Shown here: piece by piece, positions 1-64,000 of the stretch | Layout: each line of letters begins with the position of its first letter | Position numbering within the stretch: the stretch's first letter is position 1 | NCBI GenBank assembly: GCA_963707955.1 | Contig: OY970176.1 | Location: forward strand, 2,176,001-2,240,000 | Length of the DNA stretch: 64,000 nt | Source of the DNA: Candidatus Bathyarchaeota archaeon | GTDB lineage: Archaea; Thermoproteota; Bathyarchaeia; Bathyarchaeales; Bathycorpusculaceae | Reading direction: 5' to 3' | Position numbers and translations under genes: made by a program | The notes under the pieces: model-generated | What the model saw: only the letters and a program-made list of their open reading frames with translations | Database searches by the model: none | What the model was told of the DNA's origin: nothing

Positions 1-180
1 ATGAGAATCAAGCTTGAAAACTAAACCGTCTACAACAGCAGCGTCGTCCAAGGCCTCAAGCGGCACCTCAGCACCGCTTGCACCGCCAAAGTACTTGACA
101 ACATAATTTCTGACCAAATCGTGCATGACTGTTCCGCCGGCACCATGCAACATAGTGATGTACTCATTATTGTCTGACAA
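1..180 (-). CDS. hypE: Hydrogenase maturation protein HypE, N-terminal part (runs off window)
   Basis: Manual translation MSDNNEYITMLHGAGGTVMHDLV...LEALDDAAVVDGLVFKLDSH; the HGAGG and DDAA motifs match HypE. Confidence 0.85.
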   Translation of the reverse strand, partial: MSDNNEYITMLHGAGGTVMHDLVRNYVVKYFGGASGAEVPLEALDDAAVVDGLVFKLDSH

Positions 181-295
181 GCTTCCGCCCACACTGAATT
201 ATGACTTAGGTAACCTTAAGAGCCAAACATAAACGCATCGTAGGAAACGTCATCAAATAGGGCGTTTCGGAACGGGCTAAAGAAGGTAAGGCCAA

Positions 296-943
296 ATGAA
301 GGCGACCTTTAACGTGAAGATCATCGACATCACGGCAAGAAAGGGTACGATTAGTACCTCCACAAGTGTCTGGCTCGGATGCCCTTCAGAAAATACAGAT
401 AGAGACAAGAATATCCCCAAAAGGCCGTTCCGAGAAGGTTGCACAAGAAGCTACTGATCGTTGATGGAGCAGTTGTCGCCACGATGGAGTATGGAACTGC
501 CGAATCATGCGGCTATCCATAAGTGGCGAGCATGTCATTGTCATGAATTGTGTCTCGGTTCTGAGAAAGGCAAAGATGCATGGTTTCGGGAGATTACTCG
601 TGGAACACATGGTCAAGAGCAAGAGAAATGTGTATGGTTTCGCAACAATAGCTTTGGAAAACCATTGGGGTCCGTGGTTCACTAAAGATCAGATAGAAAG
701 GTTAGGCTTCAGGTCAGTAGATTCGATCGATTTAGTCCACAAGACGAAACGCGGGCGGTCGCATTTTCAAGGTTCATCTCATGTGGATCCCAACAGCCGA
801 GAGAGCCAAGGCGCCGAATTGGGACAAACAAGAACTCTTGCAGGGTGAGACTTTCTGCATGGCTCATCCGCTGTGCTGTCCCCAGAAGTGGAAAGGAAAA
901 ATCCTTGAGGCAAAACAAAAGGGTCTAGCGGGCTTAATTTGAT
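296..943 (+). pseudogene. Decayed YoaP-like GNAT acetyltransferase
   Basis: Pieces in different frames (KIIDIT..YLHKCLARMPFRKY; VMNCVSVLRKAKMHGFGRLL; ENHWGPWF; HLMW..FCMAHP) with several in-frame stops and frameshifts. Confidence 0.7.
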
Positions 944-963
944 TTTGAACCGTTTTTGTTAAA

Positions 964-978
964 GGAAAACCATATAAA
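964..978 (+). promoter_or_regulatory. Putative BRE/TATA promoter of the ribosomal operon
   Basis: GGAAAACCATATAAA about 45 nt upstream of the L22 GTG start. Confidence 0.55.
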
Positions 979-1021
979 TCACCATACCGCTGTTCAATTG
1001 CACAACTGGAGAGAATATGAA

Positions 1022-1510
1022 GTGCCAAAATGGGGATACTCGATAGCAGAAGAAGAGCTGGATCCCGAGAAGACGGTAAAAGCAAGCGCACGAGAGATCA
1101 GAGTATCCCACAAATCGGCCCGCGAAGTATGTAGGACAATCAAGGGAATGATGCTGACTCAGGCCAAGCAGTACCTCAGAGATGTTATTGCCAAGAAGAA
1201 GCCTGTTCCCTACAGGAGGTTCACGAAGAAACTGGGTCACCGCCACGGCTTGGAAAAAGCTTTTGCAGGCAGGTACCCCGTGAAAACAGCATCACAAATT
1301 CTCAAGTTACTTGAAGGGGCTGAGGCAAATGCCGAAAACAAGGGACTAGACACGGACAGGTTGCGCATCATCCATGCAGCTACAAGTCAAGGGATGAAAG
1401 TGAAGCGGTTTCAGCCAAGAGCCCAGGGAAGAACGACGCCAGACTTTGACACTCCATCACACGTTGAAATAGCCCTTGAAGAGCAAGCGGAGAGGAGAGA
1501 AGAAGCCTAG
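1022..1510 (+). CDS. rpl22: 50S ribosomal protein uL22
   Basis: GTG start (MPKWGYS); ASAREIRVSHK..GRYPVK..HVEIAL motifs. Confidence 0.95.
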   Translation: MPKWGYSIAEEELDPEKTVKASAREIRVSHKSAREVCRTIKGMMLTQAKQYLRDVIAKKKPVPYRRFTKKLGHRHGLEKAFAGRYPVKTASQILKLLEGAEANAENKGLDTDRLRIIHAATSQGMKVKRFQPRAQGRTTPDFDTPSHVEIALEEQAERREEA

Positions 1511-2253
1511 TGTCCGTTGTCAAACACTTTATAACAGAGTCTATAAAGAAAACAGAAATCGACGAGTACCTGCAGAAGAAACTCGACAGAGCAGGATACG
1601 GCGGCGTAACAATATCCAAGACTCCGCTTGGAACCCACATAGTTATTTACGCAATGCGCCCGGGCCTTGTTATAGGCAGAGGTGGAGAAACAATAAGAGA
1701 GCTTGCATCTTTCTTGGAAGAGAAGTTCAACGTTTCAAACCCGCAGATTTCTGTGTCTGAGATCGAGGTTCCTGAGTTAAATGCTTACGTTGTTGCTTCT
1801 CGCGTCGCCTCAGCCTTGCAGAGGGGCGTGCACTTTAGACGCGCCGGTTTCTGGTCTCTGAACCAGGTCATGGAAGCAGGAGCCCTTGGCGCAGAGATAG
1901 TAATCAGCGGCAAACTTAGGACCGAAAGAGCGAGATTTGAAAAATTCCGAGCTGGCTATCTGGTGAAGTGCGGAGAACCGTCGCTGAAGTACATGCAGAG
2001 GGCGGAGGTTCATGTTCAACTGAAACCAGGCGTGTTCGGCGTGAGAGTCAGAATAATGCCTCCAGATGCAGTGTTTCCGGATAAGCTTCACATAATTGAA
2101 AATCTCCCACCAGAAGAGGAAACGACAGAAAAAGAGGGCGAGCAGGAAACCGAGGTTGAAGAAGCGAAACCTGAAGAGGCGAAGACTGAAGAAGCAGGGG
2201 CCGAAGAAGCAGGGGCGAGAGAGGTAGGAGAAGAAGGGGAGGCAGTTGAATAA
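1510..2253 (+). CDS. rps3: 30S ribosomal protein uS3 with acidic C-terminal tail
   Basis: KH domain RPGLVIGRGG; SGKLRTERA. Confidence 0.97.
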   Translation: MSVVKHFITESIKKTEIDEYLQKKLDRAGYGGVTISKTPLGTHIVIYAMRPGLVIGRGGETIRELASFLEEKFNVSNPQISVSEIEVPELNAYVVASRVASALQRGVHFRRAGFWSLNQVMEAGALGAEIVISGKLRTERARFEKFRAGYLVKCGEPSLKYMQRAEVHVQLKPGVFGVRVRIMPPDAVFPDKLHIIENLPPEEETTEKEGEQETEVEEAKPEEAKTEEAGAEEAGAREVGEEGEAVE

Positions 2254-2492
2254 TGCCTTTGATCCGAGTCAAAGAAATACGGGACATGTCCTCAGAAGGC
2301 AGGTCTAAGAGACTTGGTGAGTTCAGGACAGAGCTTCTTAGGTTGAGAATTATGATCATGGCGGGTGGCACGATCGAAAACCCCGCCCGAGTGAAAGAAT
2401 TGCGCAAAGCGATTGCTAAGATACTCACGATAGAACAAGAACAAAAGCTTGGGATAAGAAAAACAGAGCCTGAGAGGAAGAAAAAGAAATGA
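2253..2492 (+). CDS. rpl29: 50S ribosomal protein uL29
   Basis: ENPARVKELRKAIAKILT; operon position. Confidence 0.95.
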   Translation: MPLIRVKEIRDMSSEGRSKRLGEFRTELLRLRIMIMAGGTIENPARVKELRKAIAKILTIEQEQKLGIRKTEPERKKKK

Positions 2493-2770
2493 AGGTGGCG
2501 CCAGATATCATCCGATGCGAGTTCATCGGAACTGAAGCCGGGGTTAGCAAGAGCAGCCATAACGGATACGTCGGAATATCTGGCTACGTAATTGACGAAA
2601 CCCGGAACACCTTCACGATCGCGTGTCATGGAAAAAGAAAGGCTGTTCCAAAAGGCTCAAGCACCTTCAGATTTGAGTTTCCTGACGGTACGGTTGTTGA
2701 AATCGAAGGAAGAATCCTTGTCGGAAGACCTGAGGACCGGTTGAAGAAACGCGTTAGGAGACTATGGTAA
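2489..2770 (+). CDS. rnp1: RNase P protein subunit Rpp29
   Basis: G.VIDETRNT...GRPEDRLK; position between L29 and S17. Confidence 0.93.
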   Translation: MKVAPDIIRCEFIGTEAGVSKSSHNGYVGISGYVIDETRNTFTIACHGKRKAVPKGSSTFRFEFPDGTVVEIEGRILVGRPEDRLKKRVRRLW

Positions 2771-3087
2771 TGTCACTGACTTTTAAGAAGCCTAAGAAGA
2801 CCTGCGACGACATAAACTGTCCGTTCCATGGAGAACTGCCGATAAGAGGCCACGTTCTGGAAGGAGTCGTGGTCAGCGCAAGAATGGACAAGACAGTTGT
2901 CGTGGAACGCGATTACCTTTTATACGTGCCGAAGTTCAAGAGGTACGAAAGAAGACACAGTCGCATTCCGTCACACAAACCACCGTGCATCGACGTAAAA
3001 GAAGGAGACCACGTGATCATAGCAGAAAGCCGCCCGATAAGCAAGACAGTTGGGTTTGTGGTCGTTGAAAAAACGGAGGAGAAGTAG
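2770..3087 (+). CDS. rps17: 30S ribosomal protein uS17
   Basis: [27 protein letters not shown]. Confidence 0.97.
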
Positions 3088-3089
3088 GG

Positions 3090-3530
3090 ATGGCGGCAAA
3101 GGCAAAGCAAAGGGCGCTCGTCGCAAGAGGAATGATCGGGCACGGGCCCAAGCTGTCAAGAGGGCTTCAACCCCCGGCGATGTTGAGGTGCGCTGACAAT
3201 ACAGGGGCAAGAACGCTTCGGCTGGTTCAGGTCTTCGGCTACAAGGGCACGATTAGGCGTTACCCATCCGCGACAGTGGGAGACAAGATAACCGTTTCTG
3301 TGAGACACGGGACTCCGGATATGAGGAAGAAGATCTTCCAAGCAGTGATTGTGAGACAGAGGAAGCCATTCCGAAGGGTTGACGGTGTCTGGGTCCAGTT
3401 TGAAGATAATGCAGCGGTTATAATAACTCCTGAGGGGGAAATGAAAGGTTCAGAGATTCGCGGTCCCGTAGCAAAAGAGGCTGCTGAGAGGTGGCCACGG
3501 ATTGCCAGCGCCTCCAGCATAATAGCCTAG
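3090..3530 (+). CDS. rpl14: 50S ribosomal protein uL14
   Basis: [28 protein letters not shown]. Confidence 0.97.
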
Positions 3531-3541
3531 GAGCGTAGAAC

Positions 3542-4210
3542 ATGCAGGCACCAAAACCATTGACAAAACCAACAAAGCAAAGAAAAATGCTATACGACGC
3601 GCCGGCTCACGTACGGCACAGGTTTCTTGCGGCGCATCTTTCCAAGGGCCTCAGGGCTTCACATGACGTGAAGAGCCTTCCAGTGAGGAGCGGAGACACA
3701 GTTCGCGTTATGAGAGGAGACCATCGAGGAGTCGAAGGAAAGGTCACTCGCGTCGACTTGGCAAAATACAGGGTCTACGTTGAAGGGTTGACACGCGAAA
3801 AAGTTGACGGAACAACAGTGTTCCTTCCAGTGCACCCGTCTAAAGTTGTAATCACAGGTCTGAACCTCGACGACAAGTGGCGAAAGAAAATCTTAGAGAG
3901 AAAGAAGGAAAGACGAAAGAAGCCAGAAAAGGCCGTGGAGAAGCCAGAGGTTAGACCTGTAGAAAAGCCGAAAGAAGTTGCTGAAGTGGAGGGAGCGGTG
4001 GAAGCGGTGGAAGAGAAGCCGGCTCCTGAGGAGAAAGCTTCTAGGAAGAGAATCACGAGGACAGAGAGGAAAACACCTGCAAAGAAGGTTTCAAAAAAGA
4101 CGAAGCCCGAAGCCAGAGTGACTGAAAAAGAAGAGAAGCCGAGACCAAAGAGGAGAACCAGACGCAGCCCCCGCAGGACCGCCAAGAAAACTGAAGAAGA
4201 GGGACAATGA
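3542..4210 (+). CDS. rpl24: 50S ribosomal protein uL24 with long charged C-terminal extension
   Basis: KQRK..YDAP, GDTVRVMRG, PVHPSKV. Confidence 0.95.
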   Translation: MQAPKPLTKPTKQRKMLYDAPAHVRHRFLAAHLSKGLRASHDVKSLPVRSGDTVRVMRGDHRGVEGKVTRVDLAKYRVYVEGLTREKVDGTTVFLPVHPSKVVITGLNLDDKWRKKILERKKERRKKPEKAVEKPEVRPVEKPKEVAEVEGAVEAVEEKPAPEEKASRKRITRTERKTPAKKVSKKTKPEARVTEKEEKPRPKRRTRRSPRRTAKKTEEEGQ

Positions 4211-4971
4211 GCATGGGCGGAAAGGAGAAATCTTCAGGACTGAAACGTAAGCCGGCCCCAAGATTCTGGCCGATTCACAGGAAAGAGTTTGTATGGGCCG
4301 TGAAGCCCGCGTCAGGGCCTCACTCACTCGAAGAATGCATGCCCCTAGCAATTGTTTTGCGTGATGTCCTAGGATTCGCCGAAACGAGGAAAGAGGCGAA
4401 GACGATTGTCGCTCAAGGGAAGGTCTACGTAGACGGAAAAGTAAGGCGAAGAGACGATTTCCCCGTCGGCCTGATGGACGTTATTTCAGTACCTGAAATG
4501 GGCAAGAGCTTCTGCACTCTGCCTTCTTATAAAGGCCTGATCCTGAACCCGATCAGCGATGAAGAGGCGAAGTTCAAGCTTTTCAGGATAGAAGACAAAA
4601 CGGTTGTCAAAAGAGGGCAGGTGCAGCTTCACCTTCATGATGGCTCAAACCTGATGATCCAAGTTGCTGACCAAAAAAACCCGAAGGAAGACGTTTTCGG
4701 TGCACTTGACACGCTGAAGTTGAGCCTTCCAGAGAAGCAGATACTTGAACACACAAGGATGAAAGAAAAAGCGTACGCGATCATAACTGGTGGAAAAAAC
4801 GTTGGAAAGTTCGGGAGAATAGTTGAGATCGAAAAGGCAGAAGGAAAAAAGCGCAGGAATGCACTGGTGACGATCGAGAATGAGAAAGGGGCGCGCTACC
4901 AAACAACGCTGGATTTCGTCTTTGCGGTAGGGGAGGCACAGCCTCTCGTCTCGTTGCCGGAGGCAGACTGA
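4207..4971 (+). CDS. rps4e: 30S ribosomal protein eS4
   Basis: LKRKPAPRFWPI, GPH, VDGKVR..FPVGLMDVI; the start may be ATG 4213. Confidence 0.97.
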   Translation: MSMGGKEKSSGLKRKPAPRFWPIHRKEFVWAVKPASGPHSLEECMPLAIVLRDVLGFAETRKEAKTIVAQGKVYVDGKVRRRDDFPVGLMDVISVPEMGKSFCTLPSYKGLILNPISDEEAKFKLFRIEDKTVVKRGQVQLHLHDGSNLMIQVADQKNPKEDVFGALDTLKLSLPEKQILEHTRMKEKAYAIITGGKNVGKFGRIVEIEKAEGKKRRNALVTIENEKGARYQTTLDFVFAVGEAQPLVSLPEAD

Positions 4972-4972
4972 C

Positions 4973-5515
4973 TTGTCCGAAGACCAGATCCGCAAGAAAT
5001 GGGAAACGCAGCCAATGCTCAGACCAAGGATAGAAAAAGTCGTGGTCAACATCAGCGTTGGAAAGTCTGGTGAACCTCTGGAGAAAGCCGCAAGAGTCTT
5101 GAAGGAAATAACGGGTCAAACTCCGTGCAAGAGAAGGGCGAAGGACACTGTAAGAGATTTTGGCATCAGAAAAGGAGAATCGATAGCTTGCATCGCAACG
5201 CTGAGAAAAGAAAAAGCGATTGAATTCTTGAACAAGGTTCTGCCGGTCGTTGACAAGAGGCTTTCCAGCAAGAGTTTCGACAGACAGGGCAACTTTTCCT
5301 TCGGCTTAAAAGAACACATTGAGCTGCCAGGAGTAAAATACGACCCCGACGTCGGAATATTCGGTATGGACATATGCGTGTCGGTCATTCGGCCAGGCTA
5401 CCGGGTTAAGACAAGAAGGAAAGAAAGGAGCAAGATTGGCACCAGGCACGTTCTGACACCCGAGGACTCTATCGTGTTCGTCAAGGACACCTTGGGTGTG
5501 GAAATCACTGAATAG
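4973..5515 (+). CDS. rpl5: 50S ribosomal protein uL5
   Basis: [30 protein letters not shown]. Confidence 0.97.
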
Positions 5516-5526
5516 GTGGACGGCAA

Positions 5527-5691
5527 ATGGGAAAACAGAAACCTAAGAAGGAAAAAAAGTACGGCAAAGGTGCAAGGCCGTGCAGCAGATGCGGGTCTTA
5601 TGGTCCAATCATCCGACGTTACAATTTATATCTGTGCCGGCAATGTTTTAGGGAAGTAGCCAAAAAACTCGGCTTCAAAAAATACGAGTGA
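5527..5691 (+). CDS. rps14: 30S ribosomal protein uS14 (zinc type; not in ORF track)
   Basis: [54 protein letters not shown]. Confidence 0.96.
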
Positions 5692-5703
5692 ATGAGGAAA
5701 AGC

Positions 5704-6090
5704 ATGATGGACACCTTGGCAAACGGGTTGATAACAGTCATCAACAACGAAATGCGAAACAAGCACGAATGCATAATCAGCCCAGCCTCTAAGCTCTTGG
5801 GCCGAGTCCTGAGAATCATGCAACTGAACGGTTACATCGGTGAATTCGAGTTCATAGACGATGGCCGTTCTGGAAAATTCAAGGTTCAGCTGCTTGGAAG
5901 AATAAACAGGTGTGGAGCCATCAGGCCACGGTTTTCACTCAAAGCAGACCAGTTTGAAGAATGGGAAAAAGAGTTCCTCCCGTCGAGAGAGGTGGGCTTG
6001 CTCGTTGTCTCAACTCCTGCTGGCGTGCTGTCACACAAGGACGCGAAGGAAAAACGCGCTGGAGGTAAACTGCTAGCCTTCGTTTACTAA
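5704..6090 (+). CDS. rps8: 30S ribosomal protein uS8
   Basis: DTLAN..PASKL..GYIGEFEFIDDGRSG..GGKLLAFVY; start could be 5692, 5704 or 5707. Confidence 0.96.
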   Translation: MMDTLANGLITVINNEMRNKHECIISPASKLLGRVLRIMQLNGYIGEFEFIDDGRSGKFKVQLLGRINRCGAIRPRFSLKADQFEEWEKEFLPSREVGLLVVSTPAGVLSHKDAKEKRAGGKLLAFVY

Positions 6091-6103
6091 GAGATGTTCA
6101 AAA

Positions 6104-6652
6104 ATGCGAGCCCCAGAAAAGTCCGAAACCATTCAAGTCCCAGAGGATGTTGAAGTAGGCCTTGAAGGAAGAAGAATCACAGTGAAAGGTTCGAAAGGAA
6201 CATTGACACGTGACTTTTCTCACGAGCCTGTTTCAATCGAACTTGACGGCAAAACGGTGCGAGTGTCGGCTGAATGGCCTCGAAAAAGGGAAGCGGCACT
6301 CGTTGGCACCGTTCGTTCGCACATTCAGAACATGATCACAGGCGTCAGGAAGGGTTTTACGTACAAGCTTAAAATCGTCTTCTCACACTTCCCAGTCTCA
6401 GCCAAGCTCAAGGAAAGGACAGTTCTTATTGAAAACTTCACTGGCGAGCGAAACCCAAGAAAGGCCAAAATAATCGGCAACGTTGAAGTCAGCATCCAAG
6501 GAGAGGACATCGTCGTTCGGGGCATAAACCTGGAAGACGTGAGCCAGACGGCAGCAAACATTGAACAAGCTACGAAGGTGAGGAGAAAAGACCCGCGCAT
6601 CTTCTTAGACGGGCTTTACGTTTACGAACAAGCCGAGGGGATGGAAGGATGA
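6104..6652 (+). CDS. rpl6: 50S ribosomal protein uL6
   Basis: HFP, ENFTGE, KDPRIFLDGLYV. Confidence 0.97.
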   Translation: MRAPEKSETIQVPEDVEVGLEGRRITVKGSKGTLTRDFSHEPVSIELDGKTVRVSAEWPRKREAALVGTVRSHIQNMITGVRKGFTYKLKIVFSHFPVSAKLKERTVLIENFTGERNPRKAKIIGNVEVSIQGEDIVVRGINLEDVSQTAANIEQATKVRRKDPRIFLDGLYVYEQAEGMEG

Positions 6653-7212
6653 CAGAGCCAAACGCGATCACACGTAAAAGAGCTTTGAAGCTGAGGGAGC
6701 GCCTTAAGGAAGGAAAGCCAAAGTTTGCGAGGCCAGAGAGCTGGCGATACGTGCGTCTGAAGGAAAACTGGCGCAACCCACGAGGCTTGGACAACAAGGT
6801 CAGAATGTACATCAAAGGCTGGCCTCCACCAGTGAGTTCTGGATACGGAGGGCCGCGGGTTTCCAGGGGTCTTCACCCCTCAGGCTATGAGGAGGTCCTG
6901 GTTTACAACGTTGAACAGGTCAGCAAAGTAACACCGAACACTCAGGCTCTGCGCATCGCCCACACGGTTGGCAAAAGAAAGCGGACCAAAATCCTTGCAG
7001 AAGCAACAAAAAAGAAAATAGTTGTTCTCAACCTGAGGCAGGCCAGAGAAGCAGCTGGAGAGAAGTCCGCAGAAGAGAAGGAAGAGAAAGAAGAGGAAGG
7101 AGCAAAAGAAACGCAAGGACAACCCAAAGAAGCGGAAGAAGCCCGTGCAACAGAGAAAGCGCAGCCAGAAAAAAAGACCAAGAGACGTAAAGGGAGAGCG
7201 AAGGAGCAATGA
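6649..7212 (+). CDS. rpl32e: 50S ribosomal protein eL32 with charged C-terminal extension
   Basis: WRNPRGLDNKVR, RGLHPSG, IAHTVGKRKR. Confidence 0.96.
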   Translation: MTEPNAITRKRALKLRERLKEGKPKFARPESWRYVRLKENWRNPRGLDNKVRMYIKGWPPPVSSGYGGPRVSRGLHPSGYEEVLVYNVEQVSKVTPNTQALRIAHTVGKRKRTKILAEATKKKIVVLNLRQAREAAGEKSAEEKEEKEEEGAKETQGQPKEAEEARATEKAQPEKKTKRRKGRAKEQ

Positions 7213-7664
7213 CAGGCCTCCGAAATCAGCGTCGTCTTGCAGCTCAAATAATGAAGGTTGGGCGAAACCGCGTCTGGATAGACCCTGAAAGAACGGTTGA
7301 CGTGGAAACCGCGATGACTCGTGACGAAATCAGAAGACTCGTCCATGAAGGCACCATAAAGTCACTGCCCGTAACGGGTGTGAGCCGCGCGAGAGCCCGA
7401 ATCCTGCACGATAAGAAAAAGAAGGGAAGACGAAGAGGTCCTGGGAGCAGAACCGGCTCTGCGAAGGCAAGAGTTTCAAAGAAAGAGGCTTGGATGAGCA
7501 AGATCAGGGCTTTAAGAAAGAGGCTTCAAGAATTAAAAGCGAAAAAGGTCTTCCCTGAAAGTGCCTACCAAAAACTGTACAGGATGGCAGGCAGCGGCAG
7601 GTTTGAATCGGTTGCTGACCTGGAGCGCTACCTGAAGGCGCATGAGCTCTGGAGGAAACGTTAG
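7209..7664 (+). CDS. rpl19e: 50S ribosomal protein eL19
   Basis: QRRLAA..VGRNRVWIDP, GRRRGPGSRTG, WMSKIRALR. Confidence 0.97.
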   Translation: MTGLRNQRRLAAQIMKVGRNRVWIDPERTVDVETAMTRDEIRRLVHEGTIKSLPVTGVSRARARILHDKKKKGRRRGPGSRTGSAKARVSKKEAWMSKIRALRKRLQELKAKKVFPESAYQKLYRMAGSGRFESVADLERYLKAHELWRKR

Positions 7665-8272
7665 TGGCGAAAAACTCACGCTACTGCACGAAATTCCGTC
7701 GCAGAAGAGAGGGAAAAACGGACTACAGGGCTAGAAAAGCCTTCATACTTTCTGGCAAGCCTAGGTTGGTGACTCGCACAAGCATCAACAACACAACTGC
7801 CCAGATAGTCGTGGCCAAGCCGAGAGGAGACCAAGTTCTCGTCTCTGCTCACAGCAGGGAATTAGCCAAGAAGTACGGATGGAAGGCCCCTCGGGGAAAC
7901 ATCCCAGCAGCATATCTCACCGGTTTCTTGTGCGGCCTGAAAGCCAAGGCTCACGGGATAGGAGAAGCAATCCTAGACATAGGACTCTATCCGCCTTCAA
8001 AGGGAGCAAGAGTCTTCGCCGTGCTCAGGGGAGTCCTAGACGCAAAGGTGAACGTGCCCCACAGCGAGGAAAAATTGCCTGATGAAAAGAGAATCGGAGG
8101 CGAACACATCGCCAAGTACGCAGAAGGCCTTGCGTCCAACGCTGAAGAGTATCAGACAAAGTTCTCAAAATACTTGGAGCAGAAAATTCGACCAGAAACT
8201 CTTCCCAAACACTTCGCAAAAGTCAAGTCGGACATGGTTGCAGCATTCAAAAGCAGAGGTAAGAAGAATTGA
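7664..8272 (+). CDS. rpl18: 50S ribosomal protein uL18
   Basis: RRRREGKTDY, N.PAAYLTG, AILDIGL. Confidence 0.97.
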   Translation: MAKNSRYCTKFRRRREGKTDYRARKAFILSGKPRLVTRTSINNTTAQIVVAKPRGDQVLVSAHSRELAKKYGWKAPRGNIPAAYLTGFLCGLKAKAHGIGEAILDIGLYPPSKGARVFAVLRGVLDAKVNVPHSEEKLPDEKRIGGEHIAKYAEGLASNAEEYQTKFSKYLEQKIRPETLPKHFAKVKSDMVAAFKSRGKKN

Positions 8273-8967
8273 CGTTCAGAGGCCGTAGGAGAGACAGTAG
8301 GAGAGACAGTAGGAGAGACAGTAGGAGAGACCGTGCGAGAGAATCGTCAGAAAGGATGGAGCAGTGGGTTCCAAAAACTCGCTTAGGAAAGATGATTCAA
8401 GAAGGCAGAATCACCTCGATCGAAGAAGTTTTTATGGCAGGTCTGCAGGTGCGCGAGTCTCAGATCATTGATGCTCTGATACCGGACCTGCAAGAAGAAG
8501 TCATAAACATAAACTTGGTTCAAAAACAGACAGATGCCGGCGAAAAATCCAGGTTCAAGGCAATAGTTGCCGTTGGAAACAGAGACGGTTACATAGGCTT
8601 GGGCTCCGGAAAAGCCAGCCAAGTGCGGAATGCCATAGAGAAAGCGGCCACAGACGCCCGGTTGAAGATCGTTCCGGTCAGACGCGGATGCGGAAGTTGG
8701 GAATGTGGGTGCGGAAGGCCACACTCGATACCCTTTCAGATTGAGGGTAAAACCGGCGGGGTGAGAGTGGTTTTTGTCCCAGGCCCCAGAGGCTTAGGTA
8801 TCGTGGCAAGCGAAGTGTCAAAGGTGATACTCGGCCTATCGGGCGTGAAAGACTGTTGGACCCGAACCTACGGTTCAACAAGAACCATTCCTTCCTTTGC
8901 ATACGCGGTTTTTGACGCGTTGAAGCAGACCTATGGTCTCATAACTCCGACAGACTGGGTGAGATAG
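8269..8967 (+). CDS. rps5: 30S ribosomal protein uS5
   Basis: WVPKTRLG, VQKQTDAGE, RRGCGSWECGCG. Confidence 0.97.
   Translation: MTFRGRRRDSRRDSRRDSRRDRARESSERMEQWVPKTRLGKMIQEGRITSIEEVFMAGLQVRESQIIDALIPDLQEEVININLVQKQTDAGEKSRFKAIVAVGNRDGYIGLGSGKASQVRNAIEKAATDARLKIVPVRRGCGSWECGCGRPHSIPFQIEGKTGGVRVVFVPGPRGLGIVASEVSKVILGLSGVKDCWTRTYGSTRTIPSFAYAVFDALKQTYGLITPTDWVR
8285..8331 (+). repeat. 12-bp tandem repeat (GTAGGAGAGACA) x3.9 encoding RRDS repeats
   Basis: Directly visible perfect repeat in the 5' end of rps5. Confidence 0.95.
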
Positions 8968-9456
8968 TTGGCTCAAGAAACCAAGGAACGAAAGTGCATC
9001 GCAGTTGTGAGAATTCGCGGAACCGTTAGTGCTACGATGCAGGCTAGAGAAACCCTGCAGATGTTGCATTTGACGAGGAACAACTATGCCGTGCTGATCG
9101 ATGACAGACCGTCATATCTTGGGATGCTGAAAGCCGCTCGGGACTACATAACGTACGGCGAAGCTTCGAAGGAAATTGTCACCATGATGATAAGGGAGAA
9201 GGGAAGAATCGCCGGTGACAAGAAACTGACGGATGAATACGCACAAAAAGCTCGTTTCAACTCGCTTGATGATCTGGCAGAAGCAACTCACACCTGCCGC
9301 ATCGAATACTGGAAACTGCCCAGCATACAGCCCGTCTTCAGGCTCCACCCACCATCCAAGGGTTTCAAGGGAAAGATCAAAAGAGGATACGGCTCAGGCG
9401 GGGAGCTGGGATACCGCGGAGAGAAAATCAACGAACTCCTGAGAAGAATGCTCTAG
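8968..9456 (+). CDS. rpl30: 50S ribosomal protein uL30
   Basis: AVVRIRG, FRLHPPSKG, GELGYRG. Confidence 0.96.
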   Translation: MAQETKERKCIAVVRIRGTVSATMQARETLQMLHLTRNNYAVLIDDRPSYLGMLKAARDYITYGEASKEIVTMMIREKGRIAGDKKLTDEYAQKARFNSLDDLAEATHTCRIEYWKLPSIQPVFRLHPPSKGFKGKIKRGYGSGGELGYRGEKINELLRRML

Positions 9457-9546
9457 GGCTCAGCGGCTTTTCTCGTTTTTTGCGTTTTGTTTGCGATACG
9501 TTTTATAGTTGCTTTTCAGATGCCATGTATGCGGGGGAGGACAGAG

Positions 9547-10002
9547 TTGAGCGCGAGATGGCGGAGAAACAAAAAAAGCTTGAGAAAATTCAACATTTTC
9601 AAGGTTTTCAACAAGGTTAAAGAGAGAAGTCCTCCTAGAACGTTTCGCGTCAAGAGTTCAACTTCCAAGCGGCGCGCAGTTGCGTCCAGATACAAGGTTG
9701 AAAAGATACCTGAGGAAAAGTTGAAGGACCCCAAGCCGCTGATCGACATCGTTGAAGAAAACGACGAGATAGCAGTTTTCGCAGAGTTCGCGGGTTTCAA
9801 CAGAGAAAACCTGAGAATCAACGTTAAAAACCAGAAGCTAACCCTGTCTGCCAGGACTTCGGACCGCAAGTACTACAAAAGCTTAAATCTTCCAAAAAGA
9901 GTGATTCCCGACACTATATGCACAACGTATAAGAATGGCGTTCTCGAAATACGATTAAAAAAGGCTGTTGAAGAGAAGGCCATGAACAAAATGGCTGGTT
10001 AG
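9547..10002 (+). CDS. Hsp20/alpha-crystallin family small heat-shock protein
   Basis: PLIDIVE..AEFAGF..YYKSLNLP..YKNGVLEIRLKK; TTG start after GGGGAGG. Confidence 0.85.
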   Translation: MSARWRRNKKSLRKFNIFKVFNKVKERSPPRTFRVKSSTSKRRAVASRYKVEKIPEEKLKDPKPLIDIVEENDEIAVFAEFAGFNRENLRINVKNQKLTLSARTSDRKYYKSLNLPKRVIPDTICTTYKNGVLEIRLKKAVEEKAMNKMAG

Positions 10003-10005
10003 ACG

Positions 10006-10446
10006 ATGCCGCACAAGCTCAGAAAGACTAGGAAGAGACGGGGTTCAAGAACTCAAGGGTGGGGTAGGGTAGGTCAGCACAGGAGAACAGGATCGAAGGG
10101 CGGACGGAACCCTGGTCGACACAAGGCGTTGTGGTCCTACATCATTAAGTACGAGCCAGATTATTATGGGAAAGACGGCTTCACTTCTGCGAAGAGTCTC
10201 AGGGAAAAAGTGAATGTAATAAACGTTGGGAGTCTCGACGGAATGGCTGAAAAGTTCGCCGTGGAGAAGGAGGAAGGCAAGTCTTTCATCGATTTGGAAA
10301 GCCTCGGTTACACGAAGCTTCTTGGCACGGGTAAGATAAGCAAGGCCCTCGTCGTGAAAGTGCCAGCGTTTTCAAAGTCCGCGGCTGAAAAAATAAAGGA
10401 TGCAGGCGGGCAAGTCTTGGAAGAGAAACAGGAAACTGGAGCGTAG
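10006..10446 (+). CDS. rpl15: 50S ribosomal protein uL15
   Basis: RKRRGSRTQGWGRVGQHR, KLLGTG, AAEKIKDAGG. Confidence 0.97.
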   Translation: MPHKLRKTRKRRGSRTQGWGRVGQHRRTGSKGGRNPGRHKALWSYIIKYEPDYYGKDGFTSAKSLREKVNVINVGSLDGMAEKFAVEKEEGKSFIDLESLGYTKLLGTGKISKALVVKVPAFSKSAAEKIKDAGGQVLEEKQETGA

Positions 10447-10456
10447 CGGTTAGCCC

Positions 10457-11932
10457 ATGGCCGGTAGGTTTCTCTCGTTATTCAAGCCTATTGCAAGAGT
10501 CTTGCCAGAAGTGAAACTTCCAGAGCGCAGGGTTCGGTTCAACGAAAAAATCTTCTGGACTGGGCTCGTCCTGATAATCTTCCTAGTCATGTCAGAGGTT
10601 CCTCTCTATGGAATTCAGGCGAGCGCGCTGGGGCAGCTTGCAGCTCTGAGGATCATTTTTGCCTCGAGTCGCGGCACCCTCATGGAGCTTGGAATAGGCC
10701 CTATAGTGACTGCAGGGTTGATACTGCAGCTCCTCGCTGGCTCAAACATGATTGAATGCGACATGGGCAACGCTGAAGATAGGAGTCTGTTTACGTCAGC
10801 AAGCAAAGCGTTCACCATTGCTCTCACAGGAGTTCAAGCAGCAGCTTACATAGTCGGCGGCATGTACGGCATCTTACCTGGAACCACGGCTGTAATCGTC
10901 TTCTTGCAACTAATCTCGGCGGGAGTTGTCGTGCTATTAATGGATGAACTTGTCCAGAAAGGTTGGGGGTTCGGCAGCGGAGTAAGCCTGTTCATCATGG
11001 CCGGCGTTGCCAAGACAATTTTCTGGCAGTCCTTCTCACCTGCACCTGCCGTCGGTCAGTCGGGAGCCTACGGATTATTCGTCCAAATAGGTGCATCCCT
11101 GTCTTCAGGTCAATCGCTATCGAACCTTTGGCTTAGACAATACGTGGACACCACGGGCGCGCTAGTCTCATCAAACCCGACGCTGCTCGGCTTCGCGGTC
11201 ACGATCATCGCTTTCTTGGTGATAATCTACATGGAAGGCGTAAGAATCGAACTGCCTTTATCCTATGCTGGCTACAAGGGTTACCGTAGCAGATACCCGA
11301 TAAAGCTCTTGTACGTGTCGAACCTGCCAGTTATTTTCGCTTCCGCCTTGTTCGCTAACGTTTACTTCTTCTCGCAACTCTTCTGGAGCATGAGCGGTCA
11401 GCCAGCTGCCGGCCAAAACCCATGGCTTGACATATTAGCACAGTTCAAGGTCGTGCAACCTGCCACCGGGTCAACTGCGGCGCCAACGATAACCCCCATA
11501 GGAGGCATCGTCTACTACGTGCTGGCACCGAGCAGCTGGACAAGCGTTATGCAAGCCCCGTGGAAGGCCCTTGGTTACCTTGGAATTCTCATCGTCTTTT
11601 GCGTCATCTTCTCGCTCACCTGGCTTGAGGTCGGCGGTATAGGGCCGTCTAACGTTGCACAACAGCTCATGGATGCTGGCATGCAGATTCCAGGATACAG
11701 ACGATCAGGAAGAGCCATAGAATCGATCCTCAAGCGTTACATTCCAGCCGTCACTGTTGTCGGCGGAATACTGGTCGGACTTCTCGCAGGGCTCTCAGAC
11801 TTCTTCGGAGTCTTCGGTTCAGGGATCGGCATTCTACTTTCCGTAGGAATAATCTACCAGTACTACGAAACGCTGATGCAGGAAAGAGCAGCTGAAATGT
11901 ATCCGGCGTTCAGGCGCATATTTGGAGAATAG
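10457..11932 (+). CDS. secY: Preprotein translocase SecY
   Basis: LMELGIGPIVTAG, GWGFGSGVSLFI, YPIKLLYVSNLPVI, GMQIPGYR. Confidence 0.98.
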   Translation: MAGRFLSLFKPIARVLPEVKLPERRVRFNEKIFWTGLVLIIFLVMSEVPLYGIQASALGQLAALRIIFASSRGTLMELGIGPIVTAGLILQLLAGSNMIECDMGNAEDRSLFTSASKAFTIALTGVQAAAYIVGGMYGILPGTTAVIVFLQLISAGVVVLLMDELVQKGWGFGSGVSLFIMAGVAKTIFWQSFSPAPAVGQSGAYGLFVQIGASLSSGQSLSNLWLRQYVDTTGALVSSNPTLLGFAVTIIAFLVIIYMEGVRIELPLSYAGYKGYRSRYPIKLLYVSNLPVIFASALFANVYFFSQLFWSMSGQPAAGQNPWLDILAQFKVVQPATGSTAAPTITPIGGIVYYVLAPSSWTSVMQAPWKALGYLGILIVFCVIFSLTWLEVGGIGPSNVAQQLMDAGMQIPGYRRSGRAIESILKRYIPAVTVVGGILVGLLAGLSDFFGVFGSGIGILLSVGIIYQYYETLMQERAAEMYPAFRRIFGE

Positions 11933-11935
11933 CCC

Positions 11936-12523
11936 ATGAACAAGACGATAATCGTGACTGGAATACCTGGAACTGGAAAGACCACGATTTGCAGTTTCAT
12001 CGAGAAGCTTGCAGAAGAAGCTGGCGTTGAAGTCAGCGTGATAAACTATGGAACAGTTATGATGGAGATCCTTCACAAATCTGGGAGACCCATGGAAAGA
12101 GACGCGATGAGGATGGACAGCGTAGAAACTCAACGCAAACTGCAGAGACAAGTCGCCGAAGCAGTCGCAAAGAGAACAAGAACGTTTAACGGCCTAACAG
12201 TCATCGACACACACACGTCGATAAAGACTCCTGAAGGATATTTTCCCGGTCTCTCATGCAACAACCTGCAGCTATTGAAGCCTGAAATGCTCGTGCTCGT
12301 TGAAGTCCACCCAGGTGAAATATCTTCAAGAAGAATGAAGGATGCTGGCAGAAAAAGAGACACTTCATTAGAAGACTCTGTTAAGGAAGAGCTCACTTTT
12401 TCGCGGGCAATTGCTGGTGCATGTGCCGTTCTCATGAGTGCCCCCGTAAAAATAGTCGTCAACGCTGAGGGAAAACCTGAAGAAGCCGCGAAAGACATAC
12501 TCAGAGCTATGGGAGTTGTGTAG
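11936..12523 (+). CDS. adkA: Archaeal adenylate kinase
   Basis: GIPGTGKTT P-loop, IDTH..GYFPGL; follows secY. Confidence 0.93.
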   Translation: MNKTIIVTGIPGTGKTTICSFIEKLAEEAGVEVSVINYGTVMMEILHKSGRPMERDAMRMDSVETQRKLQRQVAEAVAKRTRTFNGLTVIDTHTSIKTPEGYFPGLSCNNLQLLKPEMLVLVEVHPGEISSRRMKDAGRKRDTSLEDSVKEELTFSRAIAGACAVLMSAPVKIVVNAEGKPEEAAKDILRAMGVV

Positions 12524-12525
12524 AT

Positions 12526-12732
12526 ATGATGCAAGTGTTGTTGGCGGTACTTGTTCCGACATGTCTAAATATGACCGAAGGATACAGCATTACAAACGGA
12601 GCCTTTTCTATTACATCTTCGACATCAACTTCAAATTACTATTGCTATTTTGAGACTTGCGTATGGAATACTACAGGATATCCGGCAATAGGACAAATAT
12701 ACAACGTGGCGATATCATACTATGCATATTAA
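12526..12732 (+). CDS. Small probably chimeric ORF (likely native DUF106 start joined to AT-rich foreign sequence)
   Basis: Starts 2 nt after the adk stop, where DUF106 normally begins; becomes AT-rich after about 12560; overlaps the next ATG. Confidence 0.45.
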   Translation: MMQVLLAVLVPTCLNMTEGYSITNGAFSITSSTSTSNYYCYFETCVWNTTGYPAIGQIYNVAISYYAY

Positions 12733-13870
12733 TAAAGGAATATCAACTATCCTAATAATCTCAATTCTTGTCTTATCTTTCCTTATATATCTTGTTTCCG
12801 TATCACAAGTTAAGGCTGCTAGTGTTAATGAGGGAATATTACAAGACACAGCAGTAAACTATGGAAATCCAGCAACAAATTATGGGGATTCAGATCCATC
12901 TACTGGAGCTCTGGGGAACTTCACAATGACAGCCAATGGTACAGTATCTTTTTCTAGACTTCTATTGGATCTAAACTTTTCTGAGATAAGCCCATCATAT
13001 ACATTAGGTAATGTGACTTTGAACGTATATCAATGTTCAGATGATCCAACCACTTCTCCAGATTACTTTGACATAACTGCATATGATTTACTATCTTCAT
13101 TCAATGAAGGTACTGTTGCATGGAATACTATGCCTTCTTATAATGCAAGTCTTTATTCAAACACGATTACAATTAATGATTCCACGTCTGGATGGCAGAC
13201 TCTAAATATAACTAGTATATGCTCAGCTGTACGGACAGCAAATCCATTTAAGACTTCACAATTCACTGATATATACATAGTCTTGATTCCGTTTAACAGT
13301 AATGCTTCAGTTAGCTATATGGACAGTTTCTTGATTTATGGTCAAGACATTTCCAATTCATCACTAGCTCCATACGTTACTATAACATATACCATTCAGC
13401 CCATATTGAAGGAGATTCCTTATTCGGCACTTTTAATACTCGGTTTAGCTTCATTGATATCGTTATTGACCACCGCTGTGAACCGTTTGCTGACAAACCC
13501 AGAGCAGACAAAATCTGTGCGAAGAGAGGTTACTGAATGGAGCAAAGAACTGCGCCAAGCGCAACGCGACAAAGACAAAAAAGCCATCGAAAAACTTATG
13601 AAAAAGCAAAGTTACATGATGCAGATTCAAACCAAGATGATGTGGCAATCGATGAAAGTGACACTGCTGTTTATTGTTCCCCTGCTCCTCATGTGGCAAG
13701 TTCTGGGTGGGTTCTACGGCGGGCGTGCCGTAGCCTATCTTCCAGGAATCGGCGCTAATCTTCCATTACCGATTTTCAGCTCTTCTCTCATCTGGTTTTA
13801 TTTGCTGTGTTCACTCCTTTTCGGTACAACTTTTTCACACGTCCTTGGTATAATTGAGGTGAGCGAGTAG
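12722..13870 (+). CDS. Signal peptide + DNRLRE/CBM96-like domain fused to DUF106 (EMC3/TMCO1, Oxa1 superfamily) insertase
   Basis: C-terminal ~160 aa: TM, coiled coil (EWSKELRQAQRDKDKKAIEKL), TMs, WFYLLCS; N-terminal QDT.V..NP.TNYG, R.LL, NEGTVAWN, GWQTLNIT, PYVTITY. Confidence 0.85.
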   Translation: MHINKGISTILIISILVLSFLIYLVSVSQVKAASVNEGILQDTAVNYGNPATNYGDSDPSTGALGNFTMTANGTVSFSRLLLDLNFSEISPSYTLGNVTLNVYQCSDDPTTSPDYFDITAYDLLSSFNEGTVAWNTMPSYNASLYSNTITINDSTSGWQTLNITSICSAVRTANPFKTSQFTDIYIVLIPFNSNASVSYMDSFLIYGQDISNSSLAPYVTITYTIQPILKEIPYSALLILGLASLISLLTTAVNRLLTNPEQTKSVRREVTEWSKELRQAQRDKDKKAIEKLMKKQSYMMQIQTKMMWQSMKVTLLFIVPLLLMWQVLGGFYGGRAVAYLPGIGANLPLPIFSSSLIWFYLLCSLLFGTTFSHVLGIIEVSE

Positions 13871-13871
13871 C

Positions 13872-14139
13872 ATGCCGAGACCTAGCGAGCGCACGCGGAG
13901 CAGAAAACGCACAACCAAACCCCTACCAGGCGGAAGAACTGGCACACAGTTCAAGTATGAGATCGCTGCTCAGTCAACCTGCAGCCGCTGCGGCCGGCAG
14001 CTAGCAGGCGTTTCAAACAGCTCTCCGAAAGCCCGGAAACTAAACCGAAGCGGAAGGAGAGTTCAGCGTGTCCACGGAGGACAGTCTCTGCCACGACTGC
14101 ATCAAGACTGCTTTGAGACAGGCTGCCAGGGCACTTTAA
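13872..14139 (+). CDS. rpl34e: 50S ribosomal protein eL34 (one extra T at 14085; probably intact in vivo)
   Basis: PGGR..CSRCGRQLAGV..RVHGGQ; removing T14085 gives LCHDCIKTALRQAARAL* and restores the second CxxC. Confidence 0.9.
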
Positions 14140-14162
14140 GCTCGAGTTTTTGAGGTAAGCAG

Positions 14163-14762
14163 ATGGCTCGGTCAAAGAAGACTGAGAGAGGGCACTCGCA
14201 GCATGTGACGATATGCGTAGGCGGAATGGCAGGAAGTGGAAAAAGCACACTGGCAAAGAAAATCGCCGAGAAATATGGGCTCAAGTATTTCTCCGGTGGA
14301 GCTGCGTTGATGGCGCTGGCTGTTGAAGAGGGGTATAGGCCTATTGAACATGGCTGGTGGGAAAGTGAAGAGGGGATGCGGTTTCTGGAAAAGAGAGGCA
14401 GAGATCCTTGGTTCGACCAGGCTGTTGACAAGAAACTCTTGCGAATAGCACAGCAGGGTAACGTGGTCCTAGACAGTTGGACCATGCCGTGGCTTCTCAA
14501 GAAGGGCTTCAAGATTTGGCTTGAGGCGTCAGCAGAAAAGAGGGCTGAAAGAGTAGCTGAAAGGGACAAGATAGGCTTCAAAGAGGCTCTTGAAGCGGTG
14601 AAACGTAAAGAGAGGCAGACAAAGATCATCTACAAGAAAATGTATGGCTTCAGTTTGGGAGACGATTATGCTCCTTTCAATTTCATCCTAGACACGGACA
14701 TTCTGAACGAGGAAGAAGTGTTTCAGATTTTGTGCATGGTATTAGAGAGTCTGGTTCTGTGA
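14163..14762 (+). CDS. cmk: Cytidylate kinase
   Basis: GMAGSGKST, VVLDS, KIWLEAS..RAERVAERD; follows L34e. Confidence 0.92.
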   Translation: MARSKKTERGHSQHVTICVGGMAGSGKSTLAKKIAEKYGLKYFSGGAALMALAVEEGYRPIEHGWWESEEGMRFLEKRGRDPWFDQAVDKKLLRIAQQGNVVLDSWTMPWLLKKGFKIWLEASAEKRAERVAERDKIGFKEALEAVKRKERQTKIIYKKMYGFSLGDDYAPFNFILDTDILNEEEVFQILCMVLESLVL

Positions 14763-14893
14763 ACGTCATCAGAAAGAGAGACGCCGAATTTTGACTTCAG
14801 ACAGGTTAGAAGGGTTTTCTCGCGCATTAAGACTTAAGTCGCCCCGCAAAACATTTAAACAAACCAAAACTTAGAACAGTAACGATCTACTAG

Positions 14894-15019
14894 ATGGGCG
14901 ATCACGAACTATTTCAGCTCGAAGACATTGACATCAAACAAACATCTAGAGACTTGGTGCTCGTGTGGAGACAGTTTGATCGCTTGATTGACATCGAAGC
15001 AACTGCCGAAAAGAAATAG
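14894..15019 (+). CDS. Possible 41-aa small protein
   Basis: MGDHELFQLEDIDIKQTSRDLVLVWRQFDRLIDIEATAEKK, preceded by AAACATTTAAAC TATA-like box. Confidence 0.35.
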   Translation: MGDHELFQLEDIDIKQTSRDLVLVWRQFDRLIDIEATAEKK

Positions 15020-15050
15020 AAGGCTGATTTTCTATCGCTGTCCGGTCCCA

Positions 15051-16106
15051 TCAGAGGGATGCAAGCGGCGTTTTCTTCAGGAACAGTCTCGCGTTCTTCC
15101 ATTGTTCTTGCGCGATCTGAAGGTTGGCGAGAACGCTTCCCTGGAGAGAATAGAAAATGTAGCACATGTACGTGCATTGGGTACACTCGCTGTATTTCCT
15201 GCGCAGGGCCTTGAGTTGTGGAGTGTTCCACATTCTGGGAAGATCAAATATCGTGGTTGTCGGGTCGTGTACGTGACATCCAGCCACCCTGCCAACATGG
15301 TCGATGACGAAGAAGTTCTGAAGTGCACGGCACTTCCATGGTCTTTCACCGGTCAAGTAGAGGTTCTTTATTGCCTTCAACAACTTCGTGGTCATAATGA
15401 TGTTGCTGTTTTTCTTCCTCATCGCTATCAACGAGTCACACGTTTTGACCATTGCGTTCCTGTCAACGATCGTGAACTCATCATTCTTCTTCCCTATTGT
15501 GAAAAGGTGGCTTTGTTCGTCGGCTGAGTCGTATGAGTAAAGACTGTACCACACTGGAATGTCCCTATTCGTGAAGTATCTCGTGAGGTCCAAGATTTCG
15601 TAGAGGTTAAACTGCGATATCGTCGGAGCTACACCGACTGAGATGCCGTTTTTGTGAAGTTCTTCAACAGCCTTCATCGCAGCGCTCCACGCGCCTCTAA
15701 CACCCCTTATGTAGTCGTTCTTCTCAGGGTTCAAGCTGTCAATCGAGATTGCAACAAAGTCTGCATGGCGCAGGGCTTCAATTTTCTCAACGGCCATACT
15801 GCCGTTGTCGTAGACCGTTGTTATGAAGGATTCCGAAGCGTGTCTTATGATTTTGCCTATGTCGTCTCTCAGGAGAGGGTTACCACCAGAGAGCACAAGG
15901 TCTACTACGCCAAGTTCCCGAAGGATGTTCAAGCCTTTCTTCACTTGTTCTGTTGACAGCTCGCGGGGGTCTTGCTGCTGCCAGACGGTGCATCCTCTGC
16001 AACGGAAGTTACATTTTCTGGTGAGCATCCATTGAGCATGGCGGGGTCTGTTAGGCGTAAAGCTTCGAATTGCAATGCTGCGAGCTTTCTTAAGAGACAT
16101 GACCAA
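15051..16106 (-). CDS. Radical SAM protein with SPASM/twitch-like C-terminus
   Basis: CNFRCRGC motif, SGGNPLLR, ISIDS, C-terminal C..GRVAGC..CTQCTYMC. Confidence 0.9.
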   Translation of the reverse strand: MVMSLKKARSIAIRSFTPNRPRHAQWMLTRKCNFRCRGCTVWQQQDPRELSTEQVKKGLNILRELGVVDLVLSGGNPLLRDDIGKIIRHASESFITTVYDNGSMAVEKIEALRHADFVAISIDSLNPEKNDYIRGVRGAWSAAMKAVEELHKNGISVGVAPTISQFNLYEILDLTRYFTNRDIPVWYSLYSYDSADEQSHLFTIGKKNDEFTIVDRNAMVKTCDSLIAMRKKNSNIIMTTKLLKAIKNLYLTGERPWKCRALQNFFVIDHVGRVAGCHVHDPTTTIFDLPRMWNTPQLKALRRKYSECTQCTYMCYIFYSLQGSVLANLQIAQEQWKNARLFLKKTPLASL

Positions 16107-16258
16107 ATGCGCGGGCGCCTCGTCTTTCTTCCTTGTTTACGTAAACCACTGTCTTTTTTGGCATGAGCGAAATATGAGGAAACCCTATATAAAGGTAGAC
16201 TCCTTTGGAACACGAGTTGTTCAGCGACTTCGAGACTTCAAAATGTGATGGCCCGCCT

Positions 16259-17029
16259 ATGATTCGAACGAACTCGAACCAGGTCGACGTCGTAGTCCTC
16301 ACAAAAAACAGCGAAAGAGTCCTGGAAAGATGCTTCAACTCGATTTTCGCAAACGTGCCCGTGAACCGCTTGATAGTGGTGGATGGGTACTCAACTGATT
16401 CCACTCTGGAGATAGTGCGGAAATTCAGCGACAAACACGGCAACGTGGTTTTGATCAAGGACGGCGGCACAAGGGGCAGCGCAAGGATGAGAGGATTAGG
16501 CGAAGTAAAAACAGAGTGGTTCCTGTTCGTCGACAGTGATGTCACTCTGAGCGACAACTGGTATGAAAAAGCGAAGAACTACGTGGACGATGACGTGGGC
16601 GCGGTTTGGGGAACGGAAGTATGGGCTGGGATGCGCGCTCAGAAGGTCTTGAAACTTTTCCTGATTGTTACCAGAAGAATTTTCGGATTGAGAGGCGGAA
16701 CCCATGACCTACTCGTGCGCAATGAAGCGGTCAAGGACATAGATATTCCCAAGAACCTGCATGTTTTCGAGGACGCACTTATCAAAGAATGGATAATCAA
16801 GAAAGGGTACAGAGTAGTTCCCACTTATGATCCTTTCTGCATACATTACAGACCCCAGTCTGTTTGGACGTTGAAAGGAAACCGAGACCTGGTAGTTGAG
16901 ACCTTGAGATACGGTTCGCTCAAAAAGATGCCGCGCTATTTTCTTGCATATGCGTTCTATACCGTCTACGTCGTGTACAGAAGTCTCACTCGAAAACTAA
17001 AGGGACCAAGCGAAAGGATAGAAGTGTGA
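16259..17029 (+). CDS. Glycosyltransferase family 2
   Basis: IVVDGYSTDST, FVDSD, FED. Confidence 0.9.
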   Translation: MIRTNSNQVDVVVLTKNSERVLERCFNSIFANVPVNRLIVVDGYSTDSTLEIVRKFSDKHGNVVLIKDGGTRGSARMRGLGEVKTEWFLFVDSDVTLSDNWYEKAKNYVDDDVGAVWGTEVWAGMRAQKVLKLFLIVTRRIFGLRGGTHDLLVRNEAVKDIDIPKNLHVFEDALIKEWIIKKGYRVVPTYDPFCIHYRPQSVWTLKGNRDLVVETLRYGSLKKMPRYFLAYAFYTVYVVYRSLTRKLKGPSERIEV

Positions 17030-17038
17030 GACGAGGCT

Positions 17039-17854
17039 TTGAACATATCAGTTGTCATTCGAACGAGAGACAAGGAAAGATATTTTGATTCTCTACTGGA
17101 AAGTCTGGCCTCGCAGACGGTTCAGGCATCAGAACTTGTTGTGGTTGACAACTTCTCGAGTGAAGAAAAAAGGCGGAGCTTGAAAAGCGATCTGAGCGAA
17201 ACGGTGAGAAGCGGCTTCTGGAAAGGGAAAGTCAGCGTCAAACTTATCGCTCTCTCAGATGATGAGTTCTCTCATGCATACTCTACTAACGTAGGCGTAG
17301 CCGCCGCTGAGAATCAATTAGTCTGCATAACGAACGCACATTCTCTTCCGTCGTCCCGGTGCTGGCTACAAGAGGGGACAAAGCATTTTGAAGACCGCAA
17401 CGTTGCTGGTGTCAGCGGGTTTTTCATCCCTCATCGGGAAGGAACTGCTATCCGAGGATTTGACAAGGCTGTTTATCAGTTCACTCAAAGAGCGATCTTG
17501 CGTCAAGACTGGTGCTCCACCATAAACTGTATAATCAGAAAGTCTCTATGGCGGGTTTATCCTTTTGACGAGAACCTGCCCAAAATCATTCCTGAAACCA
17601 AGAAATATGGTCTTGAAGATTATGATTGGAGCAAAGAAATGTTGGCCCGCGGCTTCAGGATTATAGTGGATCCAATGTTCAGCGTTTTTCACTCTCACGG
17701 AAGGGTTCTTAGCGAAACTGCAAGAAACCTGAAAGGTTATTTCGTTTACAGGCAGATTCAGCAAAAAATAGACCTGCTCAATAGGCCGCGAGTGTCTTTC
17801 AGCAGGCTTTCCCAAGCCGACCCGAGTGAGTTTGCCATAGAATTACTTTCTTAG
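17039..17854 (+). CDS. Glycosyltransferase family 2 (rhamnosyltransferase-like)
   Basis: ISVVIRT, VVVDNFS, PFDE, EDYDW, VFHSH. Confidence 0.85.
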   Translation: MNISVVIRTRDKERYFDSLLESLASQTVQASELVVVDNFSSEEKRRSLKSDLSETVRSGFWKGKVSVKLIALSDDEFSHAYSTNVGVAAAENQLVCITNAHSLPSSRCWLQEGTKHFEDRNVAGVSGFFIPHREGTAIRGFDKAVYQFTQRAILRQDWCSTINCIIRKSLWRVYPFDENLPKIIPETKKYGLEDYDWSKEMLARGFRIIVDPMFSVFHSHGRVLSETARNLKGYFVYRQIQQKIDLLNRPRVSFSRLSQADPSEFAIELLS

Positions 17855-17855
17855 C

Positions 17856-18866
17856 CTACTGTTTTGCGAGAGCAATCCATAAGTGGTCGCAAGTGGGCCT
17901 TGGCAGTTCTGTTTCAAAACCGTTTTTTCGTTTTACAATTCGGTCTTCTGGGGACGGCAAGAATTCGCCAAGGACACTTGCGCTGATTCCGCTTTTGATC
18001 AAGGTTTTCTTAATATCGTCTGCGACGTCTTTTCTAGCTGCTATCAGCATGCTTCCTGAAGCGATTAAATAAGCCGGGTCAATTTCAAATGCCTCGCATA
18101 TCTCTGAAGTCTCTTTCGCTACCGGAATTCTGTCCTCGAAGATTTTGAAGCCTAGGTTTGATGCGTCTGCAACCTCGTGTATTCCCCCGGCTATTCCCCC
18201 CTCTGTCGGGTCATGCATAGCGTGAACACCGCCTGTCTTGAAGGCTATTGCCGCCTCTTTCGCCACGCTTATCATGCTGAAGAATTCCTTAGCCCTCTTC
18301 AACGTTGAGGAACTGACGGTTTTCCTCAGTTTTTCCTCCCTGTCTGCCGCCAGAATGGCGGTGCCTTCTATGCCCGCGGTTTTGGTTATCATAATCTTAT
18401 CTCCTGCTTTGGCTCCCGCTGCTGTCACGTAATTTCCCTTTTCTGCCGTACCCATAGCACAACCCACAACTATCGGGTTTGTCAGTCCGGGAGTAGATTC
18501 GCAATGTCCTCCGACGATAGCCATTCCCAAACCCTTCGCAGCCTTGCCCATCTGGGAGCTGATGGTTTCAACGGTGCTTCTGTCCGCCTTTTCTGGGAGT
18601 AGAATACACGACAAGAAGAAGGCTGGCTCGACACCAAACGTGGAGACATCGTTTGCATTAACGTTGACTGCAAGCCAGCCTATTCTCTCCAAGGCTCCAG
18701 TGATCGGATCCATAGATACTATGAGCGATTTACTTCCAACGTTTATCACGGCACCATCGACTCCTGCCGCGGGGCCTAATGCAACCTCATTACGTTTAGC
18801 ACCCAGATTCTTGAATATGACCTCTTTCAAGATTTCGACGGGGATCTTTCCAGAAGGCAACGCCAT
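17856..18866 (-). CDS. AIR synthase/HypE-like (PurM superfamily) protein
   Basis: GVDGAV, DPITGA, NANDV, IVGGHCE, MHDPTEGG. Confidence 0.9.
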   Translation of the reverse strand: MALPSGKIPVEILKEVIFKNLGAKRNEVALGPAAGVDGAVINVGSKSLIVSMDPITGALERIGWLAVNVNANDVSTFGVEPAFFLSCILLPEKADRSTVETISSQMGKAAKGLGMAIVGGHCESTPGLTNPIVVGCAMGTAEKGNYVTAAGAKAGDKIMITKTAGIEGTAILAADREEKLRKTVSSSTLKRAKEFFSMISVAKEAAIAFKTGGVHAMHDPTEGGIAGGIHEVADASNLGFKIFEDRIPVAKETSEICEAFEIDPAYLIASGSMLIAARKDVADDIKKTLIKSGISASVLGEFLPSPEDRIVKRKNGFETELPRPTCDHLWIALAKQ

Positions 18867-19048
18867 TTTGATCAGCCTCTCCGACGTATAATCGTGAAAG
18901 AAGCTTTTAAGCTGTAACAAGACTGGAATAGAAGCTGCTTGTCTCTAAGAGACAGAATTCCGTTAAATTGAGCTGGGTTGGTGTAATGGAGAATCAATTT
19001 GAGAAGCAAAGGTAAGTGAGGCTCATGCATGGTGTAACGGAAAATATG

Positions 19049-19678
19049 CTATGCAGACGCGTTTTGTGGAGAAAGAGCGTTATCTACTGCCATTCTGAGA
19101 AAGTATTTGTGAATTCTGAGATCGTCACTTAGCTCGGGATGAAAAGTCAAGGCCAATATATTTCCTTTTTTTGCTCCTATTATCATACCTTTATATTCAG
19201 TCCACGCTCTGGTGTCGTTCCAAACCCTTTCTATCGTCGGTGAACGGATAAACACTGCCCTGAAAAGTTTGTCTCCAATCTCAGGTATCTTTACATCCGC
19301 CTCGAAGGAATCTACTTGTCTGCCATAAGCATTTCTAAGGACTTTCATTTCTAACAAGCCCAGCAATTGTGTATTGGTCTGTTTGACTTGTTCATCGCCT
19401 TCCTTCGCCAACAGAATCGTGCCAGCACAAGTTCCAAGGACTGGTAGCCCTTTTTTTGCGAGTTCAACAATTCTTTCGTGCATTCCTGTGGTCAGCATGA
19501 GTCTGCTTATTGTGGTTGATTCACCGCCAGGTATAACAATGCCTGAAACATTATTTAGATCTCTCAAGTTTCTTGCGTACGCAACAGTACCATTGATTTT
19601 TGAATCTACCATCGCTTTTCTTAAAACTTCAACATGTTCAGAAACAGCGCCTTGTACAGCTACAACTCCAATCTTCAA
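19049..19678 (-). CDS. pdxT: Pyridoxal 5'-phosphate synthase glutaminase subunit
   Basis: [29 protein letters not shown]. Confidence 0.97.
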
Positions 19679-20582
19679 CTGGTTCCCCGTGTTTGCATCT
19701 TCTGTTTTTCATCCATTCTTGAAGTGTCGATACCTTCCATCGGTTCACCTAAACCTTCAGAAACTCTTGCCAGAGTCTTCGGATCGTCATAATGCATCGT
19801 AGCTTCAACTATTGCCTTCGCATATCCTCTTGGATTCTTGGATTTGAACACTCCTGAACCGACAAATATGCCATCTGCCCCTAGCTGCATCATGAGAGCA
19901 GCATCAGACGGTGTTGAAATGCCTCCTGCAGCGAAATTCACTACAGGCAACCTTCCTAAATCCCTCGTCTCTATAACCGATTTCACCGGCACACGATACT
20001 CTTCTGCTTTTTCCTTCAATTGTGATTCTGACATCTTTCTCAGCTCAACTATCTCTCGATTCACAAGTTTCATGTGCCTCACAGCTTCAACGACATTTCC
20101 AGTCCCGGGTTCACCTTTGGTCCTTATCATCGCCGCGCCCTCGTCTATTCTTCTCAAGTTTCACCCAAGTTTCTTGCTCCGCAAACAAACGGAATTGTAA
20201 ACTTATTCTTGTCGATATGATCTTCTTCATCTGCAGGAGTTAACACTTCGCTCTCGTCAGCCATGTCCACTCCTAAAGCTTCGAGTACTTGTGCTTCTGC
20301 AAAATGGCCTATCCTACACTTGGCCATAACAGGAATCGTAACAGCTTTTATTATTTCTTTGATTTTTTGCGGGTCGGCCATCCTTGCCACTCCGCCTTTG
20401 GCCCTTATGTCTGCCGGCACTGCCTCCAAAGCCATAACAGAGACAGCTCCAGCATCTTCGGCAATCTTTGCCTGCTCTCCGTTTACGACGTCCATTATCA
20501 CTCCACCCTTGCACATCTTGGCGAATCCTCTCTTCAACCTATCAGTTCCTTTCTCTTCAATGATCTCCTTAGTTACTCTCAT
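19675..20582 (-). CDS. pdxS: Pyridoxal 5'-phosphate synthase lyase subunit (one base missing near 20158)
   Basis: [22 protein letters not shown] / [24 protein letters not shown]; the two ORFs are contiguous halves, span 908 nt = 3n-1. Confidence 0.93.
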
Positions 20583-20881
20583 ATCATCACGGCAAACAGG
20601 ATAACGAACACAACGAATGGGCAGATTTAAGTTTTTTCTCTCGCGGCGTTCCTAACAGTGCTGTGATTTCCAATGAGACCTTGAAGTCTCTCTGGAACCC
20701 TCTTGTTCAAGAACCCGACGATCCTGCCTTCAGAATACTTTATGATTAGTGTTCTAAAGTCAACTGGCTTTCCTCCGCATACATGTATGGTTGTCCTCTG
20801 CAAATTTCAGTCTAGGCCTCGTAATGGGAAAACCTAAATGTGAGTGTAAAACTGATAGATAGAAGTCAAGAGTTGAAAGCT

Positions 20882-21259
20882 ATGAGCGAAGTGAAAGAAG
20901 ATCCGGTCAAGTTACATAAGGAAGCAGGGACGCTTTACGATGCTGGCAAGTATAAGGAAGCTGAAGAGATCTTCTTGAAGACCGCTGAGTTATATCATAA
21001 GGTGCAGAACTTTTTCGATTCGACGTCGATGATCTACAAGGCTGGCGAGTGTGCCTACGCGCTGAAGGAATATGAGAAAGCAGTTGAGCATTTCACGAAG
21101 TCTGCAGAGTTGTCCTTCCAGAAGGGGTTTGACCGGTTCGGAGTCAGCGCCCTAGAGTATGAGAGAGACAGTTACAAGGCTTTACGCAAGAATACAAAGG
21201 TCAAGGAGTTGGACAAGAAAATTCAAGAAGTGAAGAAGAAACTGGAGACTACATTCTAA
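20882..21259 (+). CDS. TPR-like helical repeat protein
   Basis: YDAGKYKEAEEIF, ALKEYEKAVEHF repeats. Confidence 0.75.
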   Translation: MSEVKEDPVKLHKEAGTLYDAGKYKEAEEIFLKTAELYHKVQNFFDSTSMIYKAGECAYALKEYEKAVEHFTKSAELSFQKGFDRFGVSALEYERDSYKALRKNTKVKELDKKIQEVKKKLETTF

Positions 21260-21369
21260 AAACCCCGCCGACATTACGCTGTTCTTCTTGGACTGAACAG
21301 GCCTGAAACAACGTTTATCTTTTTAAGCTGACAGATGAGAAGCTGAACATGTTTTAAGGGTCAACGACT

Positions 21370-23064
21370 ATGCCGAATCCTTTCAAGGCTCTTGCAGAAT
21401 TAGGGGAAAGGCTGGAAGCGACGACTAAACGTCTTTTGATGGTGGACCTTGCAGCAAGTTTCCTGATGAACGTAGAGTCTGATGAGACAGAACCCGCGGT
21501 TTCGATGATTCTCGGGAGGCCTTTCCCAAGATGGGATCAGCGAACTCTCGAAGTGAGCTGGGCTACTCTCAGCGAAATCATAAAGCGCATCACGGGCGTT
21601 GAATGGGACGTCTTCACAGAAGTCTTCAGCAAAACGGGCGACATCGGCGCGGCCACCAAGACGATTTTTGAAAACAGCAAAATTAGAAAACAAACCGCCC
21701 TTTTTCAGAAAGCCCTAACCATAACTGAAGTCAGGCGTAACCTGCAGACCATAGCAGAAACTTCTGGGTCAGGTTCCAGAGAGAGAAAAGAACGCCTGAT
21801 TGAAGCACTTCTGAGTCAAGCCTCGCCGGTTGAGGCCAAGTATCTGGTCAAGATCTTCATAGGCGAGATGCGCACCGGTTTTCACGAAGGGTTGATGGAA
21901 CAAGCAGTTTCTAAGGCCTTTCAAGTTCCACTGCGAGCCGTTCAAGAGGCAAGCATGATCACAGGCGACATCGGAGAGGTAGCGTCCATCGCCAAGAGTG
22001 AGGGTAAGACAGGCCTGTTCAAGATAGGCTTCAAGGTTTTCAGGCCAGTGGGCCCTATGCTGGCCCAGACGGCTGACAGCGTGGCGCAGGCGTTGGAAGA
22101 GCATGATGGCAAGACGGCGTTTGAGTACAAGTATGACGGTGCCAGAGTTCAAATCCACAAGTCAGGCGACGACATCAAGATTTTCAGCCGCAGACTAACA
22201 GACGTGACGGACAGCTTGCCAGAGATAGTGGACTTGGCTAGAAGGAACTTGAAGGCAGAGGAAGCTATCTTGGAGGGCGAGGTTGTGGCCGTCGACAGTC
22301 AGGGTTACCCAATTCCTTTCCAGCATCTGATGCGGAGGTTCAGAAGAGTTCATGGAATAGCGGGCGTGGCCGAAAGAATTCCTCTGAGGCTTTACCTTTT
22401 CGACGTATTGTATCTCAACGGGCAAAACCTGATTTCCACGTCATACGTCCAACGGAGGCGAGTACTTGCCGCAAACGCTGGCGGAATACCTATGACTTCG
22501 CAGCTGGTAACGAACGATGTTCAGGAGGCGGAGAAGTTCTTGAAACAGGCCATGGACGCGGGGCATGAAGGTTTGATGGCCAAGAGGCTTGACAGCCCGT
22601 ACACGCCTGGAATCCGCGGAAAACGTTGGCTGAAAATAAAGCCAATCCTCGAACCCTTAGACCTTGTTATAGTAGGGGCTGAGTATGGCTATGGACGCAG
22701 GCACGAGTGGCTCTCAGACTATTACTTGGCGGCGCTTGATGCTGACACTGGCAAATTTCTCATGGTGGGTAAGACCTTCAAGGGGTTGACAGACGCCGAA
22801 ATCATCGGAATGACAAAGCGTCTAAAAGAACTGACGATAAAGCGGTCACCCAGAAGGGTCAGTGTGGTTCCGAGAATAGTTGTTGAAGTCGCATACAACG
22901 AAATTCAGAGAAGCCCGAAATATGAATGCCATATGGCTCTGCGGTTCGCGAGGATCACGCGTATCAGAGAAGATAAAGCACCGGGGGAAGCGGACACGAT
23001 TCAACGGGTCAGGCAAATCTATGAGGGCCAGTTCGAGAAAAAAGGCAGATATACAAGCGATTGA
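21370..23064 (+). CDS. lig: ATP-dependent DNA ligase
   Basis: EYKYDGARVQIH, EGEVV, FDVL, EGLMAK, WLKIK, LRFARI. Confidence 0.98.
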   Translation: MPNPFKALAELGERLEATTKRLLMVDLAASFLMNVESDETEPAVSMILGRPFPRWDQRTLEVSWATLSEIIKRITGVEWDVFTEVFSKTGDIGAATKTIFENSKIRKQTALFQKALTITEVRRNLQTIAETSGSGSRERKERLIEALLSQASPVEAKYLVKIFIGEMRTGFHEGLMEQAVSKAFQVPLRAVQEASMITGDIGEVASIAKSEGKTGLFKIGFKVFRPVGPMLAQTADSVAQALEEHDGKTAFEYKYDGARVQIHKSGDDIKIFSRRLTDVTDSLPEIVDLARRNLKAEEAILEGEVVAVDSQGYPIPFQHLMRRFRRVHGIAGVAERIPLRLYLFDVLYLNGQNLISTSYVQRRRVLAANAGGIPMTSQLVTNDVQEAEKFLKQAMDAGHEGLMAKRLDSPYTPGIRGKRWLKIKPILEPLDLVIVGAEYGYGRRHEWLSDYYLAALDADTGKFLMVGKTFKGLTDAEIIGMTKRLKELTIKRSPRRVSVVPRIVVEVAYNEIQRSPKYECHMALRFARITRIREDKAPGEADTIQRVRQIYEGQFEKKGRYTSD

Positions 23065-23075
23065 CAGCAGAATAG

Positions 23076-24134
23076 ATGAGTGACGTGTGCATGCCTAGAA
23101 CGAGCAAGCTTCCCTCATTCGACGAGTACTACAGTCGTCAAACCGTGTTGAAGGAGCTCGGGAAAAAGGGGCAGAGAAAACTTGCCCAGTCAAAGGTAGC
23201 TGTCGTTGGACTAGGCGGCTTGGGAACAGTTTCATCACTTTATCTGGGGCTCGCGGGGGTTGGCCACCTGCGTCTGATAGACCAGGATACGGTTGAGTTG
23301 GCTAACTTGCACAGGCAGATCCTTTACGGCATGGAAGATCTGCATTATCCGAAGGCTGAGGTCTCGGCCAAAAGACTGCGCAAGATGAATCCGCTCGTGA
23401 AAGTCGAGCCTGTTTCAGAGAATCTGAACGTCAACAACGTTGAAAAGCTCTTAGCTGGCATGGACTGCGTCGTTGACGGCTTGGACAACATGCGCACACG
23501 TTACTTGGTCAACTGCGCATGCGCAAAGCTTGAGATTCCGTATGTGTTCGGGGCGGCCATAGGGATTGAAGGCAACCTTTCAGTCTTCGCCGTGCCTGAA
23601 ACACCATGCTTGGAGTGCGTCTTGCCAGATGTCAACGATGACAATTTGCAGACGTGCGACCTGAGAGGCGTACTCGGCGCCACGGCCGGCATAATTGGCA
23701 CGATGCAAGCTATGGAAGCGATAAAGGTGTTGACAGGCATAGGCTCGCCGCTTAAGGGTAAGCTGATGATCTGCGATTTCGCCGACATGTACTTTACTAC
23801 GATAGACATTTTCAGAAGAGACGGTTGCCCAGCGTGCCAGGGCAACGTCGGCATCCCAAAAAGGAAGGAAAAACTTGCCTGGCTATGTGGAAGAGACACG
23901 GCGAACATAAACCCTGAAGAACCGTTGAAGATGGGCCTCAGCGAAGCCTATCAGCTCATCAAGCAGCATTTTAAAGTGCGAATAAAGTCCAAACTTGCAA
24001 TAATATTCAATTACAGAACCTTTGAAATCACTTTGTTCAACGGGGGACGGATGTTAATAAAAAACGTCAAGAGTGAAAAGTCAGCCCTAGACGTTTACAG
24101 AGACGTAAGAAAGAAGCTCGATGAGGGCCGATAA
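23076..24134 (+). CDS. ThiF/MoeB family adenylyltransferase (E1-like)
   Basis: YSRQ, VGLGGLG, NLHRQ, PCLEC, CPAC. Confidence 0.93.
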   Translation: MSDVCMPRTSKLPSFDEYYSRQTVLKELGKKGQRKLAQSKVAVVGLGGLGTVSSLYLGLAGVGHLRLIDQDTVELANLHRQILYGMEDLHYPKAEVSAKRLRKMNPLVKVEPVSENLNVNNVEKLLAGMDCVVDGLDNMRTRYLVNCACAKLEIPYVFGAAIGIEGNLSVFAVPETPCLECVLPDVNDDNLQTCDLRGVLGATAGIIGTMQAMEAIKVLTGIGSPLKGKLMICDFADMYFTTIDIFRRDGCPACQGNVGIPKRKEKLAWLCGRDTANINPEEPLKMGLSEAYQLIKQHFKVRIKSKLAIIFNYRTFEITLFNGGRMLIKNVKSEKSALDVYRDVRKKLDEGR

Positions 24135-24168
24135 ACCTATTTATCCGAGTCTCAGCGATCTGTAGACT

Positions 24169-24241
24169 GCCGGGGTGGCCGAACGGTTCAGGCGGTTGCC
24201 TGCAGAGCAGCTACATATGGGTTCAACTCCCATCCCCGGCT
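24169..24241 (+). tRNA. tRNA-Cys (GCA), no intron, CCA not encoded
   Basis: Acceptor stem GCCGGGG/CCCCGGC, anticodon arm GTTGC-CTGCAGA-GCAGC, T-arm ATGGG-TTCAACT-CCCAT. Confidence 0.95.
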
Positions 24242-24415
24242 CTTAGATTTCGGTGGGATGAGAAGTCTTATCAGGTGGGCTGAGGAACCTACCCCTCCTC
24301 GGTTTCAACGTACCATGAATATTTGGATCCAAATATGCCCACATCAAAAAGAGCGCGACAACCTCATGACGCGCGCGCCTGAGTGCATGAATGGTTCAGC
24401 TTTTGTCGATCCAAT

Positions 24416-26353
24416 TTATGGGATGATACTGTACGCGCTCTTGGCCAGAGGCTTTGGCTTGCTCAGCAACAGCAAAGCGGAATTGATTACTACTGATATG
24501 CATCCGGCTTCTGCAAGAACAACGGCTAAGACTGGATTTAAGATGCCAAAAGCGGCTAAACTCAATGCGACTATGTTCCAGATAAACGCGTAAACTATGT
24601 TCCCCTTCATTCTGTTGAACGCCTTCCGACTCAGGCTAATCGCATATTCAACCTTTGTCAAGTCATCCCCAAGCAGAGCAACATCAGCCGTCTCGATTGC
24701 TACGTCGCTGCCAGCCGCACCCATCGCAAACCCAACATCCGAATTAGCCAACGCAGGAGCATCATTCACACCGTCACCAACCATCGCAACAACATTCCCT
24801 TTTTTCATTTCCCCAATGACCGCAACTTTCTGTTCAGGCAAAAGCTCAGCATGGTACTCATCAACCCCGATCTGCTCAGCGATAGATTTGGCAGTCCGCA
24901 TGTTATCGCCAGTTATCATAGCAGTTTTGACTCCTAAACGCTTAAGCCTCTGTATAGCTTCCAAAGAATTCTCTCTAACTGTGTCAGCCACAACAATGAC
25001 TCCAATGACATTTTTGTCAAGTGCTACAGGAATGGCTGTTTTACCCTCGCTTTCAACCCGATTCATCAACTGATTCGCTTCTTCTGAAATCTCCGTTTCC
25101 ATCATCTTTCTTCCAATTAGGATATGCTTGTTTCCGTAATGGGCGTCCACGCCATGTCCCGGAATGGTTTTGAAGTCTGTGGGGTCAGGAATCTTCATGC
25201 CCATCTCAGTTGCCTTAGCGATGATGGCTTTGGACAGGGGATGTTCTGAGAATTTCTCAGCGACTGCTGCATACTTGATTATGTCCGCTTCAGAGCAATT
25301 ACCGAAGATTTTTATCTCAACAACCTTAGGTTCGCCGATGGTTAACGTGCCAGTTTTGTCGAATGCGACCAGCTTAACGTCCTTCAGCTTTTCGATGTGT
25401 GTGCCGCCCTTGATTATTATGCCGTTCATGCTGGCATTACCGATAGTACCGGCAACTGCGACGGGAACAGCTATCGAAAGAGCGCAAGGACATGCGACTA
25501 AGAGAACAGTCACGGTTCTAGCCAGTGCCACATCAAAACCAAGTGCGAAATAACTGACGGCAAAGACAGAAGATGCCAAAACTGCCATGATTGGCAAGAA
25601 GTAAGTGGTAAACCTGTCTGCAACGTTCTGTATTGGTGCTTTTTTCTCTTGAGCTTCTTCGACTAGTTGGATGAGGTGAGCAAGCGTAGTGTCCTCAGCG
25701 ATTTTTTCAACTTTAATTTCTAATGCTCCATACTCATTGAGTGTACCCGCAAATGTGCGGTCCCCCACTGTCTTTTCCGCAGGGATTGATTCGCCAGTTA
25801 TGGTTGCTTGGTTAACTGTGCTGTGTCCAGAAATCACTGTTCCGTCAACGGGTATTTTGTCGCCTGGTTTGACCAAGACGATTTCGCCTAACTTGACCTC
25901 GTCTACGGGTACTTCAACTTCTGCGCCGTCTCGACGTATGCGAGCTGTGGTGGGGCTCATGTTTATGAGCTTCTCAAGCGCGCCTCTTGTTCTGTGGATG
26001 ATGTATCCTTCAAGTGTCATGCCTGCAAGTATTATGAACGCCACTATTGCTGATGCTGTAAGGTAACCAACTGCTTCTACTGTGCCAGTGGCTGATACTG
26101 AAGGTAGTACGAGACCAGCTACTACTGAAATGAAGATTGCAATTGTTGCAAACAATTGGGCAGTAACGTTCCCATGCCGAAGGGATCGAATGCCATGCAC
26201 ATAGATGCGATAGCCTAAGACAACGGCGATCAAAGTCAAAACAATGCTAATTTCATGCGCGTAAGTTACTTGAGTTCCAGAAATTAGGGCGCCTGCTAAA
26301 GCGAATAGCCCAAGTGAAGCGACCAGAATTACGCCTTGAACATATTCCCTCAT
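24416..26353 (-). CDS. Heavy-metal translocating P1B-type ATPase (no N-terminal metal-binding domain)
   Basis: TGES, ACPC, DKTGT, SEHP, GDGVND. Confidence 0.95.
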   Translation of the reverse strand: MREYVQGVILVASLGLFALAGALISGTQVTYAHEISIVLTLIAVVLGYRIYVHGIRSLRHGNVTAQLFATIAIFISVVAGLVLPSVSATGTVEAVGYLTASAIVAFIILAGMTLEGYIIHRTRGALEKLINMSPTTARIRRDGAEVEVPVDEVKLGEIVLVKPGDKIPVDGTVISGHSTVNQATITGESIPAEKTVGDRTFAGTLNEYGALEIKVEKIAEDTTLAHLIQLVEEAQEKKAPIQNVADRFTTYFLPIMAVLASSVFAVSYFALGFDVALARTVTVLLVACPCALSIAVPVAVAGTIGNASMNGIIIKGGTHIEKLKDVKLVAFDKTGTLTIGEPKVVEIKIFGNCSEADIIKYAAVAEKFSEHPLSKAIIAKATEMGMKIPDPTDFKTIPGHGVDAHYGNKHILIGRKMMETEISEEANQLMNRVESEGKTAIPVALDKNVIGVIVVADTVRENSLEAIQRLKRLGVKTAMITGDNMRTAKSIAEQIGVDEYHAELLPEQKVAVIGEMKKGNVVAMVGDGVNDAPALANSDVGFAMGAAGSDVAIETADVALLGDDLTKVEYAISLSRKAFNRMKGNIVYAFIWNIVALSLAAFGILNPVLAVVLAEAGCISVVINSALLLLSKPKPLAKSAYSIIP

Positions 26354-26640
26354 GGAATCCCTCTGGATTCAATCTCGACTTGGTAGCCTAGTCTTACCAA
26401 GCGCTCAGTAAATTTGGAGTAGCTGATTTTTCGTGAATCGTATTCTATTGTAACTTTGCCGGTTACTTCATCAACCTTGACTTTTGATACTCCATTCAAC
26501 CTTGAAAGTGCATGCCTCAGGTTTTCCGCTGCATAATCAGCTGCGCATGTTTTGCATCCAGTGCACTCCATTTTTTGAGTCTTTAGAACTATTTTTTCAA
26601 TGGCCATGTTCGGTATCTCCTTTTTTTCTTCATGAGGCAA
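26350..26640 (-). CDS. HMA-domain metal chaperone with CxxCxxC
   Basis: MECTGCKTC..LSRLNGV..KV..VTIEYD..LGY; ATGA overlap with the ATPase. Confidence 0.8.
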   Translation of the reverse strand: MPHEEKKEIPNMAIEKIVLKTQKMECTGCKTCAADYAAENLRHALSRLNGVSKVKVDEVTGKVTIEYDSRKISYSKFTERLVRLGYQVEIESRGIP

Positions 26641-26686
26641 TTGCGAGCCTATTCTTAATATTCGCTACCTGCAGTTAAGTGCTAGA

Positions 26687-26709
26687 ACATATTCAGATAT
26701 TTAAATCTG
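26687..26709. promoter_or_regulatory. Putative ArsR operator/TATA upstream of the HMA-ATPase operon
   Basis: ACATATTCAGATATTTAAATCTG (CAGAT..ATCTG dyad); a related ACATATTTAAAT lies at 27175-27186 between arsR and arsC. Confidence 0.4.
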
Positions 26710-26760
26710 TTGTTACGACTTTACCTTACTTTGCGAGAAACTAAAGGTTTCTTATGAACG

Positions 26761-27147
26761 TCAAAGAATGTTCAGTTTCCGCATGCCCTTGATAAGTTCG
26801 AGATTGGCTATGCTGTAAAAAACCCATTTGCCTTGTTTTCTATTCTTCACCAGTTCAGCATTTTCCAATATTCCCAGATGATGAGATGCTGTCGGCTGCG
26901 TAAGATTCAAAGCAGCCATGACCTCGCAAACGCACATTTCTCGAACCAACAATAACCCCAGAATCCTCAGCCTTGTCGAATCTGCAAGAGCTTTGAAGAC
27001 TTTGCTATTTCTCGAGGCGTTTTCTTTGCTCATGTTTTTGTTAGCTAGTTTCTCTAGTTCGGCAGCATATTCTGAAGCACTTTCACTGGAACAGATGCCT
27101 GACTCGGCTAGTCGTTGTAGTCTTCGCTCTGTTTTTGATGTTGGCAT
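26761..27147 (-). CDS. arsR: ArsR/SmtB family metalloregulator
   Basis: FKALADSTRLRIL..EMCVCE..SHHL..GKWVFYS. Confidence 0.9.
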   Translation of the reverse strand: MPTSKTERRLQRLAESGICSSESASEYAAELEKLANKNMSKENASRNSKVFKALADSTRLRILGLLLVREMCVCEVMAALNLTQPTASHHLGILENAELVKNRKQGKWVFYSIANLELIKGMRKLNIL

Positions 27148-27211
27148 GAGACTTCAATTGAGTGATGGCAAATAACATATTTAAATGCGTTGTTCTATGC
27201 TTCAATGAGAG

Positions 27212-27616
27212 ATGGATGAAGTGAAGAGAGTACTTTTCGTGTGTGTCGAAAACGCTGGCAGGAGCCAGATGGCAGAAACCTTTGCCAATCATTATGGAAA
27301 GGGAAAGGTCACAGCCTCAAGCGCAGGTATCAAGTTAGCCGACAAGGTGAATCCTGTAGTTGTTGAAGCCATGAAAGAGAAGGGCATAGACATCTCGATG
27401 AACCTGCCGAAACTGCTGACCCCCAAGATGTTGGAAGAAGCAGATCTGATCGTAACTATGGGCTGTGGCGCGGCAGACCTGTGTCCAGGTCCTTTTTTCA
27501 AAACAACTGTGGATTGGGGACTCGAAGATCCAAAGGACAAACCGATAGAGAAAGTTCGGGAAATCAGAGACGAAATAGAAAGAAAAGTAAGAACACTGCT
27601 TGACCAAAGCATCTGA
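27212..27616 (+). CDS. arsC: Arsenate reductase / LMW-PTP family
   Basis: CVENAGRSQMAE, MGC..CP, DWGLEDP..REIRDEI. Confidence 0.85.
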   Translation: MDEVKRVLFVCVENAGRSQMAETFANHYGKGKVTASSAGIKLADKVNPVVVEAMKEKGIDISMNLPKLLTPKMLEEADLIVTMGCGAADLCPGPFFKTTVDWGLEDPKDKPIEKVREIRDEIERKVRTLLDQSI

Positions 27617-27714
27617 TAGCGCGCGCATACTGACCTATCACTTTTTTATGAAGAAAAGATCTCTACTTTTGAATGGCATGATCTGGGAGTGAACGTCCGA
27701 CAGAAGGTTCAGAA

Positions 27715-30147
27715 TTGGCCGAGAAGACCGTAGACTACAGTCAGACGACGACAGAGAATACAATCAAATCTCTGCAGTCGAATCCAAGCCTTGGACTTGC
27801 ATCGGGCGAGGTTGCGACCCGACTAAGGCAATATGGACACAATGAAATCCCAGAGAAAAAACCTAACCCACTGAGGATGTTTGCAAGCAAGTTCTGGGGT
27901 CTCACCGCATGGATGCTTGAGATCATAATAGTTCTTTCATGGTTCCTCCACAGATACTCAGACCTGTATATCGTAACAGGGCTTCTTGTCTTCAATTCGA
28001 TACTGGGTTTTGAGGAAGAACAGAGAGCATCAGGCGCAGTGGAATCACTAAAACTGAAGCTGCAAGTTAACGCGAGAGTCCTCAGAGACGGTTCTTGGAC
28101 AAACGTGACCGCGAGAGAATTGGTTCCTGGCGACATAATCAGAACGCGGTCCGGAGACTTCGTGCCAGCCGACGTGAAGATAATAGATGGCGAGCTAGGC
28201 GTCGACCAATCAGCCTTGACAGGTGAGTCAATGACAATAGACAAGAAGCCAAGTGACGTTCTGTATTCTGGCTCCGTTGTCAAGAGAGGCGAATCGGACG
28301 GCATCGTCGTATCAACAGGGTTGAAAACGTATTTTGGAAGAACTGCCCAGTTGGTGCAGCTTGCAAGGCCAAAACTTCACATGGAAGAAGTCGTTTCGAA
28401 CGTCGTTAAGTGGCTTTTGATCATAGTTGCTTCGTTGATCATCGTGGCTGTCGCCGTTTCAGCGTTTGACGGAATCAGTCTTTTGGATGTGCTGCCAATA
28501 GTCCTAGTCTTGTTATTGTCTGCGATACCTGTTGCCTTGCCGGCGATGTTCACTGTCAGCATGGCGTTGGGCTCTATGGAGTTGGCCAAAAAAGGCGTAC
28601 TTGTGACTAGACTGAGCGCTTCTGAAGATGCGGCAACGATGAGTGTGCTCTGCGCCGACAAGACTGGCACGATAACAGTGAACAAGCTTTCAGTGGCAAA
28701 CGTAATCCCTCTGAATGGGTTTACTGAGAAAGATGTAATACTGTACGGTGCCTTGGCTTCTCAAGAGGCTAACCAAGATCCTATAGACAGTGCCTTCATT
28801 GCCAAGGCCAAACTGGAGAATTTGCCAGTTTCTTCGTTTGTACAAAGAGATTTTGTTCCTTTTGACGCGAAAACACGGAGAACTGAAGCCTTGGTGCAAG
28901 GAGATAATAGTGAATTCAAGGTTATGAAGGGAGCTGTTAGCGTCATAGCCAAAACATGTGGGCTTCAAGAGGACTCTGTAAGAGACTTAGAATCGCGGAT
29001 GAGCATGTTTGCCGAAAAAGGGTACAGAACTCTGGCAGTCGCGAGAGCACACGATCACAAGTCTCAGGATATCGTCGGTCTAGTGGCTCTTTACGACATG
29101 CCTAGGGCTGATTCAAAACAGCTGATACAAGAGCTCAAGCACCTAGGGATATCAGTGAAAATGTTGACAGGAGACGCTCTTGCAATAGCGAAAGAAGTTG
29201 CAGCTGAAGTGGGACTCGGCGAACGGGTGATTAGAACTGCGGACCTGAAAGAATTCGTAAAAGAAAACGCGATAGAGGCGGCACAGGCGGCCGAAAAAAG
29301 CGATGGGTTCGCGGAGATATATCCCGAGGACAAATACGCGATTGTCAAAAGCCTTCAGGCCATGGGGCAGGTTGTGGGCATGACAGGTGACGGAGTGAAT
29401 GATGCACCAGCGCTGAGACAGGCGGAAGTGGGTATAGCCGTGAACACTGCAACAGACGTGGCCAAGGGCGCAGCCAGCGTCGTGCTGACGAGTGAAGGTC
29501 TGACCAGCATTGTCGATTTGGTCCGAAATGGAAGAGTAATCTATGAAAGGATATCTGCATGGGTACTGAGCAAGATAGTGAGAACTCTGCAGACTGCCAT
29601 TTTCGTAGTCTTGTCCTTTATCTTAACAGGTAGTTATGTCGTGTCGGCGTTCGCCATAGTGCTCCTCTTCTTCATGACTGACTTCGTCAAAATAGCATTG
29701 TCCACAGACGATCTGAAATGGTCACAGAAACCTAACACGTGGAACATAGCTGGCATAGTAAAAACATCGCTGGTGCTTAGCACGCTGATCGTTATCGAAT
29801 CATTCGGGCTGCTTTACGCTGGACTCAACGTGTTCCATCTGACTGCAGCCAACGAAACCCTATACACGTTCAGCTTTGAAATATTGTTCTATTTCGCCAT
29901 GTTCTTGATATTCAACGTAAGAGAAAGAGGGCATTTTTGGGAGTCGAGACCAAGCAAGACCCTGCTAATAGCAACAATACTGAGCATGATTGCTGCAACA
30001 ATAGTGACGACAACGGGAATCCCAGGCCTCAAGCCTCTACCATTGACTGAGACTCTGTTTGTGGCGTTCTGTGCTGCTGCGTTCTCGTTTACAATCAATG
30101 ATCTAGCAAAGTTTCTCTTTGTAAGGAGGACAGAAACGGGATGGTAA
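27715..30147 (+). CDS. Plasma-membrane proton-efflux P3A-type ATPase
   Basis: DQSALTGES, AIPVALP, CADKTGT, DPID, MKGA, MTGDGVNDAPAL. Confidence 0.92.
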   Translation: MAEKTVDYSQTTTENTIKSLQSNPSLGLASGEVATRLRQYGHNEIPEKKPNPLRMFASKFWGLTAWMLEIIIVLSWFLHRYSDLYIVTGLLVFNSILGFEEEQRASGAVESLKLKLQVNARVLRDGSWTNVTARELVPGDIIRTRSGDFVPADVKIIDGELGVDQSALTGESMTIDKKPSDVLYSGSVVKRGESDGIVVSTGLKTYFGRTAQLVQLARPKLHMEEVVSNVVKWLLIIVASLIIVAVAVSAFDGISLLDVLPIVLVLLLSAIPVALPAMFTVSMALGSMELAKKGVLVTRLSASEDAATMSVLCADKTGTITVNKLSVANVIPLNGFTEKDVILYGALASQEANQDPIDSAFIAKAKLENLPVSSFVQRDFVPFDAKTRRTEALVQGDNSEFKVMKGAVSVIAKTCGLQEDSVRDLESRMSMFAEKGYRTLAVARAHDHKSQDIVGLVALYDMPRADSKQLIQELKHLGISVKMLTGDALAIAKEVAAEVGLGERVIRTADLKEFVKENAIEAAQAAEKSDGFAEIYPEDKYAIVKSLQAMGQVVGMTGDGVNDAPALRQAEVGIAVNTATDVAKGAASVVLTSEGLTSIVDLVRNGRVIYERISAWVLSKIVRTLQTAIFVVLSFILTGSYVVSAFAIVLLFFMTDFVKIALSTDDLKWSQKPNTWNIAGIVKTSLVLSTLIVIESFGLLYAGLNVFHLTAANETLYTFSFEILFYFAMFLIFNVRERGHFWESRPSKTLLIATILSMIAATIVTTTGIPGLKPLPLTETLFVAFCAAAFSFTINDLAKFLFVRRTETGW

Positions 30148-30174
30148 CAACTCATTGTGCGTTAAACTTGAAAA

Positions 30175-30393
30175 ATGACAGCGCCGATTGAGAAAAATGA
30201 AAACGGTGAGTGGAGCGCCCTCCGATCGATTAGCGAAAAGCTAGGCATAACAGCAATTATTGATCTTTTGCGCAAGTCCAGTTGGGCGTTGGATCATCCT
30301 TTCAAGACTATCGAAATAGGCGACAAACAGGCTGTTCTAAGCATTGATAGATGTAGAACTCCGCGCGCGGAGAATGCTTGCTCAGCACCATAA
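30175..30393 (+). pseudogene. Fragment resembling DUF6125/V4R-like protein
   Basis: LRKSSWALDHPFK..AVLSIDRCRT, with no plausible N- or C-terminal remainder. Confidence 0.35.
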
Positions 30394-30459
30394 GCGTTAT
30401 GAACGCGCGTATTTGCTTAATAAGAGTGTTATTTCGAGCACGCCATAGGAGCGGCAATC

Positions 30460-32532
30460 TTGGCTCGTGATCCCGTTTGTGGAATGTATGTTGATGAGGA
30501 CACTGCGGCCTTCAAGACTGTGGTTGATGGAAAAACCTATTATTTCTGCAGTGAACAATGTTTGCGCACATTCACCCAACCTGAGGTTGAGAGACGCAAC
30601 CTAAGGCGTTTAATCATTCTGAGTTTCACTTTGGGCTTGTTGACTTTCCTGTTTGGCTTCTTCGTCGTTCCATTACCATTCTTGTCCCTGAACGTTTGGC
30701 TTTTTCTGCTTGCGACACCCGTCCAGTTCATTGCGGGCTACAGGTACTATCGAGGTGCTTATGGTGCGGCCCGAGCCAAAACGGTAAATATGGACACGCT
30801 GATCGTGGTTGGAACAACCACTGCTTGGGGCTATAGCACGCTGGTGACTTTCTTGCCCAAGCTGATGCCGAGCCAAGATGTTTACTTTGACACTGCAGCG
30901 TTGATCATAGCGCTAATTCTAATTGGAAAATACTTGGAGGAGGCCGCCAAAGGCCGGGCTTCTGAGGCAGTTCGTAAACTAGTTGACCTTCAGCCCGTGC
31001 TTGCGAATTTACTAAAAGAAGACGGAACAGAGGAGAAGGTGCCGGTCGAGAAGGTAATGCCTGGGGAAGTACTTCTGATTAGGCCAGGAGAAAAGATACC
31101 ATTAGATGGTGTGGTGATAGATGGTTTATCTTCTGTAGATGAAAGCATGATCACTGGTGAAAGTATGCCTGTGACAAAGGAAAAAGGAGCACAGGTCATC
31201 GGCGGGACCGTGAACAAGGAAGGTGCCCTGAAAATTGAAGTCACCCGCATAGGCATGAACACGACCCTGAACCAGATCGTGCAAATGGTAAATGATGCTC
31301 AATTGAGCAGGGCTCCTATTCAGAGGCTGGCCGACACAATATCCGCATATTTCGTGCCTGCCATACTCTCCATCGGAGTCATCACCTTCTTGCTGTGGAG
31401 GTTTGTGGTTGGTGCGAGCTTCGGCTTTGGCTTAACGGCTTTCATAGCTGTGGTCATAGTTGCCTGTCCCTGCGCTATGGGTATTGCTACCCCTACTGCG
31501 ATACTGGTCGGGGCGGCAAAGGGTGCCCAGAACGGGATTCTAATAAAAGGCGGCGACTACCTCGAAAAAACCAGAGAACTAGAAGCAATAGTCTTCGACA
31601 AAACTGGCACATTAACCAAGGGCAAACTCGCTGTTACCGACATCATCGGAGACAATCAAGAATCACTACTGGCTTCGGCGGCTTCGCTTGAAAACCTGTC
31701 AGAGCATTCAGTGGGTCAAGCAATCGTTAGTGAAGCAAAAAGCCGAAACGTCGCCTTGGAACAACCGGAAGATTTTGAAGTTCTTCCAGGAAAAGGATTG
31801 AAGGGCAAGGTCAAAGGCAAAAAGGTAGTCATAGGCACCCAAAGACTAATCGAAGAATCAAACATAACGATAAGCAAAACAAACCAAACAAACGCTGAAA
31901 ACCTGTTCAGCGAAGGAAAAAGCGTCATCTACGTAGCGGTAGACACTAAAGTCACCGGTTTAATCGCCGTTGCGGATGAACTCAAAGACAACGCCGCAGA
32001 AGTCGTTAAGAAACTCCAAACGATGAAACTACAAGTCATAATGATCACCGGAGACAACAAAAGGACAGCCGAAGCCATCGCCAAGAAAGCAGGCATCAAC
32101 CGGTACCTAGCCGAGATTTTACCCGACAAGAAAGCTGAAGAAGTCAAGAAACTCCAGAACGAAGGTTTAGTTGTGGCCATGGTTGGTGATGGCATAAATG
32201 ATGCGCCGGCCTTAGCACAGGCCGATGTGGGAATTGCCTTGGGAAGCGGAACGGACATTGCAGTGGAAACTGGAGGCATAGTCCTGATCAGAAACAATCT
32301 CATGGATGTGGTAACTGCAATCCAACTCAGCAAGAAAACGTACTCAAAAATCAAACAGAATTTCACCTGGGCATTCTGTTACAATGCAGCTCTCATTCCA
32401 GTGGCGGCGGGAGTGCTTCAGCCATTCGGCATAGTTATGAATCCCGTTTTTGCAGCGGGAGCCATGGCCTTTAGCTCCATATCCGTAGTCTCAAACTCCC
32501 TGCTTCTGAGACGATTCAAGCCGGAGAAATGA
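30460..32532 (+). CDS. copA: Copper-translocating P1B-1 ATPase with N-terminal YHS domain
   Basis: [15 protein letters not shown]; CPC; DKTGT; YN and MAFSS Cu(I) signature. Confidence 0.95.
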
Positions 32533-32535
32533 ACA

Positions 32536-33135
32536 GTGAGCACTAGCAACGAAAAATCGCTTACAACGAAGCTTATTCCCATCGCTCAAATGGATTGCTC
32601 AACATGCGTTCCAATTTTGGAGAGAGAAATCCTGAAGCTTAAAGGAGTGAGAGAAGCTCGAGCAAATTACCTGACTAAAATGGTAAAGATTGTGTATGAT
32701 TCGGATTTGGTCAGGTTGTCCGAGATAGAGTCGGCTGTTGAAAGAGTTGGTTATCAGATTGCTTACAAGAAGTATCCCAGTGTTGCTTCAAAATTGAAGG
32801 GGCTCTTTCAAAAAGAAAAACCAAGCTACGTGAAAGTTATTTCTGACGCTGATTTTGCCTCAAAGGTACTACATGCATCCAAACCAGTTGCCGTTCTTTT
32901 CTCATCGCCAAGTTGCCCCGCATGTCAAGCAGCGAAGTCAGTGTATGTTGAAACTGCTGAGGACTTAGCTGGGCGCGCTGAGCTTTACGAGATGGATATT
33001 TCTACGTCAGAGATTTGGCACAACTATGACATTCCTAGTATTCCCACTATTCTAATCTTTAGAGATGGTCAATTGAAAGGAAAGTTAATGCCCCTACTAC
33101 AGAAAACCGAGATAATCGAGGCTTTGACTAAATAA
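32536..33135 (+). CDS. HMA domain-thioredoxin fusion
   Basis: MDCSTC HMA domain followed by SCPAC..SIPTILIFRDG thioredoxin fold. Confidence 0.85.
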   Translation: MSTSNEKSLTTKLIPIAQMDCSTCVPILEREILKLKGVREARANYLTKMVKIVYDSDLVRLSEIESAVERVGYQIAYKKYPSVASKLKGLFQKEKPSYVKVISDADFASKVLHASKPVAVLFSSPSCPACQAAKSVYVETAEDLAGRAELYEMDISTSEIWHNYDIPSIPTILIFRDGQLKGKLMPLLQKTEIIEALTK

Positions 33136-33418
33136 AAGCAAAAGAGCGCATGGATTATGAGTTGATGCGGAGTGGTAAATTGATCAGCTCAAAGAAGATA
33201 AGAGGACGTATTCCCAATCGAGGATGAATGATTGTGATTTTTCAATTTTAGAATTGCACTTTTTGCTTTCTAGCGCGCGCTGTTTGGCTCAAGCTGTGCG
33301 ACGATTTACTTTCCAGCTATTGTTAGTTCGGCGAGTTTGATCGTTGGTGATGCTGTAGCATGAAAGTCGGAAGTGTTTTAATATCGCAAAACGTCAAATC
33401 ACAAGTGGAGAGACGTGG

Positions 33419-34234
33419 ATGAACGTTATGGCTGCGCCTCCTGAAGTGCCTCCAGAACTGCCTCCAGAAAAGCTTCCTACGGAGAGGGGAAGGACCGCTT
33501 ACCGAGTTCTGCTGTTTGTCTTGCTGGCTTCTTTGCTGCTCCTTACTCTGGTCTTTGTCTTTCCGCTTCTTATAAATTTGCGAAATCAGCACTTAATCAG
33601 CTCCTTCTGGTCAGGCTATACTGTCGCCTCAGACTTGAATTACCCGCAACCGAGCGTCACGAGCGTCAATGGGTCTTGGACGGTTCCCACAGTCAACGTT
33701 TCAGTAGGAAACTCTTTCTCAGTGGCGTGGATTGGTATTGGTGGACAATTTGACAGTACGTTGATCCAAGCAGGAACTGAACAAGACTCAACAAGAGGAC
33801 AAGGGACATACTCGGCCTGGTATGAGCTGTTGAATGAATCGGTCGTGACTATCGATTCATTGAACATAATGCCAGGGGACAGAATCACGGCTTCAATATC
33901 GCTTTTGGTTCCAACCAATAGCATCTGGTCGATAGAAATTCATGATGTCACAAATGAACAATCGTTCCAGAAAAATGTGTTTTATGATTCCTCAATGCTC
34001 TCTGCAGAATGGATTGTGGAGCGACCAACAATAAACAACCGTCTTGCGACTCTAGCTGACTTTGGTCAAGTGACATTCACAGGTTGCACAGCGACCATAA
34101 GCGGCACAATTGGAACGGTAAGCAGTTTTCCTCACATCCAAGTAATAATGTACAATCTTCAAAACACGCAACTGGTGAGTGTTTCAACCTTAACTTCCAA
34201 CGGCTCCTCCTTCACACTCAACTACGTAGACTAG
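33419..34234 (+). CDS. Membrane-anchored glutamic peptidase family G1
   Basis: WSGY, AWIGIGG, LIQAGTEQ, AWYE, SAEWIVERP; N-terminal TM helix. Confidence 0.88.
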   Translation: MNVMAAPPEVPPELPPEKLPTERGRTAYRVLLFVLLASLLLLTLVFVFPLLINLRNQHLISSFWSGYTVASDLNYPQPSVTSVNGSWTVPTVNVSVGNSFSVAWIGIGGQFDSTLIQAGTEQDSTRGQGTYSAWYELLNESVVTIDSLNIMPGDRITASISLLVPTNSIWSIEIHDVTNEQSFQKNVFYDSSMLSAEWIVERPTINNRLATLADFGQVTFTGCTATISGTIGTVSSFPHIQVIMYNLQNTQLVSVSTLTSNGSSFTLNYVD

Positions 34235-34381
34235 CAGGTCATTCCTACTGAGCGTGAACCAATATCTCCTTCATACTTTCATGTTCAAGCATTTTCACTT
34301 CGCGTAGGATTCCTTTGTTTTTTCATGCTACCGAAGGAAGTCGTCCAATGTCACGATTTATTCCCCAAGATAGGCTTATGG

Positions 34382-34798
34382 TTACAGCACTTTCTTAGAA
34401 AGGGCTCTGATCGTTTCGTAGATTGATGCTGCCGTTGCAAAGCTGATAACTCCTAGAGCGAATACGTATTCTCTTGTTAGGATGGGCGGTCTAAGAAAAA
34501 CTACCATAAATATCAATGAAGTTACTAAGAATATTGTATAGAAGAAATTTCGCGGGACTAAAAACCTTCTAAAACGAACGAGGTTTTCAAGGATTATTCG
34601 ATCTGCAACATAACCGTTTAGTTCCTTTTTGATTAACCCTGCCTCTTCCAGTTTGTTTATGTGATAAAGCGCTAGGGTCGGGCTGCTCAGATTCAGCGCC
34701 CGCTGAACTTCGCGGATTCCGGTCGGCCTATCGCTTTTCAATATGAACTTGTAAACCTTTAGCGTGAGCCCTCTCAGAACGTCCTTCGATTCGCTCAC
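34382..34798 (-). CDS. Winged-helix regulator with two C-terminal TM helices
   Basis: LRGLTLKVY..GIREVQRALNLSSPTLALYHINKL; hydrophobic C-terminus. Confidence 0.8.
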   Translation of the reverse strand: MSESKDVLRGLTLKVYKFILKSDRPTGIREVQRALNLSSPTLALYHINKLEEAGLIKKELNGYVADRIILENLVRFRRFLVPRNFFYTIFLVTSLIFMVVFLRPPILTREYVFALGVISFATAASIYETIRALSKKVL

Positions 34799-34929
34799 AG
34801 CTTTCCCGTCTCCATATGAGAAACCAACCGTATCACACTATTTGAACCGTTGCTGTTCAAACTATTTGTACACATGTACAAAAACGTAGAATTAAATTTT
34901 TCACTGACTATTCATTCTCTTGATGCCTC

Positions 34930-36045
34930 ATGAACTCCAAGATACAAATGATCGCAGCGTCGATCCTAGCAATCGGGCTTGCAATCGGGCTTGGGACAGT
35001 GAGCTTTGGGTTGTTCTCTGAAACTCCAACTCCAACGAAGCTTGAGACAGTCCTGGATGTTTACACGCAGAAAGGCGGCATAGGAATCAACGTTTCCGGT
35101 GGAAACTTTGAGCCTTTCGATAATGTTTCCATCCTTGCTTATCTCACTCAGGGAGGCATCAAAGTAGAAAACCGTCCAGTGACATTTTCGATACAGAAGC
35201 CAGATGGCACGTATATAGTCTCGATAGCCTCAACAAACGACTCAGGTCTTGCTGAAACAGATGTATCCCTTCTTCCTTCTGAGGGCCACGTGATAGGAAC
35301 ATGGCAAGTCCTTGCAAACGCGACGGTAGACAATGAAGCCGTGAATGATACGCTTGACTTCACATGCGAATCGCAAAGCGCTAGAATTGACCTCTTTTCT
35401 GAAAGCAACGGGGTTCCCAGCATCTCCTTTCTCCCAAACGAAACAGTTCTCCTTGAGGCTCAATTGTCCTACAAAAATGCCTCAATAGCTGGAACCCCGG
35501 TTACTTTTGATGCAACAACTGCAAATGACACTGATTTCCCTATATCACCGCCAACAGTGACCACAAACAGCCTTGGAACAGCAAACGTTACCTTTCGCAT
35601 TCCGTGGCCCTCAGACGTCTCCCTTGGAATTTGGCGAGTATCGGCCGCGAGCGAAGTGTACGGACAGGCCTTGAACGCCACGATAAGCTTTGAATGTTCT
35701 TTGCTGCCACCGGTAATAGACGTTTTCACCCAAAAGGGCGGCGTTGGACCGAACACATCAGGGGGAAATTTCACACTTAATGAAACTGTAATTCTCTACG
35801 CCGAAGTTCGAGATGAGCTCAACCAGACAGTGCCCAATCAAGCGGTAGGGTTTGAAATAAAAGAATCCAACGGAACAGACTTTGTCATTCTAGCGCGCAC
35901 GACAAACTCTTCAGGAATAGCAACCGTGACAATTCGAGTACCACCAGATCCTTCGTACCTTGGGACCTTTCAAGTCTACGTAAGCACACAATACTACGGC
36001 GTTCTGCTTCTCGACACCCTCACCTTCATAGCCACACAAGACTAG
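34930..36045 (+). CDS. Secreted/surface protein with three Ig-like repeats
   Basis: N-terminal signal; repeated DV(Y/F)TQKGG..N.SGGNF, TN..G.A, G.W.V; many N-x-S/T sequons. Confidence 0.8.
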   Translation: MNSKIQMIAASILAIGLAIGLGTVSFGLFSETPTPTKLETVLDVYTQKGGIGINVSGGNFEPFDNVSILAYLTQGGIKVENRPVTFSIQKPDGTYIVSIASTNDSGLAETDVSLLPSEGHVIGTWQVLANATVDNEAVNDTLDFTCESQSARIDLFSESNGVPSISFLPNETVLLEAQLSYKNASIAGTPVTFDATTANDTDFPISPPTVTTNSLGTANVTFRIPWPSDVSLGIWRVSAASEVYGQALNATISFECSLLPPVIDVFTQKGGVGPNTSGGNFTLNETVILYAEVRDELNQTVPNQAVGFEIKESNGTDFVILARTTNSSGIATVTIRVPPDPSYLGTFQVYVSTQYYGVLLLDTLTFIATQD

Positions 36046-36155
36046 TCTAACCAAAACCTGGGAAGCGTACGCTGACGTGCCCAACATTTTTACTCCCATT
36101 TCTCCCTGTTCAAAGATTGCTCAAACAAGGCTTCAGCTAATCGTTAATGTCCATT

Positions 36156-36452
36156 TTAAACGATAAACAGTAGGAACACTGATGCAATTAAACAGAACAA
36201 TCCAACGAGGAACATCACAGCAGCGCTTGTCCAAAGTTTCTTCCGAGTCGGATAGATGCTGTAAAAGAATATGGAAAACGCTGACAGGAGAAATGTCACT
36301 GCGCCCAGCAGTAGCGTAAACTTTAGCGGAAAGGGAGTTTGCGCGCCGTGGAGACCTGTGACCTGCAGAACCGCCAAACTCAGTGCGGCCAACGTTCCAG
36401 GATAGGAAGCATTAACGATCGGTTTTATGAATTTCTCCTCAAATTCTTCCAT
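36156..36452 (-). CDS. Small membrane protein (3 TM)
   Basis: Clean ORF with three hydrophobic segments. Confidence 0.7.
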   Translation of the reverse strand: MEEFEEKFIKPIVNASYPGTLAALSLAVLQVTGLHGAQTPFPLKFTLLLGAVTFLLSAFSIFFYSIYPTRKKLWTSAAVMFLVGLFCLIASVFLLFIV

Positions 36453-36780
36453 TATCTAGCCTTCTCGTCTCTTGCCGACTCAGTTTAAGCTCGTTAGCCC
36501 TTAAACTTTTTGCGAAAGCCCACTGAAAGGATCAATGGTGCGCATGAGTGTTACCTAAATTCGGTTTCTCGCACGCACCACGTTAAATGTGTATGCGAAA
36601 AGCAAATTGATAAGAACGTTGAATGGGCCACCAGCACGCGCGTGTACGCTGTAGTTTGATCTCTGAAGCGCTGAAAGCCAGATAGAACATAATCCCATAA
36701 TAGTTAAATAAGTGGCGTCGAGAAATTATAATGTGATAGGAAAGAGAAAGGATAACAACATAGATTGAAGGGAGAGGGAT

Positions 36781-38409
36781 ATGTTGAAATATGGGAAAGC
36801 AGCGCTCGCTACTTTGATTTTGTTTGCGCTCTTGGTTCAGGGAGCTTCGTTCATGCTTGTCGCCAAGGCTCAGCCGACGGCGGAGCAGTTTTCCATCATA
36901 AACCCTGGGCCCAGCAGCTACCCGTCAAGATGGAACGCATCCTCAACGGTGCGCGACTATAACACCTCAAACTTCATCTTCTACAGCAATGAAACAAGCT
37001 TCGACTCAACGTTCTTCATGAACGTCACAGTAACGAACGTGACAAACCTGTTCGGATGGGGCATAGGCATAGTCTACGACAACACGACCCTGCAGTTTGT
37101 CAGAGCTTGGCTTCCAACCGACCACGTATTTACGGGTGCTGTGGACGCGGGTGCAAGCGTCGTAGCGCCTTCGCCAGTAGTTGCTCCTGTCGATGCTACT
37201 CACCAAGAAATAGAGTATGGCGCCTCATATACTCCGCCTACGCCTCCTTGGAGCTTCAACGGCACAGGCACACTTGCTCAAGTAGAGTTTCAAATAATAG
37301 CAGAAGTGAACAGCACAAACACACAAGTAAGTTCATCGTTCACATTTGATCCAGTTTGGACGGCTGTTTACTTCTGGCCAAGCGGGACGGAAGTTCCCAC
37401 GTCAAACACCGGGAACTTTGTTTACGCGTTTCCAGTGACTGCTCCTACTCCGACCATAGCCGCCTTGGCGATTAGCCCATCTAGCATAATCGATTCGTCA
37501 CTGGTTCCTACAAGCACCTTCAGCGTTAACGTTACCATAAGTAACGCAACCGATTTGAACAGGTGGAGCATGAGCATCTACTACAACAACACGATGTTGG
37601 GTGTTGCAAATTCGGTGGAAGGAAGTTTTATGAATAGCGTTGGAACAACGACGTTCGCGTCAAACACCACTCAAGACTTCAATGCCACAAATGGAAAGCT
37701 GATGTTATCATGCAATTTTACGAGTGGAAGCGTAGGTGCTTCTGGAAAGGGAACCATTGCCACGATAACTTTTCAAGTTTTGGCTAATGGTAGCACGCCA
37801 ATCGTGATGGCAGATATACAAATGACTGACTCCTTCGGCAGATCCATAAGCTACACTCAGGCCAATGGCTTCTTCAGTAACATCCCAACAACCACTATCC
37901 ACGAGGTTGTGGTGACAGACATTACGGTTAGTAGCTATTTTAGTAGCACGTGGGTTTACCAAGGACGAGATGTCAACATCAACGTGACAGTCTCGGATAG
38001 CGGAGGTTTCCCCGAAAACGCGACAGTTACCTTGTACTACAACATAACGGCTGGCGAGATAGCAGGCGTACAGAGCGTGACGCTCATCAGCGGAGAAAAC
38101 GAGACACTCCTGTTCGTGTGGAACACCACAGGCGTACCAATCAGCTACGATAACTACACGCTAACGGCAGTTGCAAGAATACCCACTGGCTCAAACACAT
38201 TGTCCGATGGAACCATGCAGGTTAGAATTTTGGGCGACTTGGACGGGAATGGCAAAGTCGACATGGCCGATGTTATCGTCTTTGAAGACGCGTTCGGTTC
38301 GTACCCGACTCATCCGAGATGGAACCCTGCGGCGGACGTCAACGAAAACGGGATAGTTTATCTCAACGACCTGGCCACCCTGTTGATGCACTGGGGCCAA
38401 ACCAGCTAG
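36781..38409 (+). CDS. Secreted protein: two cohesin-like domains, CARDB-like domain, C-terminal dockerin
   Basis: NVTVTNVTNL..YDNTTL..G.GTLA.VEF (twice); GDLDGNGKVDMAD..ADVNENGIV..D. Confidence 0.85.
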   Translation: MLKYGKAALATLILFALLVQGASFMLVAKAQPTAEQFSIINPGPSSYPSRWNASSTVRDYNTSNFIFYSNETSFDSTFFMNVTVTNVTNLFGWGIGIVYDNTTLQFVRAWLPTDHVFTGAVDAGASVVAPSPVVAPVDATHQEIEYGASYTPPTPPWSFNGTGTLAQVEFQIIAEVNSTNTQVSSSFTFDPVWTAVYFWPSGTEVPTSNTGNFVYAFPVTAPTPTIAALAISPSSIIDSSLVPTSTFSVNVTISNATDLNRWSMSIYYNNTMLGVANSVEGSFMNSVGTTTFASNTTQDFNATNGKLMLSCNFTSGSVGASGKGTIATITFQVLANGSTPIVMADIQMTDSFGRSISYTQANGFFSNIPTTTIHEVVVTDITVSSYFSSTWVYQGRDVNINVTVSDSGGFPENATVTLYYNITAGEIAGVQSVTLISGENETLLFVWNTTGVPISYDNYTLTAVARIPTGSNTLSDGTMQVRILGDLDGNGKVDMADVIVFEDAFGSYPTHPRWNPAADVNENGIVYLNDLATLLMHWGQTS

Positions 38410-38873
38410 ATCTTTTTCCATTTAACTCCTTTTTCTTGCTTTCTGCAGCAAGCATTTCTAATTCTCGCAAAAATATGCGAGTTACGCAGCAGCAAATGTT
38501 AAGGCGCCGCCAAGGTTGCTTACTGCTCAAATGGGCTTTTTCGTCTTTAAGTTGTTCATGTAACCATTTCAGTATACCGTGTGCGCCCTTTTCTGACAAA
38601 GGCTATTATTGTTTATAAAAGCATCATAGCTGCCCGCTTCCCAGCTTTTTCACAGCGTCTTTCGGAAAAACTCGACTAGGCCCGGTTCCGTCGTAATAAG
38701 CGCTAATTCACGGATTGAATATTCAAACAGAAGGACTCGAAATTCAAGCGCGCGCTAGGTCCAAGCTTCTCACTGTTTCAGTTATTTCAGTTCTTGACCT
38801 TCGTTTGAGCAATTCGGGAAATGAGAGAATTCGTATAAGTGTTGTAGTCCAGTATGTAGCGAGGTGTGAGTGA

Positions 38874-39317
38874 ATGCCAGGAGTTCTTGTCCTTTATTAC
38901 AGCAGAACTGGAAACACTGAGAAAATGGCTTTGGCCGTTGCAGACGGAGCCAAAAGCGTGCCTGGAACTGAAGTAGAACTGAACTACTACGTGCCTCAAG
39001 AGGAGCTCATGGGTTTCGACGCTATACTTGTTGGAGCAGCAACCTATCATCATGACATGCCCGTTACATTTAAGAACTATTTTGAGGAGGCGGCTGTGAA
39101 AAACGTAATGCTGAAAGGCAAAGTCGGAGCGGCGTTCGGTTCATACGGGTGGAGTGGCGAAGTTTCTCGACTGGTTCTTGAGATATTGAGGAACAGGTTT
39201 GGCATGGAAGTGACTGAGTCGCCGTTATCAGTGGTATATACGCCGGACTAGGCTGGTCTGGAGAAGTGCTTTGCTTTGGGTAAAAGGGTTGCCGAAAGCC
39301 TTATTCGTAAAGCTTGA
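38874..39317 (+). CDS. Flavodoxin (FprA C-terminal-like) with internal TAG at 39249-39251
   Basis: YYSRTGNTEKMA, AAFGSYGWSGE; after the TAG the frame continues AGLEKCFALGKRVAESLIRKA*, the expected final helix. Confidence 0.85.
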
Positions 39318-39345
39318 CATGTGCTTACGACTAGGAGGCGAAGGT

Positions 39346-39825
39346 TTGAGCTCGAAAGAAGAATTGGTAAGATTCTTGAAGGACCAAATCAAAGTTGAGA
39401 ACAAAATTGTGGAATCGTTAAACAAGTCTTTGCCTGAAATTGGAAACCCCACGGTCAAGGGTGTTTTGAAAGGAGTATCCTTGGACTCTGTGAAACACGC
39501 TGAATTGTACGCCTCGGCAGTCATGCTGATGACCACTGTCTCGAAAGCTCTGACGCAAGAAAACCTTGACAAACAGAAGGATCTCGTGGAAAAACACATT
39601 CAGATGGAGGCGGAGCTTATCGAGAAAATAGGCAACGTACTTCCCTCAGTCAAAGACAACAAGGTCAAACTGTTGCTGAATGCGATACTGGCGGATGAGA
39701 AGAGACATCATGGTCTCTTGAAACAGGTGCTGGAAATCCTTGTCAAAGGAGAGACCATAACAGAAGCAGACTGGTGGGACGTTCTCTGGAAAGACGTGCC
39801 ATTTCACGGAGCACCCGGAGGCTAA
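39346..39825 (+). CDS. Ferritin/rubrerythrin-like diiron protein
   Basis: DSVKH, EAE, DEKRHH; TTG start after AGGAGG. Confidence 0.8.
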   Translation: MSSKEELVRFLKDQIKVENKIVESLNKSLPEIGNPTVKGVLKGVSLDSVKHAELYASAVMLMTTVSKALTQENLDKQKDLVEKHIQMEAELIEKIGNVLPSVKDNKVKLLLNAILADEKRHHGLLKQVLEILVKGETITEADWWDVLWKDVPFHGAPGG

Positions 39826-39950
39826 ACATCAACGCGTTCGTGAAACACGCCTGCTTCCTTTCATTTTTTGGATGTGCTAGCTCGAAACGATTGGTTTAAA
39901 TGATAATATCAAAGTAATTAGCAGAGACCTGAGTTCTCAAAGGCGGAAAC

Positions 39951-40142
39951 ATGGCTAAGATCAAAATCGATAACGCCAAGTGCTTAAGAGAAAAAGAAAA
40001 GATCTGCGTGGAGATATGCCCATTTTCAATTTTCCGTGAAGGAAAAACAGAAAGAGTAGAGATTGTCAACGTGGAGAACTGTATAATGTGCAGAACCTGT
40101 ATCGTCAACTGTCCAGGCCAGGCAATAGACATTCTGGTTTGA
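39951..40142 (+). CDS. Ferredoxin (4Fe-4S dicluster type)
   Basis: C-x6-CVEICP and CIMCRTCIVNCP. Confidence 0.88.
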   Translation: MAKIKIDNAKCLREKEKICVEICPFSIFREGKTERVEIVNVENCIMCRTCIVNCPGQAIDILV

Positions 40143-40148
40143 AACGTT

Positions 40149-41559
40149 CTACAGAATTGTGAGCACCTTGCCTCTTTGATTCTTTATTTCGACTCTTAGT
40201 TTCTCGCCAGTGGTTCTCGTGGCGCATTTTATGCAGGGGTCGTAAGCTCTGATCACCATTTCGATTCTGTTCAAGAGTCCCGGCTTGACCTCGCCGTTTT
40301 GTATGAACTCGGTTGCAGCGTCTTTCACGTTCAGGTTTATCGCCTGATTGTTGATCTGCGTGGGTATTATCAGTTTCAACTGTTCCAGCCGACCGTCGTT
40401 GGACAAAACGTATTCGTGTGCAAGCGTGCCTCTTGGTGCTTCAACTACTCCGATTCCTCTGCCACCTTTCGGTTCGACTTTGACTCTGGTGTCTGAATGT
40501 GTCAGGGTCTCGTCTTCCAGGAGTTCCTTCGCTTTCTCAACCGCGTACATCAGGTCAATCAGACGGGCGTAATCGAGGAGGATAGTGGTGTGAGCAGGGG
40601 TTCCGAATTTTCTTTTGAACTCATGTAGCTCCGTGTTGGCAAGTTCAGTTGTGGTTTTGCTGTTCACGTTGATTCTTGCTGTCGGACCCACTTGCACGAT
40701 GCCTTCAGGCCATCCTAAGGCTTTCAGGTACGCAAATTTCGCGTATGTCCAAGGATAGATTTTTTCTTCGACGTGCTCCATGTAGTCTTGAGCTGCAAAT
40801 TCTGCCACGTTTCCGCCTTCAGGATTGATGATTCGGATGTTTCCGCGGTAGAAGTTTATGGCGTCATCTTGCGTTAACGCCATGTAATGAGTCCTGTAGT
40901 CTCCAGTCTCTCTTGAAGTCTGCCCAGTTTTTTTCGAAAAGCTCCTTGCCCGTGGCCAAAGCTTCTTTGGCAATGGCGATCGAGTTTTCAGCCTCCTTGA
41001 GCAGCTCTTCGCGCTCTCTTTCCCTGAGGGGGTTGATTAGACCCCCAGGAATCACCGAGAGAATATGTACTTCACGTTTTCCAACGACGTCTAATATTTT
41101 AGCACCGAAGCTTCTGAGGGCTATAGCCCTTTTGCCGACGTCAGGTCTTTCTCGCATGATCTGGAATATGTTTCTCTTCGAAGGATCCTCTTCTAGAGGA
41201 AACCAGAAATCTGGAAGTGTGAGAAAGTAGATGACCAAAGAGTGATTGCTGACTATTTGTCCCATGAGCAGAAGTTCACGGAGTTTCCGGGCTGACTCAG
41301 TAATCTCTGTTTGGTAAATGCTTTCTATGGCTTCCACAGACGCCATTATGTGGGCCGTTGAGCACACGCCGCATATCCTTGAGATTATGAATGGCAGCCT
41401 GTCCGCCTCCATCCCTCTTAGAAAATATTCGAAACCACGAATTTCTGTGGCATAGAAATGAGCGTCAGCAACGTTTCCAGATTCATCAAGCATTATCGTG
41501 ACTTTGCCGTGCCCCTCAATCCTCGTCGTCGGCGATATCGTTATCTCTTTTCTGCTCAA
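40149..41559 (-). CDS. Group 3-like [NiFe] hydrogenase large subunit (MvhA-like); one extra base at 40907
   Basis: TRIEGH, RICGVC (L1), EAPRGTL.H, RAYDPCIKCATR (L2); span 1411 nt = 3n+1. Confidence 0.9.
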
Positions 41560-42419
41560 ACGACTCTGTCCCTCGCTTTGGCACGTTCAAACCTTGAAAA
41601 GATGAAAGTGTGGAAGACGAAGGGGTTGCGGTAGAGTTCCTGCTTAATCGTTTGTTCAGGGATGCTCGTTCTGCTCGCTATGACTTTGACCAAGAAGGCA
41701 TACATGTCCCTTGACCTGTACATCATAGAGTCAGGCGGACCTCTGCATCCGAAGCACGTGAAGCCAGCTCTGGGGCATGGCGCTCCGCAACCCTCACGTG
41801 TTAGGGAGCCCAGACACACGAAGCCCTGACTGACCATACAGAGCACAGGGTCTGCTGGTTTTTCATATATGCCGTACAAACGATCGAGCTTCGCTGCAAC
41901 TATTTTTCTGTGACATTCGGCGCACACTACGCTTTGATGGCGTTCTGGCTGCTTACCACTCACTATGCTTTTCAGCGTGTGAACTATCAGGAAAGGCATA
42001 GGCGGACAGCCTGGAATATAGTAGTCAACATCGACAAAGTTGCATATGGGATACATGAGATCCTCAAGTTCCGGAAGTTTCGTTGCGTCGATCAGGGAAT
42101 ATTCTTTCTCTAACAGGTTCTTGAGGGCAAGCATGTTTCCGAGGCTAGTTATTCCACCATGGGTCGCGCATAGTCCCAAACCTACGAGTATCCGACACTT
42201 CGCTCTCACTTCTCTTATCAACGTTTCATCGTCTTTGGTCCTGACTCCTCCTTCAACGATTGCTAAATCAACGTTTGGAACCTCTTTCAAGTCAATGAAG
42301 GTTGGGGAGTAGACGATGTCGAAGTCTCCTGCGAGAATTTCAATCAGTGCGTCACCAGCATTCAAGAACGACGAGACGCAACCAGCACAACACGTCAAAG
42401 AAACTATGTTTACCTTCAA
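41556..42419 (-). CDS. [NiFe] hydrogenase small subunit (MvhG-like)
   Basis: CAGC, GLCATHGG, PGCPP, VCAEC, CLG..GCGAPCP..CFGCRGP. Confidence 0.9.
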   Translation of the reverse strand: MKVNIVSLTCCAGCVSSFLNAGDALIEILAGDFDIVYSPTFIDLKEVPNVDLAIVEGGVRTKDDETLIREVRAKCRILVGLGLCATHGGITSLGNMLALKNLLEKEYSLIDATKLPELEDLMYPICNFVDVDYYIPGCPPMPFLIVHTLKSIVSGKQPERHQSVVCAECHRKIVAAKLDRLYGIYEKPADPVLCMVSQGFVCLGSLTREGCGAPCPRAGFTCFGCRGPPDSMMYRSRDMYAFLVKVIASRTSIPEQTIKQELYRNPFVFHTFIFSRFERAKARDRVV

Positions 42420-42698
42420 ACCTTTTCACTCTCGGTCTTGAAAGACTTCGAGGCACTTCTAAAGAGTATGTGCTTGAAATTCCTTAAGCCTTTCTGTCTA
42501 GTGGGATACTGCAGGACAATGCATTTTGCTGTTCTTTTTGAGGGTGCTCTTTCTCAAGAACCAGAACACATAGACCTATCAGTCAAAGGATAGGCGTCAA
42601 AGGCTGGTTAGAAAAGGGGAAAGATGATTATCGAGCCACTTTGCAAGAATCGTGACGTGCACGCCTAAAAGGCTGACAATCGATTTGGGCGAACGGGG

Positions 42699-43739
42699 CT
42701 AATAATGTCGAGTGTAGGGTGTACCCGTCAATGTCATGATTTCTCCGTCTTTCTTCCGTGCCGCATCGGTCTTTTGCGTTAGAGGCTCAGTCGTCCCCTC
42801 GTTTCTTAGAAGTTGTGCTGTTACTGCTTGTGTTTCATTTGCTAGGTTACGTATTGCTCTCAACATCGTAGCTACTTCGGCACCCTTGGCGGTCAGAGAG
42901 TAGGCTATCGGTTCTTTTCTCGTGAAGACCAGCTTCTTTCCCTTCAACTTTCTCAGATACTTGTACGTTCTTCTCAGCGAGATTTCCGTCTTCTCCGACA
43001 GTTTCTTTGCAGAGACTCCATCAGCAGGAATGTTCTGGTACACTCTTCTCTCAGTCGGCGAGAACGTTTCCAGATTTGAATCTCTTCTTGTTTTGAATAT
43101 AAATATGTAGTTTTTTTCCTTGCTCGTCTCGATTAATCCTGTCCTCTGTAGTCGGCTGAGGACTCGTGCAACGCTTTTGGTTGGAATCATCGTTCTCGCG
43201 TCTTGGTAGGTTTTAGGTCTTTCTAGGAGAGCATCCAATATTGTTTCTTCGTAGCATTCGGAGTGAGGAGGCAGAACGTTTTCCAAATCCTGGAAATTCT
43301 TTACGAACTCGTTGACTTTGCAGCCAAGCACAGTTGCGTGAAAGGGGTTCTGAGCTTCTTGTACGAGCCCGACCTCGACCAACGGGTTGACGTATTCCTC
43401 AACTATGGTCTGCTGACTATGGTGAAAGCCAAATGATGCAAGCTTCTGCTGAAGTTGAGATAGGGAATAGCCCTGTGTTGAAATCAAGTCGAGTATTTGC
43501 AGTCGCCTGCCGTTCTTCAGCGTGTTCAGCAACTGTTCGACAAAATTTGGTCTCTGCATTTTTTCGTTTATCTTTCTAAGCTGGTTTTTCAGCCTCCAAA
43601 TCTTACAATCTGTTATGCATGTGATGGGGCTGAGCGGGTTACAGCTCTTACACTTCTCTTCCAAACTCTTCAGGATATTTATTAGGCTTGCATGCTTTTC
43701 CGAATCCAAAGCAGAGCTTGAGTGATTTTGGGTTTCCAT
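42699..43739 (-). CDS. Multi-winged-helix protein with N-terminal Cys cluster
   Basis: CKSC-x7-CITDC then repeated wHTH-like segments (e.g. LSEKTEISLRRTYKYLRKL..YSLT.KG). Confidence 0.75.
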   Translation of the reverse strand: METQNHSSSALDSEKHASLINILKSLEEKCKSCNPLSPITCITDCKIWRLKNQLRKINEKMQRPNFVEQLLNTLKNGRRLQILDLISTQGYSLSQLQQKLASFGFHHSQQTIVEEYVNPLVEVGLVQEAQNPFHATVLGCKVNEFVKNFQDLENVLPPHSECYEETILDALLERPKTYQDARTMIPTKSVARVLSRLQRTGLIETSKEKNYIFIFKTRRDSNLETFSPTERRVYQNIPADGVSAKKLSEKTEISLRRTYKYLRKLKGKKLVFTRKEPIAYSLTAKGAEVATMLRAIRNLANETQAVTAQLLRNEGTTEPLTQKTDAARKKDGEIMTLTGTPYTRHY

Positions 43740-43830
43740 TCGTCGATTCCCTTCAGGCGTACGTCATGGCAGGCTGAGAAAGGAATCGGATTCGCGCTTA
43801 AAACCAGATTTTGGGGATGCTAAGCCTGTC

Positions 43831-43865
43831 ATGACATACGTCATAAACAGTATGACGTACGTCAT
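43831..43865. promoter_or_regulatory. Tandem 14-bp palindromic operator abutting a TATA box
   Basis: ATGACATACGTCAT (43831-44) and perfect ATGACGTACGTCAT (43852-65), followed by TTTATATA. Confidence 0.75.
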
Positions 43866-43907
43866 CTTTATATACTTTTCCACCATGGTAAATCAAACGG
43901 TGAATAC

Positions 43908-44313
43908 TTGTTGATACTTCCGTGCGAAGTGGCTGTAAAATCAGTCGTGCCAGCAGTGAAGGCATTAATGGCACAACAACTAGTCGAAGAGTATGGCATG
44001 AACCAGGAACAGGTGGCAGAAATCCTTGGGATATCGCAGTCTGCAGTGAGCAAGTACTTCAGAAAGGTCAGAGGACACGTCATAGAGGTTGACAAAGTGC
44101 AGGAAGCTCGACCTCTCATTGCCAGCATGGTGATAATGGTCGTGAACGGAGAGCACCAAAGGGCAGAGTTTCTGCAGTCTCTTCTGCGAGGCGTGTGGAA
44201 CCATACGGAAAACGGGTATGGTGTGCCGATTCTGCAAAAAGTCAGATCCGAAAATCAAAATAGAAGAGTGCGGCTTCTGCATGGAGCTGAGGTTAGGCAA
44301 AAAAAGAAGGTAG
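43908..44313 (+). CDS. COG2522-like HTH regulator with C-terminal Cys motifs; one extra T at 44178
   Basis: PCE..PAVKA..QEQVAEILGISQSAVSKY; removing T44178 gives FCEAC..VCRFC..ECGFC..KKRR* ending 4 nt before the protease start. Confidence 0.85.
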
Positions 44314-44317
44314 AAGG

Positions 44318-45253
44318 ATGTCTTCTTTCGATGAGAAGGCTGTTCTTGATGTTCTGGAAAGAGTGAGCAAAAGTGTTGTGAACATAAGCACGGTTAAGCT
44401 TGTTAGTCGGATGTTTTATCAGGCGGTCCCCGTGGAGGGCATGGGTTCTGGGACGATAATAGACCCGAAAGGGGATATATTGACTAACAACCACGTTGTC
44501 GGAGGCGCTGAGAAGATAGGTGTGACGCTGTGGAATGGAGAAGTGTTGGAGGGGACGATAGTGGGGGCATGCGCCGTACACGACACTGCAATCGTGCGAG
44601 TTAAAAGACAAGGTTTGGAAGCCGCAGAGTTGGGGGATTCGGAAAAGCTGAGGGTTGGTCAGAGAGTCTATGCGATCGGAAACCCGTTCGGATTGGCTGG
44701 GGGGCCCACGGTTACGTCTGGAGTGATCAGCGCAACTAAGAGAACGATAGAATCTCAGAGAGGGCTAGTGGAAAACCTGGTTCAAACTGATGCGGCGATA
44801 AACCCTGGAAACAGCGGCGGTCCTCTCGTGGACCTTGAGGGAAAGGTCATCGCGATAAGCACAGCGATAATTCCGTATGCTCAAGGGATAGGGTTTGCTA
44901 TTCCAATAAACATGGCGAAGAAGTGCACGGGCGAAATGATAAGGGACGGGGTTTCTGTCAGACCTTGGCTCGGGATAGTAGGCCTAAGCCTTAACGAGGA
45001 CATAGCTCAATACTATAATTTGCCGTTGGAGCATGGTGTTCTCATATCCAAGGTCACTGATGAAAGCCCAGCGCAGCACGCAGGCCTGATTATGGGCGAC
45101 ATAATTCTGAGAATGGACAACGTGAAGATCGACACCATCGAGGACCTGTTGAACGATATTCACAAGAGAAGGGTCGGCGAAAAGGTGAGAATTACAGTCT
45201 TCCGCAGGGGTTTCGAACAGTTCTTCGAAGTGACTTTGAGCAAAATGCCCTAA
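44318..45253 (+). CDS. HtrA/DegP-like serine protease with PDZ domain
   Basis: GSG, TNNHVV, QTDAAINPGNSGGPL, PDZ. Confidence 0.95.
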   Translation: MSSFDEKAVLDVLERVSKSVVNISTVKLVSRMFYQAVPVEGMGSGTIIDPKGDILTNNHVVGGAEKIGVTLWNGEVLEGTIVGACAVHDTAIVRVKRQGLEAAELGDSEKLRVGQRVYAIGNPFGLAGGPTVTSGVISATKRTIESQRGLVENLVQTDAAINPGNSGGPLVDLEGKVIAISTAIIPYAQGIGFAIPINMAKKCTGEMIRDGVSVRPWLGIVGLSLNEDIAQYYNLPLEHGVLISKVTDESPAQHAGLIMGDIILRMDNVKIDTIEDLLNDIHKRRVGEKVRITVFRRGFEQFFEVTLSKMP

Positions 45254-45596
45254 TCATCTTTTGTACTTCGGGTCTGGGTTTCCGCCTCTTGCCTTCTCTT
45301 CTATCCAAGCGTTGGTTCCGACCTTTTTTCTGTAGGCCAGTTGACCAGCCCTGTAGAAGACGCGCCATCTTCCTTCGCTCGGGTCGTACGTTGAAAGGAA
45401 ATAGTCGCATGGAAAGTCACGACACATGCAGAAGTGTTCAACTTTCTTCTCTCTAACGCAGGAGTAGAAGCGGCATTCGCCCCAGAAAGGCTTTCCCTTC
45501 ACGTAGCCGCAGCCACTGCAATTCTTCTTGTAAGAGTTGCACTAAGCCAAAGCAGCTACCCGCACGGGGAGGCCAGATTAAAATCAGCTTACTCAT
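45254..45596 (-). pseudogene. DUF3795-like Cys-rich protein, disrupted 5' end
   Basis: CRFYSC..EH..C.DFPC; upstream ASPCG and CNSYKKNCSGCG segments are separated by frameshifts/stops. Confidence 0.55.
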
Positions 45597-45701
45597 CCAA
45601 TTCCAGGCCTCAGGTTAACCTAGGTCGATGAAGTTATATATACGCGTACTCTGGTTTTTTAAACGAAGTTGCGCACAAGATTAGGTGGAAGTGTGACGTA
45701 A

Positions 45702-46247
45702 ATGGTTAGAGAAATGACTGAAACGAACCTTCGAAGCGCGTACGCAGGTGAAAGCCAAGCTCACATGAGATACAAGATCTTTGCAGAGAGAGCCAAAAAA
45801 ATGGGCTTTCTCAATGTAGCTAGACTTTTTGATGCCGTGGCCTTCGCTGAGAGAGTTCATGCAGGTAACCATTTCAGGCACATACTCACCAAGGGGGGAG
45901 CAACAACAGTTTCAGCCGCAGTTTTCGGGTCCACAAGCACTTCAGAAGATTTGCAAACAGGCATCGATGGGGAAAGCTTTGAGATCAACGAGATGTACCC
46001 GGCATACAAGGCTGTAGCCCAGTTTCAAGGTGAGAAGTCGGCTGAGACAAGCTTCACGTGGGCCTTAGAAGCTGAAAAGATCCACTTGAGCTTATACAAG
46101 AAAGCGAAGGCAGCAGTAGACCAGAAAAGAGACGTGACTTTGCAACCTGTGCAGGTGTGCACTGTATGCGGCTACACGGTCGAGGGCGATGCGCCAGAAA
46201 AATGTCCAATCTGCAACGCTTCAAGAGACAAATTCAGAACTTTCTAA
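45702..46247 (+). CDS. rbr: Rubrerythrin
   Basis: AYAGESQA..AERVHA..GESFE..MYP..AEKIH..CTVCG..CPIC. Confidence 0.95.
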   Translation: MVREMTETNLRSAYAGESQAHMRYKIFAERAKKMGFLNVARLFDAVAFAERVHAGNHFRHILTKGGATTVSAAVFGSTSTSEDLQTGIDGESFEINEMYPAYKAVAQFQGEKSAETSFTWALEAEKIHLSLYKKAKAAVDQKRDVTLQPVQVCTVCGYTVEGDAPEKCPICNASRDKFRTF

Positions 46248-46353
46248 CATTAACCAACGTGCTGATCAGACGATGTAACAGTCATTATTGTTCGATCAGC
46301 GTGAATCGCGCCCTCATAAAGCTGGTAGGAGTGTACAGAAAATCAGGGAAGAA

Positions 46354-46971
46354 ATGGGGAAGATAGAGAGACGGCCTAACCTGTCCGTTGTGGCCTTGGT
46401 ATCCTTTGCTCTCTCGTTTGCTGTGGCCAGAACGTTCACGGCCCTGAGCCCCCAATTGATTCTTTCTCCTTCTGGTTTCCACGTTCACCATTTTTGGTAC
46501 GGCATAGTCATGCTTGCTGTAGGCGGTTGGCTGGGCATCAGCTACAATGATCCGCGGGTTGATCGAGTTGCAGCGATAATTTTTGGGGCTGGAGGTGGAC
46601 TTATAGGTGATGAAGCGGGAATTTTGCTGACACTTAAGAGCAACAACTACTGGGCTGGAGCAAGCTACACGTTCATAATAATATTCTTGGCTTCAGCATC
46701 GATACTCGTTCTACTGAACAGATATTCAAGGACGGTCCTGAAGGAGTTCAAGGAATTCTCAAGCAGTCAAGGCGGCTTTTATCTGGCCGTTTTTCTTGCG
46801 GTAATTTCGACAGCCTTCTTGATAGACACTACCAACCCCACGGTGATCGCTGTTACGAGCCTCCTTACGATAGTAGCATGGGTCACCATACTGGCATTCT
46901 TGATTCAAAGAATCCGAGGAAGACTGAGTCGGCGGCAAGAAATCGAAAGCTCACCTATGGTTCCTAGCTGA
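46354..46971 (+). CDS. Integral membrane protein
   Basis: ARTFT..HVHHFWYG..FGAGGGLIGDE; multiple TM helices. Confidence 0.75.
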   Translation: MGKIERRPNLSVVALVSFALSFAVARTFTALSPQLILSPSGFHVHHFWYGIVMLAVGGWLGISYNDPRVDRVAAIIFGAGGGLIGDEAGILLTLKSNNYWAGASYTFIIIFLASASILVLLNRYSRTVLKEFKEFSSSQGGFYLAVFLAVISTAFLIDTTNPTVIAVTSLLTIVAWVTILAFLIQRIRGRLSRRQEIESSPMVPS

Positions 46972-47017
46972 AACATTTAATACACCTTTTCTCGCAGTTA
47001 TCCAAGACGCGATCGTC

Positions 47018-47404
47018 ATGGAGACTTCAGACGTGGATGCGAGCAACTGGGAACCGGAAATCTCAAAGTCCACCATTTTGACGATTGTCTACTTCTGGCA
47101 TGAACGATGCCCATGGTGTTTCAGGTTCAACCCCATTCTCGAGGAGGTCGCACAAGAGTACAAAGGGAAGATAAAGTTTGCGAAGCTGAACGTGCTTGCA
47201 AGCCCATCTAATCAGGAGATAGCGAACAACTTCGGTGTATTGAGCACTCCTACGTTGCTGTTCCTGTGCAGGGGAAGACCAGTGGGACAGGTTGTTGGCC
47301 TAATGTCTAAGGAAGAATTGGAGAGGGGATTAAACGACATGCTTGCAAGGTACAAAGGCTGTCTAAGTCAGAGCACAGAGCTGAGGCCAGCCTACATCGT
47401 GTGA
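47018..47404 (+). CDS. Thioredoxin family protein
   Basis: FWHERCPWC, KLNV, GVLSTPTL. Confidence 0.9.
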   Translation: METSDVDASNWEPEISKSTILTIVYFWHERCPWCFRFNPILEEVAQEYKGKIKFAKLNVLASPSNQEIANNFGVLSTPTLLFLCRGRPVGQVVGLMSKEELERGLNDMLARYKGCLSQSTELRPAYIV

Positions 47405-47437
47405 AGACTAGTTGAGGATCAGACTTGGCTCTCCGTG

Positions 47438-47749
47438 CTCACAAACGCTTGAAAGCGCGCGCTACAACAAACCAACAACCGTAGATAGCAAGAAAAACAA
47501 TCAGCCCCGTGTGACTGCTTATTATCGTCCTATGCTCATGTTCGGATCAAAAATGTTGAAAGTCTTGCTGAAAACCCTAACCGACAAGTTCTTCGAAAGC
47601 CTTTCAAGAGCACGCGATTTCCTGTCAAGCGCCAACGAAAAGACCAGCGCAGCACAACCCATCGCAAGGAGAACCAAGGATGACGCGAGCAGTGAAACGT
47701 CCTCCGGAAAAACGTTGAACACCCGCCCCACCTGCTTCAACAATAACAT
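47438..47749 (-). pseudogene. Truncated/frameshifted membrane protein fragment
   Basis: TM..KNLSVRVFSKTFNIFDP then continues in another frame (RTIISSHTGLIVFLAIYGCWF) and stops. Confidence 0.35.
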
Positions 47750-47860
47750 AGACGAAGACCAAACTTAAATCCTTAACGAACCTCACACTCAACCTTGGCT
47801 ACCCTTACCCAAAAAAAGTAATACAATTGACCGCATGAAACCAGACAACGGCGACCCAAC

Positions 47861-48658
47861 ATGTCAAAAAGGCTGAACCCCAGCAAGCTCCAAGAAGGCT
47901 CAATAACCAGACTTCTGGGCAAAAGCATCTTCTTCTCAGAAGAAGTCGCCTCAACAAACGAGTGGGCCAAGAAGCTGGCGAGCCAAGGCGCCCCAGAGGG
48001 CTGGGTCGCTATCGCAGAAACTCAAACCCACGGGCGGGGAAGACTCGACCGCGAATGGATCTCACCGCTTGGGGGCCTGTGGTTCTCGTTGATTCTCAGG
48101 CCTAAACAACGCTTGGCGAAAGCTGCCAAACTCACATTTGTGGCCGGGATCGCGGTCGCCGAGACTCTGCATGAACAGTACGGCCTGAGGACTCAGACCA
48201 AGTGGCCCAACGACGTACTCGTGAACGGACGCAAAATCTGCGGCATACTCGGAGAGGCGAGCACGATGGGCAAAGAAATCAACGCTGTCGTCTTGGGAAT
48301 CGGAATAAACGCCAACTTCGACGCCGAACGAGTCTTGCCAGAATCGATTAGAGCAAGGGCCACATCGTTGGAAACCGAACTCGCCCGAAAGATTCAGCTG
48401 GAAGAACTCTTCATCCGACTGCTCGAGAAGCTGGAAGTGACATATTCACTCTACACCAGAAGAGGCTTCAGCTCGATTCTTAAGCGATGGAAAAGGTATG
48501 CTGGCTTTCTCGGCCAAGAGGTCCAAGTGACAGACAGAAACGAAAAGATCACAGGGTTGGCCTATGACGTGGACAAGAACGGAGCCCTGATTCTCATGCT
48601 TGAGAACGGGGCCTTCAAACATGTTTTCGCCGGAGACGTGTCCCTGCGGATAAAGTGA
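47861..48658 (+). CDS. birA: Biotin--[acetyl-CoA-carboxylase] ligase (no HTH)
   Basis: STN, QTHGRGRLDREW.SP.GGLWFS, KWPND, KICGIL, GIGIN. Confidence 0.95.
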   Translation: MSKRLNPSKLQEGSITRLLGKSIFFSEEVASTNEWAKKLASQGAPEGWVAIAETQTHGRGRLDREWISPLGGLWFSLILRPKQRLAKAAKLTFVAGIAVAETLHEQYGLRTQTKWPNDVLVNGRKICGILGEASTMGKEINAVVLGIGINANFDAERVLPESIRARATSLETELARKIQLEELFIRLLEKLEVTYSLYTRRGFSSILKRWKRYAGFLGQEVQVTDRNEKITGLAYDVDKNGALILMLENGAFKHVFAGDVSLRIK

Positions 48659-48813
48659 AAACCGTTGACCTAGACAGCTCTTCAGCATCATGCGTTGGAA
48701 ACCTGTGAAAAACGCTGTGCGAGGCCTCTGCATAAAGACTGCACTCAACTACGTCCTAGGATCGCAAACAAAAATGGAGGTTTGTCTGGAATTGGGCTGT
48801 CGCTCAAAAAATC

Positions 48814-49035
48814 CTAAGCTAAGGCTTTGAGCTTTGCGATCAGTTCCTTCTTCATCCTTTCGTTTCCCTGAATCTGCGTTCTTGCCTTTCGCCAGTCTGC
48901 GGAGCAGGTTCCGTAGCTCGACTGCTCACCGATGTACTTGTGGATAACCTCGTCAACTTTGCCCTTGTTCTTCTCGGTCACCTTGACACCGGCCTCTTTC
49001 AGCACGTCGTTAAACCATTTCCAGCAAGCCAACAC
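48814..49035 (-). CDS. Small hypothetical protein
   Basis: Clean ORF with GGTGA RBS, downstream of the isc operon. Confidence 0.6.
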   Translation of the reverse strand: MLACWKWFNDVLKEAGVKVTEKNKGKVDEVIHKYIGEQSSYGTCSADWRKARTQIQGNERMKKELIAKLKALA

Positions 49036-49094
49036 ACATCACCCTTCAACACGCAAGTTTTACGCGTTCCATGCTTAAAACTTTCTGTCCTCAG

Positions 49095-49256
49095 CTATTT
49101 TGCCTTTGCTTTCTTCTGCTCGTACCGCTCGGCGCATCTGACGCAGCAGAAGGCGTACTCTTTTCCGTCTATCGTGGTGGTGTAAGCCGCGAGTCTGCAC
49201 GTTTCTGTCGGTATCTCAGCCTTGCAGTATTCGCATCTGACGAACTTGGGCTTCAT
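49095..49256 (-). CDS. TRASH/YHS-domain small protein (not in ORF track)
   Basis: MKPKFVRCEYCKAEI..IDGKEYAFCCVRCAERY; ATGA overlap with iscU. Confidence 0.8.
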   Translation of the reverse strand: MKPKFVRCEYCKAEIPTETCRLAAYTTTIDGKEYAFCCVRCAERYEQKKAKAK

Positions 49257-49639
49257 TCTTTCACCTCTTTGACCTTCTGTCTCTTGTGATAGTCCTCTAT
49301 GGCAGCGTGCAGCGCGTCAGCCGCGAGGTTTGAACAGTGCATCTTGATAGGGGGCAAGCCGCCGAGAGAGTCCGCGACGTCTGCGCGGGTGATTTTCATC
49401 CCCTCCTCTAACGTTTTCCCCTTGGCCAGCTCCGTGATCATGCTGCTCGTCGCGATCGCTGACCCGCAGCCGAAAGTTTTGAACTTGATGTCTTCGAGTC
49501 GATTGTCCTTGACCTTGATGTAGATGGTCATGAGGTCTCCGCAAACAGGGTTACCCACCGTGCCCACACCATCCGCATCCGGGATCTCGCCCATGTTCCG
49601 TGGGTTCCTGAAGTGCTCCATCACTTTCTCGGTGTACAT
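49253..49639 (-). CDS. iscU: Fe-S cluster scaffold IscU/NifU
   Basis: MYTEKVMEHFRNPRN..GNPVCGD..FGCGSAIA..KMHCSNL. Confidence 0.95.
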   Translation of the reverse strand: MYTEKVMEHFRNPRNMGEIPDADGVGTVGNPVCGDLMTIYIKVKDNRLEDIKFKTFGCGSAIATSSMITELAKGKTLEEGMKITRADVADSLGGLPPIKMHCSNLAADALHAAIEDYHKRQKVKEVKE

Positions 49640-50824
49640 CAAGCGTTCAGACTCCTTCGGAGTTAACGGCGATATCGCTCTTAACCTTTTTACTATGCTA
49701 GGCATCAAGCCTATCACGTAATCAACCTGTTCCTCAGTGTTCTCCTTCCCCAGAGTGAACATCAGGGAACCGTGAGCCTCCTCATGCTTAAGTCCAATTG
49801 CTAACAACACGTGCGAGGGTTCCAAGGTCTTTGCTGTGCAGGCTGAACCTGACGACGCATAAACGCCCATCAAGTCAAGGCTCAGCAGCATCGATTCACC
49901 CTCTATGAAACTGTACCTAACAGAAACATTGTCAGGCAGTCGTTCGGTCGGATGCCCATTCAAGAATGAATATGGAATTGGCTTCAACAAACCCTCAATG
50001 AATCTGTCTCTCAACCTCGTCAGCTGGACGCTATTACTCTGCATTTCCATCTTGGCTATTTCAGCAGCTTTTCCGAAACCAACTATGCCAGGCAGGTTTT
50101 CTGTTCCTGACCTTAACCCGCGTTCCTGTCCGCCGCCATGTAACAATGGTTCCAATCGGACTCCTTCCTTGATGTACAGGGCACCGACACCCTTAGGGCC
50201 ATACATGTCGTTGGAAGAAATCGTGAGCAGGTCTACGTTCTCGGTTTTCACGTCTATCGGAACCTGCCCACAAGCGGCTGTGGCATCTACGTGGAGGTAA
50301 GCGTTCTTGCCGTGCACAATCTTGCTGATTTCCTTAATGTGTTCAACTGTTCCTATTTCGCCGTTTGCGTACACGATAGAAACGAGGGTTGTCTTATCGG
50401 TCAACACCTTTTCTAGGTTCTCGAGAATCACAAAACCGTACTTGTCAACTGGGACGAAGACGGGTTCGAATCCTCTTGTGGTCAAGAACTTGAACGAGTT
50501 GACCACTGACATGTGCTCAATCGCTGACGTTATTATTCGTGTTCCATGGTCCTTGTTCCGATTTGCAACTCCTTTTATAGCCATGTTGTTGCTCTCAGTG
50601 GCTCCTGAAGTGAAAATTATAGACTCCCTTTTTTCAGCGTTAATCAATTCAGCAACTTTTGCCCTTGCGCCTTCAAGCGCACGCTTAGCTTCTTGGCCGA
50701 ACACGTGCAAGGATGAAGCGTTGCCGAAAGACGATTCCATATAAGGAAGCATGGCCTCTGTGACCCGAGGGTCTACAGGTTTTCCAGCCATATGGTCCAT
50801 GTAAACTCGCTGCGTCGTCGACAT
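49639..50824 (-). CDS. iscS: Cysteine desulfurase IscS/NifS (apparent fusion to iscU caused by one extra base at 49651)
   Basis: FTSGATESNN, GPKGVG, RSGTEN, SSGSACT; removing base 49651 gives ..PKELNA* with TGATG overlap on the iscU start. Confidence 0.92.
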
Positions 50825-50857
50825 GCATCATTCACTTGACACGAGTTTAGTTGCTTC

Positions 50858-51094
50858 TTACTTAACCTTTCTAATCACTATTTGAACTTCGTTTCCTTTC
50901 TTGGTCACGCTTACAAGTTCTTGCTCCAAGTTTTTCACGAGGCTCCTAATGTCTGACTCTGCGGCCGGGTCATCTGCCAAGACCTCCAGCGTCTCGCCGA
51001 CCTTCAACTCATCCAGTTCCATTCTCGTCTTGAAAACAGGTTCAGGACAGTATAAACCTAAGCAATCCAACGTTCTGCCAGCCTTTTCTTTCAT
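50858..51094 (-). CDS. tusA: TusA/SirA sulfur carrier
   Basis: LDCLGLYCPEP..LEVLADDP. Confidence 0.9.
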   Translation of the reverse strand: MKEKAGRTLDCLGLYCPEPVFKTRMELDELKVGETLEVLADDPAAESDIRSLVKNLEQELVSVTKKGNEVQIVIRKVK

Positions 51095-51216
51095 GACATC
51101 CTCTCATGCACTACAGCTTAAAGAGAAAAGTAAAAAGCCTTTCGTACAACCATCAGTGTTCAACGTGGCCTTGGTCGCGAAAAGAAATGCAAGGAGTGTT
51201 TGCTGTTGTTCCTTGT

Positions 51217-51528
51217 TCACTGAGCTATTTTTATCGCTTGAGTAGGGCATTGAGTTTCGCATGCCATGCATTTTATGCAGTCTTGTTCTCTCGTAGGATC
51301 AGACTTCTTTTCAGAAACAGGGTGTCCAGGCGCGTCCCCCCAATCGAACACTGTCACGGGGCAGACTTCCAAGCAGACGCCGTCTCCAGTGCAAACGTCC
51401 CAATCAACTGCAACAGTTGTTCCATGAACACCGAGCTTCTTGGGAGGTTCAACAGGCCCCCAAACGTTGTGACCCTGATGTTGACTGACGACCTTGCGTT
51501 TCTTCTGAAAATCTGGGTCTATCGGCAA
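51217..51528 (-). CDS. zfx: Zinc-containing-type dicluster ferredoxin
   Basis: PIDPDF..HQGH.VWGPVEPPKKLGVHGT N-terminal Zn extension as in Sulfolobus/Thermoplasma Zfx; C.GDG.C..CP, CIKCMACETQCP. Confidence 0.85.
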   Translation of the reverse strand: MPIDPDFQKKRKVVSQHQGHNVWGPVEPPKKLGVHGTTVAVDWDVCTGDGVCLEVCPVTVFDWGDAPGHPVSEKKSDPTREQDCIKCMACETQCPTQAIKIAQ

Positions 51529-51667
51529 GACTTTTTCACCTATGAACACGATAGGCGGTGGAAATATAACCCTTTTGCTGCCATCAGGTGAGCAGTTGGC
51601 TTTGGCTCAAGAGCGAAAGATTTAAGATTTGCAGGAAAGCAAGTGTTGTAACAAAGGAGAAACATAC

Positions 51668-52282
51668 ATGGAACAAGACAAGTTTTACACTTTGCCAAAA
51701 CTGCCTTACGATTACGCGGACCTTGAACCGCACATGTCCAAGGAACAGTTAACGATACACCACGACAAGCATCATCAAGCATACGTTAACGGCGCAAACG
51801 CGATACTTCAGAAGCTTGATAAGGCGAGGAAAGAGAACGTCGACTTGGACGTCAAGTCCACTCTGAAAGAGTTATCATGGAACATAGGGGGACACCTGTT
51901 GCATTCCGTGTTCTGGGGCAACCTAGCGCCACCGAGCAGGGCAGGAGGAAAACCGAGCGGCAAATTAGGCGATTGGTTGGAGAGAGAGTTCGGAAGTTTC
52001 GACCGGTTCAAGAAGGAGTTCACGCAGACGGCGACCAGTGTGGAAGGCTCCGGATGGGCGGCTCTTTCAAGGTGCACACAGACTAGCAGGCCGCTAATCA
52101 TGCAGATAGAGAAACACAACACCAACGTTTATCCCACGTACAAAGTCCTCATGGTTCTCGACGTGTTCGAGCACGCATACTACATCGACTACAAGAACGA
52201 CAGAGCCAAGTTTGTAGAGGCATTCTGGAACCTCGTCAACTGGAACGAAGTGAACAAGAGATTCGAAGCAGCTCTGAAGTGA
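51668..52282 (+). CDS. sod: Fe/Mn superoxide dismutase
   Basis: LPYDY..LEP..HHDKHHQAYV, GGHLLHS.FW, GSGW, DVFEHAYY. Confidence 0.97.
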   Translation: MEQDKFYTLPKLPYDYADLEPHMSKEQLTIHHDKHHQAYVNGANAILQKLDKARKENVDLDVKSTLKELSWNIGGHLLHSVFWGNLAPPSRAGGKPSGKLGDWLEREFGSFDRFKKEFTQTATSVEGSGWAALSRCTQTSRPLIMQIEKHNTNVYPTYKVLMVLDVFEHAYYIDYKNDRAKFVEAFWNLVNWNEVNKRFEAALK

Positions 52283-52371
52283 AACGACCGTTACGCTTTC
52301 GCTGTTTCGGTAAGAACAGTGAGCCCGATGGTTCAATCGTGGAACGGAGACCGAACCGTCAAAAATATTAG

Positions 52372-52494
52372 TTGAAACCGAATGGATATACCATAAAAGC
52401 GCGCGCGCAATTAGGCGTGTTATTTGGTTTCATTTTGGCGTACATGGCTGCTGTTCTTGTGCTTTTCTACATCCTGGGGCGTTACGGAGGCTGA
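52372..52494 (+). CDS. Possible 40-aa single-TM protein
   Basis: MKPNGYTIKARAQLGVLFGFILAYMAAVLVLFYILGRYGG (TTG start). Confidence 0.35.
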   Translation: MKPNGYTIKARAQLGVLFGFILAYMAAVLVLFYILGRYGG

Positions 52495-52676
52495 TCGCGC
52501 CTCCAGGCTCTTGGCACGGAAACAATTGTTCTGAAATCGTTTGCTAAAATGGTGGTCCGCTCTGTCAATTTCATTTTTTCAGAATGCGTTCTACCGCTGG
52601 AATATTCTGGTTGCAGCGAAATGCAGCGCTGGCGTGCGAAGCGTTAGTTAGTTTATATCTGCTCGCCACTCAAGGC

Positions 52677-53609
52677 TCATTTTACGATGAGGACTGAATG
52701 CATCGTGTAATGTAAAACATGGTTGCTTACACCATTGCCCCCCATGACTATGATATCAAAGTTTTCTTTCAGGGCGATCTCCGAGATTTTTCTAGCAGGG
52801 TCTCCGGACTCCAGTTTCTGTTCAAAACTCGTTCCCTTGAGCTTTTCTGCAGCATCAGCAAGAATGCCTTTGCCGATAGCCTTGGACACTTCAGGCCGCA
52901 AACCAAATAGATGCGATTCTTGGACGTGAAGCAATGTCAGTGCAGCATTGAGTTTATTACATAGTGCAGCAGCATACGTGAGCGCGTTCTCCGAACCCTC
53001 CGAGCCGTCAACCGGAACGAGTACCTTTGAAATTGAAACTGCCGCTTTTTCTCCGGCTACTAGGACAGGTATGTCCGACTGGCGCGATACCTTGTAAGCC
53101 ACGCTTCCTAGGTGGGTCTCCTTTTCTTTTTGCGCGTTCCGTCCCATGACTATCAAGTCATATTTTTTTCCGTCAGCTTCTTCCATCACGGCTTCGGCCA
53201 CGCTCTTATGCTCCACAACCTTCTGGTCGACATGCACGCCCTCCTCTTTGAACGTCAGCGCTGCGTCAGCAACGATATCTTCTCCCTGTTGGCGGTAAAT
53301 ACTGGTAAGCTCATCTTCTATTCTTTCCGAATAATGTGCACCAGCAGATGTCGGAGTCTCCCTATCAAAAGACATCTCTCCCCCAACGGCAACTCCAGGC
53401 TCAGCATCAGGTGACTCTGCGACGGTGCGACCTTCAATCAAGAAGTCTTTAAAGTGAGACCTCATCAGTTCATGAGTTACGACGTGAAAGACAGTTACTT
53501 CTGACTCCAGCTTCTTGGCGAGCAGAATCGCCAATTCCTGAGCAGAGAGCCCTGGATCCGAGCCGTCTGTTAGAAAGAGCATTTTCTTGAAAACATGTTC
53601 ACTTTCCAT
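52677..53609 (-). CDS. Tandem universal stress protein
   Basis: TDGS, DLIVMG..LGSV, VPVDGS, GDPA..DIIVMG. Confidence 0.9.
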   Translation of the reverse strand: MESEHVFKKMLFLTDGSDPGLSAQELAILLAKKLESEVTVFHVVTHELMRSHFKDFLIEGRTVAESPDAEPGVAVGGEMSFDRETPTSAGAHYSERIEDELTSIYRQQGEDIVADAALTFKEEGVHVDQKVVEHKSVAEAVMEEADGKKYDLIVMGRNAQKEKETHLGSVAYKVSRQSDIPVLVAGEKAAVSISKVLVPVDGSEGSENALTYAAALCNKLNAALTLLHVQESHLFGLRPEVSKAIGKGILADAAEKLKGTSFEQKLESGDPARKISEIALKENFDIIVMGGNGVSNHVLHYTMHSVLIVK

Positions 53610-53806
53610 AGGCCTTCAACCTGCGTTTCTTCTTAGTGTTCAACGCTTTATAAAGTCTTTTCGGAAACGCTGGTCTTTCACCGGTTGCAACGAACACTGT
53701 GCATCCTTTCTTTGGCGCTGTCACTCGCCGTTTGGACTCGGAGAAACCTTAAGAATGCTTGTGCACCATCACACTGATAGTTTTCACATGTGGTCTGAGG
53801 GTTTTT

Positions 53807-55180
53807 GTGGAAAAGTTTGACGTTCTCGTAATCGGTGCAGGCTCTGGGATGATAGTAGCCGCGAACGCCGTTGCCAACGGTCTGAAAACAGCGTTGGTTG
53901 AGTCTGGACCGATCGGGGGAACATGTGTAAACCGTGGGTGCGTGCCTTCGAAGATGCTGATTTACCCTGCAGATGTTGCGAGCGCGATTTATGAAGCCGA
54001 AAAACTGGGAATAAAAGCGACGATCGACACCATAGACTTTGACAGAATCATGAAGAGAACGCACAAGCTTGTTGCAGAAGATGTTGAACGACAGACAAGA
54101 GCCGTAGACGAAGATCCTAGGATCAGGTGGTTCAAAGGCAAGGGCGAGTTTGTTTCAGATTACACGCTGAAAACGGGAGAAGACGTGGTGAAAGCAGACA
54201 AGGTATTCATCGTTTCAGGGGCCAGGCCGGATGTTCCTGCGCTTAAGGGAATAGAGAATGTGAGTTTTTTGACAAGCGATACGGTGCTGAGCCTTGAGGC
54301 GCTGCCCAGGAGCATGGTTGTCATCGGAGGAGGGTACGTCGCTGCAGAGTATGGGCACTTCTTCTCCAGCTTAGGAAGCAAGGTGACGATGATTCAGAGA
54401 AACTCGAGAATCTTGCCTGACGAAGAACCGGAGATCTCTCAGCTATTAACAGAAGAGATGGGAAAAAGGATGGAGATTTTCACGAACTACGAGGCCGTTG
54501 AAGTTATGGAAAAAGGCAGCACTAAGGCAGTGGTAGCTAGAAGCCGAGTAAGTGGGCAGGTCAAGGAATTTTCTGGAGACGCTATTCTGATAGCCGCTGG
54601 ACGAGTTCCCAACTCGGACGTCCTCAAGCCAGAAAGAACAGGAGTCGAACTGGACAAGATGGGATTTGTGAGAGTAAACGAGTTTCTTGAAACCCGCAAG
54701 AAGAACATATTTGCGTTCGGCGACGCTATCGGCAAGCAAATGTTCAAGCACGTTGCAAACTATGAAGCCCAAGTTGCTTGGCACAACTCCGGGCATGATC
54801 ACAGGGTGAAGGTCGATTACAGCGCAGCGCCTCACGCGGTTTTCACGTACCCACAAGTCGCTTCAGTAGGCATGAAGGAAGCTGAGGCTTCGCAGTCAGG
54901 CTACAAGATTTTGGTTGGAAGAGCCTTTTACAAAGACACAGCACAGGGAGCTGCAATGGCTGAAACGGGAGGTTTCGTAAAAGTCATCGTTGAACAGGAA
55001 ACTGGAAGAATCCTCGGCGCACACATAATCGGTCCCTTTGCTTCTATGCTGATTCAGGAAATCATCAACGCGATGGCTTCAGGAGACGGGACTTTCGTTC
55101 CGATCTTTAGAGGATTACACATTCATCCCTCAATGACTGAAGTCGTTCAAAACGCGTTCAGCACCCTGAAACAGCCCTAG
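53807..55180 (+). CDS. Pyridine nucleotide-disulfide oxidoreductase (dihydrolipoamide dehydrogenase/mycothione reductase-like)
   Basis: GAGSG, GGTCVNRGCVPSK, GGGY, HIHPS. Confidence 0.92.
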   Translation: MEKFDVLVIGAGSGMIVAANAVANGLKTALVESGPIGGTCVNRGCVPSKMLIYPADVASAIYEAEKLGIKATIDTIDFDRIMKRTHKLVAEDVERQTRAVDEDPRIRWFKGKGEFVSDYTLKTGEDVVKADKVFIVSGARPDVPALKGIENVSFLTSDTVLSLEALPRSMVVIGGGYVAAEYGHFFSSLGSKVTMIQRNSRILPDEEPEISQLLTEEMGKRMEIFTNYEAVEVMEKGSTKAVVARSRVSGQVKEFSGDAILIAAGRVPNSDVLKPERTGVELDKMGFVRVNEFLETRKKNIFAFGDAIGKQMFKHVANYEAQVAWHNSGHDHRVKVDYSAAPHAVFTYPQVASVGMKEAEASQSGYKILVGRAFYKDTAQGAAMAETGGFVKVIVEQETGRILGAHIIGPFASMLIQEIINAMASGDGTFVPIFRGLHIHPSMTEVVQNAFSTLKQP

Positions 55181-55338
55181 CAAGAATGCTATGGTTTCGA
55201 GGCAGAAAAGACTGTCAACGTCTGCGATTGCAATCGTTTTCTGAAAACAAGCTTCCAAGAATCTTGTATGAGTCGACGATGCTTCGTTCAAGGAAGCTAA
55301 ATTTTTATATCTAGGGCAATGATAACGCTCAATGCAAA

Positions 55339-55638
55339 ATGGTAAGTGATAGCGTGAACAAGGTCAAGGTTGCAGGCAAGAACAACAAGCACAAGGTGTT
55401 GATGTACGCGATAAGTACGTGTGCTTGGTGTAAGATGACGAAGAAATTCCTGAATGAAAACGATGTGGAGTACGAGTACGTTGACGTTGACTTGGCCAGT
55501 GACGAGGATCACGAGAAGATCAGAGAAGACATCATCAGCAAAGGAGGAGAACCTAGCTATCCGACGCTGATCATTGATAACGAAACTGTGATCACTGGTT
55601 TTCGCAAAGACAAGATTGAAGAGGCGTTAGAGCTTTGA
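55339..55638 (+). CDS. Glutaredoxin/NrdH-like redoxin
   Basis: STCAWC, SYPT, ITGF. Confidence 0.9.
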   Translation: MVSDSVNKVKVAGKNNKHKVLMYAISTCAWCKMTKKFLNENDVEYEYVDVDLASDEDHEKIREDIISKGGEPSYPTLIIDNETVITGFRKDKIEEALEL

Positions 55639-56189
55639 TAACCGTTGAACAAGTGCGGCAGAGAGCCGAGGCTGACGCCAAGACAAACGGTTACTATCTA
55701 AACCCTGCCCCGGAGTTTCTCAAAGATCTGCTGGAAGGGTTGAAGCGAAACGAGGAGAGATACGGATACCCATCGTGTCCTTGCAGACTTGCCTCAGGAA
55801 AGTTCGAGTTGGACAGAGACATATTTTGTCCATGCGACTATCGAGACCCCGACGTTGCAGAACACGGATGCTGCTACTGCGCCCTGTACGTCCGAAAGGA
55901 CTTGTACGAAGGCAAGACCCCTATCCTTCCGATTCCAGAACGCAGACCCGCGGACAAGCAGGCCAGAGCCTATGCTGCAACTGCAACTGGAGAGGCAACT
56001 GCGGGAACGGCGGCTGAAAAGACGCCAGTCGTGAAGGCTGAGGGACAGTCTGTTGAGGTGAAGAAGAAACTATGGTATTGCAGGCAGTGTGGTTACGTGG
56101 TGTTTCGCGAAGACCCGCCCTACGTTTGCCCGATATGCAAGGCCAAGAGAGAGATGTTTGCAAGAATAGAGATCAGCCCAAGCGGGTAA
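55635..56189 (+). CDS. Ferredoxin:thioredoxin reductase catalytic domain + C-terminal rubredoxin
   Basis: CPC, CPC, CYC motifs; C-terminal CRQCG..CPIC. Confidence 0.9.
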   Translation: MITVEQVRQRAEADAKTNGYYLNPAPEFLKDLLEGLKRNEERYGYPSCPCRLASGKFELDRDIFCPCDYRDPDVAEHGCCYCALYVRKDLYEGKTPILPIPERRPADKQARAYAATATGEATAGTAAEKTPVVKAEGQSVEVKKKLWYCRQCGYVVFREDPPYVCPICKAKREMFARIEISPSG

Positions 56190-56210
56190 GACGAAAGCAG
56201 AGATCACCGT

Positions 56211-56360
56211 TCACTTTGTGACTGTTATTTCGATTCTCTTCCAGGTTTTGTTTATCCCCCGCAGGGACGTAACTGCGCCTACAACGGTTCCGCCGAGAAT
56301 CTTGCTGACGAATTCGTTCAGGGCGATCTCTTCACCGTCAACCGAGAGCTTGGTTTCCAG
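56211..56360 (-). CDS. 49-aa protein resembling MobB C-terminal extension; apparent CTG start
   Basis: ETKLSVDGEEIALNEFVSKILGGTVVGAVTSLRGI..IEITV; AGGAGGTGA 6 nt upstream. Confidence 0.6.
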   Translation of the reverse strand: METKLSVDGEEIALNEFVSKILGGTVVGAVTSLRGINKTWKRIEITVTK

Positions 56361-56453
56361 AGGCCATCACCTCCTAGCTAGGTTAGTGAGTTAAGTGTAA
56401 AAGTTTTCTGTAAACCTTTTAGGCAGGGCAGACCACTGAAAATTGGCAAGAAG

Positions 56454-57119
56454 ATGAAGGATAAGACGAGGTTTACGGAGAAGGAAAACAGACGCAGAGT
56501 GTTGAGGATAATCGGCCTTCTTGAGAAGGAGTTTCCCGACGCCAAGATAGCTCTGAACTACACTGGCCCTCTTGAGCTTCTCGTCGCGACGATTCTTTCC
56601 GCGCAGTGCACCGATGAAAGAGTTAACATTGTCACAGAGTCGCTTTTCAAGAAGTACAGGAAAGCAGAGGACTATGCAAAAGCCGACTTAGCTGAACTTG
56701 AAAGGGAGATAAGGTCGACGGGCTTCTACAGGAACAAGGCGAGAAACATCAAGAACGCTGGGGAAATGCTGGTTCAAAAGTTCAACTCTCACGTTCCTGA
56801 GACAATGGAGGAGATTCTTGAGTTGCCCGGTGTTGCTCGGAAAACGGCTAACATAGTTCTTCAGAACGCGTACGGCGTTGTTGAAGGAATAGCCGTGGAC
56901 ACTCACGTGCGAAGAGTTGCAGCAAGACTTGGACTTACGGGCAATGAGGACCCGGAGAAGATAGAACAGGACTTGATGACCATTGTGCCGAGGGAGAAGT
57001 GGATGAGGATAACGGACCTGCTTATCTTTCTTGGGAGAAGAGTCTGCACTGCGAAGAAGCCCACGTGTGAACTGTGCGTTTTAAACAAGCTGTGTCCGTC
57101 TGCCTTCACCTTCGCTTGA
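56454..57119 (+). CDS. nth: Endonuclease III
   Basis: LVATILSAQCTD, LPGVARKTAN, VDTHV, C-x6-CxxC-x5-C. Confidence 0.97.
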   Translation: MKDKTRFTEKENRRRVLRIIGLLEKEFPDAKIALNYTGPLELLVATILSAQCTDERVNIVTESLFKKYRKAEDYAKADLAELEREIRSTGFYRNKARNIKNAGEMLVQKFNSHVPETMEEILELPGVARKTANIVLQNAYGVVEGIAVDTHVRRVAARLGLTGNEDPEKIEQDLMTIVPREKWMRITDLLIFLGRRVCTAKKPTCELCVLNKLCPSAFTFA

Positions 57120-57197
57120 AGGGTTTAGCGTCGATTTATAAGGTGCAGCGCCACGATATCTTGTCAGAGTGACAGATGGTTTACGAGAAGTGGAGGG

Positions 57198-58160
57198 TTG
57201 AGGTTGGTAACTCAGCATGTTGATGGTCCGAAAATCGTGGTTGTAGGCGCGGGTTTCGTGGGGTCAACGTTTGCCTACTCGCTGTTGATTCGAGGGTTGG
57301 CTTCTCAGATCGCGATTATAGACGTTGACAGGGACCGAGCTGAGGGGGAGGTTATGGACCTGAACCACGGTCTACCCTTCGCGTACCCGACTAGGATTTG
57401 GGCAGGCGATTATTCTGACTGTGAGGGCGCCGACATCGTGGTCATCGCAGTGGACAAGGGACAGAAGATTGAGCAGTCACGGTTGGAGCTGGCCGACGGC
57501 AACTTTCAGGTTATGAAGCAGATAGTTCCAAGCATTACGAGGTACAACAAGGAGTGCATCCTGCTCGTGGTGACCAACCCGCTGGACGTTATGACTTACG
57601 CGGCTCTCAAACTGTCGGGGCTGTCGAAGAACAGGGTGATCGGGTCTGGAACGATCTTGGACACGGCGCGGTTTCGCTACCTGCTCGGCGAGTACCTTCA
57701 AGTCGACTCTAGGAACGTGCACGCTTACATCATCGGCGAACACGGGGATAGCGAGGTGCCTGTGTGGAGCTTGGCAAACGTTGCGGGAATCAGGCTGAAA
57801 GACTATTGCCCGATATGCAGGGTTCCGTACAACATGGAAGATTTCAACAGCCTTTTCCTAAAAGTGAGAAGCGCTGGAGTCGAAATCATAAGGCGGAAGG
57901 GCAGAACGTTCTACGCGGTCGCTCTGGGAATGACGAAGATCGTGGAGAGCATACTTCGAAACGAGAACGCCGTCGTGACAGTGTCCTGTCTGCTGGAGGG
58001 CTATCACGGTGTCAGCGACGTCTGCCTAAGCGTCCCAGTGGTTCTCGGCCGAGAAGGTGTGAAGGAAGTCATAGAACTCCCCTTAGACGAGAAGGAGACG
58101 ACAGAATTCCAAGAATCCGCAGCGATCGTTAAGAACGTTGTGAATTCCCTAGGACTCTAA
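57198..58160 (+). CDS. ldh: L-lactate dehydrogenase family
   Basis: GAGFVG, NPLD, GSGTILDTARFR, IIGEHGDS; Gln at the specificity position (GQK). Confidence 0.88.
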   Translation: MRLVTQHVDGPKIVVVGAGFVGSTFAYSLLIRGLASQIAIIDVDRDRAEGEVMDLNHGLPFAYPTRIWAGDYSDCEGADIVVIAVDKGQKIEQSRLELADGNFQVMKQIVPSITRYNKECILLVVTNPLDVMTYAALKLSGLSKNRVIGSGTILDTARFRYLLGEYLQVDSRNVHAYIIGEHGDSEVPVWSLANVAGIRLKDYCPICRVPYNMEDFNSLFLKVRSAGVEIIRRKGRTFYAVALGMTKIVESILRNENAVVTVSCLLEGYHGVSDVCLSVPVVLGREGVKEVIELPLDEKETTEFQESAAIVKNVVNSLGL

Positions 58161-58282
58161 GGCACTGAAAGCGCAGGCGTTAACTTTCGCTGTTTCGCGT
58201 TTTCACTCGCGCGGTTTGTCAGAAATCTGAAAACTTCAGGAACTAGTTTTGCCAAGGAGCTGTGCGGACTTGCTTGACTACG

Positions 58283-58519
58283 CTATGTTCCACTGAGTCT
58301 CATTTGCCTCTCTGCCTTTCGCATGAAATCCTCAATCATCGGCTGCATAGATTTAGGGTATCGGGCGATGCACGCGTGCCCTTCGCTTGGCTCTAAGAAA
58401 CATTCCAGTAGCTTCTTTTGCAGAATTTCCTGTTGAACTTGTCTTTCGACTTTCCAGCCGAGCTTCATACTGTCGACGGTTTCAGCGTTGAGCAGTGTAG
58501 CCTTTTTCCGTTTCTTCAT
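58283..58519 (-). CDS. Small hypothetical protein
   Basis: Clean 78-aa ORF with GAGG upstream. Confidence 0.5.
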   Translation of the reverse strand: MKKRKKATLLNAETVDSMKLGWKVERQVQQEILQKKLLECFLEPSEGHACIARYPKSMQPMIEDFMRKAERQMRLSGT

Positions 58520-58755
58520 GCCCTCAACACCTCTGTCATCATAGTCTTATATCGCGAATCTCAAGATAACATTTCTTTCAAATCCCGATACGTATCGAAA
58601 AACGGAATATTCTGCTCTCCAACAGCTCAAAACCAGCCCAACGCTGGAGTCGTTCGAGTGACCACATCTTTTTCTGATTCCTCATGGGTGGTGACCACTT
58701 TTTTCCACAACGCTATTGAGCACTGACCACAGTTTGATTTCATCGGTGGAGCAGA

Positions 58756-59724
58756 TTGCCACAGTATTGCATTGAGACGAGCGATCTGACGATGCGTTAT
58801 GGTAGCCTAGTGGCTGTTGACCATATTTCTTTCAACGTGGAGAAGGGTGAGGTTTTCGGTTTTTTGGGTCCAAACGGCGCTGGCAAATCGACGACTATTA
58901 AGATGTTGACGACGCTCTTGCGGCCGACGAGCGGCAAGGCCACCGTCCTTGGGTTTGACGTTGTCTCTGAAGGAGGCAAGATCAGGCCTAGGATAGGAGT
59001 CGTGCAGCAGGAGCCGAGCTACGAGATGGCGTTGAGTGTGGAAGGAAATCTTGACATGTACGGGTTTTTGTGGAACGTGCCCAAGAAGGAGAGAAAGGAG
59101 AGGATCGAGCTTCTTCTCGACAAGTTTGGTTTGGAGGAGGCGCGGAAGACGGTTGCGCCTGAGTTGTCAATTGGGCAGAGAAGGCGTCTGCAGGTTGCGA
59201 GAGAGTTCATGCACGATTCTGAGCTCATGTTTCTAGACGAACCCACGACTGGCTTGGACCCTCAGGCCAGAAGAGTGACCTTGGATTTCGTGCGGGAGAA
59301 GGTGAGAAACGGTGTGACCGTTTTCTTCACGACGCACATAATGGAGGAAGCCGAGTACGTTTGCGACAGAATAGCCATAATCAACCACGGACAGATCCTG
59401 GCCTTAGACACTATAGAGAATGTTAAGCACAGGTTTGGAGCGGTAAGCGTTATCCACCTGCGTTTCGCTGAGTACACTAGCGATTTGGACCGAAAACTGC
59501 AGAGTTTGCCGGGCGTTCAGAAAATTGTCCCTCCGCAGCAGAGGGACGAGCCGTTGAAGTTGTATGCAGAAGATGCGAACGTGGTGATGCCCAGAATAAT
59601 CGATGCGGCAACGACCCTCGGAGCGCGCATAACAGAACTCAGGATAGAGGAGCCATCACTGGATGACGTCTTCATTCAGATGGTGAATTCGAAGGGAGTG
59701 AAGCGCGATGAACAGTTTTCTTAG
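58756..59724 (+). CDS. ABC-2 exporter ATP-binding protein (DrrA-like)
   Basis: GPNGAGKST, LSIGQRRR, FLDEPTTGLD, TTH. Confidence 0.93.
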   Translation: MPQYCIETSDLTMRYGSLVAVDHISFNVEKGEVFGFLGPNGAGKSTTIKMLTTLLRPTSGKATVLGFDVVSEGGKIRPRIGVVQQEPSYEMALSVEGNLDMYGFLWNVPKKERKERIELLLDKFGLEEARKTVAPELSIGQRRRLQVAREFMHDSELMFLDEPTTGLDPQARRVTLDFVREKVRNGVTVFFTTHIMEEAEYVCDRIAIINHGQILALDTIENVKHRFGAVSVIHLRFAEYTSDLDRKLQSLPGVQKIVPPQQRDEPLKLYAEDANVVMPRIIDAATTLGARITELRIEEPSLDDVFIQMVNSKGVKRDEQFS

Positions 59725-60475
59725 ATTGTTGTACAGGGACCTAAGGGCTGGACTTTGGTCAACCAAATCCATCATGGCTGTCCAGCTTGTAACCCCGCTG
59801 TTCTACATCTTCGTCGCCGGGTTCGTCTATGGAGCCATCATCGATCCAAAAACGATTGCTGCCAGCGGAGCGATCAGTTACGTCCTCTTTCTCGCCCCAG
59901 GAGTCGTTGTCATGCAGATAATGTTTGCCGCGTCTATGGCCGGAGCGATGCTTTGGGTTGACAAGAGGCTGGCCATGTTCTCGCAGATAGTTGTAGGGCC
60001 GTTCAGCAGGTGGCAGTACATACTTAGCAAGCTGGTTTCTATCATGCTTCAAGGAATGCTGAACGCGTTCTTGGTTTTTCTCATCGCCTCTCCGTTACTT
60101 GCAGGGCTGAAAATCTCCCTAGAAGGGGCGCTCTACATTGCCGGTTCGCTTCTGTTGGGGGCTCTCTTCTTCGGTTCTCTGACGCTGGCCATTTCTGTGT
60201 TCATAAAATCCAACGAGGCGTTCAACGCGATTCTCAACGTGTTGTTCACCCCTCTGATGTTTCTGAGTTCAGTCTACTACCCTCTGGAAAAAGCGCCGTT
60301 TGCAATTCAAGTCGTTTCATTGGCTAATCCTTTAACCTACGCTGCAGACATGCTCAGAGCCGGACTCCTGCAGGTTTACGTTCCCCTCCTGCCTATCGAG
60401 ATAGCAGCACTCGTAGTTGAGAGTCTCATCGCCTTCGCAGCCGCGACAGTTGCCTTCAGACGAGTTAAACCTTAA
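59708..60475 (+). CDS. ABC-2 permease
   Basis: FLAPG, FLSSVYYP, NPLTY; about six TM helices. Confidence 0.92.
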   Translation: MNSFLRLLYRDLRAGLWSTKSIMAVQLVTPLFYIFVAGFVYGAIIDPKTIAASGAISYVLFLAPGVVVMQIMFAASMAGAMLWVDKRLAMFSQIVVGPFSRWQYILSKLVSIMLQGMLNAFLVFLIASPLLAGLKISLEGALYIAGSLLLGALFFGSLTLAISVFIKSNEAFNAILNVLFTPLMFLSSVYYPLEKAPFAIQVVSLANPLTYAADMLRAGLLQVYVPLLPIEIAALVVESLIAFAAATVAFRRVKP

Positions 60476-60775
60476 CCATCGATTCGAACGAATGCCACCG
60501 AATTCGAGAAGAACAAACGAGAACGCGCCCGCCTTTCCGGCAGGCTGGCGTGTTGGTTGCAACACCACAAGCAGTGGAGACATCTCCCGAAGACCCTACT
60601 TTTAGTAGGATTTCGGATTCACATATCATATCGCCAAAAGAACAAAGTGAAGACAGCGACATATAAGGAATATGTCGAAAGCGTAGAACAAGAAAACACG
60701 CTATGAACTCGCACTTTTTGGTTTGGAGCAAGTCTTATCCAGAGCAGTCCAACATATGTAGGTGAGATAGAAAGC

Positions 60776-61279
60776 ATGAACAAGAAGGTTCCGCATAAGT
60801 TTCAGGAAAAAATGGAACTCACTTATGAGCAATATTTCCAGACCGACCAGTCCATGGTGGAATTGGCTAAGGCTTTCGAGCATGCTCTGGGCAAAGACAG
60901 AACTTTCGAAATAATTAGAAAGTGGGCTGAAAAGTCTAGGGTAGAGCTTGCCAAGAAACAGACGTCTAAGAAGCCAATCAAAAACTTTGAAGACTTCAAA
61001 CTGTTCTTCAAAGAGTTATACGGGTCTCCCTTGTGGGCGCATGCGTTGACATTGACCTATCCAGAAGAAACGCCCAAGAAATTGAGCTGCCACATAACAG
61101 AGTGTTTAGGTGCTAAGACCTTCAAGGAAGTGAACGCCACAGACCTTGGCTACATCCTATTCTGCCGCACCGATTTTGCAATGGCAAGAGCCTATCACCC
61201 GAAACTAAGACTAAAACGGACAAAAACCCTGATGCAAGGAGACAGCTACTGCAACCACACATATTACTGGAAAGAATGA
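60776..61279 (+). CDS. L-2-amino-thiazoline-4-carboxylic acid hydrolase-like protein
   Basis: ITEC..LGY..C..D..RTKTLMQGDSYCNH. Confidence 0.82.
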   Translation: MNKKVPHKFQEKMELTYEQYFQTDQSMVELAKAFEHALGKDRTFEIIRKWAEKSRVELAKKQTSKKPIKNFEDFKLFFKELYGSPLWAHALTLTYPEETPKKLSCHITECLGAKTFKEVNATDLGYILFCRTDFAMARAYHPKLRLKRTKTLMQGDSYCNHTYYWKE

Positions 61280-61356
61280 ACGGCAAGAAACACCCAGTCT
61301 CGCACGTTACTTTCGGTTTGGCTAGGACTTTTCCGCAAAACCAAAACTGACTTTCT

Positions 61357-61893
61357 TCAAGCAGTCTTTGTTAGTATTTTTGGTTCTTTCCATTCTTCCC
61401 TGAGAATGCTAAAGAGGAACATGTCTGTCCATTCTCCTCTGCAGAAGTAGCACTTTCGCATTGTTCCTTCTCTCTTAAACCCCACCTTTTCCAGAATCTT
61501 CTGAGAAATCACATTCTTGGTGTGAGTCGTTGCTACTATTCGAACAATGTCCTTTGAAAGGAAAAGATAGTCCACCATTAGCTGTGCAGCTTCAGTGGAA
61601 TATCCTTTTCCTCTTTCGCTTGGAACGAGACCATAGGCTAGTTCTAACATATTCATATAAGTATTAAGAAAGTTGAAATGCATAATCCAACCAATTTTGC
61701 TTCCGTCTTTCTTCTCAATGATAAAATGCTTCGTTTCGAGAACAGTACTCTCTAGGAACCTCTCCATCCCTGCCCTAGTACCCTGTGTTGGAGAGAAATA
61801 TTCAGCAAAGTCTGGGTTACTCCACCAGTCCACAAGAAATGGCACGTCCTCTTTCTCCGCTACCCTCAGGTTCACATTCTTGCCTTCAAGCAA
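61357..61893 (-). CDS. RimJ/RimL-like GNAT acetyltransferase
   Basis: MLEGKNVNLR..ERGKGYSTEA..N..SQKILEKVGF..EG. Confidence 0.92.
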   Translation of the reverse strand: MLEGKNVNLRVAEKEDVPFLVDWWSNPDFAEYFSPTQGTRAGMERFLESTVLETKHFIIEKKDGSKIGWIMHFNFLNTYMNMLELAYGLVPSERGKGYSTEAAQLMVDYLFLSKDIVRIVATTHTKNVISQKILEKVGFKREGTMRKCYFCRGEWTDMFLFSILREEWKEPKILTKTA

Positions 61894-61997
61894 TCAACGT
61901 CACCACTCAAAACGATAAGAGCAGTCCAGCTTTAACTCTTCCGCAAAACCAAAAAATGGCTTTCTTCAAGAGGCGTGCTTTCAAGGCAAATGAGCAA

Positions 61998-62579
61998 TCA
62001 AAAGATTATCTTGGTTGCTTCATATTTATCTCTAACAATTTCTTTTGCCTCAGGGATTAGTTTGCTCCAACTTCGGTTCAATTTATCCCTCAACCATTTC
62101 GTACCTTCATCTATATCCATTCCAAGTCTAACAAAAACAAAGTAAAGAAGTGCAGGTATTCGGTCAAAGTGTGCCATCGCATCGGCACTTGCAACGCATT
62201 TTGCTTCTAGAGTTTCTCTGCTAATTGCCTTACTCCCTCTGTGGGAATAAATACAATGCTTGACTTTTTCGATTTTTTCTTGCGGATACTTGAACCTTTT
62301 CAGAATCTTTTCCGCCTCTTCAGCACCGAGCAAGTGGTGGTTCTCATAGTTGTCTCTATCCTTAATGCCTGCAATGTCGTGTAGCAAGGCTGCAATTTCC
62401 ACGATTTCTTCATCAGCATGCAATTTCCTCGCAAGAAACTTACCATATCTTACAACAGAAAGAATATGATAAGTCCAAATCTGGTCGCCGAAAGTGTTTG
62501 TATCCTTTTTGCATTCTTCTTCGACAAGTTTTCTAATCTTCTCAACAATCCTCGAATCCATATTCCTGCCCTCAAGCAA
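61998..62579 (-). CDS. HD-domain phosphohydrolase (start TTG 62579 or ATG 62561)
   Basis: H..AALLHDI..HH..H..ADAMAH. Confidence 0.9.
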   Translation of the reverse strand: MLEGRNMDSRIVEKIRKLVEEECKKDTNTFGDQIWTYHILSVVRYGKFLARKLHADEEIVEIAALLHDIAGIKDRDNYENHHLLGAEEAEKILKRFKYPQEKIEKVKHCIYSHRGSKAISRETLEAKCVASADAMAHFDRIPALLYFVFVRLGMDIDEGTKWLRDKLNRSWSKLIPEAKEIVRDKYEATKIIF

Positions 62580-62689
62580 TCCAAATAGCCAATCCACACA
62601 GTCACTTTCGATTCAGCTATAACTTTTCCGCAAAACCAAAAACTGGCTAACAAACAATCATAGAAGAATGCTCTACTGTCGTCCAGATA

Positions 62690-63529
62690 CTAGTTTTCTT
62701 TTTTTACAGCTACTACTTGAAGATGACTTCCTATTCCAGCAATGTGTGGGTCTTTGTAGATTCTGCTCAGCATCTTTTTCAGTTTTTCTTTTTCTGCTTT
62801 GTTTTCAAAAATCTCTCTTCGCTTTTCTGAGGGAAGAGTTTCTACAAATATGTCAAGCATGCCCGTGCGTAGACCTAATGGCTTTCCGACAATCCGAACC
62901 GTGTTCAAGCCGTGCTTTTGTAAAAGTGATATAAGCTCGATTGGAGTGAACGATTTGGAATCAAAATTCGCTTCTTCTTCTGCAGGCGATATTCCAATTT
63001 GTAGAAAATCAAGTATGTAGTCAAGGGGTTTGCCTTGTGATAACATTTTGAGCGCACGATAGAATGTGCTGTCCACTCCAGCAACAAAATGGCAGTTTGG
63101 TTTAAGCACTCTCGACAATTCGCTCACAGCTTTCTCTGGGTCGCCACAGATGGATATTGGGTCTGCTTCAGAAAGAACAAAGTCAAAACTCATGTCAGGA
63201 TGTGGAACAGACCGAATGTCACCTTGCAAAACTTCAATGCGTTCCCCAAGCATATCTTTACTTATTCTCCTTTTCGCTGTTTTCAGAAGCTCCCCAGTTA
63301 TGTCCAGAAGCTCAACCGAGCACTTTCTTGTTTTAACCATTTTTCTCGACCAAACACCAGCACCGCCGCCTGCATCAAGAATCCATCCCTGCCTAGGAAG
63401 AAAAGGTTCAAGGTTCTCCCATGTTATCTCATCATAGATAGCATCATCCCCAACCTCTCTGTAATATTCTTCTTCAGCTTCTCTTCTGTGGTATTCAACG
63501 ATTCTTGCGACACGCTCTTCGTTAGCCAT
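62690..63529 (-). CDS. Class I SAM-dependent methyltransferase
   Basis: ILDAGGGAG, GDI..SFDFVL, ELSRVLKP. Confidence 0.9.
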   Translation of the reverse strand: MANEERVARIVEYHRREAEEEYYREVGDDAIYDEITWENLEPFLPRQGWILDAGGGAGVWSRKMVKTRKCSVELLDITGELLKTAKRRISKDMLGERIEVLQGDIRSVPHPDMSFDFVLSEADPISICGDPEKAVSELSRVLKPNCHFVAGVDSTFYRALKMLSQGKPLDYILDFLQIGISPAEEEANFDSKSFTPIELISLLQKHGLNTVRIVGKPLGLRTGMLDIFVETLPSEKRREIFENKAEKEKLKKMLSRIYKDPHIAGIGSHLQVVAVKKEN

Positions 63530-63756
63530 AGCCGAAGCCCTCAAATCACAATGCGGTCTGTCTAGGTTCAGCTATAACTTTTCCGCAAAAACAGAATAAG
63601 GGACTTAGAAGCCATGATAGAAGACTGTTCTAAATACAGAATGAACAAAACTGATAACCAACCAGTCGCGCGCGCTTCAGACACATCGGTGCGCAATTGG
63701 GAACTGTTGATGTTGTCGTCGCTATTCTTATAAATTGGAGCTGAAAATGAATTCTC

Positions 63757-64000
63757 ATGCGGGCAGAGATCGGAATCATTGGCGGAACGGGCTTCTATGA
63801 TCCGAAACTTCTCAGGAACGTTGAGGAAATAAGGGTGCGCACGCCTTATGGTGCGCCTTCTGATTTGATTGCGGTTGGAGAGTTGAAAGGTAGAGGCGTA
63901 GCGTTTCTGCCGAGGCACTCGAGGAAACATACGATAAGGCCGACTGACGTTAATTCGAGAGCAAACATATTCGCTTTGAAAAAACTGGGTGTTCAAAGGA
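63757..64000 (+). CDS. mtnP: 5'-methylthioadenosine phosphorylase, N-terminal part (runs off window)
   Basis: [35 protein letters not shown]. Confidence 0.92.

Follow-up and report, generated by a model that had tools for sequence, protein, structure and literature searches.

Archaeal DUF106 proteins (Ylp1, Pfam PF01956) are seen as the simplest insertases of the Oxa1 family, consisting of a bare three-helix core. Described members such as Mj0480 start a few residues before their first transmembrane helix (TM1), which is followed by a long helical hairpin. The topology of the family is given in PMC5868721 as N-out/C-in, and even for Mj0480, according to PMC6098224, insertion has yet to be proved directly. 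Gram-negative YidC, in contrast, has a core of five transmembrane helices, preceded by an N-terminal hydrophobic helix and by P1, a supersandwich (residues 59-320) on the outer face. The relevant passages of PMC4252904 describe P1 of E. coli YidC as non-essential, as resembling a sugar-binding enzyme fold and as binding SecF. Beta domains of another kind, the DNRLRE domains, are described for the most part as being of unknown function in PMC9971899, where the identity between CBM96 and the DNRLRE domain family is reported as about 30%.

The window, the 64,000-nt stretch of DNA from an uncultured Bathyarchaeia lineage analysed here, holds a DUF106 gene whose product carries a signal peptide and an outer domain of about 190 residues ahead of the insertase core, a form for which no description was found in the literature searched. 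Taken as a whole, the account proposed here, in which AT-rich DNA was captured in the insertase gene, is read as a one-chain fusion, is kept by purifying selection and has spread by recombination, is probable. The features of the locus are the following.

10457 to 11932, plus strand: secY, first gene of the conserved operon (open reading frame call)
11936 to 12523, plus strand: adk, archaeal-type adenylate kinase (Pfam AAA_17)
12526 to 12732, plus strand: upstream open reading frame of 68 codons, in which the native DUF106 start and 9 codons of that gene are followed by 59 foreign ones
12553 to 13396, no strand given: inserted foreign fragment, 844 bp, 35.2% GC, delimited by alignment with the insert-free genomes G001 and G010
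12722 to 13870, plus strand: fusion gene of 382 aa, with signal peptide, DNRLRE/CBM96 domain and DUF106 (Ylp1) core
12722 to 12820, plus strand: signal peptide or signal anchor, residues 1-33 (hydropathy peak at residues 2-35; model helix 5-26)
12821 to 13390, plus strand: DNRLRE/CBM96 beta jelly-roll, one complete domain, about residues 34-223 (NF033679, PF24517), with 9 N-x-S/T sequons
13397 to 13870, plus strand: native DUF106/Ylp1 body, comprising TM1, coiled coil, TM2 and TM3 (PF01956)
13872 to 14153, plus strand: rpl34e (Pfam Ribosomal_L34e)
14163 to 14762, plus strand: cmk, cytidylate kinase (Pfam Cytidylate_kin2), which served as flank marker

The gene order secY-(adk)-DUF106-rpl34e-cmk is common to the window and its relatives. 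Alignment with insert-free relatives places the native DUF106 start at the ATG at 12526/12529 and shows the native body restarting at 13397, in register with the reading frame that opens at 12722, so that the right junction is in frame with DUF106, as the first-pass annotation of this DNA had it. The closed 2.35-Mb genome has one match to PF01956 and none to PF02096, the two Oxa1-superfamily profiles searched. In rpl34e, alignment with G007, G001 and G010 reveals an apparent 1-nt insertion near 14085.

The insertion point lies after codon 9 of the DUF106/Ylp1 gene, the only copy in the genome. The 60-nt lines of the insert contain 27-45% GC (mean 35.1%) against 45-51% in the flanks; the marked AT-richness described earlier is thus upheld, though not the range of 23-32% per line given for it. 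Compared with all 840-bp segments of the 2.35-Mb genome (mean 47.9%, SD 3.4%), the insert lies in the lowest 0.064% (z = -3.7), and it is present once. Its 844 bp contain the tail of the upstream reading frame and the head of the gene for the signal peptide and domain, and nothing else; the open reading frame list gives no recombinase, integrase or transposase within them. The ends showed neither terminal repeats nor a clear target-site duplication, in agreement with the first-pass annotation, and the junctions have only the 5-nt microhomology TTCCG. An AT-rich donor fragment was joined into codon 9-10, probably by illegitimate recombination at such a microhomology, and consisted of the end of one open frame and the start of a secreted surface-protein gene with its ATG, its signal peptide and exactly one DNRLRE/CBM96 domain.

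Since the length of the insert is not divisible by three, the native ATG is out of frame with the DUF106 body, and read-through into the body can come only from the insert's own ATG. The native ATG now opens the 68-codon upstream frame, and the frame from the ATG of the insert encodes the 382-aa fusion. The upstream stop falls 11 nt past the new ATG, an 11-nt overlap, and ribosomes may be supplied to the fusion by termination-reinitiation from the upstream frame, unless a promoter came with the fragment. In G007, too, the upstream frame is open, with 47 codons from a second, conserved ATG, a 60-nt in-frame deletion and a 14-nt overlap. A stop-free frame of 59 codons has a chance of about 0.018 at the composition of the insert. 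The upstream peptide has no Pfam or NCBIfam family, no Atlas match and no homologue. Of the proposal that the insert holds the tail of one foreign gene and the head of the next, the head is well founded in a signal peptide and a complete DNRLRE domain; the tail, which has no homologue, may be the end of a foreign gene, as the 59-codon open frame and the operon-like overlap of stop and start, the two points on which this assignment rests, would suggest.

The insertion is real, and its observation is confirmed. Composition changes abruptly at both junctions, as it would in a chimeric assembly, a possibility raised in the first-pass annotation, in which case the insert would be absent from this gene in any real genome. 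However, in each of three further samples (X2, X3 and X4) Logan contigs cross both the left and the right junction and offer no other joint, and a contig from the probable source sample, X1, covers the whole stretch. The same junctions also occur in four orthologous fused sequences, each diverged by 10-20%: in the metagenome-assembled genome of a second species (G007, 83% amino acid identity), in a short JGI contig (L023) and in two JGI proteins known only as proteins (P0003 and P0004). The probability of an assembly artefact is therefore negligible.

These orthologues also answer the question, put forward with the original observation, of whether DUF106 homologues with N-terminal fusions exist. 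The distribution is narrow: the full fusion is present in 2 of 41 related genomes (G000 and G007), and in 36 of the 41 this operon contains an unfused DUF106 of about 160-180 aa. Four fused proteins, that of the window included, were found among 5.8 billion clusters, and L023 is the one fused metagenome contig among the 80 loci kept. A diverse profile of 18 sequences found only P0004 among long DUF106 proteins, in a search limited to proteins of at least 385 aa, for which a blank is weak evidence. Two long frames among the matches listed (150 of 278) in a survey of the phylum were set aside, that of G384 having an internal loop insertion, and that of G360 being merely an open upstream frame.

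The three parts of the fusion protein are each recognizable. The N-terminal helix is followed by a predicted cleavage-type small-x-small site (VKA then AS), the type of which is kept in all four full fused proteins. The domain is matched by NCBIfam NF033679 (DNRLRE_dom) at residues 41-169 (45.8 against a cut-off of 34) and by PF24517 (CBM96) at residues 41-168 (30.4 against 26). In an alignment with 30 relatives it spans the whole series of conserved blocks, and its last conserved strand stops at the junction. Residues 227-382 are an ordinary DUF106 member with three hydrophobic helices, and PF01956 (EMC3_TMCO1/DUF106) matches residues 237-377 at 47.6 bits against a cut-off of 27.1, over profile positions 17-167 of 169. 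Since the full-length model, built on a mixed alignment, left residues 62-225 below pLDDT 50 and gave no confident placement of the domain, the domain was modelled alone (pLDDT 84, pTM 0.79). Among the Foldseek matches listed for this model, the best PDB entries are the CBM96 structures 8wab (E 5e-8) and 7vbo (E 3e-5). In the core, the full-length model has helices at residues 234-257, 260-331 (260-283 and 286-331) and 354-374 with pLDDT 70-96, forming a three-helix core in which a helical hairpin links TM1 to TM2; the hydropathy peaks are at 228-257, 306-334 and 347-378. The linker between domain and TM1 is about 11 residues long. The domain contains 9 sequons, against 4.7 +/- 1.8 in shuffled sequences, and the core none; five of the nine are conserved in all four full fused proteins.

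Profiles, domain model and structural matches together bear out the product that had been deduced from the sequence, a signal peptide followed by a lectin-like beta domain and DUF106. The compatible topology claimed for it also agrees with the N-out/C-in arrangement described for the family. The signal peptide would carry the N-terminus across the membrane to the side on which the N-terminus of this family lies anyway, and the protein is predicted to display an N-glycosylated jelly-roll of glycan-binding type outside the membrane, separated by about 11 residues from TM1 of an insertase that would still work.

In three pairs of fused sequences the dN/dS ratio of the domain is 0.41, 0.29 and 0.27, with binomial p values against neutrality of 0.006, 4e-5 and 1e-5, the pairs not being independent. 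The ratio for the DUF106 body is 0.33-0.34 in comparison with G007, and adk and cmk are held more tightly than the domain, at 0.10-0.25. All indels among the fused sequences compared as DNA are multiples of 3 (12 nt in the fusion frame of G007 and 60 nt in the upstream frame), and P0004 has 6 extra residues. These ratios place the domain, and with it the cassette, under purifying selection. A ratio below 1 would also arise if the domain need only stay foldable and exportable, sparing an indispensable insertase.

The same data bear on how the gene is expressed. If the insertase were made from an internal start without the domain, the upstream part being untranslated or made separately, suitable codons would be at hand: an in-frame ATG at residue 200 (13319 in the window) in all four full fused proteins and, in G000, a TTG at residue 229. 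Nevertheless, the 20 nt preceding each of them show no ribosome-binding-like motif on inspection by eye, the frame runs unbroken across the junction in all five fused sequences, the indels preserve it, and purifying selection extends through the domain up to the junction. Split expression is quite improbable, and from this conservation we infer that the fusion is translated as one chain.

The history of the insert is different from that of its flanks, and the segment that travels is slightly longer than the insert itself.

12487 to 13453, no strand given: recombining cassette, limits approximate, consisting of the insert flanked by about 66 nt on the left and about 57 nt on the right

Diagnostic sites common to the fused sequences end near these two limits, and identity between fused lineages falls just past the right junction. 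G000, G007 and the unfused L030 have the same haplotype at the end of adk (the last ~37 nt, beginning at about 12487 and ending with the stop), which is absent from G001, G010 and L025-L028; the flank haplotypes are mosaic. On a DNA tree of 1415 columns (DUF106 body, rpl34e and cmk), the three fused rows need three changes. Forcing them into one clade is rejected (delta lnL 259.5, AU p 5.6e-65), the fused group having been tested on the DNA tree after the protein tree had been seen. Synonymous differences between insert and flanks are 0.201 against 0.414 (p 1e-5), 0.204 against 0.435 (p 3.5e-6) and 0.149 against 0.251 (p 0.015), so that the insert is about half as diverged as its flanks. AT-rich sites change more slowly under AT-biased mutation; this effect could be partly responsible for the lower divergence of the insert, but is judged insufficient for a two-fold gap. 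Since the fused rows do not form a clade on the flank trees, the insert is less diverged and flank haplotypes travel with it, a cassette of about 1 kb was the moving unit. The comparisons show that it has been transferred among three or more diverged lineages of the genus, via homologous recombination through the conserved operon flanks.

A donor for the fragment was sought in several collections. In its own genome, the domain occurs once and has no relative at E 0.01, and tblastn at E 10 returned only noise. HMMER against 1.84 billion representatives gave 50 matches, none above 36% identity, and did not find the donor; the closest relatives are 23-36% identical. The six nearest relatives examined are all cellular CBM96/disaggregatase-repeat proteins, which fits the origin from a surface protein proposed in the first-pass annotation. 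The viral origin offered there as an alternative finds no such agreement, since tblastn against 50,697 phage and archaeal-virus records gave no match, and a pattern scan returned only the G007 record from genome_contigs and nothing from viral_contigs. That a virus or other mobile element inserted itself, the domain being a fragment of its surface protein, would account for the foreign composition, and the identical junctions in several lineages could also be produced by a site-specific element. Even so, such an origin is very improbable, given the virus searches, the cellular relatives and the lack of integrase, transposase or terminal repeats in 844 bp; and the flank haplotypes that travel with the insert are expected of homologous recombination rather than of site-specific insertion.

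A second fusion has been formed at the same point. In P0005/L098, from a peat-type metagenome contig, a different signal peptide and beta-rich domain are joined to a DUF106 that is 57% identical. As in the window, a sequon-rich beta domain (here of ~110 residues) stands immediately ahead of the conserved residues leading to TM1; unlike in the window, the composition does not deviate, adk is missing between secY and the fusion, and the domain is unrelated to the DNRLRE domain. It has no Pfam match, and its assignment as bacterial Ig-like was rejected, the Atlas leads scoring only about 0.8, which is chance level. P0005/L098 is an independent second fusion at the same position in a related lineage. 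This fusion, the out-of-frame native ATG and the movement between lineages had all escaped the first-pass annotation.

It is possible, though doubtful, that the domain is a tolerated passenger without a function of its own, an accident that survived since an exportable domain suits an N-out end. Its constraint is looser than that on adk or cmk, its distribution is narrow, and the junction has microhomology only, as an accident would leave. Moreover, the insertase is the sole Oxa1-family copy, so that any N-terminus fused to it must stay harmless. On the other hand, a cassette that has entered at least three diverged backgrounds and is younger than them at synonymous sites is easier to understand if it was advantageous. 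That another domain was independently fused at this site also speaks against a mere passenger, as do the conserved sequons and the exact domain boundary.

The layout of the fusion, with a helix at residues 5-26, a beta domain at about 34-223 and a core at 234-374, follows the order of parts in Gram-negative YidC, where a hydrophobic helix and an outer-face beta-sandwich with a sugar-binding-like fold precede the core; the likeness is one of layout only. P1 is not homologous to the CBM96 jelly-roll (~190 aa), the core has five transmembrane helices in YidC and three here, the N-terminal helix here precedes a cleavage-type site, and the add-on here is recent and limited to a few lineages. The YidC periplasmic family gives no Pfam match up to E = 1, 60KD_IMP (PF02096) matches neither the fusion protein nor anything else in the genome, and no P1 chain is among the Foldseek PDB matches listed. 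The resemblance to the TM1-P1-core design is, by these profile and structure comparisons, an analogy and not homology, and the "YidC-like architecture" of the first-pass annotation can be retained in this sense only.

Even as an analogue of P1, the domain might be a working part of the insertion machinery, contacting, for example, Sec components, the S-layer or substrates outside. The shared order of parts, the fold and SecF binding reported for P1, the very short linker to TM1 and the recurrence of capture in P0005 all speak for such a role. Nevertheless, it is unlikely. Apart from the missing homology, plain DUF106 suffices in most of the related genomes, P1 itself is described as dispensable in E. 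coli, and the same type of domain occurs in the genus as a free-standing anchored surface protein.

Those surface proteins (G000:C1:1660645-1661205, with orthologues in G007 and G009) are the closest parallel within the genus. They, too, consist of a signal peptide and a DNRLRE domain with a membrane segment directly after it. Their domain, however, is only about 16-21% identical to the captured one and was missed by protein search at E 0.01, and they are anchored not by an insertase but by one helix at the C-terminus, which has a basic tail. Since no NCBIfam sorting-signal model matched this C-terminus at E 0.1, it is called here only a hydrophobic anchor with a basic tail; it may resemble PEF-CTERM. 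The best structural matches to the captured domain, the CBM96 modules of polysaccharide lyases (8wab and 7vbo; TM 0.66-0.72 on the target), are found in soluble multi-domain bacterial enzymes and have 14-16% identity, the likeness coming from the model. By analogy with the C-terminally anchored DNRLRE proteins of the genus, the captured domain most probably serves as a surface module, with the insertase as its membrane anchor.

A bolder proposal is that the ~1-kb cassette is sweeping through the genus since its outer domain upgrades the sole insertase, coupling insertion to the glycosylated envelope or to Sec partners. This is improbable. If it were true, the locus would show the TM1-P1-core design of YidC being re-invented by convergence, caught in progress, and the capture in P0005 would mark the N-out end of Oxa1-family insertases as a favoured place for new extracytoplasmic modules to dock.

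Under the account preferred here, the locus captures the step at which an insertase acquires an outer domain, a step of interest for how YidC gained P1 and for what P1 does. The composition of the donor, the solution to the frame (an upstream reading frame and a new start), the exact domain boundary and the unfused sisters for comparison are all still visible. The passage of an insertion allele across species boundaries, in a core gene that seems indispensable, is also informative on the extent of recombination among Bathyarchaeia. Should the domain bind glycan or alter insertion, the alleles that occur in nature with and without the fusion would provide a ready-made experiment.

The insert lies within the operon that carries secY, adk, the DUF106/Ylp1 insertase gene, rpl34e and cmk.

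Operon genes and open reading frames at the fusion locus
10457-11932, secY
11936-12523, adk
12526-12732, 68-codon ORF opened by the native DUF106 ATG
12722-13870, 382-codon fusion ORF, DNRLRE/CBM96 and DUF106
13872-14153, rpl34e
14163-14762, cmk

The C-terminal part of the fusion is an ordinary member of the DUF106/Ylp1 family, with PF01956 (EMC3_TMCO1/DUF106) covering residues 237-377 of the 382-residue product (47.6 bits, cut-off 27.1). The part before it is a typical DNRLRE/CBM96 domain, matched by PF24517 (CBM96) at residues 41-168 (30.4, cut-off 26) and by NCBIfam NF033679 (DNRLRE domain) at residues 41-169 (45.8, cut-off 34). To our knowledge, this combination was not previously known, and full-text literature searches on archaeal DUF106/Ylp1/YidC-like insertases found no description of it. 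PF01956 matches once and PF02096 not at all across the whole genome (G000), so the fusion gene is the single Oxa1-family gene recognisable in it. Immediately after the operon, on the opposite strand, comes a 351-residue ORF (15051-16106, - strand) with a Cys-rich N-terminal motif that we take to be typical of radical-SAM enzymes.

In insert-free relatives, DUF106 starts a few bases past the adk stop and runs straight into the conserved residues before TM1. Alignment of G000 and G007, a second fused species, with the insert-free genomes G001 and G010 places 844 bp of foreign DNA (12553-13396) after the ninth native codon. Since this length is not a multiple of three, the native ATG (12526/12529) does not share a frame with the DUF106 body and instead begins the 68-codon ORF, which ends at 12732, 11 nt past an ATG at 12722 that lies within the insert and in frame with the body. 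The insert has a GC content of 35.2%, with 60-nt lines of 27-45% and flanks of 45-51%. Compared with every 840-bp window of the single-contig genome (2,346,764 bp; mean 47.9%, SD 3.4%), it has a z of -3.7 and falls in the lowest 0.064%. The AT-rich stretch of the first-pass annotation is real, although less extreme than stated there. The insert is not bounded by terminal repeats, inverted or direct; the sole repeat is TTCCG, at its left end and, in G007, also across the right junction, which we read as microhomology and not as a target duplication. An ORF scan of the 844 bp finds no recombinase, and the earlier observation that no recombinase or target-site duplication is visible holds.

Each of three more samples from the same study (X2, X3 and X4) has Logan contigs across the left junction (records 2, 7 and 12) and across the right one (records 4, 9 and 13), no alternative joint is seen in Logan contigs at either, and the probable source sample (X1) covers the whole stretch. 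Since contigs of the three samples bridge both junctions, and the same fusion occurs in G007, in the metagenome contig L023 and in the database proteins P0003 and P0004, an assembly artefact, the chimera considered in the first-pass annotation, is ruled out. Among 41 related genomes, the full fusion is found in G000 and G007 (83% amino acid identity), plain DUF106 alone in 36, a fragment at a contig end in G033, and only weak domain-like matches, in other genes, in G003 and G017. A search of 5.8 billion protein clusters yields four fused proteins (the window's own, P0002 from G007, P0003 and P0004), and P0005 is the one additional long form. In the 80 metagenome loci kept, L023 has the same fusion, truncated where the contig ends, and besides it only L098 has more than 100 open upstream codons, the next longest having 76. 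Open frames of more than 260 codons occur only in G000 (392) and G384 (312) among the 150 matches listed in a 401-genome phylum survey, and that of G384 is an internal loop insertion, not an N-terminal extension. A profile search for DUF106 proteins of at least 385 residues, which is weak evidence, returned only P0004. Long N-terminal extensions of DUF106 are rare.

P0005, encoded at 2632-3513 of L098, is an independent fusion case: the signal peptide and the beta domain are different ones, the domain is rich in sequons and has no Pfam match, and the two are attached at the same joining point to a DUF106 that is 57% identical. A search of homologues for N-terminal fusions, proposed at the outset, has thus yielded G007, P0003, P0004 and L023 together with this separate case. 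The L098 lineage has no adk between secY and DUF106, and a spacer of about 180 nt separates the secY stop from the likely fusion start. The G384 homologue (L115 1165-2088; G384:C1:229164-230087) adjoins adk and has 307 residues. Its N-terminus is of low complexity, and about 100 residues, for the most part helical in appearance, are inserted after the second hydrophobic segment and before the third. In the same-genus genome G009 (L015; G009:C13:140242-140746), DUF106 is matched in two pieces that overlap but lie in different frames (69 and 127 residues open), which indicates a frameshift or an assembly error.

In an alignment of the domain alone to 30 relatives, the fragment starts with a signal peptide and continues with one complete DNRLRE domain. 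The final conserved strand of that domain, PYVTITY, stops two residues short of the junction and about 11 residues from TM1. The domain model (mean pLDDT 84, pTM 0.79) has a helix at 5-26 and strands from 34 to 222. Its best PDB match is a chondroitin-sulfate-binding module (8wab; E 5e-8, TM 0.72 on target), followed by an alginate-binding CBM96 (7vbo; E 3e-5) and TGF-beta-family prodomains. The profile matches and this model bear out the initial assignment of signal peptide, lectin-like beta domain and DUF106. CBM96 is reported to be about 30% identical to DNRLRE domains (PMC9971899), which were initially recognised in surface proteins of archaea and are mostly without known function, according to PMC9971899 and PMC2447325. 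The domain has nine N-x-S/T sequons versus 4.7 +/- 1.8 in shuffles, 1.75% of which reach nine; five are kept in all four full fused proteins, and the DUF106 core has none. Since the family topology is N-out/C-in, as given in PMC5868721, an exported N-terminal domain is topologically compatible, as first suggested.

The layout parallels that of Gram-negative YidC, where, according to PMC4252904, TM1 acts as a signal sequence and P1 is a non-essential beta-supersandwich that resembles a sugar-binding enzyme and contacts SecF. The added parts, however, are without homology, and no P1 chain is among the Foldseek matches listed for the domain model, so that the proposed YidC-like architecture stands as a parallel of layout only. 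A P1-like accessory role in insertion, which that layout would fit, ranks third and is improbable.

A donor was not found by HMMER among 1.84 billion representatives, where 50 matches at E <=1e-3 have identities of 23-36% and a best E of 3.7e-13. All six matches scanned are CBM96/disaggregatase-repeat proteins, in several of which a signal peptide immediately precedes the domain; these favour a surface-protein origin, one of two sources first considered, while the other, a virus, finds no match in phage/archaeal-virus records or viral contigs. The other lowest-GC islands of the genome likewise encode proteins with N-terminal hydrophobic leaders, and the fragment therefore resembles a piece of a variable surface-protein pool. 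Nine such regions of G000:C1 besides the insert (e.g. 576101-578540 and 1357601-1361640) have a GC content of 36-37% and mostly leader-bearing ORFs, which suggests that secreted-protein genes form a pool that is AT-rich and probably exchangeable. The genus also has its own small DNRLRE proteins, found in G000, G007 and G009, in which a signal peptide and the domain are followed by a hydrophobic C-terminal anchor whose tail is basic.

G000:C1:1660645-1661205, - strand, native DNRLRE protein L108 (orthologues L107 in G007 and L106 in G009)

They have a GC content of 38-42% and P-E-F before the C-terminal hydrophobic segment, and NCBIfam sorting-signal models find no match in the anchor. As donors they are too distant. 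They show that a DNRLRE-type domain normally sits membrane-anchored at the surface in these organisms.

The dN/dS of the domain is 0.35-0.41 between G000 and G007 and 0.27-0.29 against L023, and that of the DUF106 body against G007 is 0.33-0.34. The synonymous excess of the domain over the neutral share has binomial p values of 0.006, 4e-5 and 1e-5 in three non-independent pairs. The signal peptide, with a dN/dS of about 1.1, retains its hydrophobicity and small-x-small site. Indels among the fused DNA sequences are all multiples of three (in G007, 12 nt in the fusion ORF and 60 nt in the upstream ORF), and P0004 has six extra residues. The upstream ORF is also open in G007, with 47 codons from a second, conserved ATG and a stop again just past the new ATG; its 59 foreign codons would be stop-free by chance with a probability of about 0.018 at the insert composition. 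Constraint on the domain would also be expected if it were a passenger that is tolerated and must stay foldable for the sake of the sole insertase, a reading that ranks second and that we consider unlikely.

The spread of the fusion adds to the first-pass annotation. In a DUF106-body protein tree of 40 rows, the five fused rows are dispersed in a well-supported group of 13 with eight unfused ones, and well-supported branches force at least two changes. In a DNA tree of body, rpl34e and cmk (15 rows, 1415 columns), three changes are forced: L023 is the sister of unfused L029 (100/100), and G000 groups with unfused G010, L025 and L026 (100/99), with G007 apart. Joining the three fused rows, a constraint chosen after the protein tree was seen, costs 259.5 log-likelihood units (AU p 5.6e-65). 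The cmk dS is smaller between G000 and unfused G001 (0.13) than between G000 and fused G007 (0.29), and that of L023 against G000 and G007 is 0.68 and 0.85, yet the insert diverges among the three by only 0.17-0.24.

Synonymous difference per site in insert and flanks
G000-L023: insert 0.201, flanks 0.414, Fisher p 9.6e-6
G007-L023: insert 0.204, flanks 0.435, Fisher p 3.5e-6
G000-G007: insert 0.149, flanks 0.251, Fisher p 0.015

These differences carry the caveat that AT-rich synonymous sites may evolve somewhat slower, and in rpl34e 17 of the flank codons are affected by a G000 frameshift, which leaves the G007-L023 pair untouched; that pair gives the same answer. Identity to L023 falls from about 90% in the insert to about 82-85% just beyond the right junction in a window-by-window profile. 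Over the final 37 nt of adk, starting at about 12487, G000, G007 and unfused L030 have a common haplotype, while G001, G010 and L025-L028 depart from it at more than 10 sites; the first 57 nt or so past the right junction have sites exclusive, or nearly so, to the three fused sequences. L023 is a short contig, and P0003 and P0004 are known as proteins only. These data are read most simply as a single insertion event, perhaps in an L029/L030-like background, after which a cassette of about 970 bp entered other lineages by homologous recombination. The rpl34e frameshift is one extra T near 14085 (14080-14090) relative to G007, G001 and G010, by which the last 17 codons are shifted and the second Cys-x-x-Cys pair is lost; in the relatives' frame the gene would end at a TAA some 30 nt earlier. 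It is either an assembly consensus error or a real frameshift in a ribosomal-protein gene.

Gene structure, conservation, selection on both halves and spread are read directly from the sequences; expression and function are predicted. Translation of the fusion would begin at 12722, with ribosomes supplied by reinitiation after the upstream ORF, which retains the native start and, by eye, the purine-rich stretch before it, or by a promoter carried on the fragment, where a candidate A/T-rich box about 23 nt upstream of 12722 is almost unchanged in G007. The signal peptide would export the domain, which may be glycosylated and displayed beside TM1, while the core would still serve as the cell's insertase. 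The reading that we favour, though tentatively, is that the domain is a surface, probably glycan-binding, module anchored by the insertase. The locus is a real, conserved, recombining gene fusion within a known insertase family, with a predicted function.
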